Shown: one piece after another, positions 1 to 64,000 of the stretch
Position numbering within the stretch: the first letter of the stretch is position 1
Layout: each line of letters opens with the position of its first letter
From: Methanotrichaceae archaeon
GTDB lineage: Archaea > Halobacteriota > Methanosarcinia > Methanotrichales > Methanotrichaceae
Direction: 5' to 3'
Assembly (NCBI GenBank): GCA_963813075.1
Contig: CAWEXU010000009.1
Coordinates: forward strand, 15,432 to 79,431
DNA: 64,000 nucleotides
Notes under the pieces: generated by a model
What the model was told of the DNA's origin: nothing
Database searches by the model: none
The model's input: only the letters and a program-made list of their open reading frames with translations
Position numbers and translations under genes: made by a program

Positions 1-229
1 ATTAACGCTCATAAAACATGTGGTAGAATTTACAGCTTCCGAAACGCGGCTCAAAGGCCGCGCTTCTGAAACTGCTCCTCCCTCCTGTGATGTAGTTCTT
101 TGGTTTTTTTGATAATCGTTTATCTCGAGGCCATAGATCATGGCACTGCGTCCGAACGCGAGGCATCCCGCGCCCGTCCGCAACATGCTACAACCTGCCA
201 TGATATAAAGCTTACTTCTGCTTTTGCCT

Positions 230-1225
230 CTACTCCTTCTTCAGCCAGGGCATCATGGCCCGCAGCTGGGCACCAACCTCTTCGATGGGGTGCTCGGCCT
301 CCATCTTCTCCAGGGACTTTTTGACTGGAAGGCCGGCCTGGCTCTCCAGGATCCACTCCCGGGCGAACTCCCCTGACTGGATCTCCGCCAGGATATCCAT
401 CATCTCCTCACGGGACTGATCATTGATGATCCTGTGGCCCCGGGTCATGCCTCCGTACTCAGCGGTATTGGAGACGTTATTCCACATGCGCATGAACCCG
501 CCCTCGTAGATCAGGTCCACAATCAGCTTCAGCTCGTGACACGCCTCGAAGTAGGCGATCTCAGGCTGGTATCCTGCATCGACAAGCGTCTCAAAAGCCG
601 CCTTGATCATCTCCGTCACGCCGCCGCATAGATCCACCTGCTCCCCGAAGAGATCGGTCTCCGTCTCCTCAGTGAATGTGGTCTCGATGACCCCGGCTCG
701 GGTGCCGCCGATGCCCTTGGCATAGGCCAGAGCCTTCTTCAGCGCCGCCCCAGAGGGGTCCTGCTCCACTGCCACCAGACAGGGAACTCCCTTGCCCTCC
801 TGGTAGGTCCTGCGCACCAGGTCGCCGGGACCCTTGGGCGCAACCATGACCACATCGACGTTCTCAGGCGGCACGATCTGGAAGTAGCGGATGTTAAAGC
901 CGTGGCTGAATCCAAGGACGTTGCCCTCCTCCAGGTTTGGAGCGATCTCTTCCCGGTAGATCTTGCCCTGATACTCATCCGGCAGGAGGATCTGAATGTA
1001 GTCCGCCGCTCGCGCTGCATCGGCAACGCTCATGGCCTTCACTCCGTCCGCCTCCGCCCTCTTCCAGGCTCTGGATCCGGGAATATCGGCCGCGATAACG
1101 TTAAGGCCGGAGTCCTTCAGGTTCTCTCCCTGGGCGTGCCCCTGATTTCCCCATCCCACTATGGCGATGGTCTTGTCCGATAATGCCTTTAAGTCTGCAT
1201 CCTGATCATGGTATATTTTCACCAA
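230..1225 (-). CDS. ilvC: Ketol-acid reductoisomerase
   Basis: [13 protein letters not shown]-binding motif, [10 protein letters not shown] and SNTAEYG motifs; last gene of the ilv operon. Confidence 0.97.
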
Positions 1226-1251
1226 ATTTTATTCCTCCTAAAACAAAAAAA

Positions 1252-1743
1252 TTAAGCTTTGATTACCCTCGTGCCTCTCACCATCGAGACCTTTCCGGTC
1301 CTTGCCAGCTCCTTTATGCCGAACTGGCGAAGAAGCTGAATTATGGCCTCGACCTTCTCCTCGTCCCCTGTGACCTCGATGATCATGGACCTCTGGGAGA
1401 CATCGATGATCTTGGCCCGGAAGATGTTCACGATCTGCATGACCTCGCTTCTGCTCTCCCGGTCGACGCTCACCTTGATGATGGCCAGTTCCCTTTCCAG
1501 GGATTCGGCCGGGTCCAGCTCGCTCACCCGGATGACATTGATCAGCTTGGAAAGCTGCTTTATCACCTGCTCCAGGACATCCCTGTCCCCCTCAACGGAG
1601 ATGGTCATGCGAGAGTAGTCGGGATTGTCAGTCGCTCCCACCGAGAGGCTATCGATATTGAAAGACCGGCGGCTGAAGAGGCCGGCGATGCGCGTCAACA
1701 CCCCGGACTTATTCTCCACAATGACAGCGATGATATGCTTCAT
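1252..1743 (-). CDS. ilvN: Acetolactate synthase small (ACT) subunit
   Basis: ENKSGVLTRIAGLFSRRSFNIDSL, ELARTG. Confidence 0.96.
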   Translation of the reverse strand: MKHIIAVIVENKSGVLTRIAGLFSRRSFNIDSLSVGATDNPDYSRMTISVEGDRDVLEQVIKQLSKLINVIRVSELDPAESLERELAIIKVSVDRESRSEVMQIVNIFRAKIIDVSQRSMIIEVTGDEEKVEAIIQLLRQFGIKELARTGKVSMVRGTRVIKA

Positions 1744-3543
1744 CTAGTAGCCCTCCTCGCCTAAAACCCCTCGTCTCTCCTCGGCATAAATCTTCTCCAG
1801 GTGACAGCACTGAGCCTCATCACACCACTCCAGCTCCAGTATCTCGCTCAACGTGGCTCCCGCCGGGACCATGGGTGATACCCTCTCTGCCGGATTGACG
1901 ATGAAATCCATCACGCAGGGCCGATCTGTTGCCAGAGCGCTGCGAATCACATCCTCGACCTCCGAGGGCTTTGTGGCCCTCAGGCCCACCGCTCCATAGG
2001 CCTCGGCCAGCTTTACGAAATCCGGACTGGTCCGGCCGAGAATGGTGGCCGAGTACCTCTTATCAAAGAACAGCTCCTGCCACTGGCGCACCATTCCCAG
2101 GCAGCCGTTGTTCAGCACCGCCACCTTGACCGGGATGTCGTTTACCACCGCTGTGGCCAGCTCCTGGCTGTTCATCAGGAAGCTGCCGTCTCCGGCAACA
2201 TCGATGACCGTGCACTCCGGCCGGCCCATCTTGGCACCGATAGCAGCCGGGAAGCCATAGCCCATCGTCCCCAGGCCGCCGGAGGATATGAACTTCTGCG
2301 GATCCTTATGCACAAAGAATTGCGCTGCCCACATCTGGTTCTGTCCGACCTCCGTAGTGATGATGGCATCGGGCGCAAGCCTGCAGAGCGTCTCGATCAC
2401 ATACTGGGGCTTTATCAGGTTCATGTCCGGGATGTAGCGCATGGGATGATCCTTTTTCCAGCCATCGATCTTATCCAGCCAGGGGCCTTTTGGCTTTGGC
2501 GAGACCTCTTTTAGCAATCCCTGCAGGGCATCGCGCGCATCCCCCACCACCGGTATGTCCACCCGCACATTCTTTCCCACCTCCGCCGGATCGACATCGA
2601 TATGAACGATCTTCGCGTGCGGAGCAAAGCTGGAGATCTTGCCCGTCACCCGATCATCAAACCGGGCTCCTATGGCCATTATCAGATCCGACTCCTGAAT
2701 GGCGTAGTTGGCATAGGTTGTGCCGTGCATTCCCAGCATTCCCAATGAAAGCGGATGGTCCTCGGGGAAGCAGCCCACGCCCATGAGGGTGGTGGTCACT
2801 GGAGAATTGACCTTTTTGGCGAGCTCAAAAAGCTCCTTATGAGCAGAGGCGTACCTCACGCCGCCACCGACATAGATGACCGGCCGGTCAGCCTCCATTA
2901 AAGCTTTGGCCGCCTTCTTGATCTGCATCTCATGGGCCTTGAAGGAGGGATGATATCCCGGCAGGTTCACATCCGGCCAGGTGAAGACCAGCTCATCCAC
3001 AGTCACATCTCTGGGCAGATCGATCAGAACCGGACCGGGCCGCCCAGTACGGGCAATGTAGAAGGCCTCCCTGAACACCCCTGGTATCTCCTTTGCGCTG
3101 CGGATCAGATAGTTGTGCTTGGTAATGGGCAGAGTGATACCGGTGATATCCGCCTCCTGGAAGGCGTCCTTTCCTATCAGCCAGGTGTTCACCTGGCCGG
3201 TGATGGCCACCATTGGCACCGAGTCCATGTAGGCGTTGGCAATGCCCGTGACCAGGTTCGTGGCCCCCGGCCCGGAGGTGGCTATGCATACTCCCACTTT
3301 GCCCGTGGCCCTGGCATAACCGTCCGCCATGTGGGCCGCTCCCTGCTCATGGCGCACCAGAATGTGGCGGATGTCCGACTTATAGATGGCATCGTAAAGA
3401 GGTAGCAGTACCCCACCGGGAAGCCCGAATACCACATCTACATCCTCTCTTTTCAGGCTTTCCAGCACCGCCTGGGCACCGGTCATCTTCTGGGGCGTAT
3501 CTCGATTCTTGTCTGAGCCCGTTCGGGCTATGCCTTTCGACAT
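1744..3543 (-). CDS. ilvB: Acetolactate synthase large subunit
   Basis: RHEQGAAHMADGYAR, TSGPGATN, ThDP motif GDGSFLMN...NNG. Confidence 0.96.
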   Translation of the reverse strand: MSKGIARTGSDKNRDTPQKMTGAQAVLESLKREDVDVVFGLPGGVLLPLYDAIYKSDIRHILVRHEQGAAHMADGYARATGKVGVCIATSGPGATNLVTGIANAYMDSVPMVAITGQVNTWLIGKDAFQEADITGITLPITKHNYLIRSAKEIPGVFREAFYIARTGRPGPVLIDLPRDVTVDELVFTWPDVNLPGYHPSFKAHEMQIKKAAKALMEADRPVIYVGGGVRYASAHKELFELAKKVNSPVTTTLMGVGCFPEDHPLSLGMLGMHGTTYANYAIQESDLIMAIGARFDDRVTGKISSFAPHAKIVHIDVDPAEVGKNVRVDIPVVGDARDALQGLLKEVSPKPKGPWLDKIDGWKKDHPMRYIPDMNLIKPQYVIETLCRLAPDAIITTEVGQNQMWAAQFFVHKDPQKFISSGGLGTMGYGFPAAIGAKMGRPECTVIDVAGDGSFLMNSQELATAVVNDIPVKVAVLNNGCLGMVRQWQELFFDKRYSATILGRTSPDFVKLAEAYGAVGLRATKPSEVEDVIRSALATDRPCVMDFIVNPAERVSPMVPAGATLSEILELEWCDEAQCCHLEKIYAEERRGVLGEEGY

Positions 3544-5051
3544 TTAGCTAAGTCCTCCTCTTCCAGCCGCATCAGCCGGTTGATTCCATTAATCACCGCT
3601 TCCACTGATGCCATTATAATATCTGCGCCAGCTCCTCGAGCAGTAATCTTCCGATCTGCCATTGCCATTGTCACCCACACTTCAACCAATGCATTGGTCC
3701 CGCCAGTTACAGCATCTACATGATACTCATCGAGGCGAACATCTGCCACACCTGATATGGCCCTCCTTATGGCATTGATGGCCGCGTCTACCGGCCCCAC
3801 GCCCACTCCCGCTTCCAGCCTTTCGTTGCCGGCCAAGAGGATTTTGACCGAAGCGGTGGGGGTAACGGTATTGCCGGCAACCACGGTGAGCTCTTCCAGC
3901 TTCACCTTCGGTTCCATCTGAATGGAGAGCACGGTGTCCGCTATGCTCTGCAGATCCACGTCCGATACCCGTTTGCCCTTGTCTCCCAGCTCCTTTACCC
4001 TGGCCACTATATCGGTTAGCTGCTGGGGCGTAACCGGCAGGCCGAAATCGCGCATGGCCAGCTCGACTGATGCCCGGCCGGCATGTTTGCCCAGCACTAT
4101 GCGCCTCTTTCTGCCCACGGTCTCCGGATGGATGGGCTCATAGGTCTTGGTGTCGGCCAAGAGCCCGTGCACATGGATTCCCGCCTCATGGGTAAAGGCA
4201 TTCTCGCCCACTATCGCTTTGTTGGGGGAGACCAATAGGCCGGTCATTCGCGAGACCGTCCTTGAGAGCTGGTAGATGTCCTTGCACCTGATCCCGGTAT
4301 TGATCTTATACAGGGACTCCAGGGCCATCACTACCTCCTCCAGGCTGGCGTTCCCCGCCCGTTCCCCAATTCCGTTTACTGTCACATGGGCCTGAGAGGC
4401 TCCGGCGCGAAGGGCAGCAACGGTATTGGCGGTGGCCATGCCAAAGTCGTTATGGCAGTGTATGCTGATGGGTGCACCAAGGCAGGAGAGACGGGAGAAT
4501 ATATCTGCAGTCACCTCAGGAACCAGCACGCCCACAGTATCGCAAAAGGCCAGCCTGTCCGCGCCCGCTTCGATTCCCGCCTTGTAGAGGCCGGCCAGAA
4601 AATCTAGATCTGCGCGACTGGCATCCTCGCCGCTCAGCTCCACGATCAGGCCATGATCTTTGGCATACTCCGTCACATCCACGGCCATGCGCACCACCGC
4701 CTCCCGGTCGGCCTTCAGCTTGATCTGGATGTGAAGGTCGGAGACCGGCACCACCAGATGAACGGAGTCCACCTCGCAGGCTAAAGCGGTATCGATGTCC
4801 GCGGTTAAGGCCCTAACATAGCTGCATATCTCGGCCTTGAGGCCTGATTTTGCAATCGCTTTTATTGCCAGGCGTTCTCCTTCTGAGGTCATTGCTGATC
4901 CGGCTTCAATGACATCCACCCCCAGAGAATCAAGTCCTTGAGCAATGGTGAGCTTCTCGCCCATGCCCAAAGATACGCCTGGAGTCTGTTCACCGTCACG
5001 TAAGGTAGTATCTAGAAATCGTATTCTACCCGATAAATCGATCCCACGCAT
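3528..5051 (-). CDS. cimA: (R)-citramalate synthase (LeuA/CimA family)
   Basis: DTTLRDGEQ, HCHNDFG, GIGERAGN, C-terminal regulatory domain with GPVDA; CimA rather than LeuA is inferred from operon context. Confidence 0.75.
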   Translation of the reverse strand: MRGIDLSGRIRFLDTTLRDGEQTPGVSLGMGEKLTIAQGLDSLGVDVIEAGSAMTSEGERLAIKAIAKSGLKAEICSYVRALTADIDTALACEVDSVHLVVPVSDLHIQIKLKADREAVVRMAVDVTEYAKDHGLIVELSGEDASRADLDFLAGLYKAGIEAGADRLAFCDTVGVLVPEVTADIFSRLSCLGAPISIHCHNDFGMATANTVAALRAGASQAHVTVNGIGERAGNASLEEVVMALESLYKINTGIRCKDIYQLSRTVSRMTGLLVSPNKAIVGENAFTHEAGIHVHGLLADTKTYEPIHPETVGRKRRIVLGKHAGRASVELAMRDFGLPVTPQQLTDIVARVKELGDKGKRVSDVDLQSIADTVLSIQMEPKVKLEELTVVAGNTVTPTASVKILLAGNERLEAGVGVGPVDAAINAIRRAISGVADVRLDEYHVDAVTGGTNALVEVWVTMAMADRKITARGAGADIIMASVEAVINGINRLMRLEEEDLAKCRKA

Positions 5052-5346
5052 TCATGCTCAATCACCCAACGGCTCACAAGCCGTCTCCGGCCATAAGATC
5101 TTTAATGATTGATAAAGCTATCGAGGGGCTTATAGATGCCGATCGGCCTCATAAAAATCTCCAGGAGATAAAATAAAGCCTTAATAAAAATCGCCTGACC
5201 AGAAAAGACCGGAATTTCAAGGGATAATATTGTTATGGCCCATAATAGTAACCATGAGCAACAGACCTTCGTCGAATGACGTCTGAGGGGAAACTTTAAA
5301 ACGTTGAACCCCGAAGCATGTTGAGAATGGTGGAGGATAGAAAAGA

Positions 5347-6591
5347 ATGAAGTTCAAGATGCTGTTTATTTCTGTATTCATGCTCTTTTGCCTTGCAGCG
5401 CAAATTTTTACTGTGATCAATATCGCATCCGCAGATGGATGCGGCGTCAATCCCCTGGGAGATACCTCAGGAGATACTGACTTTTATGTGAGCAAGAACC
5501 AGAATTCTGCGACCTCAGGGGGATCCCCGAGCCCAGATGCATCAACTGAGACAAGAGCAGCTGTGCCCTTGGGTACCTCAGTTGAGCAGAAGAAAGGGAA
5601 TGTGACCATAAATAGCCTGAATCCCGACAGGATCAGCCCGCAAAAGGCTGGATCGACAATCGTCTGGACGGCAAATGCGACAAATCCGGACAATGTTGAG
5701 ATGGTCTATAATTTCTTCCTGAAGGGATCCGCAACAAACGACGAGCTTATTGAGAAGACCGGATGGATCGCTGAAAATCGCTGGACCTGGAATACCTCGG
5801 AGGCCGACATAGGAGAAAATCAGGTCCAGGTATGGGTCAAGCGCCTGGGTGCAGAGGAAGCTGAAAACAGCAAGGTACAGAATTATACCATTTCAGCCGA
5901 AGCCATTTCCGTCGAGAACAATTCTGTTGATAACAATTCCATCGAGAACAATTCCGCCACCACCTCTGAGGAGCAGGTGGCAGATGAAGCTGCCAGCACG
6001 AAAAAATCAACATTGGCCGAGATGAATCCTCATCCAGGAGGGAAGACCGCGAATAGTGTTGTAGGAGAGTCCTCCACCAGCAAGTCGAGCACGACCTCCA
6101 GCGGTATGAACGGTCATCCCGGGGGCAAGACTGCTAATATCGATGTAAGCAAGCCGAGGCTTGCTCCGGATGAGAGAAATAGCGCTGCCGCTGCAGGCGC
6201 CCTGTCCGATGGACCCATCATGAGCACAGAAGATCCTTCAACGGCGACATCGGATATCATGGATGTGGGCGGAAAATGGACCGTTGACCTAATCGGCTCG
6301 GGATGCACTCTGGACGTTACTCTCATTCAGACGGGAGAAAGCATTACTGGACTGGGAAATCTGATCGAAAGGAATATGAGGATCCCTCAGACCGTTAAGG
6401 GCACAGTCACCTCCAACACCCTTGGCCTTAAGTCACAAGCGGTGATAGACGAATTTGGCAACGATATTGACAAGAGCGTGAGCCTTAGTCTGGAGAAGAC
6501 GGACAGGAGCATTTCAGGCAGCTATGAGATGTATTCTGGCGATGAATTGATGGCAAAGGGAAATGCCACTGCCAGCAGATTCAGCAGCTGA
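5347..6591 (+). CDS. Secreted protein with Ig-like domain, S/T-rich linker and C-terminal beta domain
   Basis: GGAGG SD, signal peptide; C-terminal domain shared with the next two genes. Confidence 0.8.
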   Translation: MKFKMLFISVFMLFCLAAQIFTVINIASADGCGVNPLGDTSGDTDFYVSKNQNSATSGGSPSPDASTETRAAVPLGTSVEQKKGNVTINSLNPDRISPQKAGSTIVWTANATNPDNVEMVYNFFLKGSATNDELIEKTGWIAENRWTWNTSEADIGENQVQVWVKRLGAEEAENSKVQNYTISAEAISVENNSVDNNSIENNSATTSEEQVADEAASTKKSTLAEMNPHPGGKTANSVVGESSTSKSSTTSSGMNGHPGGKTANIDVSKPRLAPDERNSAAAAGALSDGPIMSTEDPSTATSDIMDVGGKWTVDLIGSGCTLDVTLIQTGESITGLGNLIERNMRIPQTVKGTVTSNTLGLKSQAVIDEFGNDIDKSVSLSLEKTDRSISGSYEMYSGDELMAKGNATASRFSS

Positions 6592-6671
6592 GGGGCATAT
6601 CCATTCCCCTCTTCACCAGCGGAAGAATCAATTAATTATTATCAATAATAAGGAATAAGGAGCACGAGAAA

Positions 6672-7295
6672 TTGAAGATTCATTCAATTCTATGCCTGGC
6701 CCTGGTAATTGCCCTCCTGGCCAGCCCGGCCTGGGCGGGCTGCGGCAAATGGGTGGTCAGGGAAAATCCAAATTATGATTATCTTTCTGACGCGGACTTC
6801 GATCAGGCAGTGGCATCCTCAACAGGCGCTGCTGCTACCCTCAATTCTGACGGCACAACTAAAGAATCGAGCGAGAAAGATCTGCCACTAGAAAAAGCGC
6901 AAAAAGAAGAAGAAGAAGAAGAAGAACTAAAAGAGAATGCCGTTCCAAAAGAGGACCCCATCCCGGACCTGGGGGGAGAATGGAGGATATTGCTCGATAT
7001 GAAGATAGATGGACAGGATACGCAAGAGATGCTGGATTTGATCCTCATCCAGACAAAAGATCGGCTGCAGGGCTATGGCACCCTTCTTGATGAAGGAGCC
7101 GATCTGCCGGCAACGGCCACCGGTTCCATATCCGATGATTCTGTCAGCCTGATTGTGTCACTGGTCGAGCAGAAGAAGGAATATAAGCTGGATTTAGCCA
7201 TCGCAAAAGACGGGTTAAAAGGCATATATGAACTCTCTATGAACGAAAAGCTGGCCGGGAGCGGCAATGCCACCGCCAGCAGATCCTCTAGCTGA
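6672..7295 (+). CDS. Secreted protein, paralogue of its neighbours
   Basis: Signal peptide ending AWAGCG, poly-Glu linker, DLGGEW...LIQT..LQGYG...GNATASR domain. Confidence 0.8.
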   Translation: MKIHSILCLALVIALLASPAWAGCGKWVVRENPNYDYLSDADFDQAVASSTGAAATLNSDGTTKESSEKDLPLEKAQKEEEEEEELKENAVPKEDPIPDLGGEWRILLDMKIDGQDTQEMLDLILIQTKDRLQGYGTLLDEGADLPATATGSISDDSVSLIVSLVEQKKEYKLDLAIAKDGLKGIYELSMNEKLAGSGNATASRSSS

Positions 7296-7328
7296 GAGGC
7301 TGATTAAGACTAAAAGGAGGACGAGATA

Positions 7329-7986
7329 TTGAAGATGCATCCAATATTATGTCTGGTGCTGGTTATTGCCCTCTTGACCAGCCCGGCCTGGGCAGGTTGC
7401 GGCACATGGATAATCAGGGGCAACACCGAGTATCATTACGACGCGGAGTACGAAAGAGCGGTGTCGACCTCTACCGGACATGCTGCTCCCATCAACGCCA
7501 ATGAGGCATCAAAAGAAGAGGCAGGCAAACCCTCTGATGAGAACACAAACCAAACAGAAGCCGCATCCAATGAAACCGCAAAAGCACCAAAAGAGGAGCC
7601 CTTGCCTGAGCCGGCCATAGAAGAGCCAGTTATAGAAGAAGAGCCGGTCGTAGATCTGAAAGGAGATTGGAAGGTGCTTCTCAATACGGTGATCGACGGG
7701 CAGAATATGCAGGAAGCCCTGGATTTGATCCTCATTCAGACCAACGACAGGCTGCAGGGCTATGGCAATATTCTCCAGAAAGGGGACAGATATCAGAGTA
7801 ACGGCTACGGGCCGCATCAATTCCAATGAGTCCATCAGCCTGAATGTGAAGCAGGCGGAGCAGAATAAGGACTACCGGCTTGACCTGGCCATAATCGAGG
7901 AGAGAATGGAGGGCAGCTACAAGATCTATCAAGACGGGACCCTGGCAGGGAGCGGAAATATCACTGCCAGCAAATCAGGCCTCTAG
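7329..7986 (+). CDS. Secreted protein paralogue, frameshifted near 7780
   Basis: ORFs 7329-7829 and 7762-7986 together align end to end with the 6672-7295 protein. Confidence 0.75.
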
Positions 7987-8040
7987 AAGCAGGGTGATTT
8001 AATCGCATCATCAAATAATCGCATCATATCCATCATATGA

Positions 8041-8520
8041 TCACTTGTGATAGGGCTCATGATGCATTATTCTGAAGCTGCGATATATCTGCTCCAGAAG
8101 GATTACCCGCATCATCTGATGAGGAAAGGTCATCGGTGAGAAGGATAAAAGCAGGTCTGCCCGGTCTATTACCGCTGGCGACAGACCCAGGGGGCCGCCT
8201 ATGATGAAGGCCACCTCCGATTTTCCTTCCAGGATCAATCCCTCCAGCCTTTCCGCCAGCTGTTGCGAGTCCAGAGCATCTCCTTTCCGGTCCAGGACGA
8301 TCACCGGACCGGAATGGCGCTTGAGCTTATCGAGAATTGCTGCCCCTTCCCCCTCCATTGCCCTGATCTCTGCGGCAGGAGATGCGGCCTCCTTCGAGCT
8401 GATGGCCACCTCCACCATCTCCAGGCGGGCATAAGGACGGAGGCGGCGGATGTAGTCGGATGCCGCCTCCTGCCAGAAGCTTTCCCGCAGGCGACCAACG
8501 GCGATTATTCTTAGGATCAT
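8041..8520 (-). CDS. rlmH: 23S rRNA pseudouridine-1915 N3-methyltransferase (SPOUT)
   Basis: FIIGGPLG, TFPHQMMRVILLEQIYR, C-terminal PYHK. Confidence 0.93.
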   Translation of the reverse strand: MILRIIAVGRLRESFWQEAASDYIRRLRPYARLEMVEVAISSKEAASPAAEIRAMEGEGAAILDKLKRHSGPVIVLDRKGDALDSQQLAERLEGLILEGKSEVAFIIGGPLGLSPAVIDRADLLLSFSPMTFPHQMMRVILLEQIYRSFRIMHHEPYHK

Positions 8521-8554
8521 CGGTCTTGACTTCTACCTGATTGCATAAATTCAG

Positions 8555-9695
8555 CTACAGATCCAGCTTATGCCCTTTCTCCAGCTGCTGAATCTGCTCC
8601 TCGCCTTTGGCGGCCAGCTCCCGGAACTGCTCGATGGTCTCCCGCATCTTGGGCAGAGCTTCCTGCTTGTAGCTGTTGATCGAATCCAGCGCCTCCATGA
8701 CATCGGCAAAAGCGGTCTTCAGGTCCTCAGCGGATACATTGGTCTGCATCGACTGTTTCTGGATAGTCCGCCCCCTGTGTCTTCAGCATATGCGAGGTGC
8801 TGGTGATCAGATTATTGGTGGTCTCATTGAGAGTATCAATCTTCTTTAAGACGATCTTCTGGTTGTACAGAGCCCCAGCAACCATCACAGAGGTCCTCAA
8901 AGCGGATATCGTCACCGTCTTGGCCCTTTCTACCCCTCTCATCAGCTCCCGATTGTTTCTGATCACAACCTCGGTCGCCATCACTCCCTGCTGATTGACC
9001 ACGATCATCTGCTGCAGATCCATGATCCTCTGCCGCAATGGAAAGAGGACCTCTTCGCTGACGAATTTGAGCTTTTCCGGGTCCTCGTTCCTGGCCCTGG
9101 CCAGTTCGATCTGCCTCTCGATCGACTCGTCCATCAGAGCGCCCAGCTGGACCTCTTTCATCAGCTTTCGGGTTAAATCGCGCAGTGACTGCTGCTCGAT
9201 CTCCAGGGTGGTGTTGTCGTTTTTCAGGATTGCTCTGCCTCTATCCAGGGATTCGATTATATCCGAAATCGCTGAATCTGCTCTCTGGTATCGGGCAAAA
9301 TAGTCCCGGACGGGATTAAAAAACTTGCCCAGAATGCCGGTTTTGGTGAAATCGATCAGGCTGGGGTCCAGGTCTTTCAGCTCCCGGGTCAGTTCCATCA
9401 GACCCTTCGCCACCACCCCTCCATCATCCCCGTTCTTGGACAGGTCACCCACAGTCACCTGAAGCATGGAATTTTTGGCAGCCGAGCTTTTCATAGACTC
9501 GGCCCCAAAAGACTCTACTGACTTGAGAATGTACCTCTTTTTGGCCAACTCATCGATATCCAGGGTCAGAATCTCGGCCACATTGCTTTCAGCTACCTTC
9601 TGAAGCTCGGCGACCTCTTCAGGCACCGGTTTTGCCTGCTCTATCACCTCGTTCTTGATCGCCCCTTCATCGGGGACCTCCATGGTGAAAGCCAT
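8555..9695 (-). CDS. Toxic anion resistance protein (TelA/KlaA family), frameshifted near 8765
   Basis: ELKDLDP, LRQRIMDL, IRNNRELMRGVERA; C-terminus continues in ORF 8555-8749; GGAGGTG SD. Confidence 0.82.
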
Positions 9696-9731
9696 CTTAA
9701 CACCTCCTATGCTAGCTGAATCCTCGAGCAT

Positions 9732-11379
9732 TTACAGCTCCGCATTAAAGAGATTGGACAGCTTATAGACGACGTCCTCAGTATCGGCGTTAATGCTGGC
9801 ACCCTCATTGATATCGGCGATCTCCTCCAGGGCCTTGATATCTGCATTATAGCCTATTGTGTATATGGGTATTCCAGATTCCTCTACTAATTTCCTGATA
9901 TCATTCAATGAATGACCTCTGTTTGTCTCGCCATCGCTGAGAACGAAGATCTTGGGCTTCAGATTAGGATCAAGCGCCAGCTGTTCTTCGAGCATCTTCA
10001 TGGCCACTGCGATCCCTTCGAAGGTTGCCGTGCCGCCGCCGGCCTGCATATCATCAACCGCTCCCACAAAATAGGACCGTTGGTCAGATCGAACTTGGAA
10101 ATGGGCAGATTTATATAAACATCGTCAGAGTATGATACCAGGCCGATCAGATTGTCCTTGCCAATGTATTTTTGACCTTCAAGCAATGATTTCTTCAGAT
10201 TATTCAGTGGCTCGCCATCCATGCTGCCCGATACATCGGCCACGAAGACTGCACAGATATTGGCATTTTTCTTTGTCTTTCCAGAGCTTTTGGGCCTGGA
10301 TGAGAACATCGCCGCTGACAGGACCAAATTCGGATTGGTATTCATCCAGGCCGTTAAAACCATATTTAGTGGCCAGGTTCTGGTAATTCTCCTGCTGAGA
10401 GAATTTGATGAATTCATCCAGGATTTTCTGTCTTCTCCGGCAGATAGCTTGCCGATCGCATAAATCGGGCTGTCATGTCTGACCCCAAAGGGAATAAATT
10501 CATAGGACCTGATATCAGGCGTATTGACATAAGTCTGATATTCCAGGACAAAAGCATCCAGGACCCCTGATTTGGCCGCTTCTCTCATTTGCAGAGTGGT
10601 ATAAGCGACCACGGGAATATTCTCCTGGAAGCGATCAAATCCCGCTATTGCTTTATTGCTCAATGGGTTGCTGGCATCAAAGGCCTGCAGTGTGGAGATC
10701 AAGAAGTTCAGTCCGGTTGAACTGGCGAAGGGATTGGTGTAACCCATCTGCAGCTCGTTGTTTGCCACGGCATCGATTACTGTCGTGACATTGACCGCCC
10801 CATATTTGGCTTCAAGCTCCGCTTTCTTGGATTTAGTGATCAGAATTCCGGCCACATTTCCTGCCAGTCTTTTTTGCACTAACCTGGCATCTACTCCCCG
10901 GGAGATGAGCATCTCTCCCCAGAGTTCATTGGAGGGAGTATAGGCATCCGGCAAATGCTTTCCGGAAGTGATATAGTCGGCACCCTGGCCGGAAGCGATT
11001 CCTCTGAGCCTTACTGACGCCTGTTTGCCGTCGATCATTATCTTCGCATTATTGAAGTCTCTGGCCACCTCTGTCAGCCAGCCATCAGTACCGCTGCCTG
11101 CTTTTTCCGTTGATGAGAATATCTCGATATAGCTGGATGTGCTGCTATTAACCTGAGGTGGGTATTTGGAGATATCGGGCAGAGATTGTGGCAATGTTAG
11201 GCTCGAAAGATCAACCAGGCCCTTGGTTGGTGGCACTTCAGTCACTTCGATATCTTTGACTATCTCGTCCAGTGATTTTTCTCCACCATCAGTTAATTCC
11301 TAATATAAACCAATATAAATACCGCAACTGCTAATCCCACTATCTTTAAAAGCACATTCTTGTTCTTCTCGTCCAGCAT
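9732..11379 (-). CDS. Membrane-anchored substrate-binding-like + vWA domain protein, with several frameshifts
   Basis: N-terminal TM after MLDEKNK; MIDAS motif DVSGSM, GGGTA, LSDGE; split across ORFs 9998-11245 and 9732-10067. Confidence 0.78.
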
Positions 11380-11403
11380 ACTATGCTCCCTCCCACTGAA
11401 TTA

Positions 11404-12148
11404 TTAATTTTTATAATATTTTGCCTGTTTGATCAGCTTATCGATCTCGATCATGCCAGCCATCTGCTCCAGCTCGCCACTCTCGATGCAGTTTAGGCCT
11501 GAGATCTCCAGCAACAGCTTATCCAGCTTAAGCAGGATCTGTTCGTTGTCCTCAGTCGCTTCTTTAACAAATTTTATATATTCGTTATATACCTTAAATT
11601 TTTCCTCCATAATCTCCTCAGAAAAGGCTCCTGCATTGCGTTGCTTTTTGATGAAATTATAGTCATCCTCATCGAATGCATTCAGTTTATTAATGATGCT
11701 GCGGATATTCTTAAAAAATATATTCTCCACCTCTGCAATAACCGCATCAAACTTATGATAGCTGATCTCAGAAGCGCTGAAGATCTGCAGAAGAATATCC
11801 CGGATGGTCTTATTCTTTTTCTGCAGCCGTTCAATCTGATCGAGCAAGAGGTCGATGTTTCTCTCGAATGTTTTAAGCCCCCGGTGGTCATTCAGGGCCT
11901 CCATATAATCTTCTTTGGTGCTTTTAGCGCCGATTGGTGTGGCCTTCTCCGGCACAGAAAGGAGCTTGTAGTTGCCGTAAAGCAATCCGGAGCCGCTCAA
12001 GACGAGAAATGCGCTGCCAAAGGCAGTCTCCAATGCACTCGGCCCCGATGATATCTACATCAAGCAATCCCGGCGAGAAGACAGCTATGTTGGCAGCGGC
12101 AATGCCCAGGTTCAGGCCCAATAGTCTGATCAGCATATCTTTATCCAT
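11404..12148 (-). CDS. Membrane-anchored helical protein, first gene of the TelA operon (frameshift near 12040)
   Basis: Two N-terminal hydrophobic helices then coiled coil; ORFs 11924-12148 and 11404-12033 join. Confidence 0.65.
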
Positions 12149-12422
12149 GTCTTCTCGCCCTCAGGATCCTTATATGCAGATATTCCCTCAACATATGTCA
12201 TAATACTATCGATGATAACTATTAAACCACCCCCTGTTCTGACTTGAGAATCGTTATATAGTAATAATAACATATATTAAAATTAATGATATAATAAGAC
12301 AAAAAGAGATTCGTCTGATCCCCAAAAAGGATCATGCTTCTCGATATTCCTTAGCGATCCCGCAAAATCAGCACCGCAATCAGCATCGCAAAACCAGCAC
12401 TGTAATTATCACATAAATGAGA

Positions 12423-12743
12423 TCAGCGTCTGGCCTCAACATTCTTCAGGTACAGGACGCCGGTGGGAGTGATATTCAGAATCTCTCCACTCCTTTCGAT
12501 CACCAGAGCCGCCACCAACATAGAGAGGTGATAGTCCGCCCTCTCCGGGCTCAGATTGAACTTCTCGCAGATCTGCTCCAGCCTCTTTGGCCCGCCGGCG
12601 ATGAACTTGAGAATATCCCGCCTCACCCTGAGCTGCAGGACAATCAGAGCATTCCGATGTTCTTCTGCCGTCCACCACCAGTTAGGCTCTGATGCGTCAT
12701 CGGAAGATCGGTCAGAAGGAGCATTGATGTCGCCATCAGTCAT
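12423..12743 (-). CDS. ArsR-like winged helix-turn-helix protein
   Basis: RRDILKFI...YHLSML...ITPTG pattern. Confidence 0.75.
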   Translation of the reverse strand: MTDGDINAPSDRSSDDASEPNWWWTAEEHRNALIVLQLRVRRDILKFIAGGPKRLEQICEKFNLSPERADYHLSMLVAALVIERSGEILNITPTGVLYLKNVEARR

Positions 12744-12752
12744 GATATCACA

Positions 12753-13205
12753 TCAGTCCTCCCCCTTTCCATTGATCTCGCAGGTCTCGCTGGCTATCTC
12801 GCATGACCGGCAGATCTCCCGCTCCTCATCCAGATTGCGCGCCGCGGTGGCAAGCACGCTGGCGTTCACCAGGTTCCCGGCGAGGAATATGGCCGCAGCA
12901 ACCTGATCATCCGGCACCCCCAGGCTTCCGGCCAGCCGGATGTGCAGCCTCAGGCAATGGCTGCAGCGCAATGCTGCAGACACGGCCACCGATATCAGCT
13001 CTACCGTCTTTGCATCCAGGTTGGAGCTCCTCAAGATGGCATTGTTGTGCAACACCTTGGTGATGAGAAGCTCAGAGTCATCCTCCATGAACTGAAAGAT
13101 GTATGGCACCTCACCATAGGTCCTCTCCACCGCCTTCAAAATATCCTTGGCTGCATTATCCTTTCCCTTGACCAAAATGGCATCCAGCTCATCTTCAAAG
13201 CTCAT
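12753..13205 (-). CDS. Carboxymuconolactone decarboxylase/AhpD-like protein
   Basis: LDAKTVELISVAVSAALRCSHCLRLH (CxxC). Confidence 0.85.
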   Translation of the reverse strand: MSFEDELDAILVKGKDNAAKDILKAVERTYGEVPYIFQFMEDDSELLITKVLHNNAILRSSNLDAKTVELISVAVSAALRCSHCLRLHIRLAGSLGVPDDQVAAAIFLAGNLVNASVLATAARNLDEEREICRSCEIASETCEINGKGED

Positions 13206-13256
13206 GATCTCAGACTCCTGTAGCCTCTTTGCCCAGCTTCCCCAATAGCCCGGTAA

Positions 13257-14180
13257 TCAGAAGACGAATCCAGTCTCTGAGCTGGGCAGTATCCTCACCA
13301 GTATATAGTCTTTCATCCTCGAGGGCCTGATGGTAGCCACCTCTCCCAGCTTCACACCCTCATCGAATGTCACTGCGGCCACCTTATCCCGGTAGCCTTC
13401 ATAAGGAAGCTTCACCCGCACCCCGGTCAGATTGAGGGCTATTGGCAGAGGGGAATAGGAGAACTCGACCTCAGGAACCTGCTCACGCACCGCATCCATC
13501 ACCCTGGGCGGAGATGTGGTCAGCGGGTCCTTGGTGATCGCTTCACGGGTTGTGTCCAGCGCCCGTCCCACCACCTCAACGATATTATCTAAAGTTCCAA
13601 TCTCCGTGGCCTTGCGAGTCCTATGAGCCATCCTTCCGATGGAGGGCACATAGCCAAAGGCATAGGGCAGCTCTTCTGGATCTATCTTCGGTCCGCCGGT
13701 TACTACGACAGGCACATTGATGTTCCGGTAGAGAGACTCTTTCTTCTTGATGCAGTCCTGAAAGTTGCCGAAGATGAAAACCGCAGCATCATGCTCGTTT
13801 ATCAGGGCGGTCTCATACTCATTTATCTGGGCGATCTCCCTGCCCACACCCCGGGCCAATCCCAGCATATTGGTCTTGGAGCCGTGACGTCGCAGGTATT
13901 CAGCAATATCGCAGGCCACATGAGGCAGATGATGAATGGCCAGGGTGGGCGTGACCACCGCCACCTCCGTACCAGCAAGCGGCGCCCGCACCAGTTCCCC
14001 TCTGAGATCCCGGCTTAAGATCTCCAGGGAGTTCATATCCTCTGAAGGAACCAGCAATAAGAGGATGATCTCCGTCTGAGTCACATTCTTCTGCAGGATA
14101 TAGCCGCCCAGGTCCTCTACCAGCTCCAACACCAGGTCGTGCTTATACAACCCTCCGGTGAACATCACAGGCTCAAGCAT
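13257..14180 (-). CDS. mmp7: Methanogenesis marker protein 7
   Basis: FTGGLYKHD, HHLPHVACDIAEYLRR, GLARGVG; cluster position. Confidence 0.9.
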   Translation of the reverse strand: MLEPVMFTGGLYKHDLVLELVEDLGGYILQKNVTQTEIILLLLVPSEDMNSLEILSRDLRGELVRAPLAGTEVAVVTPTLAIHHLPHVACDIAEYLRRHGSKTNMLGLARGVGREIAQINEYETALINEHDAAVFIFGNFQDCIKKKESLYRNINVPVVVTGGPKIDPEELPYAFGYVPSIGRMAHRTRKATEIGTLDNIVEVVGRALDTTREAITKDPLTTSPPRVMDAVREQVPEVEFSYSPLPIALNLTGVRVKLPYEGYRDKVAAVTFDEGVKLGEVATIRPSRMKDYILVRILPSSETGFVF

Positions 14181-14745
14181 TCTCCATCTCCCGGATCTTC
14201 TTTTCGATCTCTGATATCAGCTCTGGCGTAATCGACTCCTCGGCAGCGATGAAAAAGAAGCTGTCTTTGGTCATGACATTTCGCCGGTTGCGAAATCCTT
14301 CCGGCGCCACTCTTACCAGGGCATCGGTCAGATCCTGCAGGAACTCAGCTTCCATATCCGTTACCATCAGATCGGCAGGTGATGAATCTGAGGCTATGAT
14401 CACAACATCTCTTGCCGGCTGCTCCACTCTTTCCCTGCCGTATCGCTGCCACAAAGCCCGGAGGAGGTCAGCCATGTGCTCCTCATCATTGATCTTGATC
14501 TGATGGCCACCCTGAACCGTCATCACGTCTCCAATATCCTTGACGGTCAGCGGCGGTATTCCGGAACGGAGGAGGCCGTAGACTGCGAAGAACGGAACGG
14601 CTATGTCGGCATAGACATAGAGCCTGCCTATGGACCGGATTAGACCCAGGTCCTGCAGAATGTCCATTATTATCTCGCGGTACTTCTTAGCTCCGAACTC
14701 CTCTGCCCCGGTCACCTCTATCTTGAAGACCTCCATTGGGTCCAT
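14173..14745 (-). CDS. mmp17: Methanogenesis marker protein 17
   Basis: RVAPEGFR motif; lies between mmp15 and mmp7. Confidence 0.85.
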   Translation of the reverse strand: MDPMEVFKIEVTGAEEFGAKKYREIIMDILQDLGLIRSIGRLYVYADIAVPFFAVYGLLRSGIPPLTVKDIGDVMTVQGGHQIKINDEEHMADLLRALWQRYGRERVEQPARDVVIIASDSSPADLMVTDMEAEFLQDLTDALVRVAPEGFRNRRNVMTKDSFFFIAAEESITPELISEIEKKIREMENA

Positions 14746-14746
14746 C

Positions 14747-15973
14747 TCAGCCCTCCAGCAGCCCCGATACCAGGAGAGCTGCACCTACAGCTCCGATATA
14801 TTGGGCATAGGGGGGAACGGTCACCTTCACCTGCAATAGCTCTTCCATTGCTTTGGGCAGGCCCTCGACGAGCGAGGTTCCGCCTACCATGATCACCGGC
14901 TCCTTGACTTCTACCTCCTGCAGCTGCTGCTCATAGACCTGCTCAGCAACGGAGTGACAGGCGGCCATGGCCACATCCTCGGGCTTGTTGCCCATGGAGA
15001 GGCTGTTGACCAGGCTCTGGGTACCGAAGACTATGCAGTAGCTGTTCATGGCCACTTTCCTGTAGTCTCCTTTCAGGGCCAGTTTGCCCAATTCGGTGAT
15101 GTCCACTCCCAGGCGGCGGGCAGTGAGCTCCAGGAACCGGCCAGATGCACCAGCGCATATTCCGCCCATGGTGAAGCCGCCGGGAATTCCGTCCTGAACG
15201 GATATGGCCTTGTTGTCCATACCACCAATATCGATAACAGTTGCCGATCCCCTCTGAGCATCTGCCAGGAAGACCGCTCCTTTGGAGTTAACGGTGATCT
15301 CCTCCTGGATGAGCTTGGCATTGATATGCTTGCCCACCAGAAATCGACCGTACCCGGTAACACCCACTCCCTGAACATCCTCTTTATTGACCCCAGCAGC
15401 CTTGAGAGCCTCCTGGAAAGCGTCCTCCGCGCTCTTCAAGACCTCGGTGGTTGGAACCCAGCCCGTGCCTATCACCTTATTGTCTCTCATCACCACTGAC
15501 TTGGTGGTGGTGGAGCCGGAGTCAATTCCAGCAGTGAGGCCCGTCTGCTTCTCCCTTGCCAGGAGACCTCTGTACTTGACCGTGGTCACCAAAGCTTCCA
15601 TACGGGTGAGAAGCGTCTCTGCAGTTGTCCTCTCGGTGAATGAATAGCTCAAGACGGGAATCTTGGAGTGCTCGTGGATGTACTTTCGGATCTCCGAGCG
15701 GATGATGGCCGCCTCAGCGCAGCGGAAGCAGGTCATGACCACTACGGCATCGGCAAGGTCCGGGTTCTCCACTATTCTCACTGCTCTGGCTATGGCCAGG
15801 TTGAGATCTCCCGAAGCCACTTTTACCCCGAACGTCTCTTCCACATTGAGCATATCATCCAGGGTAACCTCCGGGTAGACTATTTTGGCCCCTACGGTCT
15901 CTGCCGCCCGTTCGATCTCTTTTTGAATGCCGCTGTATTCAGCACCGCAGGAGAGCTGCGCTATGCGAATCAC
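14747..15973 (-). CDS. mmp15: Methanogenesis marker protein 15 (ASKHA ATPase, CoA-activase-like)
   Basis: [48 protein letters not shown]. Confidence 0.92.
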
Positions 15974-16407
15974 TTCAAACCCCCCAAGAAATTCTTGATC
16001 TTCTGCACGAAATCCCTGGCCTCGGCATCATTGGTGGGATAAGAGAGATCCAGAATTGGAACTCCTTTTGTCCTGATGAGCAGCCTGACCAGCTCATTCG
16101 TCCTGTTGCATCCCGCACAACCCGTGAGCCATCCTGGATCCTGCACCATGATGGCAGCCTCTGCCTCCTCGATTATCGGGCCAATCAGGGCCATCCTGCC
16201 CCGTATCCCGGAAGGGACATCCACTGCTGCATAACGAAGCCCTTTTTTGGGCTCCTCTGCAGTCACATTCAAAGGCGGTGAGGCAAGATCATTATCGGTT
16301 GCGAGCTTTCTCACCGCTTCAGGAACTACAAGTGCCTTGTGGCCCATCCTGTCCACAAGGTCCGATAGGATCATGCTGGTGGGAGGATAAACGATTACTT
16401 TTGCCAT
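15970..16407 (-). CDS. mmp5: Methanogenesis marker protein 5
   Basis: [29 protein letters not shown]. Confidence 0.9.
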
Positions 16408-16422
16408 TGATTTACCTCAGAA

Positions 16423-16836
16423 TTAATCTTCTTTAGCGATCTCTTCCAACCTCTCAAGTGGGAGGGGACGTACCTCTTTTTTCGGAATAGGCTCAGACTC
16501 GCCCTCAGAGGCAATAGCTCTGGAGATCATGGGCAGTAGCTTAGACTCAGACTCGATCATATAGAAGCCTGGCCTGGCTCCGCCGCCTCTGCGACCGCGG
16601 CAGCGCCTTGGGTCGCCCGGTGGAAATCCCCGGTCTTTGACGAATATGCCGGCCGGATCCAGACTGCGAATCTCTTTTAGCAGCGCCTCAATAACTTCTG
16701 CTTCCCCATTGATGATCACGCCAAAGCAGGTCTCTTTGACCAGGACATCATAGCCTGATCCATAGATCTTCATGGCGATATCCGAGGGAAGAATATTGGA
16801 CTCAGAGGACGTTATTAGATATTTTGTGACCAGCAT
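16423..16836 (-). CDS. mmp6: Methanogenesis marker protein 6
   Basis: VKETCFG, KDRGFPPGDPRRCR...GGARPGF. Confidence 0.9.
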   Translation of the reverse strand: MLVTKYLITSSESNILPSDIAMKIYGSGYDVLVKETCFGVIINGEAEVIEALLKEIRSLDPAGIFVKDRGFPPGDPRRCRGRRGGGARPGFYMIESESKLLPMISRAIASEGESEPIPKKEVRPLPLERLEEIAKED

Positions 16837-18360
16837 TTATCGCTCCTCCCGAATGTAGATCGTCTCTCCTTCCTTCACATCCCTGAGCTTATCCGGCTCC
16901 ATTACCCTGCCGATGATGTTAGTGGCCTCGAACTTCTCCCCCGAGGGGCCGTATCGCTTGTCCTCTTCCAGCCGGATGCCCACCAGACCGATCTTCTTTG
17001 AGACCTGGTTGGAGATGCCTATCGAGCCGGCAGGCACAGGCCCTGTTGGCTTGTTCTCCGGCAATAGCTCCTTGTAGCTCACTGCGTCTACTTCCGGCTT
17101 GAAGAGCAGAGTGCTCTCGTAAGTGAAGTAGACAGGCAGGGGTCCCACAGCCTTTTCTTTGAGGCCGGTGACATGCCGGAAATAGTCCAGGCTCTTTGGT
17201 GCCAGCTCATGGTAAAGCTGAACTGATATAAGGCGGGAGGAAGGAATGGATGAGAGGCGCACCTTTTTGGCTTTCAGAATCTCCATAGTGGCTCCAGGAT
17301 CCTGCCGGACCACTACCGCGTCCTCGCCCTCATAGCCCTCAGCTTCGGTCTCAATTCCCCTTTCCACCATATTCTGCCTGGCATCCTTCAAAGGCATGCC
17401 CAGGAGCATGATGCGTTCCGGGGTTACATCAACCGTTATCAGCTGGCCGGGCTTTGCCAGTTTTATCATATCCATGCCTTTGGTGATCCTGGCTACCACG
17501 GAGTGTCCGGGATTCGAGGTGCGATCATGCTTGTAGATGAAGATCCTGCCCAAACCCCGCCCAACAGTTCTCACAGTGATCACTCCCTCCAGGCGGGGCT
17601 CACGATGCTCATAGGCAACGTGCTCCGTCAGAAGCTGGTCGGATGAGATATAAGAGCTTGATACGGAATCGACCCTCAAAGTGCCGTCTCGGGTTAAAGC
17701 AAGGAAGAACTCCGCCCCCAGTGGCGCGTCCTCGATCAGCTCTGCTTTGACCCGGGTATAGATCTCCATGCCCTCCTCCACAGGTAGAGTTAGATCAAGG
17801 GTGGACATCTTCTCTGTCAGGTCCTGCCATTCCACGATGGGCTCTATAGCCTCAATTCTGTCCCCTGTCTCCAGCCGGTCAAGGGTATTCTTGCCTCCCA
17901 CCACATGGGCGAAGACTCCACCGTCCACAGGGGTGCCGTAAGCGGCAGAATGCCTCCTTTGCATGAAGATCAATTGGGTGTTCTCTGCATCAAAGCCAGC
18001 CGCGCCAAGGACTACCTCCCAGCGATTGTACTCGTGGGCATCCCGGCCAAATGATATTCTGGAAGAGAATGGCCCAAAGGCAACGCCATCCGCTGAAGCC
18101 CATCTTACCTGTGACCCAGAGATCTTGTCCACCATCTCATGCCAGATCTTCTGCAGATCATTTTCCAGAAGCTCAATTCTGAGTTTGCCTTTGGAGGTAT
18201 TGAGCCAGTAGGAGTTGGTCTGGCGCGACTTCTCGCCCCGGCCTTTGACCATCCCCACAATTGCGCCTTCCGCGGGCTTGCTGCCTGCTTTTTGCAGGGC
18301 GTCGGCCAGGCATGCAACAGGCTCCAGCTCAATCTCTTTGCCGTCAACGAAGACTCTCAA
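16837..18360 (-). CDS. mmp3: Methanogenesis marker protein 3 (cyclophilin-like domains)
   Basis: AFGPF, ELLPENKP, YGPSGEKFEATNIIG; TTG start next to the atwA stop. Confidence 0.88.
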   Translation of the reverse strand: MRVFVDGKEIELEPVACLADALQKAGSKPAEGAIVGMVKGRGEKSRQTNSYWLNTSKGKLRIELLENDLQKIWHEMVDKISGSQVRWASADGVAFGPFSSRISFGRDAHEYNRWEVVLGAAGFDAENTQLIFMQRRHSAAYGTPVDGGVFAHVVGGKNTLDRLETGDRIEAIEPIVEWQDLTEKMSTLDLTLPVEEGMEIYTRVKAELIEDAPLGAEFFLALTRDGTLRVDSVSSSYISSDQLLTEHVAYEHREPRLEGVITVRTVGRGLGRIFIYKHDRTSNPGHSVVARITKGMDMIKLAKPGQLITVDVTPERIMLLGMPLKDARQNMVERGIETEAEGYEGEDAVVVRQDPGATMEILKAKKVRLSSIPSSRLISVQLYHELAPKSLDYFRHVTGLKEKAVGPLPVYFTYESTLLFKPEVDAVSYKELLPENKPTGPVPAGSIGISNQVSKKIGLVGIRLEEDKRYGPSGEKFEATNIIGRVMEPDKLRDVKEGETIYIREER

Positions 18361-18361
18361 A

Positions 18362-19978
18362 TTAACTCCCCAGCATCTCCTTCTCTTCATCTTCTGTGAC
18401 CCTGCTCAAGACCTCTTCCGGCAGGCCGGTGAATACAGCCCTCCCATTGCGCATGAGCATTGCCCGGTCACAGACGTTCTTTACAAAATCCATATCATGG
18501 CTTACAATTATAAATGTCTCGCCCAGCTCCTCGCGGGCATTGAGGATGGAGTTCGTCACCTCTATCTTGGTAATGGCATCCATCGTCCCTGTGGGCTCAT
18601 CCAGGACCACAATCCGCGGCTCTTTTATCAAGACCTGAGCCATGGCCACCCGATGCCGCTCACCCTCGGAGAGCTCATCGGGCATCTTCTCCAGGACCGC
18701 TTCAGCCTGTTCCTCATTAAATCCGACCGTCTCCAGGGTATGAATAGCCTTTCTCTCTGCCAGTTCGAAGGGAAGAGAGAGGCCGATGGCTTCAGTCAGG
18801 TTCTCAATCACGCTTCTAGAGGGATAGAGGGTATACTCCTGGTGGAGGATGCCAATGTATTTGGTGGCTCGACCACGGCCGTTGGAGCCGAGGACGGTCA
18901 TGTCCACCCATTCGTCTCCCACCCGCACTGCGATGCTGCCGTTGGTGGGAGTGAGAATGCCGCTGATCATCTTGGAAAGAGTGGTCTTGCCCCCGCCAGA
19001 AACCCCTACCAGGCCGAAGATCTCCCCTTCATTAACCTCCAGGCTGACCTCATCCACCGCCTTTACCACGCCACGATCGATGCTGATGTATCTCTTCGAA
19101 AGGCCATTGGCCTTGATCATAGGCTCGCCCAGCTCGACATCTTCCCGCTTGGCTAAAGTTCCAGCCATGGCCAGGAATTGGGCGGCTACATCCTTTGGAT
19201 TGCCTTCTGCCTTGATCTCACCCTGATCGAGGAGGATGGCTCTTTGGGTCAGCTCTACCATGACATCCTCCCAGTGGCTGGTGATGATCAGAGTCATCTT
19301 GAAATCATTGACCGCCCGCTTTATGGAATCGTGAACCACTCTGGCTGTGGCCGGGTCGAGGGTCCCAGTTGGCTCGTCTGCCAGGAGGACCATGGGAGAT
19401 TTGGCGAGCTGACGGGCGAGGACAACGCGCTGCTTCTCTCCTCCAGACAGCTCTCGGGCGACATGCATCAGCCGGTGAGATAGATTGACCTCGTCGAGCA
19501 GGTCTGCAGCTACATGGACGCTCATGGTGTCTCCCGTCTCCTCCACCGCGCGCATGACGTTCACTATCACCCTCTCATCGCCATAAAGAGCAAAGGTCCT
19601 CTGCAGCATTATAGCGATCCTCTTTGAGATATCACGCCTCAGAGGATCGTTTATATCTAAAGATACGAAATCAGCATCAAAGCTTTCCAGAGTGCCACCA
19701 CACTTGCAGCTCTTTCCGACGTGACTGGGGGGCTCTACATGATGGCATTTGCCGCATCTGGCTACGTGGAAGATCACGCTGCCCGATATGTCCTGGAATG
19801 ATTCCACCCCACGCAAGACATGCATCAAGACGCTCTTGCCTGAGCCGCTCCGTCCCAAAATGCCGACCGATTCGCCCTCCTCGATAACCAGATTCAAGTT
19901 GCGAAGAGCTACAACATCGCCGAATCGAACTGTCAGATCCTTAATCTCGATAAAAGGTGCCAATTTATCATTCCTCAT
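18362..19978 (-). CDS. atwA: Methyl-coenzyme M reductase system component A2
   Basis: Two ABC ATPase domains, Cys-rich insert, IMLQRTFALY motif. Confidence 0.95.
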   Translation of the reverse strand: MRNDKLAPFIEIKDLTVRFGDVVALRNLNLVIEEGESVGILGRSGSGKSVLMHVLRGVESFQDISGSVIFHVARCGKCHHVEPPSHVGKSCKCGGTLESFDADFVSLDINDPLRRDISKRIAIMLQRTFALYGDERVIVNVMRAVEETGDTMSVHVAADLLDEVNLSHRLMHVARELSGGEKQRVVLARQLAKSPMVLLADEPTGTLDPATARVVHDSIKRAVNDFKMTLIITSHWEDVMVELTQRAILLDQGEIKAEGNPKDVAAQFLAMAGTLAKREDVELGEPMIKANGLSKRYISIDRGVVKAVDEVSLEVNEGEIFGLVGVSGGGKTTLSKMISGILTPTNGSIAVRVGDEWVDMTVLGSNGRGRATKYIGILHQEYTLYPSRSVIENLTEAIGLSLPFELAERKAIHTLETVGFNEEQAEAVLEKMPDELSEGERHRVAMAQVLIKEPRIVVLDEPTGTMDAITKIEVTNSILNAREELGETFIIVSHDMDFVKNVCDRAMLMRNGRAVFTGLPEEVLSRVTEDEEKEMLGS

Positions 19979-20301
19979 AAGCTAATTATAATATAGGGTT
20001 CTTCCGCGCCTTTAACCGCTGCCAGACGGTGATACAACGCCCATACTATTCGTGATACAATGCCCTTGCTTTTCATGATATAATGCCTGCTTCATGGATG
20101 GTGCAATGCTACTTAAGTTTATCCGAAGCTTCATATACGTCCCCCTGATAACGATTGTTATAGCAAGACAAAGGTTCTTCTCATGGGTGAAATCAGCAAT
20201 TGCGCCGGACATCTTGGCCAATTGACAGGGAAAGATTGGGTCGAAATGGCATATAAATTTATAAAGAACCAAAACACCATAATCTAATTGAAGGTATATC
20301 T

Positions 20302-20811
20302 ATGGAAGCCCTGGAAGCAATAAAAACTCGCAGAAGCATCAGGAAATTCAAGCCTGGTGAGGTCTCCAAAGAAATCCAAAGAGAGCTGCTGGAAGCAGCC
20401 ATGCTTGCCCCCTCCGCAGGAAACGAGCAGCCCTGGCAATTTTTGCTGATTGATGACCGCAGGACTCTGGAGGAGATCCCCCTGATCTGCCCAACTGCGA
20501 CGATGTGCAGGCAAGCTCCTCTGGCAATTCTGGTTTGCGGCGACGAGAATTTGGAGAAGTATCCTGATTTTTGGGTGCAGGATTGCTCTGCTGCAACCGA
20601 GAACATCCTGCTGGCAGCGCACGCCCTGGGCCTGGGGGCAGTATGGGCAGGAGTCTATCCCATGAAGGAAAGGGTGGACGGTTTCAGAAGGATTTTCGCC
20701 CTTTCGGAGGAGATCACCCCATTTGCCCTGATCACCCTGGGATATCCGGACGAAGCACCTGCGCCTGCGAGAAGATACAAGGAAGAAAGGGTGCATTATA
20801 ACGGATGGTAA
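20302..20811 (+). CDS. Nitroreductase family protein
   Basis: RRSIRKF, APSAGNEQPW, LGLGAVW. Confidence 0.92.
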   Translation: MEALEAIKTRRSIRKFKPGEVSKEIQRELLEAAMLAPSAGNEQPWQFLLIDDRRTLEEIPLICPTATMCRQAPLAILVCGDENLEKYPDFWVQDCSAATENILLAAHALGLGAVWAGVYPMKERVDGFRRIFALSEEITPFALITLGYPDEAPAPARRYKEERVHYNGW

Positions 20812-20855
20812 AAAAATATTAATTGGATATGATGAACTGATGAAGAGGAGGACTT

Positions 20856-21422
20856 ATGAAGATCTCTTTGGGAAAGAAGACATTGCTGTATCCTGCACCA
20901 GTTTGTGTGGTGGGGACCTATGACCGGAAAGGAGTGCCAAATGTAATGACCGCTGCCTGGGCCGGGATCTGTTGCTCCAGCCCGCCGTGCATTGCTGTAT
21001 CCCTTCGCAAGGCAACTTATACCTATGAAAATATAATGGAGCGCAAAGCGTTTACCGTGAGCTTGCCCTCTGAGGACTATATCCAGCAGGCAGACTATTT
21101 TGGCATGATCTCCGGAAGGGATGAGAACAAGTTCGACCGAACGAAACTGACCCCGGCGAAAGGAGAGCTGGTTGACGCTCCTTTTGTAATGGAGTTCCCC
21201 CTTGCCCTGGAGTGCAGCCTGATCAACTCGATCGAGATCGGTCTGCACACGGAATTCATAGGGGAGATCCTGGATGTAAAAGCGAGTGAGAGCTGCTTGG
21301 GTCCGGATGGACTCCCGGATATCGAGAAGATCAGACCGCTTCTTTTCTCGCCGGAGGGGCGCAAATATCACGGGGTGGGAAAATTCCTGGGAAATGCCTT
21401 CCAGGCGGGCAGAGGGATTTAG
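20856..21422 (+). CDS. Flavin reductase/flavoredoxin family protein
   Basis: PNVMTAAW, ISGRDENKF, ECSL...HTEFIGEI. Confidence 0.9.
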   Translation: MKISLGKKTLLYPAPVCVVGTYDRKGVPNVMTAAWAGICCSSPPCIAVSLRKATYTYENIMERKAFTVSLPSEDYIQQADYFGMISGRDENKFDRTKLTPAKGELVDAPFVMEFPLALECSLINSIEIGLHTEFIGEILDVKASESCLGPDGLPDIEKIRPLLFSPEGRKYHGVGKFLGNAFQAGRGI

Positions 21423-21507
21423 ATCTTCTTTCACCCATTTTGACCATCCACCCTCTTCCAACCCCAAATCGTTATTTTTTATCTAAATTGAATTATCCTC
21501 CTTTTTT

Positions 21508-22101
21508 TTATTCTTCTTTTTTGTCCTTCGCCTCAAAAGCCTTCTTTCTCCCTTTATAGGTTGTATAGGTTATGACGGCCGCAATCAACAGAGTGCCAAG
21601 GATCAGAGCCAGGGAGATCATTATTAGACCAAGCATATCCTCCAGGATCCCCTTTCCGACTGCCAGGACTACCTTCGGCCCGGGCTCAGAGGGATAGGAT
21701 GCATTGATCACATGAAGGCCCGCCGCTTCCGCTCTAAAGGCCATGACCGAATGGCCGGAGCGACCTCCAACGGAATACGAGGAGCTGCTTGGAGACGGAT
21801 AGGTCTGGAGCTTTAGGCCAGAGGCCTTTTCCACTACCTCGATCTGAAGTCCCGGCATTTTCTCGGAGGTCTCATAGAGAACGCCATCAAAGTAGCTATT
21901 GTTTTCATAAAAGATGGTATACTCACCTGGCCCGCTGAGATTCAGCTCTGCCTCTCCGGGAGCTGCCACTTGGGTCAGGCCGCCTATAGTGCTGGATATT
22001 CCAGAAAATAGATACCAGGCAAATACGGCGAACCCTACAAATACAATCAGCAGGGCCAGGCCGTAGCGCCAAACGCTGGGCGATATATCCCTGTTATTCA
22101 T
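21508..22101 (-). CDS. Hypothetical membrane protein (2 TM flanking an external beta domain)
   Basis: GAGGTG SD; hydrophobic N- and C-terminal segments. Confidence 0.7.
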   Translation of the reverse strand: MNNRDISPSVWRYGLALLIVFVGFAVFAWYLFSGISSTIGGLTQVAAPGEAELNLSGPGEYTIFYENNSYFDGVLYETSEKMPGLQIEVVEKASGLKLQTYPSPSSSSYSVGGRSGHSVMAFRAEAAGLHVINASYPSEPGPKVVLAVGKGILEDMLGLIMISLALILGTLLIAAVITYTTYKGRKKAFEAKDKKEE

Positions 22102-22188
22102 GATGGAACACCTCTTTTTGGTTTTCTAGTATTTTGGAAAAAAATCATGTTTGTCAAAAAAATCTATTGGAGAGCCCGGAATGGACCC

Positions 22189-22599
22189 TCAGGAAGATCT
22201 GAACCTAAAATCGACGAAAAGCCCTACCAATTTGCCATTCTCAAAGCACCCGTAGACGGGATAGCAGCCAGGACCAGGGTTGAGCTTGAGGCTGTTTCCT
22301 TCGTCAGAGGCGACGATCAATCCGCTGGCAACGTTCAAATATCCCATAAGCTGGCAGCTTGCGACAGGATACTGGAAGGTTTCGATCGCCTTTCTATCAG
22401 CCTTGTATGCATCGGATTTGAAAAGATCAGACTGGAAGGGCTCCCCGCCAACCCACGGATCTCCAAAACCCTTGTTGAATAGATTCTCCGCTCCCTTTTC
22501 CCCGGGCCGGTATTCGATCTCGTCTGCTGAAAAGGCAATCGCGGTCAGCGAAAATGCCGCCATCAGCACAATAAGCACAGCCAATCCACATTTTTTCAT
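22189..22599 (-). CDS. Hypothetical secreted protein
   Basis: Signal peptide MKKCGLAVLIVLMAAF. Confidence 0.6.
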   Translation of the reverse strand: MKKCGLAVLIVLMAAFSLTAIAFSADEIEYRPGEKGAENLFNKGFGDPWVGGEPFQSDLFKSDAYKADRKAIETFQYPVASCQLMGYLNVASGLIVASDEGNSLKLNPGPGCYPVYGCFENGKLVGLFVDFRFRSS

Positions 22600-22667
22600 T
22601 AAGTTCACCATCCATGATAATTTTCAAAGATACTATGCGCCAGGTATTTAAATTTCTTCCGGCAGAA

Positions 22668-24050
22668 ATGGCTTCAATTCCAGACATTTCAGGAGGATTT
22701 ACGGATCGAGCAGCTATAGTTATAGCATTGTATATGCTGGCCATTTTCGTCATAGGAACCTGGCAGCATCGATTGAAAGGGCTGGAGAACTATCATCTCG
22801 CAGGAAGAAGCCAGGGGGCCATAGCCCTCACAGGGACCTTTTGTGCAACCATACTGGGCGCTTCAACCACCATCGGGATGGCAGGCCTGGGATACAGCCG
22901 GGGTCTTGCCGGCTCCTGGTGGATGCTATCAGGCACCATAGGAATGCTCGTACTGTCCCTATTTCTTGCTGAAAGGATAAGATCCACCGGTTGCAGCACT
23001 CTGCCCCAGCTTGTGGGCTCATTCTGGGGAGAGAGGACGAGAGATGCCGCCTCAATTCTCATCGCTATCTCCTGGATAGGGGTGATTGCCGTGCAGATAA
23101 TTGCCTCTGGAAACATACTGTTTGCAGTCTTTGGAGGAGCTATATCCCATTACATGGTTGCATCTACACTGGTATTTGTCCTATACACCGCATATGGGGG
23201 AAAGATCTCAGTCATAAGGACCGACCTGTTTCAGATGATAATTATATTATTTGGATTGGTGATTTTATTTTCGAAAGCATTGAGTGCTCAAGGTTCCATG
23301 CCCCCAATCCTGCAGAGCTTTCCCACATCTGCGGAAATGAATTGCTGGGAGGTTATCACCATGATAATTGTAGTGGGATCAGCCTACCTCATAGGTCCGG
23401 ATATGTACTCGCATATCTTTTCCTCCCGCAGCGCCAGAGAGGCAAAGACCTCTGCATTCCTGTCTGCGATCATCCTGATACCCCTGGCATTTCTGATCAC
23501 CTCTCTGGGAATCTTTTCCAGCTATCTGTATCCGGCAATACCACCTGAACAGGCTATCTTATCCCTCATGACCGGATTATTAACCCCGGCGATTGAGGGC
23601 CTGGTGGCAGCTGCTCTGCTGGCAGCCTTCATGTCCTCAGCAGATACCTGCCTGATGACTGCCACCTCCATTTTAACCTTCGACATCTACGGCAAGATAT
23701 ACAGCAACGCAACCCAGGATCATCTGATGAAGGCCTCAAGGATAGCAGTGATGATCATCGGAGCCCTTGCCCTCACCCTTGCCGTATCCGTCCCCGAGAT
23801 CATCAAAACACTGCTCATCGCCTACACCATATTCACCAGCGGCCTTCTCATGCCTGTTCTCGCTGGATTCTACCGGGAAAGGCTCGGCCTGACATCCACC
23901 GGAGCCCTCTGTGCTATTGCAGGAGGAGGATTAACTGCCATTCTCCTGGGCCAGAGCTATCCTCTGCTGGGGATGGTGGTCTCTGGAATGCTGCTTATCA
24001 TTGTGAGCTGGCTGGAAAGATGGCAATCGAGAAGAGGAGCAGAAGGTTAA
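22668..24050 (+). CDS. Sodium:solute symporter family protein
   Basis: YHLAGRS, GGKISVIRTDLFQ, AAFMSSADT; many TM segments; start uncertain. Confidence 0.9.
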   Translation: MASIPDISGGFTDRAAIVIALYMLAIFVIGTWQHRLKGLENYHLAGRSQGAIALTGTFCATILGASTTIGMAGLGYSRGLAGSWWMLSGTIGMLVLSLFLAERIRSTGCSTLPQLVGSFWGERTRDAASILIAISWIGVIAVQIIASGNILFAVFGGAISHYMVASTLVFVLYTAYGGKISVIRTDLFQMIIILFGLVILFSKALSAQGSMPPILQSFPTSAEMNCWEVITMIIVVGSAYLIGPDMYSHIFSSRSAREAKTSAFLSAIILIPLAFLITSLGIFSSYLYPAIPPEQAILSLMTGLLTPAIEGLVAAALLAAFMSSADTCLMTATSILTFDIYGKIYSNATQDHLMKASRIAVMIIGALALTLAVSVPEIIKTLLIAYTIFTSGLLMPVLAGFYRERLGLTSTGALCAIAGGGLTAILLGQSYPLLGMVVSGMLLIIVSWLERWQSRRGAEG

Positions 24051-24113
24051 TCGGATACTACAATTGAGGCCTGAGCACTGCCGCGGACCCCAATTGCGTG
24101 CATTATTTTTTCG

Positions 24114-24356
24114 TCATACAGCCGGCTTATATCCTCTTGGCTCATCCACGACCTCAATAGTGGCAATGGCATGTTTGAAGACCAATAGCTCTCCTTTTGC
24201 AGTTTGGAGCAGGATCTCGTATGAGTTGAATGACTCGATGGTTCCTGTAACCGGCTGGCCACCTGAGGTGAGGCGGACCGTTACCTTCTTGCCCTTGAAC
24301 TTGGGTATGAATTGCGGCGACGATTGTTTTGCTGTGGGTTTTTCTTCTTCAGACAT
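24114..24356 (-). CDS. Hfq-like Sm-fold RNA chaperone
   Basis: GGGGGAGG SD; Sm1 VTVRLTSG..VTGTIESFNSYEILL; Sm2 LLVFKHAIATI. Confidence 0.85.
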   Translation of the reverse strand: MSEEEKPTAKQSSPQFIPKFKGKKVTVRLTSGGQPVTGTIESFNSYEILLQTAKGELLVFKHAIATIEVVDEPRGYKPAV

Positions 24357-24679
24357 TTTCCCTCCCCCGATCAGAAAGCTTCTCTGCCAACACCTGGCTT
24401 TACATACCAAAGCTCCTTCCCGGATCCTGACTCTTCAAAAGACCGGGATATGAGATTGAGGCTACAACCCCCTCTGCCAGGCCCAGGTAAATTTCAACTC
24501 ATGAGATTATCAATCTTGCGCCATACTTCTGGGAGATGGAGGAGGCAAGGGGAAGTACCACGCCGCAAATTACGACACTGCCAATTTCCAGATTTGTATC
24601 CAGTTTGCTCCCAGATTTAGATCCAGTTTGCAGCACAGCGTATTTAAGCAAGGGGATAAATCAAGCCCGTCGGGAATAT

Positions 24680-25091
24680 ATGAAGCGATTGATTCTGATT
24701 CTGGTAATATTGATGGTTCTTGCCCTCTTTGCACAGAGCAGATCACCAATAGATATCGGTGGCATGAAAGGAGATATGCTTTTAAGAGAGCTTACCAATA
24801 ATTCCACCAAATAATTCTACCAATAATTCTACCAATAATTCATCCACCGCTGCCATGGAGGTTAACAAAACCATCGATCTCTCGCGAAGGGCACAATCGG
24901 CTGATATCTCAGGCAGCGAGGGATCACTGATTTTAAAGGATTTAATGAATACCTCAAATGCTACCGATAAAATAAAAGAGCATGCTAACCTCTCCATGTG
25001 GGGATCTGGGCCCAAAGCGATACCCTCGCCACCCGATTCCAGGTCTTCAAAGAGCAATGAGATCATCAGGATGAACCATCTGGGGTACTGA
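24680..25091 (+). CDS. Secreted protein with TNNS repeats (frameshift near 24809)
   Basis: Signal peptide MKRLILILV; an extra A in the accaataattc repeat links it to ORF 24855-25091. Confidence 0.65.
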
Positions 25092-25093
25092 AT

Positions 25094-25492
25094 ATGAAGA
25101 CAATGTTGGCGGTATTAATCTGCATGAGCCTTATCACCATCCTCCCGCAATCAGCTCTATCAATCCTTGATGTGGGAGGAGACTGGGGTGCATCGTGGCT
25201 AAAAGAGCATGGGACAGAGCCGAATATCGAAGAGACCCAAAACAATCTATGGAAATGGGGCAGCGCACCAAAGGGCTTCAAGATCCATAATGAGACAGTC
25301 TATCCACCGGGATATGCACCATCATGGTACTACCCAAATTATGCCATCAATAACACACCGATATTCATAGATAATTCCGCCTCGAAAAGTTATCAGCCTG
25401 CGGACTATGGAGGCATTGATCCCTGGCTGACCGCCCAGCTCTCAGGCCAGCCTGTAGCTCTGATATCCCAGCCCCCGGGCGTACTATTTTAA
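25094..25492 (+). CDS. Secreted protein related to the upstream gene
   Basis: Signal peptide; shared DxGGxxG and NLxxWGSxPK motifs. Confidence 0.7.
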   Translation: MKTMLAVLICMSLITILPQSALSILDVGGDWGASWLKEHGTEPNIEETQNNLWKWGSAPKGFKIHNETVYPPGYAPSWYYPNYAINNTPIFIDNSASKSYQPADYGGIDPWLTAQLSGQPVALISQPPGVLF

Positions 25493-25512
25493 TTTTATTT
25501 TAACTAATTATT

Positions 25513-26559
25513 CTAATTATTAAACTCCAGAGCCATTTTCATTCTGAAGTAGACCCCAGGCGTCTTATCCCATAATCCATCAGAAGTGGTGCCGGTCTGA
25601 TTGACGATCGATGACTGCTCAAGATTATACCAGTGATCGAGACTCTGATTTATGGAGTTATTCAGGTTGAAGCCTGCGATCTCCTCATCGATGAACCTGG
25701 TGTCGATGGTCGAATTGGGATTCACCACAATTTGCCGGTTCACATCCAAGCGGCCTGCGGGCAGACTCTGAAGAGGAAATCCACTGCCAGAACCTTGCAT
25801 CTGCATACGGCTAATGCTGGATTCATTATCAGACCTTCCTGCCACGGCCATATTCAGCGAGCAGTTCGATTGACGGGAGTCAACCGCGCTCACCCACTCC
25901 AGTGACGTATTCCCCAGGACCTCGGAGTCGATTTGCAGCCATCTACCTAATCCCTTGATCAATAGGCTCTGATCAAAGCCGCGCATATCCTCCTGGCCGG
26001 ATGAGCCCTCGCCTTGATCTGTCAGGCCGCTGCCCGCGGAAGATAGAGAATGGGGCGAGATTCTGGCGACCTCCTGAAACTTTGAGCCCGGAGCCCAAAT
26101 GCTCTCGGATACAGCTACATCAGAATTCTTATAAAATGCAGTTAAATTGCCATCGGATAATGATGCCTTCGAGGATATAGAGGCAACTGAACTGTTATGG
26201 GACGCGGTTGCACTGCCACCCCAGGCGAGCTGACCGGAATCAGTCTCGGCAGCCGATTGCATATGATCCTCCTGGCAGAGCAGCTCATAAGAATAGAAGC
26301 TGCGATTGCTGACCGAAGACCCCTTTCCCTCCACAGAAACAAGATCATTTGCGAGGAATGCAGCGCCGCCAAAGTTCAAGTTCTCGCCAAAAACCGCCTC
26401 AGATACAGAGTCAGCCGAATTATATACGTTGCATGAGAAGCTGACAGTTGCCAAGCTGTCCTGAATCGATCCAGGGGAAATAGTGACGAAGAGGATCGAA
26501 ATTAGGAAAAAGAAAGCCTGCTTCGTTATTTGGGAAATATGGAATTTCTTCGAATTCAT
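25513..26559 (-). CDS. Secreted Ser-rich beta protein
   Basis: N-terminal hydrophobic segment; ATGA overlap with the upstream stop. Confidence 0.7.
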   Translation of the reverse strand: MNSKKFHISQITKQAFFFLISILFVTISPGSIQDSLATVSFSCNVYNSADSVSEAVFGENLNFGGAAFLANDLVSVEGKGSSVSNRSFYSYELLCQEDHMQSAAETDSGQLAWGGSATASHNSSVASISSKASLSDGNLTAFYKNSDVAVSESIWAPGSKFQEVARISPHSLSSAGSGLTDQGEGSSGQEDMRGFDQSLLIKGLGRWLQIDSEVLGNTSLEWVSAVDSRQSNCSLNMAVAGRSDNESSISRMQMQGSGSGFPLQSLPAGRLDVNRQIVVNPNSTIDTRFIDEEIAGFNLNNSINQSLDHWYNLEQSSIVNQTGTTSDGLWDKTPGVYFRMKMALEFNN

Positions 26560-27278
26560 TTGCCGCTCACCACACCATATTCCATCTCTGATTGGCACCT
26601 GATGCCATCGTCCTCCAAGGATCTCGATAGACGGTAGCCTGCAAAGCTTGATTGATAATCTGGAGACACGCTATAGATCAGATCCACCCTTTGATCAAAG
26701 AAGTCAGCGGGCTCATCAAGCAGGAGCTGATCGGCCTGAAAGCTGAACTCATAAGGCTCAAGGGTTTTGGTATAGACATGAGGAAGGTCGCCAAAATCCA
26801 ATTTCAGATTATGCCCACCGGTCAAATAAAAGGCATACTTCCCTTCACCCGAACAGGCCAGTCCCAGCCCTGAGCTTTCGCTCTTGACCAGGCTGAGGTT
26901 TTCTTCTTTGATGAGGCCTGATGAGGCTATGCCCCGCATAGTTAAATCCAGCTCAGTCAAATTCCTGGCCCGGATGTGAGTTGAGACGGTGCCCATATGC
27001 TGGGAGCTGGTGGTATTGAAGTTTATGGACTGAGCGAGGATCATTGGATCCGTGCCCCTGGACCTCGCAGCCAATTCCGCCTCGCCATAGCTTTTTATGT
27101 ACTGGCCAGGGGGATAAAATAGAGTGTTTTGAGAGATGGTTTCGAGGGCTCCTGTGCTGCTGTCGTTTAAGATCAGATAGGAGCTGCTGAAGGCACTGGC
27201 CTCGGTCGAGGCATCCGCCAGAGCAAGAGCGAGCAGCATTGTGATCAATATCAGCGGGGCAAACCTCATATGCATCAC
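26556..27278 (-). CDS. Secreted hypothetical protein
   Basis: Signal peptide ending ALADA. Confidence 0.7.
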   Translation of the reverse strand: MMHMRFAPLILITMLLALALADASTEASAFSSSYLILNDSSTGALETISQNTLFYPPGQYIKSYGEAELAARSRGTDPMILAQSINFNTTSSQHMGTVSTHIRARNLTELDLTMRGIASSGLIKEENLSLVKSESSGLGLACSGEGKYAFYLTGGHNLKLDFGDLPHVYTKTLEPYEFSFQADQLLLDEPADFFDQRVDLIYSVSPDYQSSFAGYRLSRSLEDDGIRCQSEMEYGVVSGK

Positions 27279-27421
27279 GTCGAAATGAGTTAGAGGATGT
27301 TTGGCATTTATTTAGACTATTCCTTCATCCTTTAAGTCCTTTTGGACCGACTCCGGGTTGTCAAGCAGAACTTTTTTTAAAAAAAATGGGAAAACTGGTC
27401 AATCCAGGATATCAGTCTAAA

Positions 27422-28171
27422 TTAAGCCCAGTTGTCCATATGGAATCCCTGGCTCTCTGCCCCGGAGAGATCCACGCTAATATCCACATCGGTATATCCG
27501 CTTTCTGATCCATCAGGAGTCAGATCATAAGCGCCGGAAAAGCTTCCCCAGGCGTTGTATCCACCAGACATAGTGGGAACAGCACCAGGTGCCATAAGCT
27601 GCTCGAAGCCTACAGTTGAGGCCATTCCCATGTCCGCATTTGTGAAGCGAGAGTCGTCATTAGCCCAAATGCTGATGGAAGGGTACATGAGGTCTGGATT
27701 ATCCCGCTCAAAATAGGTATATGCCGAATCCTGGCCTTGACTGACCTGGGCGTAATTATCTCCCCAAAACTGAACATAGTTGAACAGTCCTGATAGGGCC
27801 ATATTCTGGCCGGCTGTGGCTGAGCCAAAGCTCATAACCTCTCCTGGCGTCTCGAGATCAGGAGATTTGGATCCTAATGTCGCACTGCCATATTGGGTCA
27901 GAACATCATTGGTATCCACAGATTGCCCCTGATAGAAGATCCGGTCGGCGTAAACTCCGGATGCATAGTTTTTGACATTCGCACCTGAATATCCGTAGGG
28001 TCCATACTCATTGAAGTTTGCGGATGATGAAACTCCACTGAACCATTGCAGATTCTCCCCAGCCTGAGAATCAATCACCTTTTGGAATTGATAGTTCAGA
28101 TAGTTTGTCTCTTCCCAGGCGGAAGACATTCCTATGACCATAAAGGCCAACAAAACGATTACTGTTTTCAT
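27422..28171 (-). CDS. Secreted N/Q/S/G/Y-rich acidic protein (candidate sheath protein)
   Basis: Signal peptide ending SSA, GAGGTG SD, TATA box and leader hairpin. Confidence 0.75.
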   Translation of the reverse strand: MKTVIVLLAFMVIGMSSAWEETNYLNYQFQKVIDSQAGENLQWFSGVSSSANFNEYGPYGYSGANVKNYASGVYADRIFYQGQSVDTNDVLTQYGSATLGSKSPDLETPGEVMSFGSATAGQNMALSGLFNYVQFWGDNYAQVSQGQDSAYTYFERDNPDLMYPSISIWANDDSRFTNADMGMASTVGFEQLMAPGAVPTMSGGYNAWGSFSGAYDLTPDGSESGYTDVDISVDLSGAESQGFHMDNWA

Positions 28172-28178
28172 AAGCTGC

Positions 28179-28278
28179 CACCTCTCATTTTCTTCCCGTC
28201 TTTGAAGACCGGCCTCGCAACCGGGGATTCAAAGATGATTTGCTGACTATAAGTATACTAACCGCTCATTATATATAA
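28179..28278 (-). promoter_or_regulatory. TATA box, 5' UTR GNRA hairpin and SD of the 27422-28171 gene
   Basis: TTATATATAA at 28278-28269; TCTTTGAA..CCGGTT-GCGA-GGCCGG..TTCAAAGA at 28235-28199; GAGGTG at 28184-28179. Confidence 0.65.
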
Positions 28279-28369
28279 GATTAAGAAGTTCAAATTAGAT
28301 TTTTAAATACGTAAATTTCTTTATAATGACTTATTCTTAATAGTTCATGCGTCCTACAATTACGATGAA

Positions 28370-29284
28370 TTAAATCAATTGCGATGAATTGCATTTTATA
28401 TAATTATTAAAGTCCCTGGATTCCTGATCAGAGAGGCAGCAGTCCAGCCATTCTCTGTCGTCATCCAGCTTCATTATCCAGTCGCCCATGCTCAATGAGA
28501 GGGTTATGTTCTGCTGGCCGGTATAGTCCTCGATGATCCTGCTTTCAGTCTGATCGGAGTGATCGATTCTCCCTATGTCAATATGGGTATTGCGCCCGAC
28601 TGAGCTGTGATTGAGCAGAAAAACGGTTGACTTGTTGCTGTACTCCTCCAAATTTACCCCCTGACTGGTTAGATTGGCCGATATCAGGGTTCGATTCAGA
28701 GCCGTCCGGTAGATGCTGCCCCTGGATAGCTCCCAAGACTCCAGGGAGCTTTCTACATAGTCGCCATTATTCTCATAAATCTCTCTGACCCTTATCCCTG
28801 GACCGGAGTATAATATCCTCTTTTGATTGGCAAAATGGGCCTTCCAATTCTCATCTATGTCGATCTTACCATATTCAGAAGTCTCAATTTTTCGAGATTC
28901 ATTCCGATCCGAATCATTGCCAGAATAAATATTGTCAGAATATATCACATTGCTTTGCAGTTTGGCTGCGATCTGAACAGGCCCCTCTCCAGTGCGCAGA
29001 ACCATCTGATCAGCATAGCCTATTCTGCCTGCCAGGGGAGAGGAGGAGAGCTCATGGGCCCGGACTCCAGCAAATCCATCTATGCTGCTGTATCGAGAGA
29101 AGTTGCCAAATCCATTTACCAACCCTTTTGCATCGAACTTCATATCCTGAATTGAGCGGTGAATCTCCAGAGAGGAGTCATTTACCCGGGCAGAGATATC
29201 ATAACCCATGAGCCCATTCGCTGAGGGCATAATGAATAAAAGGGCGAATAGAATAGAAAGCAAAAACCCCACCCATAGTCTCAC
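28370..29284 (-). CDS. Secreted hypothetical protein with C-terminal WLDCC motif
   Basis: Signal peptide; several N-x-S/T sequons. Confidence 0.7.
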   Translation of the reverse strand: MRLWVGFLLSILFALLFIMPSANGLMGYDISARVNDSSLEIHRSIQDMKFDAKGLVNGFGNFSRYSSIDGFAGVRAHELSSSPLAGRIGYADQMVLRTGEGPVQIAAKLQSNVIYSDNIYSGNDSDRNESRKIETSEYGKIDIDENWKAHFANQKRILYSGPGIRVREIYENNGDYVESSLESWELSRGSIYRTALNRTLISANLTSQGVNLEEYSNKSTVFLLNHSSVGRNTHIDIGRIDHSDQTESRIIEDYTGQQNITLSLSMGDWIMKLDDDREWLDCCLSDQESRDFNNYIKCNSSQLI

Positions 29285-29424
29285 CAGATCTCAGCTCCCC
29301 TGCCTTATCTCAATTCTCCTTATGAAAGACTATATCGGGAGACATATATACTACTTTTGACCAGTGCCTCTGCTCTGGAGCTTTACGGGATCATATTCTG
29401 GCGGGGATAGAAGCGGGAAAAAGA

Positions 29425-29581
29425 GGTTCCTCGCTGTTTCTTGTGGGTAGCGGGATAATTAACCCTGGTGGTTTACGGAATACGGAATAAAACCGAAGAG
29501 GCGCAGAGCGCACGGAGGATCATGAAAAAATGTCGAATTCCTGTGACTAGCGCACGAACCCACACCAAATAGCGAGGAGCC
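29425..29581. mobile_element. Putative MITE
   Basis: 24-bp terminal inverted repeats matching 20/24; flanks gaaaaaga and aaaaaaga. Confidence 0.55.
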
Positions 29582-29619
29582 AAAAAAGATATCTCTAAAG
29601 AGGAGGATGAAAGCTCTTA

Positions 29620-30381
29620 ATGACAGGGAAAAGCGAATGGGAAGAGTTCTTCGATGCTCATGCACCGATCTATGAAGATAATATATTCACGAAGAATACC
29701 CTTCAAGAGGTCGATTTCCTGATCGAGGAGCTGGCTGTGAAAAAGGGCGGATCGATCCTTGACGTAGGATGCGGGACGGGACGCCACTCCATTGAACTGG
29801 CCAGGCGGGGCTATGCGGTCAGCGGAGTTGACCTCTCCTCGGAGATGCTGGCCAGGGCAAAAGCTGCTGCCAGGTCTGCCGGCGTCAATGTTAACTGGGT
29901 TCATTCGGATGCCACTTCCTTTTCACTGCCAGATAAGTACGATGGTGCTATCTGCCTGTGCGAAGGAGCCTTTGGCCTCCTGGGCAAGAGCGATGACCCC
30001 ATCGGCCAGCCGCTATCCATCCTGTGCAATATCTCCCGTAGCCTCAGGCCACAGGCAAGGGCAGTTCTCACCGTTCTCAACGGACTGGCAATGATTCGCA
30101 GGGTCACAAATAAGGACGTTGAGGAGGGGCGAATTGATCCATTGGTACTGGTTGAGTCTTCAGAATGCCCGCCCAGGGAAAATTTGCCTGCAATTCCGGT
30201 TCGAGAGAAGGCATTTGTGCCAACAGAGCTTGCACTTCTCTTCCGACTGGCAGGCATGTCCGTGCTTAACATATGGGGCGGGACGGCAGGCAACTGGGGG
30301 AAAAGGTCCATCGACCTGGATGAGATGGAGATCATGATTGTGGGCTGCAAAACCGGCGAGCCCTTGCTTGGTGAGAGATGA
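29620..30381 (+). CDS. Class I SAM-dependent methyltransferase
   Basis: ILDVGCGTGRH, GVDLS. Confidence 0.9.
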   Translation: MTGKSEWEEFFDAHAPIYEDNIFTKNTLQEVDFLIEELAVKKGGSILDVGCGTGRHSIELARRGYAVSGVDLSSEMLARAKAAARSAGVNVNWVHSDATSFSLPDKYDGAICLCEGAFGLLGKSDDPIGQPLSILCNISRSLRPQARAVLTVLNGLAMIRRVTNKDVEEGRIDPLVLVESSECPPRENLPAIPVREKAFVPTELALLFRLAGMSVLNIWGGTAGNWGKRSIDLDEMEIMIVGCKTGEPLLGER

Positions 30382-30508
30382 TTGACTCTGTTTATCAGTA
30401 TCCCGGCCCAGGCCTTGAAGAGAGGATAGATTAGCTCCCCTCCAATCTGGGTCTTATCACTCTATCCCTCTGCCAAAATATCCGCAGCCAAAACGCGGAT
30501 TAAGCCAA

Positions 30509-31306
30509 TTATGCCAGCTCTTCCGCTTTAGCAAAGGCAAGATCGGCATCTTCATCCCGACCCAGAGCCCTGAGGGCTTCGCCCCGGTTGCGCCAGGCAT
30601 CGGCGAGATTCGGATCGAGCTGGATTGCCTTATCTAACGCCTCAAGAGACTCGTCATACCTTTCCAGTCTCCTGAATAGCTCCCCCAGGTTGCTCCAGGC
30701 AGGTGCATAGTCCGGCATCAGCCTGATGACCTCATTGACTGCAGCTACAGCCGCCTCATACTTGCCTTGTTTATAAAGGATGTCAACTTTAACCGACCAG
30801 GCAATAGCATTATCCGGCTCCAGCCTTACTGCCTCTTCAATAGCATTGAGGGACTCATTGTACTTTCCCTGTGCATAGAGAGCAGATCCTTTCAGGCTCC
30901 ATATCGAGCTATCCTCCGGCTTCAGGACTATGGCCTGGTCAAGAGCAGTGATCGCCTTTTCATATTCCCCCTGCTTAAAAAGTGCGCCGCCTTTGTTGCT
31001 CCAGGCAGCAGCAAGCTCGGGATCTATCCTTATGACCTCATCGAAGGCCAGTATGGCTTCATCGTATCTCCTCAGATTGAGGAAGGCGTTGCCCTTATTG
31101 CTCCATGCCACCAGGTTCTCCGGATCCAGGCTGATGGCTTCGTCGTATGCCTCAATGGCCTTCTCATAATCCCCCTGGCCGAAGAGCTCATTGCCTCTGT
31201 CCAGCCACTCCTCGGCATTCTCTTGACAGGCTGACGGTGTACTAATCGCGATTAGAAGAACGGATAGGGCATAAATCAATCTCATGCTGATCTTATACGC
31301 GCTCAA
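30509..31306 (-). CDS. Exported TPR repeat protein
   Basis: About seven AW.NKG-type TPR repeats after a signal peptide. Confidence 0.9.
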   Translation of the reverse strand: MSAYKISMRLIYALSVLLIAISTPSACQENAEEWLDRGNELFGQGDYEKAIEAYDEAISLDPENLVAWSNKGNAFLNLRRYDEAILAFDEVIRIDPELAAAWSNKGGALFKQGEYEKAITALDQAIVLKPEDSSIWSLKGSALYAQGKYNESLNAIEEAVRLEPDNAIAWSVKVDILYKQGKYEAAVAAVNEVIRLMPDYAPAWSNLGELFRRLERYDESLEALDKAIQLDPNLADAWRNRGEALRALGRDEDADLAFAKAEELA

Positions 31307-31392
31307 AAGAGATATGATTATCGGACTTGAGTGATTACTTTTGCATTGATAGACTATGATTCAGTGCCACTTTCAGAACCACAGCAGGTCAG

Positions 31393-32055
31393 CTATCCAT
31401 TTCCTGTCGACTCTTCCCCCTTCGGCTTTTTTATGACGACCCTTTTGTAGACCCCGTATTCAGATATGACCTCTCTGAAGAGCATAGTAATCAGGAAAGA
31501 GGAGAGAATTGCCAGAGTTGGGCTATAGAACAATAGGAAATAATAAATCAATGCTCCCCAAAAGCCGCTTGATATATAGTTGGAGGACTTGAATGCGAAG
31601 GGGGTGCTTCCCATCATGGCATTTCTTATCACTCCGCCTCCCACTCCCGTGATCACTCCGGTGAATATGCATGTTATTGCGGATATCAAGTTCGGAGTTA
31701 ACTCCAATGGAAAAAGATGTCTGTGGCAGACTGAAGCTCCAATAATGACGAAGACCGCCAGCCCAATTGAATCCACGAATCTGAATAGCGAGTAGTTCTT
31801 TTTAAAAAAGCTTGGAATCAGGTAGGTGCAAACTCCGGCAAAGATGCAGACCAAAAAGTAATTGGAATCGATCAGATAAAACAGAGGAGTTCTCCCGATT
31901 ATGAGGTCTCTGACCGTACCGCCGCCAACGGCAGTCACAGTTCCCAATAGAACGGTCGCAAAGATATTCAGCCCTGTGGATCTGGCATGGTAGGCTCCTG
32001 AGACGGCAAATGCCATTGTACCGAGCAAATCCAGAAAATATAGCATCATGTTCAA
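31393..32055 (-). CDS. TRIC channel/UPF0126 family membrane protein
   Basis: TAVGGGTVRD, DSIGL, TGVGGGVIR. Confidence 0.88.
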   Translation of the reverse strand: MNMMLYFLDLLGTMAFAVSGAYHARSTGLNIFATVLLGTVTAVGGGTVRDLIIGRTPLFYLIDSNYFLVCIFAGVCTYLIPSFFKKNYSLFRFVDSIGLAVFVIIGASVCHRHLFPLELTPNLISAITCIFTGVITGVGGGVIRNAMMGSTPFAFKSSNYISSGFWGALIYYFLLFYSPTLAILSSFLITMLFREVISEYGVYKRVVIKKPKGEESTGNG

Positions 32056-32414
32056 TTCAGCGGATCATCTTAAATAACCTGCGGCTCTATTTGGGGATGG
32101 GAGAGGAGAGGAGCCTGCAGGCATAGTGAAGAGCATAATGAAAATATTAAGACCTGAGACGGGCGCTGAGGGCTTTATTTTCAGGAACCATATCAACGCC
32201 ATCAAGGGTAGCATGCCATAAATTGCAGTGAAATCTCAAGTGGCCGTTCGAATTTCAATCCTGGATTCAGATCCATTTGTATTATTCATCAGAGGATAAT
32301 ACTCAATAGCATGCATTCCTGCATTAGACAATCTGACGGTGGATCAATTAGCCTGGATCTGTGATGTCTGAGAGATCACAAAGTTTTTTCGCAAAATCAA
32401 ATTTACTCATGTCC

Positions 32415-32594
32415 TCAAATAGTAATTCTGCGCCGCTTCGCATATTCTTCAAGGCTGATGAAATCGTCATTTTCGCGTTCTATGAGGGCATGAATCTCCT
32501 CCGCAGTTGATTCGTCTCTCTCTTCGAGAGCCTCTAAATCCCGGTCACTGATGGATCGATCTTGTTTCGCCCTTATTCTGGTTTGTGCTGCCAT
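32415..32594 (-). CDS. Small antitoxin-like hypothetical protein
   Basis: Acidic protein ending FISLEEYAKRR; start uncertain. Confidence 0.45.
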   Translation of the reverse strand: MAAQTRIRAKQDRSISDRDLEALEERDESTAEEIHALIERENDDFISLEEYAKRRRITI

Positions 32595-32641
32595 TCTATC
32601 ACTCTCTTCTTTGCCAATATTTTGCATTCTATCGTCATCAG

Positions 32642-32815
32642 CTATTCGCGTTTCCACGTGTCTGATGCAATATTTCCGAGCATCACTGCAATGAACATAG
32701 CTGCACCAAAGCTAATCCAGTCATCCTGTATCACTCGGGAGATCGAGTATGACCAGATGATCACTGCGAGAAGCATGATCATTCCAGCCTTTACCTTGCG
32801 AATAGCAGAGTCCAT
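32642..32815 (-). CDS. 57-aa two-TM protein missing from the ORF track
   Basis: MDSAIRKVKAGMIMLLAVIIWSYSIS...WKRE; GAGG upstream. Confidence 0.55.
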   Translation of the reverse strand: MDSAIRKVKAGMIMLLAVIIWSYSISRVIQDDWISFGAAMFIAVMLGNIASDTWKRE

Positions 32816-32981
32816 CCATAATCAATCCTCATTCTGAAGCTATTGCCGCCGTTTATAAATTTTCTCATTTTATATCGAATTGGTGATGATCCAAGCCTGA
32901 GCGCTCACTGGAAAATTTCTTATCCCCTGCCGTCCAGATATAACATCGATGATAGAGAATGTTTTTACCTCTGGCCTCAAG

Positions 32982-34039
32982 ATGCCCCGGAAAATTATAT
33001 TTGCCATCCTAATTCTTTTCATAATATCCGGATCGGCCCTGGCGGCCACCATCACCGTCCAGTCCGGGGAGAGCATCCAGGAGGCCATCGACCAGGCCCG
33101 CACAGGCGACGTGATCGAGGTTATGAGCGGCACCTACCAGGGAACTCTGGATATCAAAAATGAGGTCTCTCTCATGGGCATAGACTCTGGAAAGGGCATG
33201 CCGGTAATCGACGCCGGGTCTATCCTCGGATCGGTGTTCATAACTGCAAACAACAGCCAGATAAGCGGATTTAAAATAGTGAACCCTAATGGAGATGGGA
33301 TTGACGTAATCTCCAGCAACAACACCATCTCCAATAACTCCATAGAGGCTTGCGGAGCTGCAATCTACCTCATGGTCTCAGACGAAAATACGATCGCCAA
33401 TAACAATGCCACCGTCCGCTGCCAGGGGGTGATGGGCCTTCTCTCCAGCGACGGCATAATGCTGGCCCACTCGGATGAGAATATCATCAAGGACAACACC
33501 GCATCCGGCGCATCCATGGGCATATACCTGTACTACTCACATTACAACACCATCCTCAATAACACCGCCCAGAGGAACGATCATGGAATCGCCATCAAGG
33601 GCTCAAAGAATAACACCATCCAGGAGAACTGCGCCTGCAACAGCAAAGAGGAGGGAATCGGCCTTCTCAATGGCTGCACGGGAAATACAGTCACAAAGAA
33701 CAGGGTGTACAAACAACTCCATCGGGATCTACCTGCGGGATTCAAGACAATAATACGATCTATCTGAACGACTTCATTGATAACCTCCAGAATGCCCTGT
33801 CCTCTGGTTCGGAGAACATATGGCATTCTACTGAGGAGATTAGCTACTCATGCGCAAGCAAGGGCTATCACCGGCCTTATTGGGCAACTACTGGTCTGAC
33901 TACAAGGGCACGGACTCAGATGGTGACGGCCTGGGCGACGTCAGCCACAGCTTTGAGTATGACTGCCCAGGATGACCATCCTCTGATGATTCCCAGTGGC
34001 GATCTTATCAAGCCCAAAATAATCCATAAAGGATGGTAA
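32982..34039 (+). CDS. NosD/CASH right-handed beta-helix surface protein with 3' frameshifts
   Basis: SIQEAID..GD.I.V..G.Y, repeated GI.L..S..N.I..N units, GNYWSDY-like and DDHPL tail in shifted frames. Confidence 0.8.
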
Positions 34040-34143
34040 TAGAGTAGTCTGAATAGATGGAAGATGGAGAGACAATTCTGTTTTTTTGAGCTTAAGAGGC
34101 TATACCTCCCTCTTTTCTCAGAGCCGGCCCGGGCGGAAGGTGC

Positions 34144-34680
34144 CTAGAGCAGCAGCTCGTACTTGACCTCGGTTACAGTGCTCCCCCAGATCTCATGAGT
34201 CAGCCTCTCCTTTTGAACAAATCCCACCGATCGATAGAGATTTGCCGCTATGTAAAGGGTATCGACCGTCCAGAGGAATATGGATTTATACCCTGAAATG
34301 CGGCTGAAATCAGTGGCCTCTTCCACCAGCCACCTGCCGATCCCCCGCCCCCGGATCTCCGGCTCCAGGAGAAGCCAGCGGAGCTGGGCCTGCTCCTCGG
34401 AACATTTCACTATGGCCACCGAGCCAACGATCCGGTCACCGTCCTTCAGGATCCAGATGCGCTCCCGCGGGGATGGTGGGATTGAGATTGAGATTGAATT
34501 GGATTGGGATTGGGATTGGGCAAACTCGGCCAGGGGTATAGCCACATAGATATCAAAGGTATAGTCCCAGCCCTGCTCGGGAGCATAAAGAGTGGCGTGC
34601 ATGTAGGTGATATAGCCGATATCCCCCGGGCAAAGGTCGTGGCCAACAGAGATCGATGAATTAGGGAAGGGTTTTCTCAT
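34144..34680 (-). CDS. GNAT acetyltransferase, copy 2
   Basis: AQLRWLLL..IRGRGIG, LYRSVGF. Confidence 0.88.
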   Translation of the reverse strand: MRKPFPNSSISVGHDLCPGDIGYITYMHATLYAPEQGWDYTFDIYVAIPLAEFAQSQSQSNSISISIPPSPRERIWILKDGDRIVGSVAIVKCSEEQAQLRWLLLEPEIRGRGIGRWLVEEATDFSRISGYKSIFLWTVDTLYIAANLYRSVGFVQKERLTHEIWGSTVTEVKYELLL

Positions 34681-34691
34681 TCGCCCTCCGC

Positions 34692-35192
34692 TTAAAGAAC
34701 CAGCCTGTACTTGACCTCGTTCACAATGCTCCCCCACCTCTCATGCCGGACCCTCAATATCGGCTCGAATCCCACCGATCGATAGAGCTTTTCTGCTATG
34801 GGAAGGCTTTCCGCCGTCCAGAGCACAATGGATTCGTACCCCATATCCCGGCAGAACTTGAGGGCATCATCCACCAGCCAGCTGCCTATCCCCCGGCCCC
34901 GGATCCTTGGATTGAGAAGAAGCCAGCGAAGCTGAGCCTCCTTATCTTCGCGCTTGACTATAGCCACCGAGCCAATGATCCGATCATCATCCTCCAGGAT
35001 CCAAATCTTCTCCCGACTGGATTTGGACTGAGCAAACTCGGATAATGGTACTGCCACATAAACCTCAAAGGTGTGGTCCCAGCCCTGCTCAAGAGCATGG
35101 AAGATGCCATGCATGTATATGATATATCCGATATCCCCCGGATGGAGGTCATGCCTCATGCCGATGGATGGATCGGGAAAGGAGTTATTCAT
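34692..35192 (-). CDS. GNAT acetyltransferase, copy 1
   Basis: Same motifs; tandem paralogue. Confidence 0.88.
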   Translation of the reverse strand: MNNSFPDPSIGMRHDLHPGDIGYIIYMHGIFHALEQGWDHTFEVYVAVPLSEFAQSKSSREKIWILEDDDRIIGSVAIVKREDKEAQLRWLLLNPRIRGRGIGSWLVDDALKFCRDMGYESIVLWTAESLPIAEKLYRSVGFEPILRVRHERWGSIVNEVKYRLVL

Positions 35193-35259
35193 TATATCGG
35201 AGGTTAATTCTCAGCTCTGCATAAATAGCTAATTCAAATAACCAATTCAAATCAATTTA

Positions 35260-36430
35260 TCAGATCAAGAGAAACTGACCGGGGGCCAGGCTACAGGCGA
35301 GGGTTACCATGTTGATCTCCTGGTGATCTCCTCCAGGTGGAAGCCTGCTGATTTCTCTCTTCCTGCCAGAATTCTTCGATCTTTTCTCTGAGTGGCAAAA
35401 GCTCAAAAAGAGAATCAAGATAATTGTTCAGCTTGTTCGGAGTGAAGAGGTCCGGCCGCTCCTCTCGGCACCCGACCATCTCTTCGACTGCAGAAAGCCC
35501 AATGGACAGGCCCAGCTCCCGGAAGGCCAGGCGATGGCCGGCGGGCCGGTCCAGGTCCCTCATGCTGGCATATGCCTCCAGGCCAACGAGGGCAGAGCCC
35601 AGCACCCTCTCCAGGAGGCCCCCGTCTATTGCAAATCCCTTCATCATCAGCTGGGCGATTCGCGAGCCATCGAAGAGCAGCCCTCCTATCCCCAGAGGGT
35701 CACTGGTGGGAAGGCTGATCTTTCGACAGATCCCGGCCATTTCCGAGATCTCCTCTTTAAGATCGATGGACGGCGCATCTTGGAAGTCCTTCCCTGCCGC
35801 CTCCAGCTCGCAGTAGGTGACGTAGCCGTCCAGAGGATCATGCTGCCCCATGGATGCGACCAGAGGCCGGGACAGGTCGATGCTCATCTTCCAGTACATC
35901 CTCTCCTTCCCGTATCTGAAGCTGCGGTGAGCAGCCCGTGCCAAATCCATCGCCCACCGCCAGTACGCCGGGTCTCCTGTCACCCGGGATACGCAATTGA
36001 GGGCATGCATCCATTTTGTCAGATAATGGTAGTACTGCCCATCCCGGTCCCATTCCAGGCGATCATCGAAGGGCTCGGCTGGGCCGCGCTCGTTTTGGCT
36101 CTTTCCGATGCGCAGTCCTCCGATGGTGGGATGGCGCTCTCCCTCCTCATCGTCCAGGCCGCTGATCCATCCCTGTCTCGGATCGTCCGGGCGGTGCCGG
36201 CCCAGGGTGTGATGCACCTGCTCTACCAGGCGGAGACCCAGGTTCCGATAAAGCTCATTTTCCGTCTGGCAAAAGAGCTCCAGGTAGCAGCATACGGCGA
36301 ACGCATCCGTCCATAGATACCTCCTGGATTGATTCGCCTGGCCATCCAGGCCGGTCAGGTGGCCGAAGTCCAGCATAATCCTTTCCGCCTTTGCCCGGGC
36401 TTTAATCCTGTCACCATTTCCGGCCATCAT
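35260..36430 (-). CDS. Conserved hypothetical, possible (alpha/alpha)6 glycosidase-like protein (frameshift near 35330)
   Basis: RRYLWTDAFAV, DGQYYHYLTKWMHAL, GQHDPLDG, RLAFRELGL; shifted tail HQEINMVTLACSLAP. Confidence 0.65.
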
Positions 36431-36531
36431 CCTTCGCCCTCCTTCACCGTATTTCGCTATTCGTTGATATCTTTTGAATACGCTAATATTCTTCAGTCTT
36501 CAGTTCGCCCTTGTTCGCTCTTGTTCGCCCT

Positions 36532-38412
36532 TCACTCACCGCCCTCGACCGTCCAGATCCTCCCATAGTTGCTGGGGATGCTGATCTCCCTCCACTCCTC
36601 CGCCTTTGCCCTGAAGCTATCCTCGCCATGAATCTCCTCAAAGTAATCGCCTCCCAGCGGGAAGGGGAAGCTGGCCTTCTGATCGCTATCTGTGAAGTTG
36701 AGAGCCACCAGGCTGAAAGCGTTCCCAGCCCGCCGGGAGAAGAGCAGCAATCCACGGGACTGGTAATTATCCGGATCATCATAAAACCAGTGATCTCCCC
36801 TCAGGAACTGCTCATTCCTTCTTAGCTTCATCAGCCTTCTGGTCAGCCAGATGGTCCTCTTTCCGATGGGATCGTAGAAGTAGTCCCACCTCATGGGCCG
36901 GAACATCACCACCCTCCCCATTCCGCTCTCCGGGACGAAGTAGTTCTCGCACAGCTCCTGCCCCTGCCAGATCAGGGGAATTCCCCTGGCAGTCATGATC
37001 GCTATCAGATAGGGCTGGACTTTGTACCAGAGGCTCCTGTCCCCCTCTTTAAGAAGATCGTTGTCATCCCTGGTGATGGTGCGGAAGTTGCAGACAAAGC
37101 GGTAGTGATCATGGTTCTCGATATACTGCAGGGCGCTCTTCTGAATGGTATCCTCATTGATCTTCACCTCAGCCGGATATCCCAAAAGGCCTAGCCTGTG
37201 GCCAAGATAGGTCAGACGGCCACCTAACTTTCCGGCCTCAGCTTTAGCCACATCCCTGGCGGCATCGAAGGTCTGGTTCTGCCAGGTGCTGCTGCTGTAG
37301 GTCTTCTCCAGCACCTCCACCGGCCCCTCCAGCTGCTCCGCACACTGGATGAGGCGGATCTCATCACCCTGGAAGAACCTCTGCCAGTAGTCCATAGATC
37401 CACTCATTCCTTTGACCAGCTGATAGGTCTGGTAGACCAGATTGGCATAACCCAGCCCTGCGGGGCCGTCCCAGTAGTTGGGAACGCAGTCGTACCTGAA
37501 TCCATCCACGTGATAGGTTTTAAGCCAGTGATGATTAACTGTAAAGAAGAAGTCACGGGTTATGGCCCGGCCAAAGTCGGTGCTCTCTCCATACATATTA
37601 CTGGCGAAGGCCCCCAGAAACGGATTCTCCCCAAAGCCCATCTCCCGGTAGAGGTAAGAATAGGGAAAGAGGCTGTCCGTATGGCCGTAGACCATATCCA
37701 GGATCACCGCGATTCCTTTCCGATGAGCGGTGTCGATCAGTCTCTGCATATCTCTTCTCTTGCCGAACCTCTCGTCCACGCCAAAGTATCCAATGGGGAG
37801 GAATCCCCAATCTGCAGTGTTAGCGATATTGGTTACCGGCATGATCTCGATGCAGTTGACTCCCAGGTCCTGCAGGTATTCCAGGTGGCGGGTGGCGGTC
37901 TTCATATCCCCGCCGAACTCGTTGATCATCAGCTCATAGATGACAAGCTCCTCTTGCCTGGGAGTCCTCCATAGCTCCTCCTCATCGCTCCAGAGATGGG
38001 GCTCATAGCCCAGGGTGAAGGCGGAGAGCTTTCCGATGCCAAACTCCCGGGCATATGGGTCTATGATCCAGTCGATCGGCTCCTTATTCCTCCTTTCCAG
38101 AAAGTAGCGGTAGACATACCTGCCCGGCTTTCCCCAGGCGGATTTCTTATGGGGCTTTCCGGAGGTGTCTATCTCCACCTGGCCATGCCAGTACTCTCCA
38201 TATTTGGGGTCAGTTGAGCATTCCAATTCAAAGAGCTTTGCCGGGATATCCTGCAGGAACTGGTCCTGCTCATGGATTACCTTGACCGAGATGCGATTGC
38301 CATCGTCTTTCGATACCCAGGGAAAGAAGACCCCGAAGTCTGCTATGCCCTCAGGCGTGCAACGAGCCCCCAACTTTTCCAGTGGCATTAGATCCATCGT
38401 CAAACTCTCCAT
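36532..38412 (-). CDS. GH13 alpha-amylase family glycoside hydrolase
   Basis: DPYAR, ILDMVYGH, DGFRYD, AEQ and ENHD catalytic regions. Confidence 0.9.
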   Translation of the reverse strand: MESLTMDLMPLEKLGARCTPEGIADFGVFFPWVSKDDGNRISVKVIHEQDQFLQDIPAKLFELECSTDPKYGEYWHGQVEIDTSGKPHKKSAWGKPGRYVYRYFLERRNKEPIDWIIDPYAREFGIGKLSAFTLGYEPHLWSDEEELWRTPRQEELVIYELMINEFGGDMKTATRHLEYLQDLGVNCIEIMPVTNIANTADWGFLPIGYFGVDERFGKRRDMQRLIDTAHRKGIAVILDMVYGHTDSLFPYSYLYREMGFGENPFLGAFASNMYGESTDFGRAITRDFFFTVNHHWLKTYHVDGFRYDCVPNYWDGPAGLGYANLVYQTYQLVKGMSGSMDYWQRFFQGDEIRLIQCAEQLEGPVEVLEKTYSSSTWQNQTFDAARDVAKAEAGKLGGRLTYLGHRLGLLGYPAEVKINEDTIQKSALQYIENHDHYRFVCNFRTITRDDNDLLKEGDRSLWYKVQPYLIAIMTARGIPLIWQGQELCENYFVPESGMGRVVMFRPMRWDYFYDPIGKRTIWLTRRLMKLRRNEQFLRGDHWFYDDPDNYQSRGLLLFSRRAGNAFSLVALNFTDSDQKASFPFPLGGDYFEEIHGEDSFRAKAEEWREISIPSNYGRIWTVEGGE

Positions 38413-38637
38413 TGAATCGAAGAATGAGCCCCTTTGAACTGCCAGCTAAAAAGCAAACAAGACCTTCTGCAAGAGACTCAAATAGTAAATAGAATTAGGC
38501 AGTTATTCTAGATAAAGATTATGAATAGATAAATATGTGAATAATATGCGAATAATATGCGAACAGGTGAATTTGCATTGAAAACGGATATCGAGGATCA
38601 CAGATATATCCTATAGACGATACAAACCTCTGCACCC

Positions 38638-39216
38638 ATGTACAACATGATAGTCTGCGGCATCTTTCAAAAGGAGATTGAAGCACTGAAAGAAGAGCTG
38701 GGCTTTCCCTTCAGGGCTAGCTACCTGAGCCCCGGACTCCATGTGGACTTCGACGAGCTCAGGCAGGCTCTCGATAAAGAGCTGAAGAGTGCCGATCAAT
38801 CCGGCTCACAGGGCATAATTGTGATTTATGGCCAGTGCCACCCTAAAATAGATGAGGTCCTGAAACCCTACCCTGCCGCTCTCATCAAATGCCAGAACTG
38901 CGTGGATGCCTTGATCACCCGCAAGGCGGTGGAGAACAAGGCTCGTGAGGGTCTTTTCTTCTACCTCTCCCCAGGCTGGCTGGATGCCTGGCGGGATATA
39001 TTCAACCGCCTGGGATGGGATGCGGAGACTGCCCGCATGCAGATGGGCTCATTTAAGGGATCGATCTACATGGATACATTAAAGGATGCTCCAAGGAGAG
39101 AGAACGAGCTCCTGGAGTTCTTCGATTTCACCAACCTTCCCTTTACCATCATGCCCGTGGAGCTGGACCACTTCAAATCGCTGATCATTGAGGCTAAAGA
39201 GAGCTTGGAGGATTGA
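38638..39216 (+). CDS. DUF1638-like protein
   Basis: [25 protein letters not shown]. Confidence 0.75.
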
Positions 39217-39626
39217 GCTTGGACGAGCTGGAAGAGATTAAGAAAAAGAAAATGGAGAAGATGATGAAAGAGATGAATAAGCCCGATGAACCGGCAATAG
39301 AGCTGCCAGAAAAGCCAGTGGTAGTCACAGATGCAACCGTGGATGCCGCTGCAAGCCAGTATCCCCTTTTCATACTGGATTGCTGGGCGGAATGGTGCGG
39401 CCCCTGCCGCATGATCGGTCCGATAATTGAGCAGCTGGCCGTGGAGATGAAGGGCAAGGTGGTCTTTGGCAAGCTGAATGTGGACGAGAACCCTCAGACG
39501 GCAAATAAGTACAGGATATCAGCCATTCCCACGATGATGGTCTTTAAGGATGGAAAGCTCATTGACAAGCTTGTAGGCGCTTATCCCAAGCCCTCATTGG
39601 TGGCAAAGATTCAAAAGTACCTCTGA
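39213..39626 (+). CDS. trxA: Thioredoxin
   Basis: WCGPC active site, ISAIPT. Confidence 0.95.
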
Positions 39627-39739
39627 AGGTCTCCCCTGGGAGGTCTTCTCGGATCTGTTTTTTTAAGACATCAGGGCATCAATAATACAAGATCCGTCAT
39701 ACATGCGCCATCATACATGCCCCGGCATACATGCCGCAT

Positions 39740-40225
39740 TTAAGGGATGCTGTTCGGGAGCATGATAACCGGATATCCGGTGATATTGTAGACCTCTCGA
39801 TTGGAGAGATTATCCGGAGCCTGGTATGCGGATTTAGTTCTCCTGTACTGATTCTGGCTGAAGAGCGGGGTGTAGATATCGGAATTGGCAGTAAATATGG
39901 AGACATCTCCCCGGCGCTGGCTAAGGATGAAGACCGGCTTTGATTCGAGGCCGATATCGATACCGCCCTTAGGGATGCTGGCATTTCCTCCCAATGCCTT
40001 TGAAGCTCTGGCGCTCTCCCATCCGGCGCGCAGAACCCTGCCCGATCTTGTGGCATTCTGAGATGCATTAGCGGGGATGTCTCCCGTAGCATTCAATGTG
40101 ATGTTAGGTGTTATATTGGCAGTGATGTTCTCGCTACTGCCCTGCGCTTCATCTGCATAAGCCAGAGATGCATAAGCCAGGAGGATTACAAGAGCCTTCA
40201 CCAGGCCAAAGACGGTATACTTCAT
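39740..40225 (-). CDS. Secreted hypothetical glycoprotein
   Basis: Signal peptide, clustered N-x-T/S sequons. Confidence 0.65.
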   Translation of the reverse strand: MKYTVFGLVKALVILLAYASLAYADEAQGSSENITANITPNITLNATGDIPANASQNATRSGRVLRAGWESARASKALGGNASIPKGGIDIGLESKPVFILSQRRGDVSIFTANSDIYTPLFSQNQYRRTKSAYQAPDNLSNREVYNITGYPVIMLPNSIP

Positions 40226-40238
40226 AGCTCGCCCCGTT

Positions 40239-41393
40239 CTAACCTCTCAAATGAGTTCTGCCCCTCATTCTCCGGAAGAGGATTATGGCCAGCATTGCCC
40301 CTGCTGCAATACCTGCTGGAAGCCCTGAGCTCTCTATCTCGGGGACGTTCCTGATTACGGGCTTGGCCTCGATGATGTTCTCCTCCAGGTCTATGATGCC
40401 ACCATCCTGCCCGATCAGGGCGGTTTGCAGCTGATAGACCCCTTCCTCAAGGGTGGAGTTCCAGGTGATCTCCACCGTCTCATCGTCCCCGGAGAGAAGA
40501 ACGGGAGTCTTCTTCTCGGTGATATTCAGGACCTCACCCCTTTGAGAGAGAGTGAACCTGAGGGACCCCTCAAAGGGAACCCGGGAGTCGCCCATGACGG
40601 TAGCGCTGGCCCCGGTCTCATCCTGATAGGTCTCAGTTATCTGGGCGTCCTCGACCGCCATAAAGGAGCTCATAAAAGCCCGGGTCTGATTGTGGTTCAG
40701 CTCCACGATCTTGACCCGGCCCTCATATGTCCGGCCGTTCTCCAGAATAGGCTTCCATTCGTAGTCCTTCTGAATGGCCATGGACATGATTCCTGAGATG
40801 GGCACTGCCCTCTCTCGGGTTACATACAACGCTCGATCTCCCTGGACCAGCATGTAATAGATGTCCACAATGGTCGGATCGCTGGCGCTTATCGCCATAT
40901 GAAGGCCGCGGGAGTCGGCACGAAAATCGCGCACATCAAACCTTACCGGCTCAACACCGCCATAATAGAAGCGGTAGCACCTCTGGGACTGGACCGCATC
41001 CTTGACCTCGCCCGCATCATCCCTGCTATCCCTGCTATCTATGCTATCCATGCTATCTATGCTATCCATGCTATCCATGCTATTGTCCTCAGTCCCATCA
41101 CCTCGCAGCGTAGCGCAGGCTGAATAGCTTCCCTTGTCAAGATCGAGCCTGGGCCAGCGCACGACATAGGTGCCCGGGCCATCGACATCCAGTCTTCTGG
41201 TATTCAGAACCTTGTTATCCTGGATCAGATCCATCTGAAGAACCCCTTCACCTCTTCCCGCCAGGGTAACATCGGCGGAGTCAATATTGGAGTAGAGGCT
41301 ATAGATCTCTATGGACTGAGCGTTCACGGCCAGGGCCATCAGTAGGACGAATGCCGCAAGACTTCGGATAGAACAGATAGAGCATATTCTCAT
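40239..41393 (-). CDS. Cell-surface protein with C-terminal TM/basic anchor
   Basis: Signal peptide; tail LPAGIAAGAMLAIILFRRMR. Confidence 0.75.
   Translation of the reverse strand: MRICSICSIRSLAAFVLLMALAVNAQSIEIYSLYSNIDSADVTLAGRGEGVLQMDLIQDNKVLNTRRLDVDGPGTYVVRWPRLDLDKGSYSACATLRGDGTEDNSMDSMDSIDSMDSIDSRDSRDDAGEVKDAVQSQRCYRFYYGGVEPVRFDVRDFRADSRGLHMAISASDPTIVDIYYMLVQGDRALYVTRERAVPISGIMSMAIQKDYEWKPILENGRTYEGRVKIVELNHNQTRAFMSSFMAVEDAQITETYQDETGASATVMGDSRVPFEGSLRFTLSQRGEVLNITEKKTPVLLSGDDETVEITWNSTLEEGVYQLQTALIGQDGGIIDLEENIIEAKPVIRNVPEIESSGLPAGIAAGAMLAIILFRRMRGRTHLRG
41020..41082. repeat. 9-bp coding tandem repeat (S-M/I/R-D x7)
   Basis: atcc/atct-atgct/ctgct units. Confidence 0.85.
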
Positions 41394-41537
41394 GGGACGA
41401 AACCTGCCTCCTAACCTGTCAATTCTGAATGGGTTTAAAACTAACGTATAGAATGCTTTTTCGGAGCAGGGGCCTGAGGGAGGGCAAAGCCCTCAGAAGC
41501 CCTGCCAATGGCATCCAAATGCCTGGCCTCGCAGATA

Positions 41538-43205
41538 TCAGATCGATATCATATGAGTGAACGGCGCGATAATGCTTATGAGCAGGCTGGTCAGGATCAG
41601 CCAGGTGAATATGGCGACCGTAGTCCTGGTGAGCCTCTCCGCCTTCTCGGGCCGGAACACCCTCTCAAAGCCGGTCTGCACCAGATCTCTGAAGATATGA
41701 CCCCCATCCAGGGGACCGGCAGGAAGACAGTTGAAGAGGCCGGCATAAAGGTTGATCCAGCCGATCCAGAGGAGGAGGTTGGCGATCCAGAAGAACCTCT
41801 CACCCAGGGGCTCAGCCCATCCGATCGGCTCGTATACCGAAGTCAGCCAACCGCTGAACCCCGGGAACCCCTTCTGGGTGAATCCGGGAATTCCAGAGAA
41901 GGGCAGGCTGAGCATGTAGGTGAACCCTTCTATGCCATTTTCCGGTATGCTCTTGAGGACCTGGAGGAACTGGCTGGCAGGAGCTTCCTGGAAGACGGCT
42001 CCCCCGGAGAAGATGGCGTCCCCTGAGATACCGATGCCGATGAAGCCTGTGCCCGCTCCGTCAACCTCCTCCGCCGGCACCCCTTCTTCCTGGCCAACTG
42101 CGGTGGTCAGGTTGACCTGATAGCTCTTGCCGTCTCCGGTGGTGATGGTGATCACCTGGCCGGGGCGGGTGAGGTTCATCTGGCTTCTGAAGCCCTCGAC
42201 ATTCACCACCTCCTGGCCATCGATCCGGGATATCACGCTCCCCGCGGGGAGGCCGACATCATCGGCAGGCGAATCGGGAAAGATGGAGGCAACCATGATG
42301 CCCCTTTCCGGCTGGCCAGGGAGAAATAGGGTCTCCTTTTGGCCGTTATTCGTGACCACCATCTCCGCCGTTCCGCTTCCCAGGTTTCGGTAGAGCTCTT
42401 CAATTTTTGCCGCATCTATTCCATTTACCTGCAAGAGAGCCATTCCGTTCTCAAAGCCCGCCTCGTCTGCTCCGGTGCCCTCCCCGACCCCCACTACAAT
42501 CAGCCTGTCCACGGGGGAAATGGAGCCCAGAACCGGTCCGAAGAATAGGGCCATGGCCAGGGCGGCCACCAGGAAGTTGGCGATGACCCCGGCGGAAAGG
42601 ATCCTGATTCGGGCGGCCTTGCTCACCAGGGGCGGCTTGTCCTTTGTGCCGAAGAGATCCTCATCGTCCGGCTCCACAAAAGCAGCTATCGGAGCAACGA
42701 ACAGGGTTACTATACCCATGGACTTGACCCTGACCCCTTCCACCCGGGAGAGGATGCCGTGGGCGAACTCGTGCACCAGCATAGTGACAAATAGAGCGAT
42801 CCAACCCCAGAAAAAGGGTATATACTCGTTAAGGCCGGGGATGAGAAGGATATTTCTCGGCGCATTGTAGCTGCTGGGCTCGGGCGGAGAGAGGATCATC
42901 AAGTAGGTCATGAGCAGTACGAGGATCAAAAAGTAGATCATGCTCAAGACGACCAGCGGTATTCCAATGGAGACGACAACCCTCCAAAACCTCTTGGGGC
43001 GGCTGAGAGTATCAAGCAGCTTCAGCCCTTTAGTTGTCCGCAGGAATATGAGGAGCGGAATTCCGGATAATCCTCCCACGGTCACTCCTCTTTTCCGCCA
43101 TGCTTCGCTATCCCTCAATGGGAGTAATAGAATAGAATACAGGCCTATCAGCGCCGCTGCGATAAGCATCCAATCTGCGAATTCCAGCTGTAAATCGAAG
43201 ATCAA
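41538..43205 (-). CDS. Site-2 protease (M50) with PDZ domains
   Basis: HEFAH, NCLPAGPLDGGH, two PDZ-like inserts. Confidence 0.93.
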   Translation of the reverse strand: MIFDLQLEFADWMLIAAALIGLYSILLLPLRDSEAWRKRGVTVGGLSGIPLLIFLRTTKGLKLLDTLSRPKRFWRVVVSIGIPLVVLSMIYFLILVLLMTYLMILSPPEPSSYNAPRNILLIPGLNEYIPFFWGWIALFVTMLVHEFAHGILSRVEGVRVKSMGIVTLFVAPIAAFVEPDDEDLFGTKDKPPLVSKAARIRILSAGVIANFLVAALAMALFFGPVLGSISPVDRLIVVGVGEGTGADEAGFENGMALLQVNGIDAAKIEELYRNLGSGTAEMVVTNNGQKETLFLPGQPERGIMVASIFPDSPADDVGLPAGSVISRIDGQEVVNVEGFRSQMNLTRPGQVITITTGDGKSYQVNLTTAVGQEEGVPAEEVDGAGTGFIGIGISGDAIFSGGAVFQEAPASQFLQVLKSIPENGIEGFTYMLSLPFSGIPGFTQKGFPGFSGWLTSVYEPIGWAEPLGERFFWIANLLLWIGWINLYAGLFNCLPAGPLDGGHIFRDLVQTGFERVFRPEKAERLTRTTVAIFTWLILTSLLISIIAPFTHMISI

Positions 43206-43262
43206 GACTTCAGCCTCATATGGTCAATCTTACATCTTAATATAAAAGTTGAGAAGTGAGCC

Positions 43263-43805
43263 TTAGAGCAATCCCTGCTCCTTCAGCTCCATCTTGGCCA
43301 GTTCCTCGTGCTTTCTCTCCAGGAAGCTGTAGACATTGCCATGAGGCGCACCATCCAGGAGCATCTCGATAGCCGATCGGGCCACTCTGATCTGCTCGGG
43401 GTAGCCGAGGATGGCTACCGTCTTGCCATAGACTGAGACCTTGGTGCCCGAGAGCCGCTCCATTATCTCCCGCGACCTTCCATCCTTGCCTATGATGCGC
43501 CCTTTCAGCCGTTCCATATCGCTTCTGGTGCCTGCCGTCTTGGATATATCGAGAACATCGAGCATCAGCATCTCGTCATCCAGTATTACCAGCGCCCGCT
43601 CCGGCGAGAAACCTCTGCCAATAGCCTTAACCAGGTCCATGACCCTCAATACCTGCAATGGATCTTCTATGGAATTGACAGAAACCGTACCCGTCTCGCT
43701 GTCTATCTCCAGAGAGGTCTTTGTCTTCTCTTCTATGAATTGCTTCATGGAACCGTTGGGGCCCACCAGCACTCCTATCCGTTCTTCTGGGATCTTTATA
43801 TCCAT
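43263..43805 (-). CDS. KH-domain pre-rRNA processing protein (Dim2/Pno1)
   Basis: KAIGRGFSPE, GRIIGKDG, VYGKTV. Confidence 0.92.
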   Translation of the reverse strand: MDIKIPEERIGVLVGPNGSMKQFIEEKTKTSLEIDSETGTVSVNSIEDPLQVLRVMDLVKAIGRGFSPERALVILDDEMLMLDVLDISKTAGTRSDMERLKGRIIGKDGRSREIMERLSGTKVSVYGKTVAILGYPEQIRVARSAIEMLLDGAPHGNVYSFLERKHEELAKMELKEQGLL

Positions 43806-43807
43806 TG

Positions 43808-44647
43808 TCAGTCTCCTATATCTTGATCTGCTACTCTCTCTTGATTTGGGTCTTCGCTCTCTTTTATCTTTTCAGCTTTATCCTTCTCGATCCGGGCATA
43901 GATCTCCTCGGATGAGCCTATGGAATACTTTTTTTGAAAATAATGGACGATATTGGCAACGTCGCGCTCCAGGAACCTTCTGGCCATGGGATGGTCCAGG
44001 GTGACTGATTGTCCCATATCGATTATCACCGGCTCGCCATCATCGTAGAGGATATTAAACTCGCTCAGGTCGGCATGAACCAGACCGGCCTGATTATAGA
44101 GCAGGGACATGTATTCTACGATCTTCTGGTAGATGCGCTCGGCCTCTATGGATTCCAGCTCGACATCCTTCAGAGGGGGTGCAACATGATCTCCCGCGCC
44201 GACCAGGTCCATCACCAGAATATTCTCTTTCATAGCGATGGCATGGGGCACCCGCACACCAACCTCTTCGGCCCGCAGGAGGTTGCGGTACTCCTTGCGG
44301 GTCCAGGCGGCGACGATAGCTCTTTTCGTGCCCTTGACGCTTCCAAATCTCGGATCGCCATGCAGGTAATCCTGCATCACATTGAAGTTGCTGGTAGAAA
44401 TGCGATAGATCTTGAGGGCAAGCTCTTTGCTGCCCACCAGAGCCCGGAATATATTTGCCTCTTTTCCGGTGCAGATGGACCCTCCAAGGGCATCGATGAC
44501 CCCCTTGCTGGCCATGCTGTAAAGGTCCATCAGGGTTCGCTTGTCAAAGACTGCATCCTGGACATTCTGGTCATCGGAGTTTTTGATCCTGGTACGAAGA
44601 ACATCAACGCGGGTATCAAAATCTTCATCCTTGCTGCGCCTGCTCAT
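43808..44647 (-). CDS. rio1: RIO1 kinase/ATPase
   Basis: TGKEANIF, LVHADLSEFNIL, IDMGQSV. Confidence 0.93.
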   Translation of the reverse strand: MSRRSKDEDFDTRVDVLRTRIKNSDDQNVQDAVFDKRTLMDLYSMASKGVIDALGGSICTGKEANIFRALVGSKELALKIYRISTSNFNVMQDYLHGDPRFGSVKGTKRAIVAAWTRKEYRNLLRAEEVGVRVPHAIAMKENILVMDLVGAGDHVAPPLKDVELESIEAERIYQKIVEYMSLLYNQAGLVHADLSEFNILYDDGEPVIIDMGQSVTLDHPMARRFLERDVANIVHYFQKKYSIGSSEEIYARIEKDKAEKIKESEDPNQERVADQDIGD

Positions 44648-44663
44648 GATTTGTCTATCCGGC

Positions 44664-44984
44664 CTATGAAGAGCCCTTCAGAAAACCTTTGCGCTGCAGC
44701 CAGTCCACCTGGGGGCCGGTGTATCTCCAGACCACATCCGCCTTCTCATTCTGGAACTCCCAGGGGATGATTATGACCACGTCGCCCTCTCGGATCCAGA
44801 TCCTCTTCTTCATCTTTCCCGGTATGCGGGCCATCCTGGTTACGCCATCCAGGCCTCTTACCTTGATGCGATTGGAGCCAAGCAGGCTTTCCACATGACC
44901 GAATATCTCTCTATCCTGTTTGCGGGGGAGGCGAACCCTGGTTATTACTGCTCCTTCCTCCGCACCATGACCTCTATTGTACAG
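44664..44984 (-). CDS. eif1A: Translation initiation factor aIF-1A, probable CTG start
   Basis: [16 protein letters not shown]; conserved RVRLP N-terminus upstream of the track's GTG; GAGGTGA SD 4 nt before the CTG. Confidence 0.92.
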
Positions 44985-45164
44985 CTTATCACCTCAAATA
45001 ATAATTGCAGATTTTTGATTAGATGCCGGATCGATTGGGACCGTCCGCAGGATTGAATCGCTATCTGGCCCATTTGCAGCCAGAATCGCCTGATCCCGCG
45101 TCCCGCACATCTCAGTTGAAAATGGCGCTTAAATAGTTAAAGCTTGTGTCGATCCAAATCCTAA

Positions 45165-45238
45165 TGGGCCCGACGCGATTCGAACGCGTGATCCCCGCCG
45201 TGTGAAGGCGATGTCATAACCAGCTAGACCACAGGCCC
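45165..45238 (-). tRNA. tRNA-Val(CAC)
   Basis: GGGCCTGTGGTCTAGCTGG...CCTT-CAC-ACGG...GTTCGAATC...GGGCCCA cloverleaf. Confidence 0.95.
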
Positions 45239-45360
45239 TCGGAGAAAGGAAGTAAGGCATCAGATATTAGTATCTTGCCCTAGGAGGAAAATCCCCGAGC
45301 CGATTTTAGGGCTAAACCTGGGAATTATTTAAATACTAATTCGCGAGCTTAATTAAATGA

Positions 45361-46140
45361 ATGAGTCAGATCTTCAGAAATCCTGTTTATCTCCTGTACG
45401 AGCGGCTGCTCAAGGCTCAGATCCTGGCCGGAGCGCCGGTGGAGCATGTGGCGATAATTCAGGATGGAAACCGCAGGTATGCCAGGCAGAAGGGTCTCTC
45501 GAAACTTATTGGCCACAGTCTGGGAGCGGAGACCTCAGAGAAGGTATCGGACTGGTGCCTGGAGATGGGGGTGCGGCATCTGACCCTCTATGCCTTTTCC
45601 ACGGAGAACTTCACCCGGGAGGAGTCGGAGAAGCGATACCTGTTCGATTTAATAAAAAAGAAGTTCAATGACCTGAAAAACTCAAAGAAAATTCACAACA
45701 ATAAGGTCCGGGTGCGGGCTATAGGCAGGCTGGAGATGCTGCCCGAGGACCTGCGAGAAGAGATCCGCTCAACCGAGGAAGCGACAAAGGATTACGGGAG
45801 GATGTATCTGAATGTGGCCCTGGCTTATGGCGGCCAGAGGGAGCTGGTGGATGCAGCCCGCTCTTTAGCCCGCCTGGTGGAGAAAGGTGTGATCAGGGCA
45901 AAGGATTGCAACGAGCAGGTCATCGCCCAGCACCTCTATCCTCAAAACGGAATTCCCGTACCCAAAGTCAATCTGATCATCAGGACGGCAGGGGATTTTC
46001 GCACCTCGAACTTTCTCCCCTGGCAGGCCAATGGCAATGAATGCGCCGCCTACTTTTGCGCTCCTTTTTGGCCGGAGTTCCGGAAGATCGACTTTCTGCG
46101 GGCTATCAGGACCGCCCAGACCAGGACATCATGCCAATAA
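45361..46140 (+). CDS. uppS: cis-prenyltransferase (undecaprenyl-diphosphate synthase)
   Basis: IQDGNRR, YAFSTENF, RTSNFLPWQ. Confidence 0.95.
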   Translation: MSQIFRNPVYLLYERLLKAQILAGAPVEHVAIIQDGNRRYARQKGLSKLIGHSLGAETSEKVSDWCLEMGVRHLTLYAFSTENFTREESEKRYLFDLIKKKFNDLKNSKKIHNNKVRVRAIGRLEMLPEDLREEIRSTEEATKDYGRMYLNVALAYGGQRELVDAARSLARLVEKGVIRAKDCNEQVIAQHLYPQNGIPVPKVNLIIRTAGDFRTSNFLPWQANGNECAAYFCAPFWPEFRKIDFLRAIRTAQTRTSCQ

Positions 46141-46177
46141 GCTTAATAACCTGAAGCATGCCATGAGGGATGTTCTT

Positions 46178-46267
46178 GTCCCGATGGGGTAGTGGATATC
46201 CCGGAGGCCTGCGGAGCATCTTTCGCGCAGAGAGCCTTCAACCCGGGTTCGAATCCCGGTCGGGACG
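46178..46267 (+). tRNA. tRNA-Arg(GCG) with 18-nt intron at 37/38 (46215-46232)
   Basis: Acceptor GTCCCGA/TCGGGAC, T-loop GTTCGAATC; BHB with CTGC pairing gcag and bulges GGa and agA. Confidence 0.92.
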
Positions 46268-46353
46268 CTCTCTTATAGAATTTCTACTGCCCCATTTCCA
46301 GGGATGCAGATAGGGCGATAGTTTAATACCGAGAAATGCCCAGGGGCTTATCG

Positions 46354-47139
46354 ATGCCTTGCATACTGGTGAGCAACGATGATGGGGTTTATGCCGCCGG
46401 TCTCGAAGCCGCGGCAAAGAGCGTTCAGGGTCTCGGAGAGGTGACAGTTGTCGCACCCTCCGGACAGAAGAGCGGCGTCGGCAGATCGATCTCCGTCTTC
46501 GAGCCGCTTCGCTATGCCGAGGTGAACCTGAACGGCTTTCGGGCTTATGCGGTCACCGGAACGCCGGTGGATTCAGTCATCATCGGCATCTTCGCCATCC
46601 TCAAGAGAATGCCCGATCTGGTCGTCAGTGGAATCAATGTGGGCGAGAACATCAGCACCGATACCGTCACCACCAGCGGGACCATAGGCGCAGCCCTGGA
46701 AGCGGCAAGCTACGGCATTCCCGCCATTGCCGCCTCCATTCAGGCCGTTGACCAGGGCGATAAGTTCGATATGCATCATGGGGCCAAGCACAGCTTTGAT
46801 GTGGCCACCTATTTTCTGCGCCGGGTGGCGAAAAGGGTCTTAGAGCACGGCCTTCCTGAAGGAGTGGATCTCTTAAACCTGAATGTCCCTGCCGGTGCCA
46901 GCGAGGATACGGAGATAAAGGTGACCCGCCTGGCGAAAAAGATATTTAAAACGGCAGTGCAGGAGCGTTTCGACCCCCGTGGCCGGCCCTACTACTGGAT
47001 TGATGGCGAATTGATATGCTGCGACGAGGAAGGGACTGACGTGCAGACCATCTATCAGGACAGGCTGGTGTCTCTGACCCCCCTCAGCCTGGATTCCACG
47101 GCCAGAATCGACCTGAAAGAGATAGAGTTGCTATTTTGA
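46354..47139 (+). CDS. surE: 5'/3'-nucleotidase SurE
   Basis: SNDDG, GTPVD, SGIN.G.N, SGTIGAA, DPRGRPYYW. Confidence 0.96.
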   Translation: MPCILVSNDDGVYAAGLEAAAKSVQGLGEVTVVAPSGQKSGVGRSISVFEPLRYAEVNLNGFRAYAVTGTPVDSVIIGIFAILKRMPDLVVSGINVGENISTDTVTTSGTIGAALEAASYGIPAIAASIQAVDQGDKFDMHHGAKHSFDVATYFLRRVAKRVLEHGLPEGVDLLNLNVPAGASEDTEIKVTRLAKKIFKTAVQERFDPRGRPYYWIDGELICCDEEGTDVQTIYQDRLVSLTPLSLDSTARIDLKEIELLF

Positions 47140-47183
47140 TCTCTATCTTGCCTTTAATCTGCACTCTTGCCTCTAATCTGCCC

Positions 47184-47750
47184 TCAAATCACTCCTTTGG
47201 TGCTGGGGATGCCCATTCCACCCAATGCCGCCGCCTGGCGCAGGGCCAGTCCCAGGGCCTTGAATATGCACTCCATCTTATGGTGGTCGTTCTCCCCGTA
47301 GAAGCGGATATGAACTGTCAGCCCGGCGGCAGAGCATAAGGCCTCCAGGAAGGGGACAAGGTGCGCAACCTCGAAGTCGCCGATCCTCTCCCCCCGAAAC
47401 TCTCCAGTGATGACCAGATAGGGCCGGCCGCTGAAGTCCAGGGCAACGTCTGCTTTGGATTCGTCCATGGGAACCGAGGCCGAGCCGTAACGGCATATAC
47501 CGCTCCTGTCCCCCAGGGCATCATCCAGGGCCAGGCCGATGGCCTCTCCCAAAGCCTGGGCTCTCCAGAAGCACTCATCCGCCTCCGCCACCAGGTCAAT
47601 ATTCGCCGTGCGGGCCAGGGAGACGAGCATGTGATCGAGAAATCCTGATCCAGAGGAAGCTTCCGCCCGGCCTGACCCGTCCAGGTTTATTTTTGCCTTG
47701 GCCCGGCAATCTCTGTACAATCCCGTTCCTTTTCCAGACCTTTTCGCCAT
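47184..47750 (-). CDS. hisB: Imidazoleglycerol-phosphate dehydratase
   Basis: GFLDHML, PMDES, GENDHHKMECIFKA, PSTKG; first HH motif degenerate. Confidence 0.88.
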   Translation of the reverse strand: MAKRSGKGTGLYRDCRAKAKINLDGSGRAEASSGSGFLDHMLVSLARTANIDLVAEADECFWRAQALGEAIGLALDDALGDRSGICRYGSASVPMDESKADVALDFSGRPYLVITGEFRGERIGDFEVAHLVPFLEALCSAAGLTVHIRFYGENDHHKMECIFKALGLALRQAAALGGMGIPSTKGVI

Positions 47751-47756
47751 TTGCCT

Positions 47757-48485
47757 TCACCTATCCCCAAGGGCTTGCAGGGTATCTGAGACGCTCAATT
47801 TTCCGGTGTAAATGGCAGTCCCGGCCACTGCTCCCGCCGCGCCCGTATCCCTCAGAGAGAGGACGTCCTCGATGGTGGTGACTCCACCGGCAGCGACAAC
47901 CGGTATCCTGAGGCTGGCCACCAGCTCTTGCGTGGGCTGGATATCGATTCCTCTCTCCCTGCCTTCAACATCGATGTTCGTGAAGAGAATGGAGCCCGCC
48001 CCCTTTTCCTCAAACAGTTTTCCCAAATCAACTGCCCTCCTCCCGAGCGTCTTTTGCCAGCCCTCGGTGGTTACATCCCCCCGCTTCACATCCAGGGCCA
48101 CCATAATTCTATCCCGGCCGTGCTCCTCTGCCAATAAGGCGACCATATCCGGATCCTTCAGGGCAGCAGTGCCCAGGATCACCCGGTCTACACCCAGGTC
48201 GAGGACCTCTCTTGCATCCTCTTCCGACCGGATGCCTCCCCCGACCTGGATATAGACGTCCTGCTCCTTTACGATCTGGGCCAGTATGGGGGCGTTCACC
48301 CTCTTGCCCTGGATCGCCCCATCCAGGTCGATGATGTGCAAGTGGTCGGCGCCTTCACCGATCCAGCGCTCCGCCTGAGCCAGGGGATTGTCCAGGGCCA
48401 CGACCTCTGTTCCCGGTACTCCCCCCACCAGCTGCACGCATTTGCCGCCTCGCAGGTCCACTGCGGGAAAGAATGCAAACCTCAT
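47757..48485 (-). CDS. hisA: ProFAR isomerase
   Basis: PAVDLRGGKCVQL, DLDGA, QVGGGIRS, LFTNID. Confidence 0.95.
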   Translation of the reverse strand: MRFAFFPAVDLRGGKCVQLVGGVPGTEVVALDNPLAQAERWIGEGADHLHIIDLDGAIQGKRVNAPILAQIVKEQDVYIQVGGGIRSEEDAREVLDLGVDRVILGTAALKDPDMVALLAEEHGRDRIMVALDVKRGDVTTEGWQKTLGRRAVDLGKLFEEKGAGSILFTNIDVEGRERGIDIQPTQELVASLRIPVVAAGGVTTIEDVLSLRDTGAAGAVAGTAIYTGKLSVSDTLQALGDR

Positions 48486-48556
48486 AAAAGGCCAATTGGC
48501 ATCAAATAGACCTTAACCGTTTCGATGGTGAAAAAAAAGGGAGATCTCAATTGATC

Positions 48557-48790
48557 TCAATGGATTCTCGATCGGATGAGGCGAGCTGCTGCTAGTGCAC
48601 CTGCTGCTGCAAATAGAAACTCGAACCCGGGAGTGCTCTCCTCTTCAGATCCGCTTTCGCTCTCGCTGGAAGCCTCGTTCTCCTCCTCCTCATCCTCATC
48701 ATCGTCATCATCATCCTCGGCATAGATCGGTGCTGCCAATGCCATGATGGCGAAGAGGGCCAATAAGAGGGCCAATATGGACTTTCTCAT
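48557..48790 (-). CDS. Small polyacidic surface protein with PGF-CTERM-like sorting signal
   Basis: Signal peptide, D/E/S tract, TPGFE-TM-RLIRSR; GGAGGTG SD. Confidence 0.8.
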   Translation of the reverse strand: MRKSILALLLALFAIMALAAPIYAEDDDDDDEDEEEENEASSESESGSEEESTPGFEFLFAAAGALAAARLIRSRIH

Positions 48791-48993
48791 CTATTCACCT
48801 CCGGGTTTTATCCTAATTTCATCGTAGTTCATCCTTTCTCTTAAAAAAGCAGCCTCTGCGCAATAACCGCACCTAGCGCGCAAATGGCATCCATTGCACA
48901 ATAGCCTATAAATATCTAAAATAACATTGGTATAGGTAATTCGCATCCAATCGAGAAAACAGTGGAGAACAGACAGGCTGAAGGAGAATTGAT

Positions 48994-49689
48994 ATGGGCT
49001 TCCTAGAGCGGATGAGTGCTGTTGTGCAGGCAAAGATGAATAAAATCATGAACAAGATGGAGGACCCCAGAGAGGTCCTTGAGGTCTCTTACGAAAAGCA
49101 GCTGCAGCTATTGCAGAACGTCAAGAGAGGGGTGGCGGAGGTGGCCACTTCCAAGAAGAGGCTCGAGCTGCAGAAGGCCAAGCTGCAGATGAACATCGAT
49201 AAGCTTGATGGCCAGGCAAAGGAGGCCGTTGCTGCCAACCGGGAGGACCTGGCGCGAAAGGCCCTGGAGAGCAAGGCCATGATGCAGGCCCAACTGAACA
49301 CCCTGGACGGAGAGGTTATTGAGCTGAATAATCAGCAGCAGAAACTGCAGGCAGCTGAGGCCCGTCTGGCCACCAAGGTGGAGGCCTTCCGCACCAAGAA
49401 GGAGACCATCAAAGCCCAGTATACCGCCGCCGATGCCCAGGTCAAGATCACCGAGTCCGTGACCGGCATAAGCGAGGAGATGGCGGATGTGGGACTGGCG
49501 GTTCAAAGAGCAGAAGAAAAGACGGAGGATATGAAAGCCCGTTCTGCCGCTCTGGACGAACTCTTAGAGTCGGGAACACTCACCGACTACTCGGGAGGGG
49601 ATGAGATCGAAAGTGAACTGGCACGGGTCAAGGCCAAGAACACCGTCGATGAAGAGCTGGCCAAATTGAAGGCGGAGATGAACAAATGA
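48994..49689 (+). CDS. pspA: PspA/IM30 family protein
   Basis: EDPREVL, REDLARKAL, coiled coil. Confidence 0.92.
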   Translation: MGFLERMSAVVQAKMNKIMNKMEDPREVLEVSYEKQLQLLQNVKRGVAEVATSKKRLELQKAKLQMNIDKLDGQAKEAVAANREDLARKALESKAMMQAQLNTLDGEVIELNNQQQKLQAAEARLATKVEAFRTKKETIKAQYTAADAQVKITESVTGISEEMADVGLAVQRAEEKTEDMKARSAALDELLESGTLTDYSGGDEIESELARVKAKNTVDEELAKLKAEMNK

Positions 49690-49964
49690 TTATCAGAATC
49701 CTGGGAGAGGGTCAGTTCCGCTTTGATGACAGTCATCTGGGCGATCTGAATAGAATTGACAATCAGATAGTGGATCATGTAAAGCGTGGCGATCAAGACG
49801 GTTACCGTCAGGATTTGACCAGGATGATCTCCACGGTCAAAGAACTGGGCAAGCCCGTCACTGAATCGGAGATAATTCCCTCGGATATCATAGTCCCACC
49901 AGCCGACCTTTCATTCGAGGAGGCAAGAAATATCTTCTGCAATGATGGTCTTATCGAGGGCTGA
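49686..49964 (+). CDS. PspA-associated protein PspAA
   Basis: MIIRILGEGQF, PSDIIVPP.D; ATGA overlap with pspA. Confidence 0.82.
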   Translation: MIIRILGEGQFRFDDSHLGDLNRIDNQIVDHVKRGDQDGYRQDLTRMISTVKELGKPVTESEIIPSDIIVPPADLSFEEARNIFCNDGLIEG

Positions 49965-50011
49965 AGATAGCGCCTGCGAGGCATTGAGCCGCAAATTCTT
50001 TTTTTTGGAAA

Positions 50012-50944
50012 ATGAAAAACCATGATATAAAGACGGTCGAGCGGCGTTTTCTTTTCGCTATCCTCCTCACCTGCACCATCCTGGTAGTGGAGGCAGTGGG
50101 AAGCTGGTGGACCGGCAGCCTGGCTCTGCTTTCTGATGCTGCTCACGTCTTCCTGGACGTCTTCGCCATCCTCCTCAGCTGGCTGGCCATCCGCCTCTCG
50201 ACCATGCCGGCGGACGAGCAATACAGCTACGGGTTTCATCGCTTTGAGGTGATAGCATCCCTGGCCAACGGGCTTACACTGGGATTCGTCTCTTTAGGGA
50301 TACTGGTAGAGGCATATCACAGGCTGATAGAGCCGGCGCCGGTGAAGGGGCTTGACCTGCTCCTCATCGCGTCCTTCGGCCTGATGGTGAACCTGATTGT
50401 AGCCTATATCCTGGGCGGCGGTCACCTTCACCACCATGATCACGGCCCCCATCATTCTGAGGACCTCAATATCAGATCGGCGAGGCTCCATGTGCTGGGA
50501 GATGCCGCCGCCTCCTTAGGGGTCATTGTGGCGGGAATCGTCATCTGGAAGACGGGCTGGACCCAGGCCGATCCCATAGCCAGCATCATCATCAGCCTGA
50601 TAATATTCGCCAGCTCCTACCGGCTGATCAGGGATTCCTTCCGCATCATGATGGAGGGTGTTCCCGCATGCCTCAACCTGGAGGAGGTATCCAGGGCCAT
50701 CAGCAGCGTTCCCGGGGTGCTCCAGGTCCATGACCTCCATGTATGGGGAGTGTGCTCTGTCCATATCATTCTGAGCGCCCATGCGGTGGTCGAAGACCAG
50801 ATGATCTCCCAGGTGGAGACGATAATGGAGGAGATCAAAAGAAATCTGCACGACTTCTTCGGCATTGAGCATACCACCATTCAGCTTGAACAAAAGAGCT
50901 GCGGCCAGGGCAGCGTTGTGGCTGGCGAGGGCAAAGGGAAGTGA
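50012..50944 (+). CDS. Cation diffusion facilitator (CzcD/ZitB-like)
   Basis: SLALLSDAAH, His-rich loop, HVLGD, HDLHVW, HTTIQ. Confidence 0.94.
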   Translation: MKNHDIKTVERRFLFAILLTCTILVVEAVGSWWTGSLALLSDAAHVFLDVFAILLSWLAIRLSTMPADEQYSYGFHRFEVIASLANGLTLGFVSLGILVEAYHRLIEPAPVKGLDLLLIASFGLMVNLIVAYILGGGHLHHHDHGPHHSEDLNIRSARLHVLGDAAASLGVIVAGIVIWKTGWTQADPIASIIISLIIFASSYRLIRDSFRIMMEGVPACLNLEEVSRAISSVPGVLQVHDLHVWGVCSVHIILSAHAVVEDQMISQVETIMEEIKRNLHDFFGIEHTTIQLEQKSCGQGSVVAGEGKGK

Positions 50945-51002
50945 ATTCGTAAGGCTCGCAACCTGCCGGAGATAGGACTAAAAGCAGGACCCAATGCAGA
51001 AC

Positions 51003-52343
51003 TTAATGCAGGATTCCGTCCGACCTCATGAGGTCAAGGCACTTCATGACCGAGTATGCCGAGCGGTTGACCCCTGCGCTCCTCTTCTCGGTATCAGTTC
51101 CCACGCAGTACAGACTCTTCACCGGGGTCCTCACGTCACCGAATCCCATGTTCAATCCCCAGGATGCTTTCTCCGGTATCAATTCCTGGTAGTGAATCAT
51201 ATCGATATGATCCTCGATATCCGGGACCTTCTGGACGATTGACTGGAAGGCTTTCTTTTTTATCTCGGTTATGTCGTACTCCCCATCCAGGGTGAAGGCG
51301 ATGCCGACGAGCTGATTGCCTCTTGGAGCCAGTGTGGGATCATAGTTGGTGGTGGGGACCACCCAGGCATACGGATCCGAATCCACCCACATCTCTGAAC
51401 CGTAATTGAGAAACAGCCTCTTGGTCAGGCCCAGCCATATGGTAAGGGATTTAACCTTTCTGATCGAGGATAGGCTTTTGGTGTATTCCAAAGGTAAGCC
51501 GTCGATCAGATCCGGCAGCCTGGAAGAAAATCCCGAATATACCACCGTATCGCATTCATAGCTACCCCTATTGGTGATCACCTGGTCGGCCTGGATCAAC
51601 TGATCTGCTTGCCTTGCGCCATCGATCTTTACTACCCTCTCATCTGTAATTATCTTTACCCTGCCCTCAGGAAATGAGGAGGTGATGGAGTTTATCATCG
51701 ATTGGAGCCCGCCCATCGGATACCCCTGGTCCTTGGCCCCCTCGGTCATGAACAGGTCGTACAGCTTTCCCACATAGGGCACGGAATGGGTATTGTGGAT
51801 CTTATTGTCTATGAACCTGGAGATGGGAGCGTTAGTCGCTGATGTGCCCACCATGAAGTAGCACAGCCAGTCCATAAATCTCCTGGTGGTGCTGGATAGA
51901 GCATTGGGAAGGACGGCTGATAGAGGAATATTGGAGAAGTCCTTGCCCGAGTTCAAGAGATAGAGGATGTTGAAGAGCGCCCTCATCAAAAGCAGCCTGT
52001 CCGTCATGGGAATCAGGCTGAATGTCATCCAGGAGTTGATGCTCCAGGGAAAAGGCTTGACCTCGTCCCCTATTCTCACATAGTACTTTCCGAAGGGAGC
52101 AAACTGAGGAACGACCCGGAAGTACCTGTCCATCAGCACCTTGAGTGGGCCGCTCTCCAACCTGGTTATCGCATGAGGGCCTGTATCCAGGCGATAGCCA
52201 TCCACCTCATAAGACCTGCAGACCCCGCCGATACAGTCCTCTTTCTCCAAAATCAGTACGTTCTTTCCTTCCCGGGAAAGGGCGAGTGCAGTCAATAAGC
52301 CGCTGATCCCTGAGCCAATAACCACAACGTCATTCTTTTTCAT
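51003..52343 (-). CDS. FAD-dependent oxidoreductase (phytoene desaturase-like)
   Basis: GSGISGL, EK...GG, DTGPH, YPMGG, LYCVG. Confidence 0.85.
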   Translation of the reverse strand: MKKNDVVVIGSGISGLLTALALSREGKNVLILEKEDCIGGVCRSYEVDGYRLDTGPHAITRLESGPLKVLMDRYFRVVPQFAPFGKYYVRIGDEVKPFPWSINSWMTFSLIPMTDRLLLMRALFNILYLLNSGKDFSNIPLSAVLPNALSSTTRRFMDWLCYFMVGTSATNAPISRFIDNKIHNTHSVPYVGKLYDLFMTEGAKDQGYPMGGLQSMINSITSSFPEGRVKIITDERVVKIDGARQADQLIQADQVITNRGSYECDTVVYSGFSSRLPDLIDGLPLEYTKSLSSIRKVKSLTIWLGLTKRLFLNYGSEMWVDSDPYAWVVPTTNYDPTLAPRGNQLVGIAFTLDGEYDITEIKKKAFQSIVQKVPDIEDHIDMIHYQELIPEKASWGLNMGFGDVRTPVKSLYCVGTDTEKRSAGVNRSAYSVMKCLDLMRSDGILH

Positions 52344-52585
52344 AGATCATTATCCAATTTTTAATATCGACTCCAACCTTATTGTATCAGGATGCTTAAG
52401 CCTTTTGGCCCGGCGGGCAGTTTCAGAAAGAGCATTTATATCCAATAAGGTGATCTTGGGCCTGAAGACAAGAGATAGCGGAAAATGGCACAACAGGCCT
52501 TTTGCTTATGGGAATTCGATTCATCATGGGCAAAGATCGCAATAAAAAAAATGCCTAATCTAGCGGGTTTAATGTGTGGGATGAC

Positions 52586-52867
52586 ATGATCACCAGGGAA
52601 GATGTTGAGCACATCAGCTGGCTTGCCAGCATCAAGATCGAAGAGGAGGAGAAGGATGAGTTGGTGGAGCAGTTCAACTCCATTCTGGAGTATTTCCACC
52701 AGCTGGATATGGTGGACACAGAAGGGGTGGAGCCCACCTACCGGGTGGTTGACCTAGCCAATATCTTCAGAGAGGATGTGGCCAGAGGCTCACTCACTCA
52801 GGATGAGGCGCTTATTAATGCGCCGCGACGCGAAAACGGCTATTTCAAGAGCCCGAGGATAGTGTGA
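52586..52867 (+). CDS. gatC: Amidotransferase subunit C
   Basis: MITREDVEH, DTEGVEPT, NAP, YFKSPRI. Confidence 0.93.
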   Translation: MITREDVEHISWLASIKIEEEEKDELVEQFNSILEYFHQLDMVDTEGVEPTYRVVDLANIFREDVARGSLTQDEALINAPRRENGYFKSPRIV

Positions 52868-52869
52868 TT

Positions 52870-54297
52870 ATGCTGTCCGAACTGAAGGCAACCCTCCTGG
52901 CCGGGTCGGCGGAGGAGTATCTCTCCCGGCTCTATGAGAGGATCGAGAGGGGTAAGCTCAATGCCTTTACCACCCTGGCCAAAGAGACGGCTTTAAGAGA
53001 GGCAAAAAGCTTTGATCAGAATCCGGGCAATGGCCTTTTGGCCGGAGTTCCCATCGCCATCAAAGAGTGCATATCTACCAAAGGGATTGAGAGCAACTGC
53101 AGCTCCAGGATCCTGCAGGGGTACATCCCGCCCTATGATGCCCATGTGATCGAGCGGCTTAAGGCTGAAGGGGCGATAATCATGGGCAAGACCAATATGG
53201 ACGAGTTCGCCATGGGGACCTCTACGGAGACCAGCGCCTTCGGCCCGACCAGAAATCCCTGGGACATCGATTGCGTTCCGGGGGGATCCAGCGGGGGAAG
53301 CGCGGCCTGCGTTGCCGGTGGCGAGGCTCCCTGTTCACTGGGCTCGGATACGGGCGGTTCAGTGCGCTGTCCGGCGTCGTTCTGCGGCATTGTCGGCCTG
53401 AAGCCCACTTACGGCCTGGTCTCCCGCTATGGACTGATCGCCTATGCCAATTCCTTAGAGCAGATCGGACCTTTAACCCATACGGTAAAGGATACTGCAC
53501 TCCTCTTAGAGGTCATCGCCGGCCACGACTGGCGGGACTCCACCTCCTCCACCACCGAGGAGAAGAGCAGCTATCTGCCCGACCTGGACAGAGGGGTTTC
53601 CGGCATGAAGATCGGCATTCCCAAAGAGTACTTCGGGGAAGGGGTGAACCCAGATGTAGAGAAGTCGGTCTGGGATGCGATATCCGTCCTGGAGGGCCTG
53701 GGAGCGAGCTGGCAGGAGGTGAGCCTGCCCCATACCCAGTATGCTCTGGCCGCCTATTATGTGATAGCCATGAGCGAGGCCTCAAGCAATCTGGCCCGTT
53801 TCGACGGCCTGCGTTACGGTCTGCGCCAGGCGGGAGAGGACCGGGACTGGCACACCACCTTCTCCGAGATTCGCAGCAAGGGCTTCGGCCCGGAGGTTAA
53901 AAGGCGCATTCTCCTGGGAACCTATGCTCTGTCCGCAGGCTACTACGGCCGCTACTATCTCAAGGCCCTGAAGGTGAGGACCCTGATCAAAGAGGATTTC
54001 CTGGCAGCCTTCAAACAGGTCGATCTGCTCGCCAGCCCGACGATGCCCATTCCCGCCTTCAGGATCGGCGAGCGCATAAACGATCCGCTCTCTCTTTACA
54101 AGGCGGACATATTCACCGTGCCCATCAACCTGGCAGGAGTTCCGGCGATATCCCTGCCCTGCGGATTTGCCGGCCAGCTTCCTATCGGCCTGCAGCTCAT
54201 AGGCCCGCACTTCGGCGAGGCCGCGGTTCTGCGGGCGGCGCAGGCCTTTGAGGGGGCGACGCCATATCACCAGCGGACTCCAGAGGAGGTGGTCTAG
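52870..54297 (+). CDS. gatA: Amidotransferase subunit A
   Basis: GKTNMDEFAMG, GGSSGGS, GSDTGGS, SSNLARFDG. Confidence 0.96.
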   Translation: MLSELKATLLAGSAEEYLSRLYERIERGKLNAFTTLAKETALREAKSFDQNPGNGLLAGVPIAIKECISTKGIESNCSSRILQGYIPPYDAHVIERLKAEGAIIMGKTNMDEFAMGTSTETSAFGPTRNPWDIDCVPGGSSGGSAACVAGGEAPCSLGSDTGGSVRCPASFCGIVGLKPTYGLVSRYGLIAYANSLEQIGPLTHTVKDTALLLEVIAGHDWRDSTSSTTEEKSSYLPDLDRGVSGMKIGIPKEYFGEGVNPDVEKSVWDAISVLEGLGASWQEVSLPHTQYALAAYYVIAMSEASSNLARFDGLRYGLRQAGEDRDWHTTFSEIRSKGFGPEVKRRILLGTYALSAGYYGRYYLKALKVRTLIKEDFLAAFKQVDLLASPTMPIPAFRIGERINDPLSLYKADIFTVPINLAGVPAISLPCGFAGQLPIGLQLIGPHFGEAAVLRAAQAFEGATPYHQRTPEEVV

Positions 54298-55713
54298 ATG
54301 GAGGATGTCATCATAGGTCTTGAGATTCACGTTCAGCTCAACCGGCTGGAGTCGAAGATGTTCTGCGGCTGCTCGACCAAATATCATAATTCCGAGCCGA
54401 ACAGCCATACCTGTCCGGTATGCCTGGGCCTGCCCGGCTCACTGCCGGTGATCAACCGCAAAGCAGTGGAAAGCGGCATAAAGGTGGGATTGGCCCTGAA
54501 CTGCAAGATCGAAGAGGAGACCCTCTTTTACCGTAAGAACTACTACTATCCTGATCTGCCCAAGGGCTTTCAGATCAGCCAGTACGACTATCCTCTGGCG
54601 ACAGGCGGTCATATCATGATCCTGGGAGACGACGACCAGGAGAGGAATATCCGCATCAACCGGGCTCATATGGAGGAGGACCCGGGACGGCTGGTGCACG
54701 CCGGGACCATAGATAAGGCGAAGTACACCATGGTGGACTACAACCGCTGCGGCATGCCTCTTCTGGAGGTGGTGACCGAGCCCGATCTGCATTCACCCAA
54801 GGAGGCGCGGGCGTTTCTGGATAAGCTGAAGAGCATTCTCGAGTACCTGGACGTCTTTGACGGCACCCTGGAGGGGGCGATGAGGGTGGATGCCAACATC
54901 TCTCTGAAGGGTGGGGACCGCTCCGAGGTCAAGAACATCTCCGGCTTCAAGGGAGTGGAGAAGGCTCTGTCCTATGAGATCACCAGGCAGAGGAACCTGG
55001 CCCGGCGGAACATCAAGGTGGTGCAGGAGACCAGGCATTTCGATGAATTGCGCAACATCACCGTCTCCATTCGCAGCAAGGTGGGGGCGCACGACTACCG
55101 CTACTTCCCTGAGTGCGATCTGGTGACATTGCGCATCGCCTCCTGGGTTCCGCCCATAAGGGAGGCTCTGCCTGAGCTGCCGGACTCGAAGAGGGAGAGG
55201 TTCGTCCGGCAGTACGATCTGGCCGATGACCATGCCAAGTCCCTGACCACGGAGATCAGGTTGGCCGACTTCTATGAGTTCGTGGCTGCCCGGGCCTCGC
55301 CCAGGATGGCCGCGGTCTGGATCGCCGATGTCCTCAAGGGGGAATTGAACTACCGCGACCTGGGGATAGAGAGCTTCAGCCCGGAGCACATGGTACAGAT
55401 TGTGCAGCTGCTCGGCGAGAATAAGATAACCGAGCACGGGGCGGTGGAGGTCATCCGCGAATTGCTGGACAAGAAGGGCAGTAATCCAGAGGAGATCATC
55501 AAATCCCGCGGCCTGGGCCGGGCGGAGGATGATGTGGTAGCAAAAGCTGTGGCTGAGGCGGTGGCGGAATGCGCTGCGGCGGTTGCGGACTACAAAGCGG
55601 GAAGCGAGAGGTCCCTGAACTATATTGTGGGCCAGGTGATGAAAAAGACCCGGGGGAAGGCCAGTCCGGGTGAGGTGCACAACCTGGTCAAGGCTCAGGT
55701 GGACAAGCTCTAG
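54298..55713 (+). CDS. gatB: Amidotransferase subunit B
   Basis: IGLEIHVQL, RKNYYYPDLPK, HMEED, DYRYFPE. Confidence 0.97.
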   Translation: MEDVIIGLEIHVQLNRLESKMFCGCSTKYHNSEPNSHTCPVCLGLPGSLPVINRKAVESGIKVGLALNCKIEEETLFYRKNYYYPDLPKGFQISQYDYPLATGGHIMILGDDDQERNIRINRAHMEEDPGRLVHAGTIDKAKYTMVDYNRCGMPLLEVVTEPDLHSPKEARAFLDKLKSILEYLDVFDGTLEGAMRVDANISLKGGDRSEVKNISGFKGVEKALSYEITRQRNLARRNIKVVQETRHFDELRNITVSIRSKVGAHDYRYFPECDLVTLRIASWVPPIREALPELPDSKRERFVRQYDLADDHAKSLTTEIRLADFYEFVAARASPRMAAVWIADVLKGELNYRDLGIESFSPEHMVQIVQLLGENKITEHGAVEVIRELLDKKGSNPEEIIKSRGLGRAEDDVVAKAVAEAVAECAAAVADYKAGSERSLNYIVGQVMKKTRGKASPGEVHNLVKAQVDKL

Positions 55714-55887
55714 GCGATGGCCGGGAGTGGGGGAGGAGAGCGAGGCTTGGAGGAAGATCTCATCCACTTCCTGCACCTCCATTCCCGCTAACACGTTTTT
55801 CCATCTCCTGGAGCCATTTTTCCATGTTTTTTCGGTTGGGAGAAGAGTTAATTACTTATATCCTGGATCGCACATATAGGAATTAAA

Positions 55888-56085
55888 ATGGCAATGCTAT
55901 TAGGGTTGACATTGAGTGCAGCAGGACTCTTGCTGCTGAATAGAGTATTTAAGGAGAGCTTCGGCTCACAGAAGGCGGCCGAGGGCGACAAATCCAGGAA
56001 TCGGGTCATAGAGATCCATGAATATGAGATCCTGGAGGACTTTCAGAGTCGAGCTTCTGATGGCTATAAAGTGAAGATAACCTGA
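55888..56085 (+). CDS. Small membrane-anchored hypothetical protein
   Basis: N-terminal hydrophobic helix, charged tail. Confidence 0.45.
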   Translation: MAMLLGLTLSAAGLLLLNRVFKESFGSQKAAEGDKSRNRVIEIHEYEILEDFQSRASDGYKVKIT

Positions 56086-56414
56086 TAAAGTAATTAATAT
56101 TATTTTAGATTATTTCAGACCGGAGTTTGTAAGATCATATCTTATCCCAGTCATGCATGCAGACAAAGAGCGAGAAACAAACTGCTATGGAATTTGCCGC
56201 CGTCCAGCCCACCTTACCTATTGCCCACTTTGCCGCCAACCCACGCTCGCCCGCACGCGCGGGGCACGGCAGACGGGGCCTGTCCCGTGGCCGCCCTTTC
56301 GTCCCCGAGATCAAAAAAGAAAGCTCGGCAGCCTCAGAATATGCCATCGGCAACTCTAAATATTGATCACGTTCATATATCTGTTAGCGCTCGCCTAAAT
56401 TGCAGGTGCCGGAG

Positions 56415-56609
56415 ATGAAAATAAAAGCCATTTATGAGAATAACGTGCTCAAGCCTCTCGGGGATCTGAACCTCCCAAACAAAGCACGGGTTAGCATCAC
56501 CATCCACGAGAGCTTCAGCGATCTTCTCGATGAGCTGGGCGAGCCTGTCGCCGGAGAAGACATCGATACAGTCCTGAAAGAGATGCGGACAAAAAGATAC
56601 TATGATTAG
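56415..56609 (+). CDS. DUF104/AF2212-like antitoxin
   Basis: IKAIYENNVLKPL..L.L motif. Confidence 0.8.
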   Translation: MKIKAIYENNVLKPLGDLNLPNKARVSITIHESFSDLLDELGEPVAGEDIDTVLKEMRTKRYYD

Positions 56610-56646
56610 GATCGTTCTGGACACATCCGAATTCAAATCTGATTAA
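56602..56646 (+). pseudogene. Truncated PIN/VapC toxin remnant
   Basis: MIRIVLDTS overlapping the antitoxin stop, then an immediate stop. Confidence 0.55.
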
Positions 56647-56742
56647 TCCAATTGAGGGCTCTGAGCTTCCCGATCTTGGATTCAGGCGACTTATTTCAGC
56701 CATGGGACAGCCTTTTTCTACCATCACCCCCCTTATCGAACC

Positions 56743-57898
56743 ATGCAGCCCAAGCCCGAGTTCACCCGCATCTCCCCAGACCGTCTGGTAGCAGTCACCG
56801 AGATCGACCTGGGAGCCCTCTCCGAGATATACGACGAGATGGACATATATCTATCAATTTATATGAAAAGCGCCAGCACGGCGGACCTGGACGCCAGCCG
56901 TTCCTTTGTCGCCTCCCGATTCCGGGCCATGGAAAAGTCCCTTCCCCCAGAGCTTCGGGAGTCCTTCCGCTCGACCGTCTCTTTGGCCCAGGATACAGTA
57001 GACTCCCCATCCTGGAAGGGGGAGAGATCAAGGGTGATCTTCGCCTCCAGCCCGGAGTCGTTTCTGCACGTCTACCGGATGGGCCTGGAGGCGGAGCCTT
57101 TAGTGGTCCTGGACACCTCGCCGTTCCTCCTCCCCCTGGCCAGGCTCAGGGACGACTACCTGGACTATGGATTATTGCTGCTCGACTCTCAGGAGGCCAA
57201 ATTGTTTGTCATCCGCTCCCGCATTATAGAGGAGATGGGCAGTTCCTCCATCGACCTCATGAACAAGCATAAAAAAGGCGGCTGGAGCCAGATGCGCTTT
57301 AACCGCCTGCGAAAGGGGGCCATCAAGTCCTTCCTCACCCAGGTGGCAGAAGACGTTGCCAATCTGGATAACCTGCAGGACATGAGAGGCCTGGTCCTCG
57401 CCGGTCCGGGGGAGGTGAAAGAGCCAGCTTATGGAATTGCTCCCCCCGCAGGTCAGGGACCGGGTGATGGGCCTCCTGGATGTCCCCATGGGCACAGTTC
57501 CCGGCGAGCTGGTGAAGATGGGCGACCAGGTGGCCCTGGACCATGAGCGCTCCCTGAGCATGAAGAGGGCTGAGGAGCTGAAGGCCAATGTGCTCAAGGG
57601 CCAGCTCTCCGCCTATGGAACCGATCCGGTCAGGGATGCTCTGACTCAGGGAAGGGTTAACACTCTGGTCATGCTCTCCAACTACGTGCTTCCCGGCTGG
57701 ATCTGCGAGAGGTGCCAGCACTTCCAGGAGGGAAAACAGCCTGAGGTCTGCACCCAGTGCGGCGGCAGGACCTCTCAGGTAAACGTCTTAGAGGAGCTCT
57801 ATGAGCTGGCCCAGAGGACGGGAGCAGAGGTGGAGTTCGTGGAGGAGGACGAGTTCCTTCGCTCTATCGGCGGCGTGGGTGCCATCCTGCGCTACTGA
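56743..57898 (+). CDS. aeRF1-superfamily paralogue (baeRF1 type) with Zn ribbon, frameshift near 57420
   Basis: HKKGGWSQMRF, LVLAGPGE, CxxC..CxxC, GGVGAILRY. Confidence 0.82.
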
Positions 57899-58009
57899 AG
57901 GCGAAGGATGAAAGGGATCTTCATCCCGTGGTCATTGTCTGAATTATCCACAAACAGTCGAACCCATTGAGCTTAGGCCTTACTCATCGACCTGGCTATC
58001 GACATCTAT

Positions 58010-58222
58010 CTATCTCAATCCATGAGACCGGCAAAAGTCGCTATAGGGCCGCCCCTCAATGGCCAGGTACATGAATATCCCTGACCATGCCCAAATGGCC
58101 AGGGCAAAGACTATGGTGAACATGAGAAAGAATGTCATCATGACTACCAGACCAAGAATGAAGAGCATAATGGATATGGCGGCATATTTCAGGCGGGTGG
58201 TATTGTCTATCTTCTCATACAT
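58010..58222 (-). CDS. Small 2-TM protein
   Basis: Two hydrophobic helices; AGGA upstream. Confidence 0.55.
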   Translation of the reverse strand: MYEKIDNTTRLKYAAISIMLFILGLVVMMTFFLMFTIVFALAIWAWSGIFMYLAIEGRPYSDFCRSHGLR

Positions 58223-58340
58223 CCAATTCCTTTGAATGGGAATCGCAGGCTATCAACTTTGCGGAACTCCCCTAATATCCGCTCTGACTGGGCCTTGACG
58301 GCAAAGGTGATTTAAGCCCTTGATGCAAGGCCCTTGAGTT

Positions 58341-59836
58341 ATGGGATCCGGCTCAACTGAATTGAAAGCTGCAGATCGGGATACATATCAGAATACAGAT
58401 CGGATACAGATCGGGATGGCGGGCAGGAATCGGGCAGCAAGAACCGCTACATCGTCCTGGTTTTGGTCCTGACGGGTGTTTTGATGTCCGTGGTTGATGG
58501 CTCTGTGGTCAGCATTGCCCTTCCCACCATTACCGAATACTTTCATGTGAGCATTGCCCAGTCGCAGATGATCATGACCGCCTATCTGGTGACTATCACC
58601 AGCCTTCTCCTGGTCTTTGGCAGAGTGGCGGAGTACGTGGGAAAAGCCAGGCTCTTTTTCCTTGGAATTGCTCTATTCACCGCCAGCTCTCTGGCCTGCG
58701 GCATATCCTCCAGCCTCGAGCTGCTGGTCTTATGCCGGATAGCTCAGGCCACCGGCGGAGCGATGATGTTTTCCATCAGTGCGGCCATCATCTTTCTCGC
58801 TTTCCCGAAAAGCGAGCAGGGCCGGGCCATGGGCTATATTGGCTCGACGGTGGCCATAGGCAGCATTCTCGGGCCAACCCTGGGTGGATTCATCGTGGAC
58901 CTCTTGGGCTGGAGCTATATATTTCTCATAAATGTGCCCATAGGCCTTGTCCAGATGCTCCTTTCCACCAGGTATCTGAGAATCGAGGAGAAGAGATCTA
59001 ACGGCCTGGAGGTGGACTGGATAGGCGCTCTGACCCTGATCATCCTTATCGTCTCCTTGATGGCACTATTGGGCCAGCTCTCTTATGGCCTTGCCCCCAC
59101 CCCGGCCGTCCTCATCCTGGCGCTGACCTTTGTTCTCTCTCTGGCCGGATTTGTCGTCAATGAGACCAGACAGAAATTCCCCCTACTGGACCTGTCCATC
59201 TTCCGCTACCGTATGTTTGTCCTGCCCTGCATCAGCATGATACTATTCTTCGTGGCCAATCTGATGATATCCGTCCTCGGGCCGTTCTATTTTGAGGGGG
59301 TGAGGGGCTATACTGCGTCGCAGGTGGGATTGATTTATCTCATCATCCCCGGGATAATGGTCATCGGCGCTCCCCTTGCCGGGACAGTTTACGATAAGCA
59401 TCAGTTCAGGTATCTGGCAGCTTTTGGAATGTCGGTCCTGGCCCTGGCCATGATCGCCCTTGGATATCTGGCAATGAGCACGGCAACCGACATCCAGCTG
59501 CTCTTGCTCTGCTTTGTCTTCATGGGCCTGGGAGGGGCCTTCTTCCAGAGCCCCAACAATACGGAGATAATGAGGGCCCTGCCCATCTCCAAGATAAACA
59601 TCGCCTCCAGCTTCACCGCCACCATCAGAAACCTGGGGATGGCGCTGGGAGTCTCCCTCTCCGGCCTCCTGGTCTCCTTGCAGATGGCTCAGGCCGGGCA
59701 CTATGGCACCATATCGGAAGCTGAGCCCCTGCTCCTCGCGAGCAGCATAAGCCGTGTGATGATGATCGCGGGAGGCTTATGCATCATAAGCGCCATTGTG
59801 GCTATCTATAGGGGATGGGACCACTCCCACCAATAA
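58341..59836 (+). CDS. MFS transporter (DHA2/EmrB-like)
   Basis: DGSVVSIALPTI, GPTLGG, IFLINVPIG, FFQSPNN; likely 1-nt slip near 58403. Confidence 0.92.
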
Positions 59837-59848
59837 ATTGGCAGGCAT

Positions 59849-60949
59849 CTAGGCTTTCGCCACAGACTGTAGCCCCAGTCTGAGAATGTTTATAGCGGCG
59901 TTATGGTCCCTATCCAGAGTCAGACCACAGAAAGGACAACTATGGACTCTTTCTGATAGATCTTTTTGAACCACTTTACCGCAACCAGAGCATATTTGAG
60001 ATGTGTTTTTGGGATTCACCAGTTCGACACGTTTACCGGCCCATTCTGCCTTGTAAGATGTGGTAGTTATTAGTTTGCTCCAAGCAGCATCCGATATATG
60101 CTTTGCAAGACAATGATTCTTGACCATGCCCTTGATATTCAAGTCTTCGAAGGCTATAAAGTCATAGGATTTAACCAGGGATATGGAGAGTTTTTGAACA
60201 AAATCATCCCTCTTGTTGGTAATTCTTTCATGAACCCTATGAACCACTTTTAAGGCTCTAGCCCTTCCCGGTGTTCCTTTTTCTGCATTTGATAGCTTTC
60301 TCTGAGCCTTTGCCAGAGCATTTTCTTCATGAACAAAGAATCTTGGATTATCTACCTGCTCGCCATCTGATAGGGTGATGAAGCTTTTCAAACCCACATC
60401 AACGCCTATTGATAATCCGGTATTCGGAAGAGGTTCATCTGGTTCAACTTCAACCAGGAAGGATATAAACCATTTTCCGGTAGGCATTATTCTGATATTA
60501 AGCCTCTGGATTTCTCCATCTACAGCTCTATGAAGCTTGATCTTGATATCTCCGATCTTGGATAACCATAGTTTGCCAGGCTTCAGGGAAAAGCCTGATT
60601 GAGTATAGGTGAAGCTATCGTACCTGCCATAGCCCTTGAACCTGGGATATCCCGGGTTTTCTCCTGCCTCGACTCTTCGGAAGAAGGCTTGATAGGCCAA
60701 ATCAACTCTTTTGACGACTTCCTGTAGAACCTGAGAATGGACCTCTTTCAATTCGAGCTTTTCTTCTTTCCATCCTGGCAAAAGCTTCTTGGTATCGTAA
60801 TAGGAGAGAGATTTGCCTTCTTGTTCGTAAGCGTTCTTCCTGATGGCTAGTACTTCGTTATAGGTCCATCTGCAAAGCTCCAAGGTGTCAGCCATCTTGG
60901 TTCTCTGAGATTTTGTAGGATAGATCCTATAGCGAAGCACTTTCAGCAA
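59849..60949 (-). CDS. tnpB: RNA-guided endonuclease TnpB
   Basis: YRIYP, GYPRFK, RuvC GVDVG/FEDL/DRDHNAA, CxxC..CxxC. Confidence 0.96.
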   Translation of the reverse strand: MLKVLRYRIYPTKSQRTKMADTLELCRWTYNEVLAIRKNAYEQEGKSLSYYDTKKLLPGWKEEKLELKEVHSQVLQEVVKRVDLAYQAFFRRVEAGENPGYPRFKGYGRYDSFTYTQSGFSLKPGKLWLSKIGDIKIKLHRAVDGEIQRLNIRIMPTGKWFISFLVEVEPDEPLPNTGLSIGVDVGLKSFITLSDGEQVDNPRFFVHEENALAKAQRKLSNAEKGTPGRARALKVVHRVHERITNKRDDFVQKLSISLVKSYDFIAFEDLNIKGMVKNHCLAKHISDAAWSKLITTTSYKAEWAGKRVELVNPKNTSQICSGCGKVVQKDLSERVHSCPFCGLTLDRDHNAAINILRLGLQSVAKA

Positions 60950-60950
60950 A

Positions 60951-61361
60951 TCACTTCACCTTTTGCATCTCTACATATCGTTCTATTACATCCTTGGTAG
61001 CATCTCCACAAGTGCCAACATAGTAAGATGGATTCCAAAGATGGCCATCCCAAAGCTGATCTCTTAGTTCAGGATGCGTTTCAAAGAGCTTCTTTGCCGT
61101 AATGCCTTTGAAGATCTTGGCAATGTTAGCAGGAGCAAATATAGGATGAGCTGTCATGAAGAGGTGAACATGATCCGGCATGATCTCCTGATTGATCAAT
61201 GTAATTCCCTTCTGCTTTGCTATCAATTCATGCAACCAATGAAGGTCTTCGGCGATTGAACCAATAAGGACCTTCCTTCGATACTTTGTTGACCATACAA
61301 AGTGGTAATACACGTTATAGACGCATCCTCTTGCGCTTATCCAATGCTCTTGCTTAGTCAT
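60951..61361 (-). CDS. tnpA: Y1 HUH transposase
   Basis: YHFVWSTKYRR, DHVHL, LWNPSYY, YVEMQ. Confidence 0.96.
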   Translation of the reverse strand: MTKQEHWISARGCVYNVYYHFVWSTKYRRKVLIGSIAEDLHWLHELIAKQKGITLINQEIMPDHVHLFMTAHPIFAPANIAKIFKGITAKKLFETHPELRDQLWDGHLWNPSYYVGTCGDATKDVIERYVEMQKVK

Positions 61362-61523
61362 TCTGAATTACACATATGGTTACCATATGTATATATACCT
61401 ATCGATAGGCACGGGCTGTATCCCGCCTTTGAAAAAGCGGGGATTAGCCCTGAGTTCGTCCTAAAAACCCTGTGAGATCTATATCGATTCGGCCCCGAAG
61501 CCCCCGGCTGCAACCAGCTTGAT

Positions 61524-62090
61524 TTAAAGATTCTGGAGCACGAAAAGGCAACTCGCATTGCAGCCCTCCAGGCGCTGCGCAAAGCCCAGGTGGCCCACTT
61601 CTCCTGCCACAAAGGAGCAGACTGGCAAGATCCCGAGAACAGCGGCCTATTGATGGCCAATGGCGAGGTTCTGACCATAAAGGATCTCTTCGAGCTGAAC
61701 TTGGCCGGGGCCCGGCTGGCCACCCTCTCCGCCTGTGAGACAGGCATTCCCGGCACCCGGCTTCCGGATGAGGTGGTATCCCTTCCCTCTGCCTTCATCC
61801 GGGCGGGATTTGCTGGAGCTATAGGCTCCCTCTGGACAGTATCGGACAAGAGCACTGCCCAACTGATGAAAGCATTCTACAATAACTGGAGAAAGTTAGA
61901 TAAGATACAAGTCGAGTCATTGAGAGATGCTCAAGCTCAGGTCAGAATAAATGGTGTGTTGGACATCGATTCTTGGCTACTTTCCATTCCGTCTCCCAAC
62001 GGCCTTTCGCATTCAGATTTGTGTGAATTATATAGGACAGTACGAAAGCATCCATTCTACTGGGCGGCATTTTATATGACGGGGGTTTGA
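61524..62090 (+). pseudogene. 5'-truncated CHAT (caspase-like) domain gene
   Basis: AHFSCH, LSACETG, GSLWTVSD, HPFYWAAF; frame closed by TGA at 61473. Confidence 0.82.
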
Positions 62091-62181
62091 TTATTTATTA
62101 ATTAATTCATAATATTTTAGCTCGCCAAATCTTCAGAGACCACAAATCATTAAAGTAAGGAGAACCCAATAGAACCCTATC

Positions 62182-62403
62182 ATGACGGACGCGGTGATGG
62201 TTGATGAAGGCCTGCTGATTCCAAAAAGCCTTCTCACTAAGCTGGGCACTGAAAATCTCGAAGTTGTGACCAGAGGTAGAGAGATTGTGATAAGGCCGAG
62301 GACCAAAACCAGGCAGTATTACGGTTTTATGGGAGTTGCCGAATACGACGAGAATCTCATCAAAGAGCTAAAACATGATTGGGAAGAGAGTGGCAAGGAT
62401 TGA
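62182..62403 (+). CDS. AbrB/MazE-like antitoxin
   Basis: GLLIPKSLL...EIVIRP; overlaps the PIN start. Confidence 0.7.
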   Translation: MTDAVMVDEGLLIPKSLLTKLGTENLEVVTRGREIVIRPRTKTRQYYGFMGVAEYDENLIKELKHDWEESGKD

Positions 62404-62904
62404 ATCTAACAGAATATTCGTCTAACCTGCCGATTTTTATAGATGCTAACATATTCCTCTACTATACCCTTCCTAATGCCAAATTTTGAGATATTATCTC
62501 AGACTTTCTAGAAAAAATTGAGCTGCAATTGATATCCGCAATAACGACTCCATTAGTACTGAACGAGGTCTCTTATATTCTACTACTTCAGAGAGGGATG
62601 ACAATTTTGAACACAGAGAATCGAGATATTGTCCGGAGCAAAATCAAAGCGAATAGTCATTTAGCTCATCTGTGTTATGACGCAGTCGATACGTTCAACG
62701 AATTTATCAGCAATCTTGATGGCTTGAAATTGGTCGCAGTTCAACCGGAGGATTATTTGCTCGCATCATCTTGGAAGAGCCTACAATCTGCTGCCAATAG
62801 ATGCGCTTCACCTATCCGCAATGAGGAGATCTCATGTCCGGGATATCGCCACACGGGATAGAGATTTTGAGCGAGTGGATGGAATCGTAATCTGGACTCC
62901 ATGA
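62400..62904 (+). CDS. PIN/VapC toxin with two frameshifts (near 62487 and 62770)
   Basis: IFIDANIF, VLNEV, LLPIDALH, IATRDRDF across frames. Confidence 0.78.
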
Positions 62905-62941
62905 GAAGAAACCCGTCGTCTTTCTGTCTTCGATCTGATAC

Positions 62942-63100
62942 AAGAGCACAGCAATGCTCATGACCCGCTTCTATCAGCACTGGCGGGTGAAAGGCATGCC
63001 GCCGGTCTTTGCCCTGTCCGAGGCCCAGAGGGAGCTGCGAGAGGAGGAGGGGTTCCGGCATCCGTTCTACTGGGAGGCATTTTATATGACGGGAGTATGA
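62942..63100 (+). pseudogene. Orphan second CHAT C-terminal tail
   Basis: KSTAMLMTRFYQHW...EAQ...HPFYWEAFYMTGV*. Confidence 0.8.
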
Positions 63101-63216
63101 TCAGGATCAGGGGAAGAGCGCTCCAGGCAAAAAAGCTCAATCCCATCCTTTTGTCCAGCGCCTTTCCAGCAGGCCTTGATAAAGTCCAAATACGAAAAGG
63201 GATAACAGTTAAAAGA

Positions 63217-64000
63217 ATGCTCAAGCTTACCGCTTATGTCTCTGGAAAGGTGCAGATGGCTGAATACAGCTCGAAGGTAGTGACCATAGCTCGCGTCTTT
63301 GGCCTCAAGGGATATGTGATGAACCTGCCCGACAGCAGGGTGAAGATCATTGCAGTGGGCCATAAAGCTGATTTGGAGAGATTCCTTCGAGCCGTCAGGA
63401 TCAAAAACACCTTGATCGACGTGGAGGATATTGAAACGGAATTTTCTGAGGCAAATGGATCTTACGAAGAATTTTTTAAAATCGCGGGAGAAGGGGAGAC
63501 TGACGCCCGCCTGGACCAGGCGGCAGAGTATCTCAAAGAGCTGATATCTGCCGTGAGAGAAGGATTCAGGGATAACGGTTTAAAGCTCGATAGCATGAGC
63601 TCGAAGCTGGATAGCGTGGACTCCTCCTTAAATGAGATCTCTGGAAAACAGGATGACCTAAAAGAGGCGATTACAGAAGGCTTCCGGGAGACTGGCTCCT
63701 CCTTAAAAGAGATCTCTGGAAAACAGGATGACCTAAAAGAGGCAATTACAGAAGGCTTCCGGGAGACTGGCTCCTCCTTAAAAGAGATCTCTGGAAAACA
63801 GGATGAACTAAAGAGGCGGTTACAGAAGGCTTCCGGGAGACTGGCTCCTCCTTAAAAGAGATCTCTGGAAAACAGGATGATCTAAAAGAGGCGATTAAAG
63901 AAGGCTTCCGGGAGACTGGCTCCTGCTTGAAAGATATCTCTGGGAAACAGGATGAACTAAAAGAGGCGGTTAAAGAAGGCTTCCGGGAGACTGGCTCCTC
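63217..64000 (+). CDS. Acylphosphatase-like domain with coiled-coil repeats (runs off the window)
   Basis: VSGKVQ, GLKGYVMNLPD; 1-nt slip in repeat 3 near 63811. Confidence 0.78.
63621..64000 (+). repeat. 75-bp coding tandem repeat, at least 5 copies
   Basis: Unit encodes SSLKEISGKQDDLKEAITEGFRETG. Confidence 0.95.

Follow-up and report, generated by a model that had tools for sequence, protein, structure and literature searches.

A conserved CUG start codon in the aIF1A gene of Halobacteriota and its possible part in start-codon stringency feedback

Introduction

The gene for bacterial initiation factor IF3, infC, starts at AUU and is subject to translational autorepression. Eukaryotic eIF1 is autoregulated through the poor context of its AUG, and eIF5 has an upstream open reading frame (uORF) circuit. 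The logic of the infC and eIF1 loops is that a weak start on the main ORF is apt for a stringency-raising factor, since a surplus of the factor lowers its own synthesis.

For archaea, the question of whether non-AUG starts serve translational control was posed as open by Asano (2014; PMC4705826, excerpt). The excerpts of a 2020 review list only AUG, GUG and UUG as archaeal starts and contain 0 occurrences of “CUG” or “autoregulat” (PMC7531240). Here we describe the start of the gene for aIF1A, a factor essential in Haloferax (PMC3828320, excerpt), in a 64,000-nucleotide stretch of a Methanotrichaceae genome (the window; GCA_963813075.1, contig CAWEXU010000009.1).

A preliminary description of the window had likened this gene to infC and eIF1, and the analogy is imperfect. 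One trait of infC-type control, a conserved non-canonical start in the factor's own gene, is present in aIF1A (91/92 loci in the family, 154/182 in the wider sample). Another, that the encoded protein be the chief discriminator against non-canonical codons (IF3, eIF1, aIF1), is absent: aIF1A only cooperates with aIF1 in the excerpts of the structural work (PMC6237735), and aIF1, their archaeal equivalent, has an ATG start in 26/30 loci. Like infC, aIF1A is the gene of an essential initiation factor with a conserved non-canonical start behind a Shine-Dalgarno (SD) sequence, in a system whose factors reject non-canonical codons. Unlike infC, it has CUG instead of AUU, it encodes an orthologue of IF1/eIF1A and not an IF3-like proofreader, and its autorepression is only proposed here. 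The likeness to eIF1 and eIF5 is that the amount of a stringency factor would depend on start-site stringency, with two factors (aIF1A and aIF2-gamma) maybe wired in. The differences from eIF1 are an SD-led prokaryotic mRNA, a non-AUG codon rather than a poor context, and an archaeal aIF1 that starts at AUG here. By analogy, aIF1A would work like infC-type control yet would not be a strict member of that class, the factor being a different one.

The aIF1A Locus and Its Start Site

45165..45238, minus strand: tRNA-Val(CAC), upstream of the promoter motif
45128..45148, minus strand: conserved BRE/TATA-like promoter motif, predicted from sequence
44994..44996, minus strand: in-frame TGA that overlaps the SD and bars any upstream in-frame start
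44988..44995, minus strand: SD sequence GAGGTGAT, an 8-nt match to the 16S 3' end of the same genome
44664..44984, minus strand: aIF1A (eIF-1A family) coding sequence with CTG start, 106 aa; start placed by conservation
43808..44647, minus strand: rio1 kinase gene with its own ATG, 16 nt downstream of the aIF1A stop
43263..43805, minus strand: gene for a KH-domain RNA-processing protein (arCOG04150)

The aIF1A frame lies on the minus strand; it runs from TGA (44996-44994) through GGT GAT AAG and CTG (44984-44982), and stays open to TAG at 44666-44664. The 106-aa product scores 161.9 bits against the NCBIfam model NF003085 for aIF-1A (cut-off 92; E 3.6e-48) and 138.1 bits against TIGR00523 (cut-off 102.9). 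Both scores exceed the curated cut-offs and place the protein in the aIF1A/eIF-1A family; its nearest named homologues are Methanothrix/Methanotrichaceae proteins with 89-92% identity. The TGA closes the frame, so that no in-frame start is possible upstream. The first in-frame ATG, GTG or TTG is GTG 44894, which lies within the conserved core and gives a 76-aa ORF without the RVRLP segment, whose R and P never vary across 15 aligned sequences. The preliminary description had drawn attention to the conserved N-terminus upstream of this GTG and to the frame shut by TGA four codons above CTG 44984 with no ATG, GTG or TTG between; both observations hold on the sequence.

The perfect GAGGTGA that it had placed 4 nt ahead of the CTG is likewise present, at 44995-44989, and the next T extends the match to the 16S rRNA 3' end (own genome, contig C6) to 8 nt. 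The SD core AGTG/T is invariant in a 21-sequence alignment. The spacing is typical of ATG starts in the same genome: GAGGT plus 6 nt, as here, has the top ATG share for the motif (47/311 sites, against 24/516, 8/308, 43/1636, 24/521, 76/1624, 49/520 and 26/311 at the other spacings), in a count too noisy for start calling that was later refined as a count of first starts behind strong SDs. The refined count gives ATG 59, TTG 17, GTG 6 and CTG 6, with CTG at background level and aIF1A as the top-scoring CTG candidate; both counts use a heuristic coding filter that over-calls ORFs.

Conservation of the CTG Codon

CTG occupies the SD-defined position in 91/92 loci of the family and ATA in one. 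Matches were found in 102/105 family genomes, and the 92 loci read include paralogues and come from part of these genomes; one of them (L051) carries a 1-nt indel and had its start assigned by eye. Inside the family aIF1A genes CTG makes up 161/504 leucine codons, so its constancy at the start is more than chance. In the 182 non-haloarchaeal Halobacteriota loci, family included, the start codons are CTG 154, TTG 18, GTG 4, ATG 3, ATT 2 and ATA 1, with three assignments by eye (L051; L411 and L412, from ATC to GTG) and two uncertain ones (L402, L422). The loci outside the family are a selection from class and phylum searches. CTG is present in 19/23 non-haloarchaeal families and absent in f14, f17, f25 and f28; TTG or GTG takes its place in f14, f17 and part of f7, and in other phyla.

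Scoring that ignored codon identity and chose the start by SD fit alone returned CTG in 122/162 loci. The same scoring gave CTG in 62/78 named GTDB loci (Archaeoglobi, Methanoperedens, Methanocella, Methanotrichaceae and Methanosarcinaceae), a set that overlaps the 162 loci and from which 2/80 were dropped as too close to a contig end. The codons that replace CTG are all start-like, namely TTG, GTG, ATG, ATT and ATA, and never CTC, CTT, CTA or TTA. In 84/133 CTG loci the stretch from the upstream stop to the conserved core is free of canonical codons, and in 64/133 that stop lies at most five codons from the CTG. The spacer and the N-terminal codons that flank the CTG vary freely; so does the codon just before it, which can itself be a stop (TAA in L068-070, L122, L135 and L423). 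Paralogues also retain CTG (L068-070, L417-421), as do loci where rio1 is not adjacent (most Archaeoglobi-type loci).

A conserved internal leucine is excluded by codon identity and by the stops directly upstream. Judged from these comparisons, the CTG is a start codon under selection, neither a conserved leucine nor an error, and we regard it as very likely that aIF1A initiates at CUG 44984. Alignment of the orthologous start regions shows the non-AUG codon to be conserved, with ATG in only 3/182 loci, and no indel that would bring ATG 44968 into frame was seen.

Several loci of the sample are unusual. In five family loci (L038-L040, L061-L062) an ATG stands immediately before the retained CTG; it is probably too near the SD, and may be a reversion or a blocked AUG. 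Apparent aIF1A starts at the isoleucine codons ATA, ATT and ATC occur in L042 and L401 (also P0009, P0011, P0013, L332 and L362), and in L401 a TGA lies directly ahead of ATT, an infC-like AUU start. The aIF1A frame breaks in three assemblies (L051 = G004, L536 = G082, and G041), probably through assembly errors, with the SD and CTG intact in all of them.

Distribution in Other Archaea

For haloarchaea (the class centred on G192, so assigned by sequence) the aIF1A starts are ATG in 27/30 and GTG in 3/30 loci, and these loci lack an SD but have a TATA-like box a short way upstream, as leaderless mRNAs do. Metagenome loci that favour other phyla (120 taken, 113 usable) were assigned by an N-terminal motif in 80 cases, and the other 33 were read by eye. 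None of the 80 has CTG (ATG 39, TTG 30, GTG 9, ACG 1, one miscall), while among the 33 CTG appears only in L363, a Methanosarcina-type sequence. Within the metagenome material, six of six putatively Methanobacteriales-like genes have TTG behind a strong SD (L285, L287, L323, L359, L360 and L366). The 45 MGK[KR]-type genes have ATG 20, TTG 19, GTG 4, ACG 1 and one miscall, and genes tentatively labelled marine Thermoplasmatota-like have ATG 19, GTG 5 and TTG 5.

A pan-archaeal CUG is unsupported, as the 113 usable metagenome loci start at ATG, TTG or GTG save L363. On the loci compared, CUG is a Halobacteriota trait, given the ATG of haloarchaea and the ATG, TTG or GTG in the metagenome loci of other phyla, with a looser UUG tendency elsewhere. 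One locus, L331 (apparently Bathyarchaeia-like), lacks a canonical codon and has ACG where the start aligns.

Leader and Short Open Reading Frames

44945..44968, minus strand: out-of-frame 7-codon minigene MVRRKEQ*, incidental
44994..45110, minus strand: 38-codon uORF in the aIF1A frame that ends at the TGA in the SD, likely incidental

The predicted leader is about 125 nt long here. Among relatives the leader differs in length and aligns poorly. The out-of-frame minigene, GAGGT-c-ATG from 44968, exists as had been described. As a regulatory part it was rejected: GAGGT with ATG recurs in only 5/70 loci, and its SD is just 1 nt from the ATG. The 38-codon uORF runs from near the predicted transcription start, and an ATG at that place was seen only in this genome. 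As a general termination-reinitiation device it was also discarded, with leader ATGs that differ in place and frame across the 69 leaders read. A search of the relatives' leaders for a conserved upstream or overlapping short ORF, as in eIF5-type control, found none. With regard to structured-leader autogenous control of the ribosomal-protein kind, the aIF1A leader in the window folds no better than its shuffles (z-score -0.16).

Control Genes and Translation

Is the weak start a matter of genome-wide usage? The control genes and the start-codon counts speak for a gene-specific feature. aIF1 starts at ATG in 26/30 and at GTG in 4/30 loci, aIF5B at ATG in 28/30, EF-1alpha at ATG in 30/30, and rio1 at ATG in 92/105 aIF1A-linked loci; a motif search for a further control, S6e, returned no matches. 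In the annotation table of M. mazei, CTG accounts for at least 32 and TTG for at least 345 of the approximately 3,280 start-codon cells listed, that is, CTG for about 1% of genes.

One further factor stands out, aIF2-gamma (loci L426-L460), with starts at TTG in 27/35 and ACG in 2, phylum and family genomes taken together. The 30 phylum genomes have TTG 22, ACG 2 and ATG or GTG 6, and the family genomes TTG in 5/5; the gene was looked for in the assembly of the window (82.8% complete) and not found there. The ACG cases are two f14 genomes (L453, L455) that lack a canonical codon and apparently start there, and ATG occurs in three f7 genomes.

The aIF1A gene MM_RS17915 of M. mazei is annotated with a CTG start, and the supplement rows show that a CTG-annotated aIF1A gene is translated (PMC11456600). 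The Ribo-seq/RNA-seq ratios of the M. mazei aIF1A genes are 5.4, 9.9 and 13.2, beside 9.0 for aIF1, 4.2 for aIF2-alpha and 3.2 for aIF5B in the same rows (PMC11456600 supplement); the ratios are baseMeans divided in this analysis, may be inflated for short genes and leave start sites unmapped. As the aIF1A ratios are not below those of the other three factors, a strong translation penalty is not evident. Two RNA-library contigs from related strains span the CTG codon, and no change at 44982-44984 appears among the 40 of 207 matches listed; such contigs show neither start nor strand nor expression level.

Stringency Feedback and Alternative Readings

Why would a perfect SD be kept in front of a poor codon? 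There is, in our estimate, about an even chance that the weak CUG is retained for stringency feedback, by analogy with infC and eIF1, such that aIF1A synthesis falls when start selection is strict and rises when it is lax. The SD would pre-position the 30S subunit on the aIF1A mRNA, where CUG would pair with Met-tRNAi with one mismatch and be decoded via the normal aIF1/aIF1A/aIF2 route. Surplus aIF1A, together with aIF1, would then raise the rejection of CUG and close a negative loop, and aIF2-gamma, through its conserved UUG, may belong to the same circuit. The weak-start logic fits both aIF1A and aIF2-gamma.

The biochemical literature, in the excerpts that bear on this point, describes the roles of the factors as follows. 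Work with the P. abyssi system found that aIF1 hinders stable accommodation in the P site; aIF1A strengthens this dynamic, not stably paired state if aIF1 is there and stabilizes the tRNA if it is not (Monestier, 2018; PMC6237735). The feedback is plausible and would accord with this in vitro picture of aIF1A, jointly with aIF1, loosening the initiation complex. Bacterial IF1 assists IF3 in the rejection of non-canonical ligands (Gualerzi and Pon, 2015; PMC4611024). Accuracy is credited to aIF2 and aIF1 (PMC9226500), aIF1 is the discriminator of non-canonical codons and rejects AUU in vitro (Asano, 2014; PMC4705826), and the N-tail of eIF1A favours pairing (PMC6412873).

Several findings count against stringency feedback: aIF1, the main proofreader, starts at ATG (26/30), the eIF1A N-tail favours pairing, the M. 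mazei ratios give no sign of a strong penalty, haloarchaea (ATG 27/30) and many other archaea manage without CUG, and five family loci have ATG directly before the CTG. Moreover, related genomes are not independent, and much of the conservation may go back to a single ancestral event, though retention is still needed. The wider proposal is an archaeal stringency circuit in methanogenic Halobacteriota and Archaeoglobi, in which aIF1A (CUG) and aIF2-gamma (UUG, ACG) are deliberately weak and turned down by strict proofreading. It would give the third domain an equivalent of the IF3 and eIF1/eIF5 loops, set on different factors and lost where the mRNA lost its SD (haloarchaea); we put it forward tentatively, as somewhat doubtful. 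The preliminary description had set the whole aIF1A-rio1-KH operon under the loop, which finds no support because rio1 has its own start.

Alternatively, CUG could be the true start and act as a fixed attenuator that sets stoichiometry without feedback, capping the aIF1A output of a strong promoter and SD that also serve rio1 and the KH gene. The position of rio1 directly after aIF1A in 105/170 loci tested agrees with this, as does the use of TTG or GTG in f14, f17, part of f7 and other phyla, as if any weak codon sufficed. However, a weaker SD would be an easier cap, yet the SD stays strong; CTG is kept in paralogues and where rio1 is not adjacent; and the Ribo-seq ratios in the M. mazei rows are ordinary. 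We consider this reading unlikely.

It is also conceivable, with still more reserve, that the CUG serves as a cross-regulatory sensor, one that responds chiefly to aIF1 or to the supply of ternary complex, balancing aIF1A and aIF2-gamma against aIF1 or the growth state. The start codons can be read in this way, as aIF1 has AUG whereas aIF1A (CUG) and aIF2-gamma (UUG) start weakly, and aIF1 is the factor that rejects AUU in vitro (PMC4705826, excerpt). A weak start would be harder to explain if aIF1A mainly favoured accommodation, as the loop would then be positive. On balance, such a sensor appears improbable.

A frozen and nearly neutral CUG, working almost like AUG behind a perfect SD, is compatible with the ordinary Ribo-seq ratios (PMC11456600 supplement rows) and with the independent reversion of some lineages to ATG or TTG. 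It is nonetheless very improbable: ATG and TTG are one substitution away, yet 154/182 loci spread over deep lineages still have CTG, with freely varying codons around it, and CTG starts only about 1% of genes in the listed rows of the M. mazei table. That there is no CTG start at all (a sequencing error, GTG 44894, the preceding codon, a frameshift from the minigene, or RNA editing to UUG or AUG) is hardly credible, even though the 76-aa form, or ATA/ATC one or two codons upstream, is a frequent choice of gene callers (P0187, P0188, P0204, P0249), as the 76-aa form is without the invariant R and P of RVRLP, the preceding codon varies and is sometimes a stop, the minigene is unconserved, and, as a weak point, the listed RNA-library matches show no change at the codon.

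Annotation and Significance

Some NCBI records of relatives start at the same CTG (P0161, P0170, P0202, P0217 and P0226). No report of a conserved CUG start or of feedback was found in open-access full text, a coverage outside which most subscription journals lie. As far as records and open-access print go, the CTG start is thus already known from individual records, and a statement of its conservation and function was not found.

A phylum-wide CUG in an essential factor would be a natural in vivo reporter of archaeal start-codon stringency in the genetically tractable Methanosarcina. The conserved CUG of aIF1A also suggests feedback on initiation fidelity in all three domains. NCBI/RefSeq calls for aIF1A use the same codon in some cases and elsewhere differ, with ATC, ATT, ATA, internal ATG/GTG or over-extended starts. 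For many methanogens the aIF1A protein in the databases has a wrong N-terminus, either cut short or extended too far, a point of consequence for studies of the N-terminal tail. In the listed rows for M. mazei, four aIF1A paralogues are annotated with CTG, ATC, ATT and ATG, and in the ATC paralogue, at least, a CTG follows two codons later; RNA polymerase subunit B'' is likewise annotated with CTG (PMC11456600).
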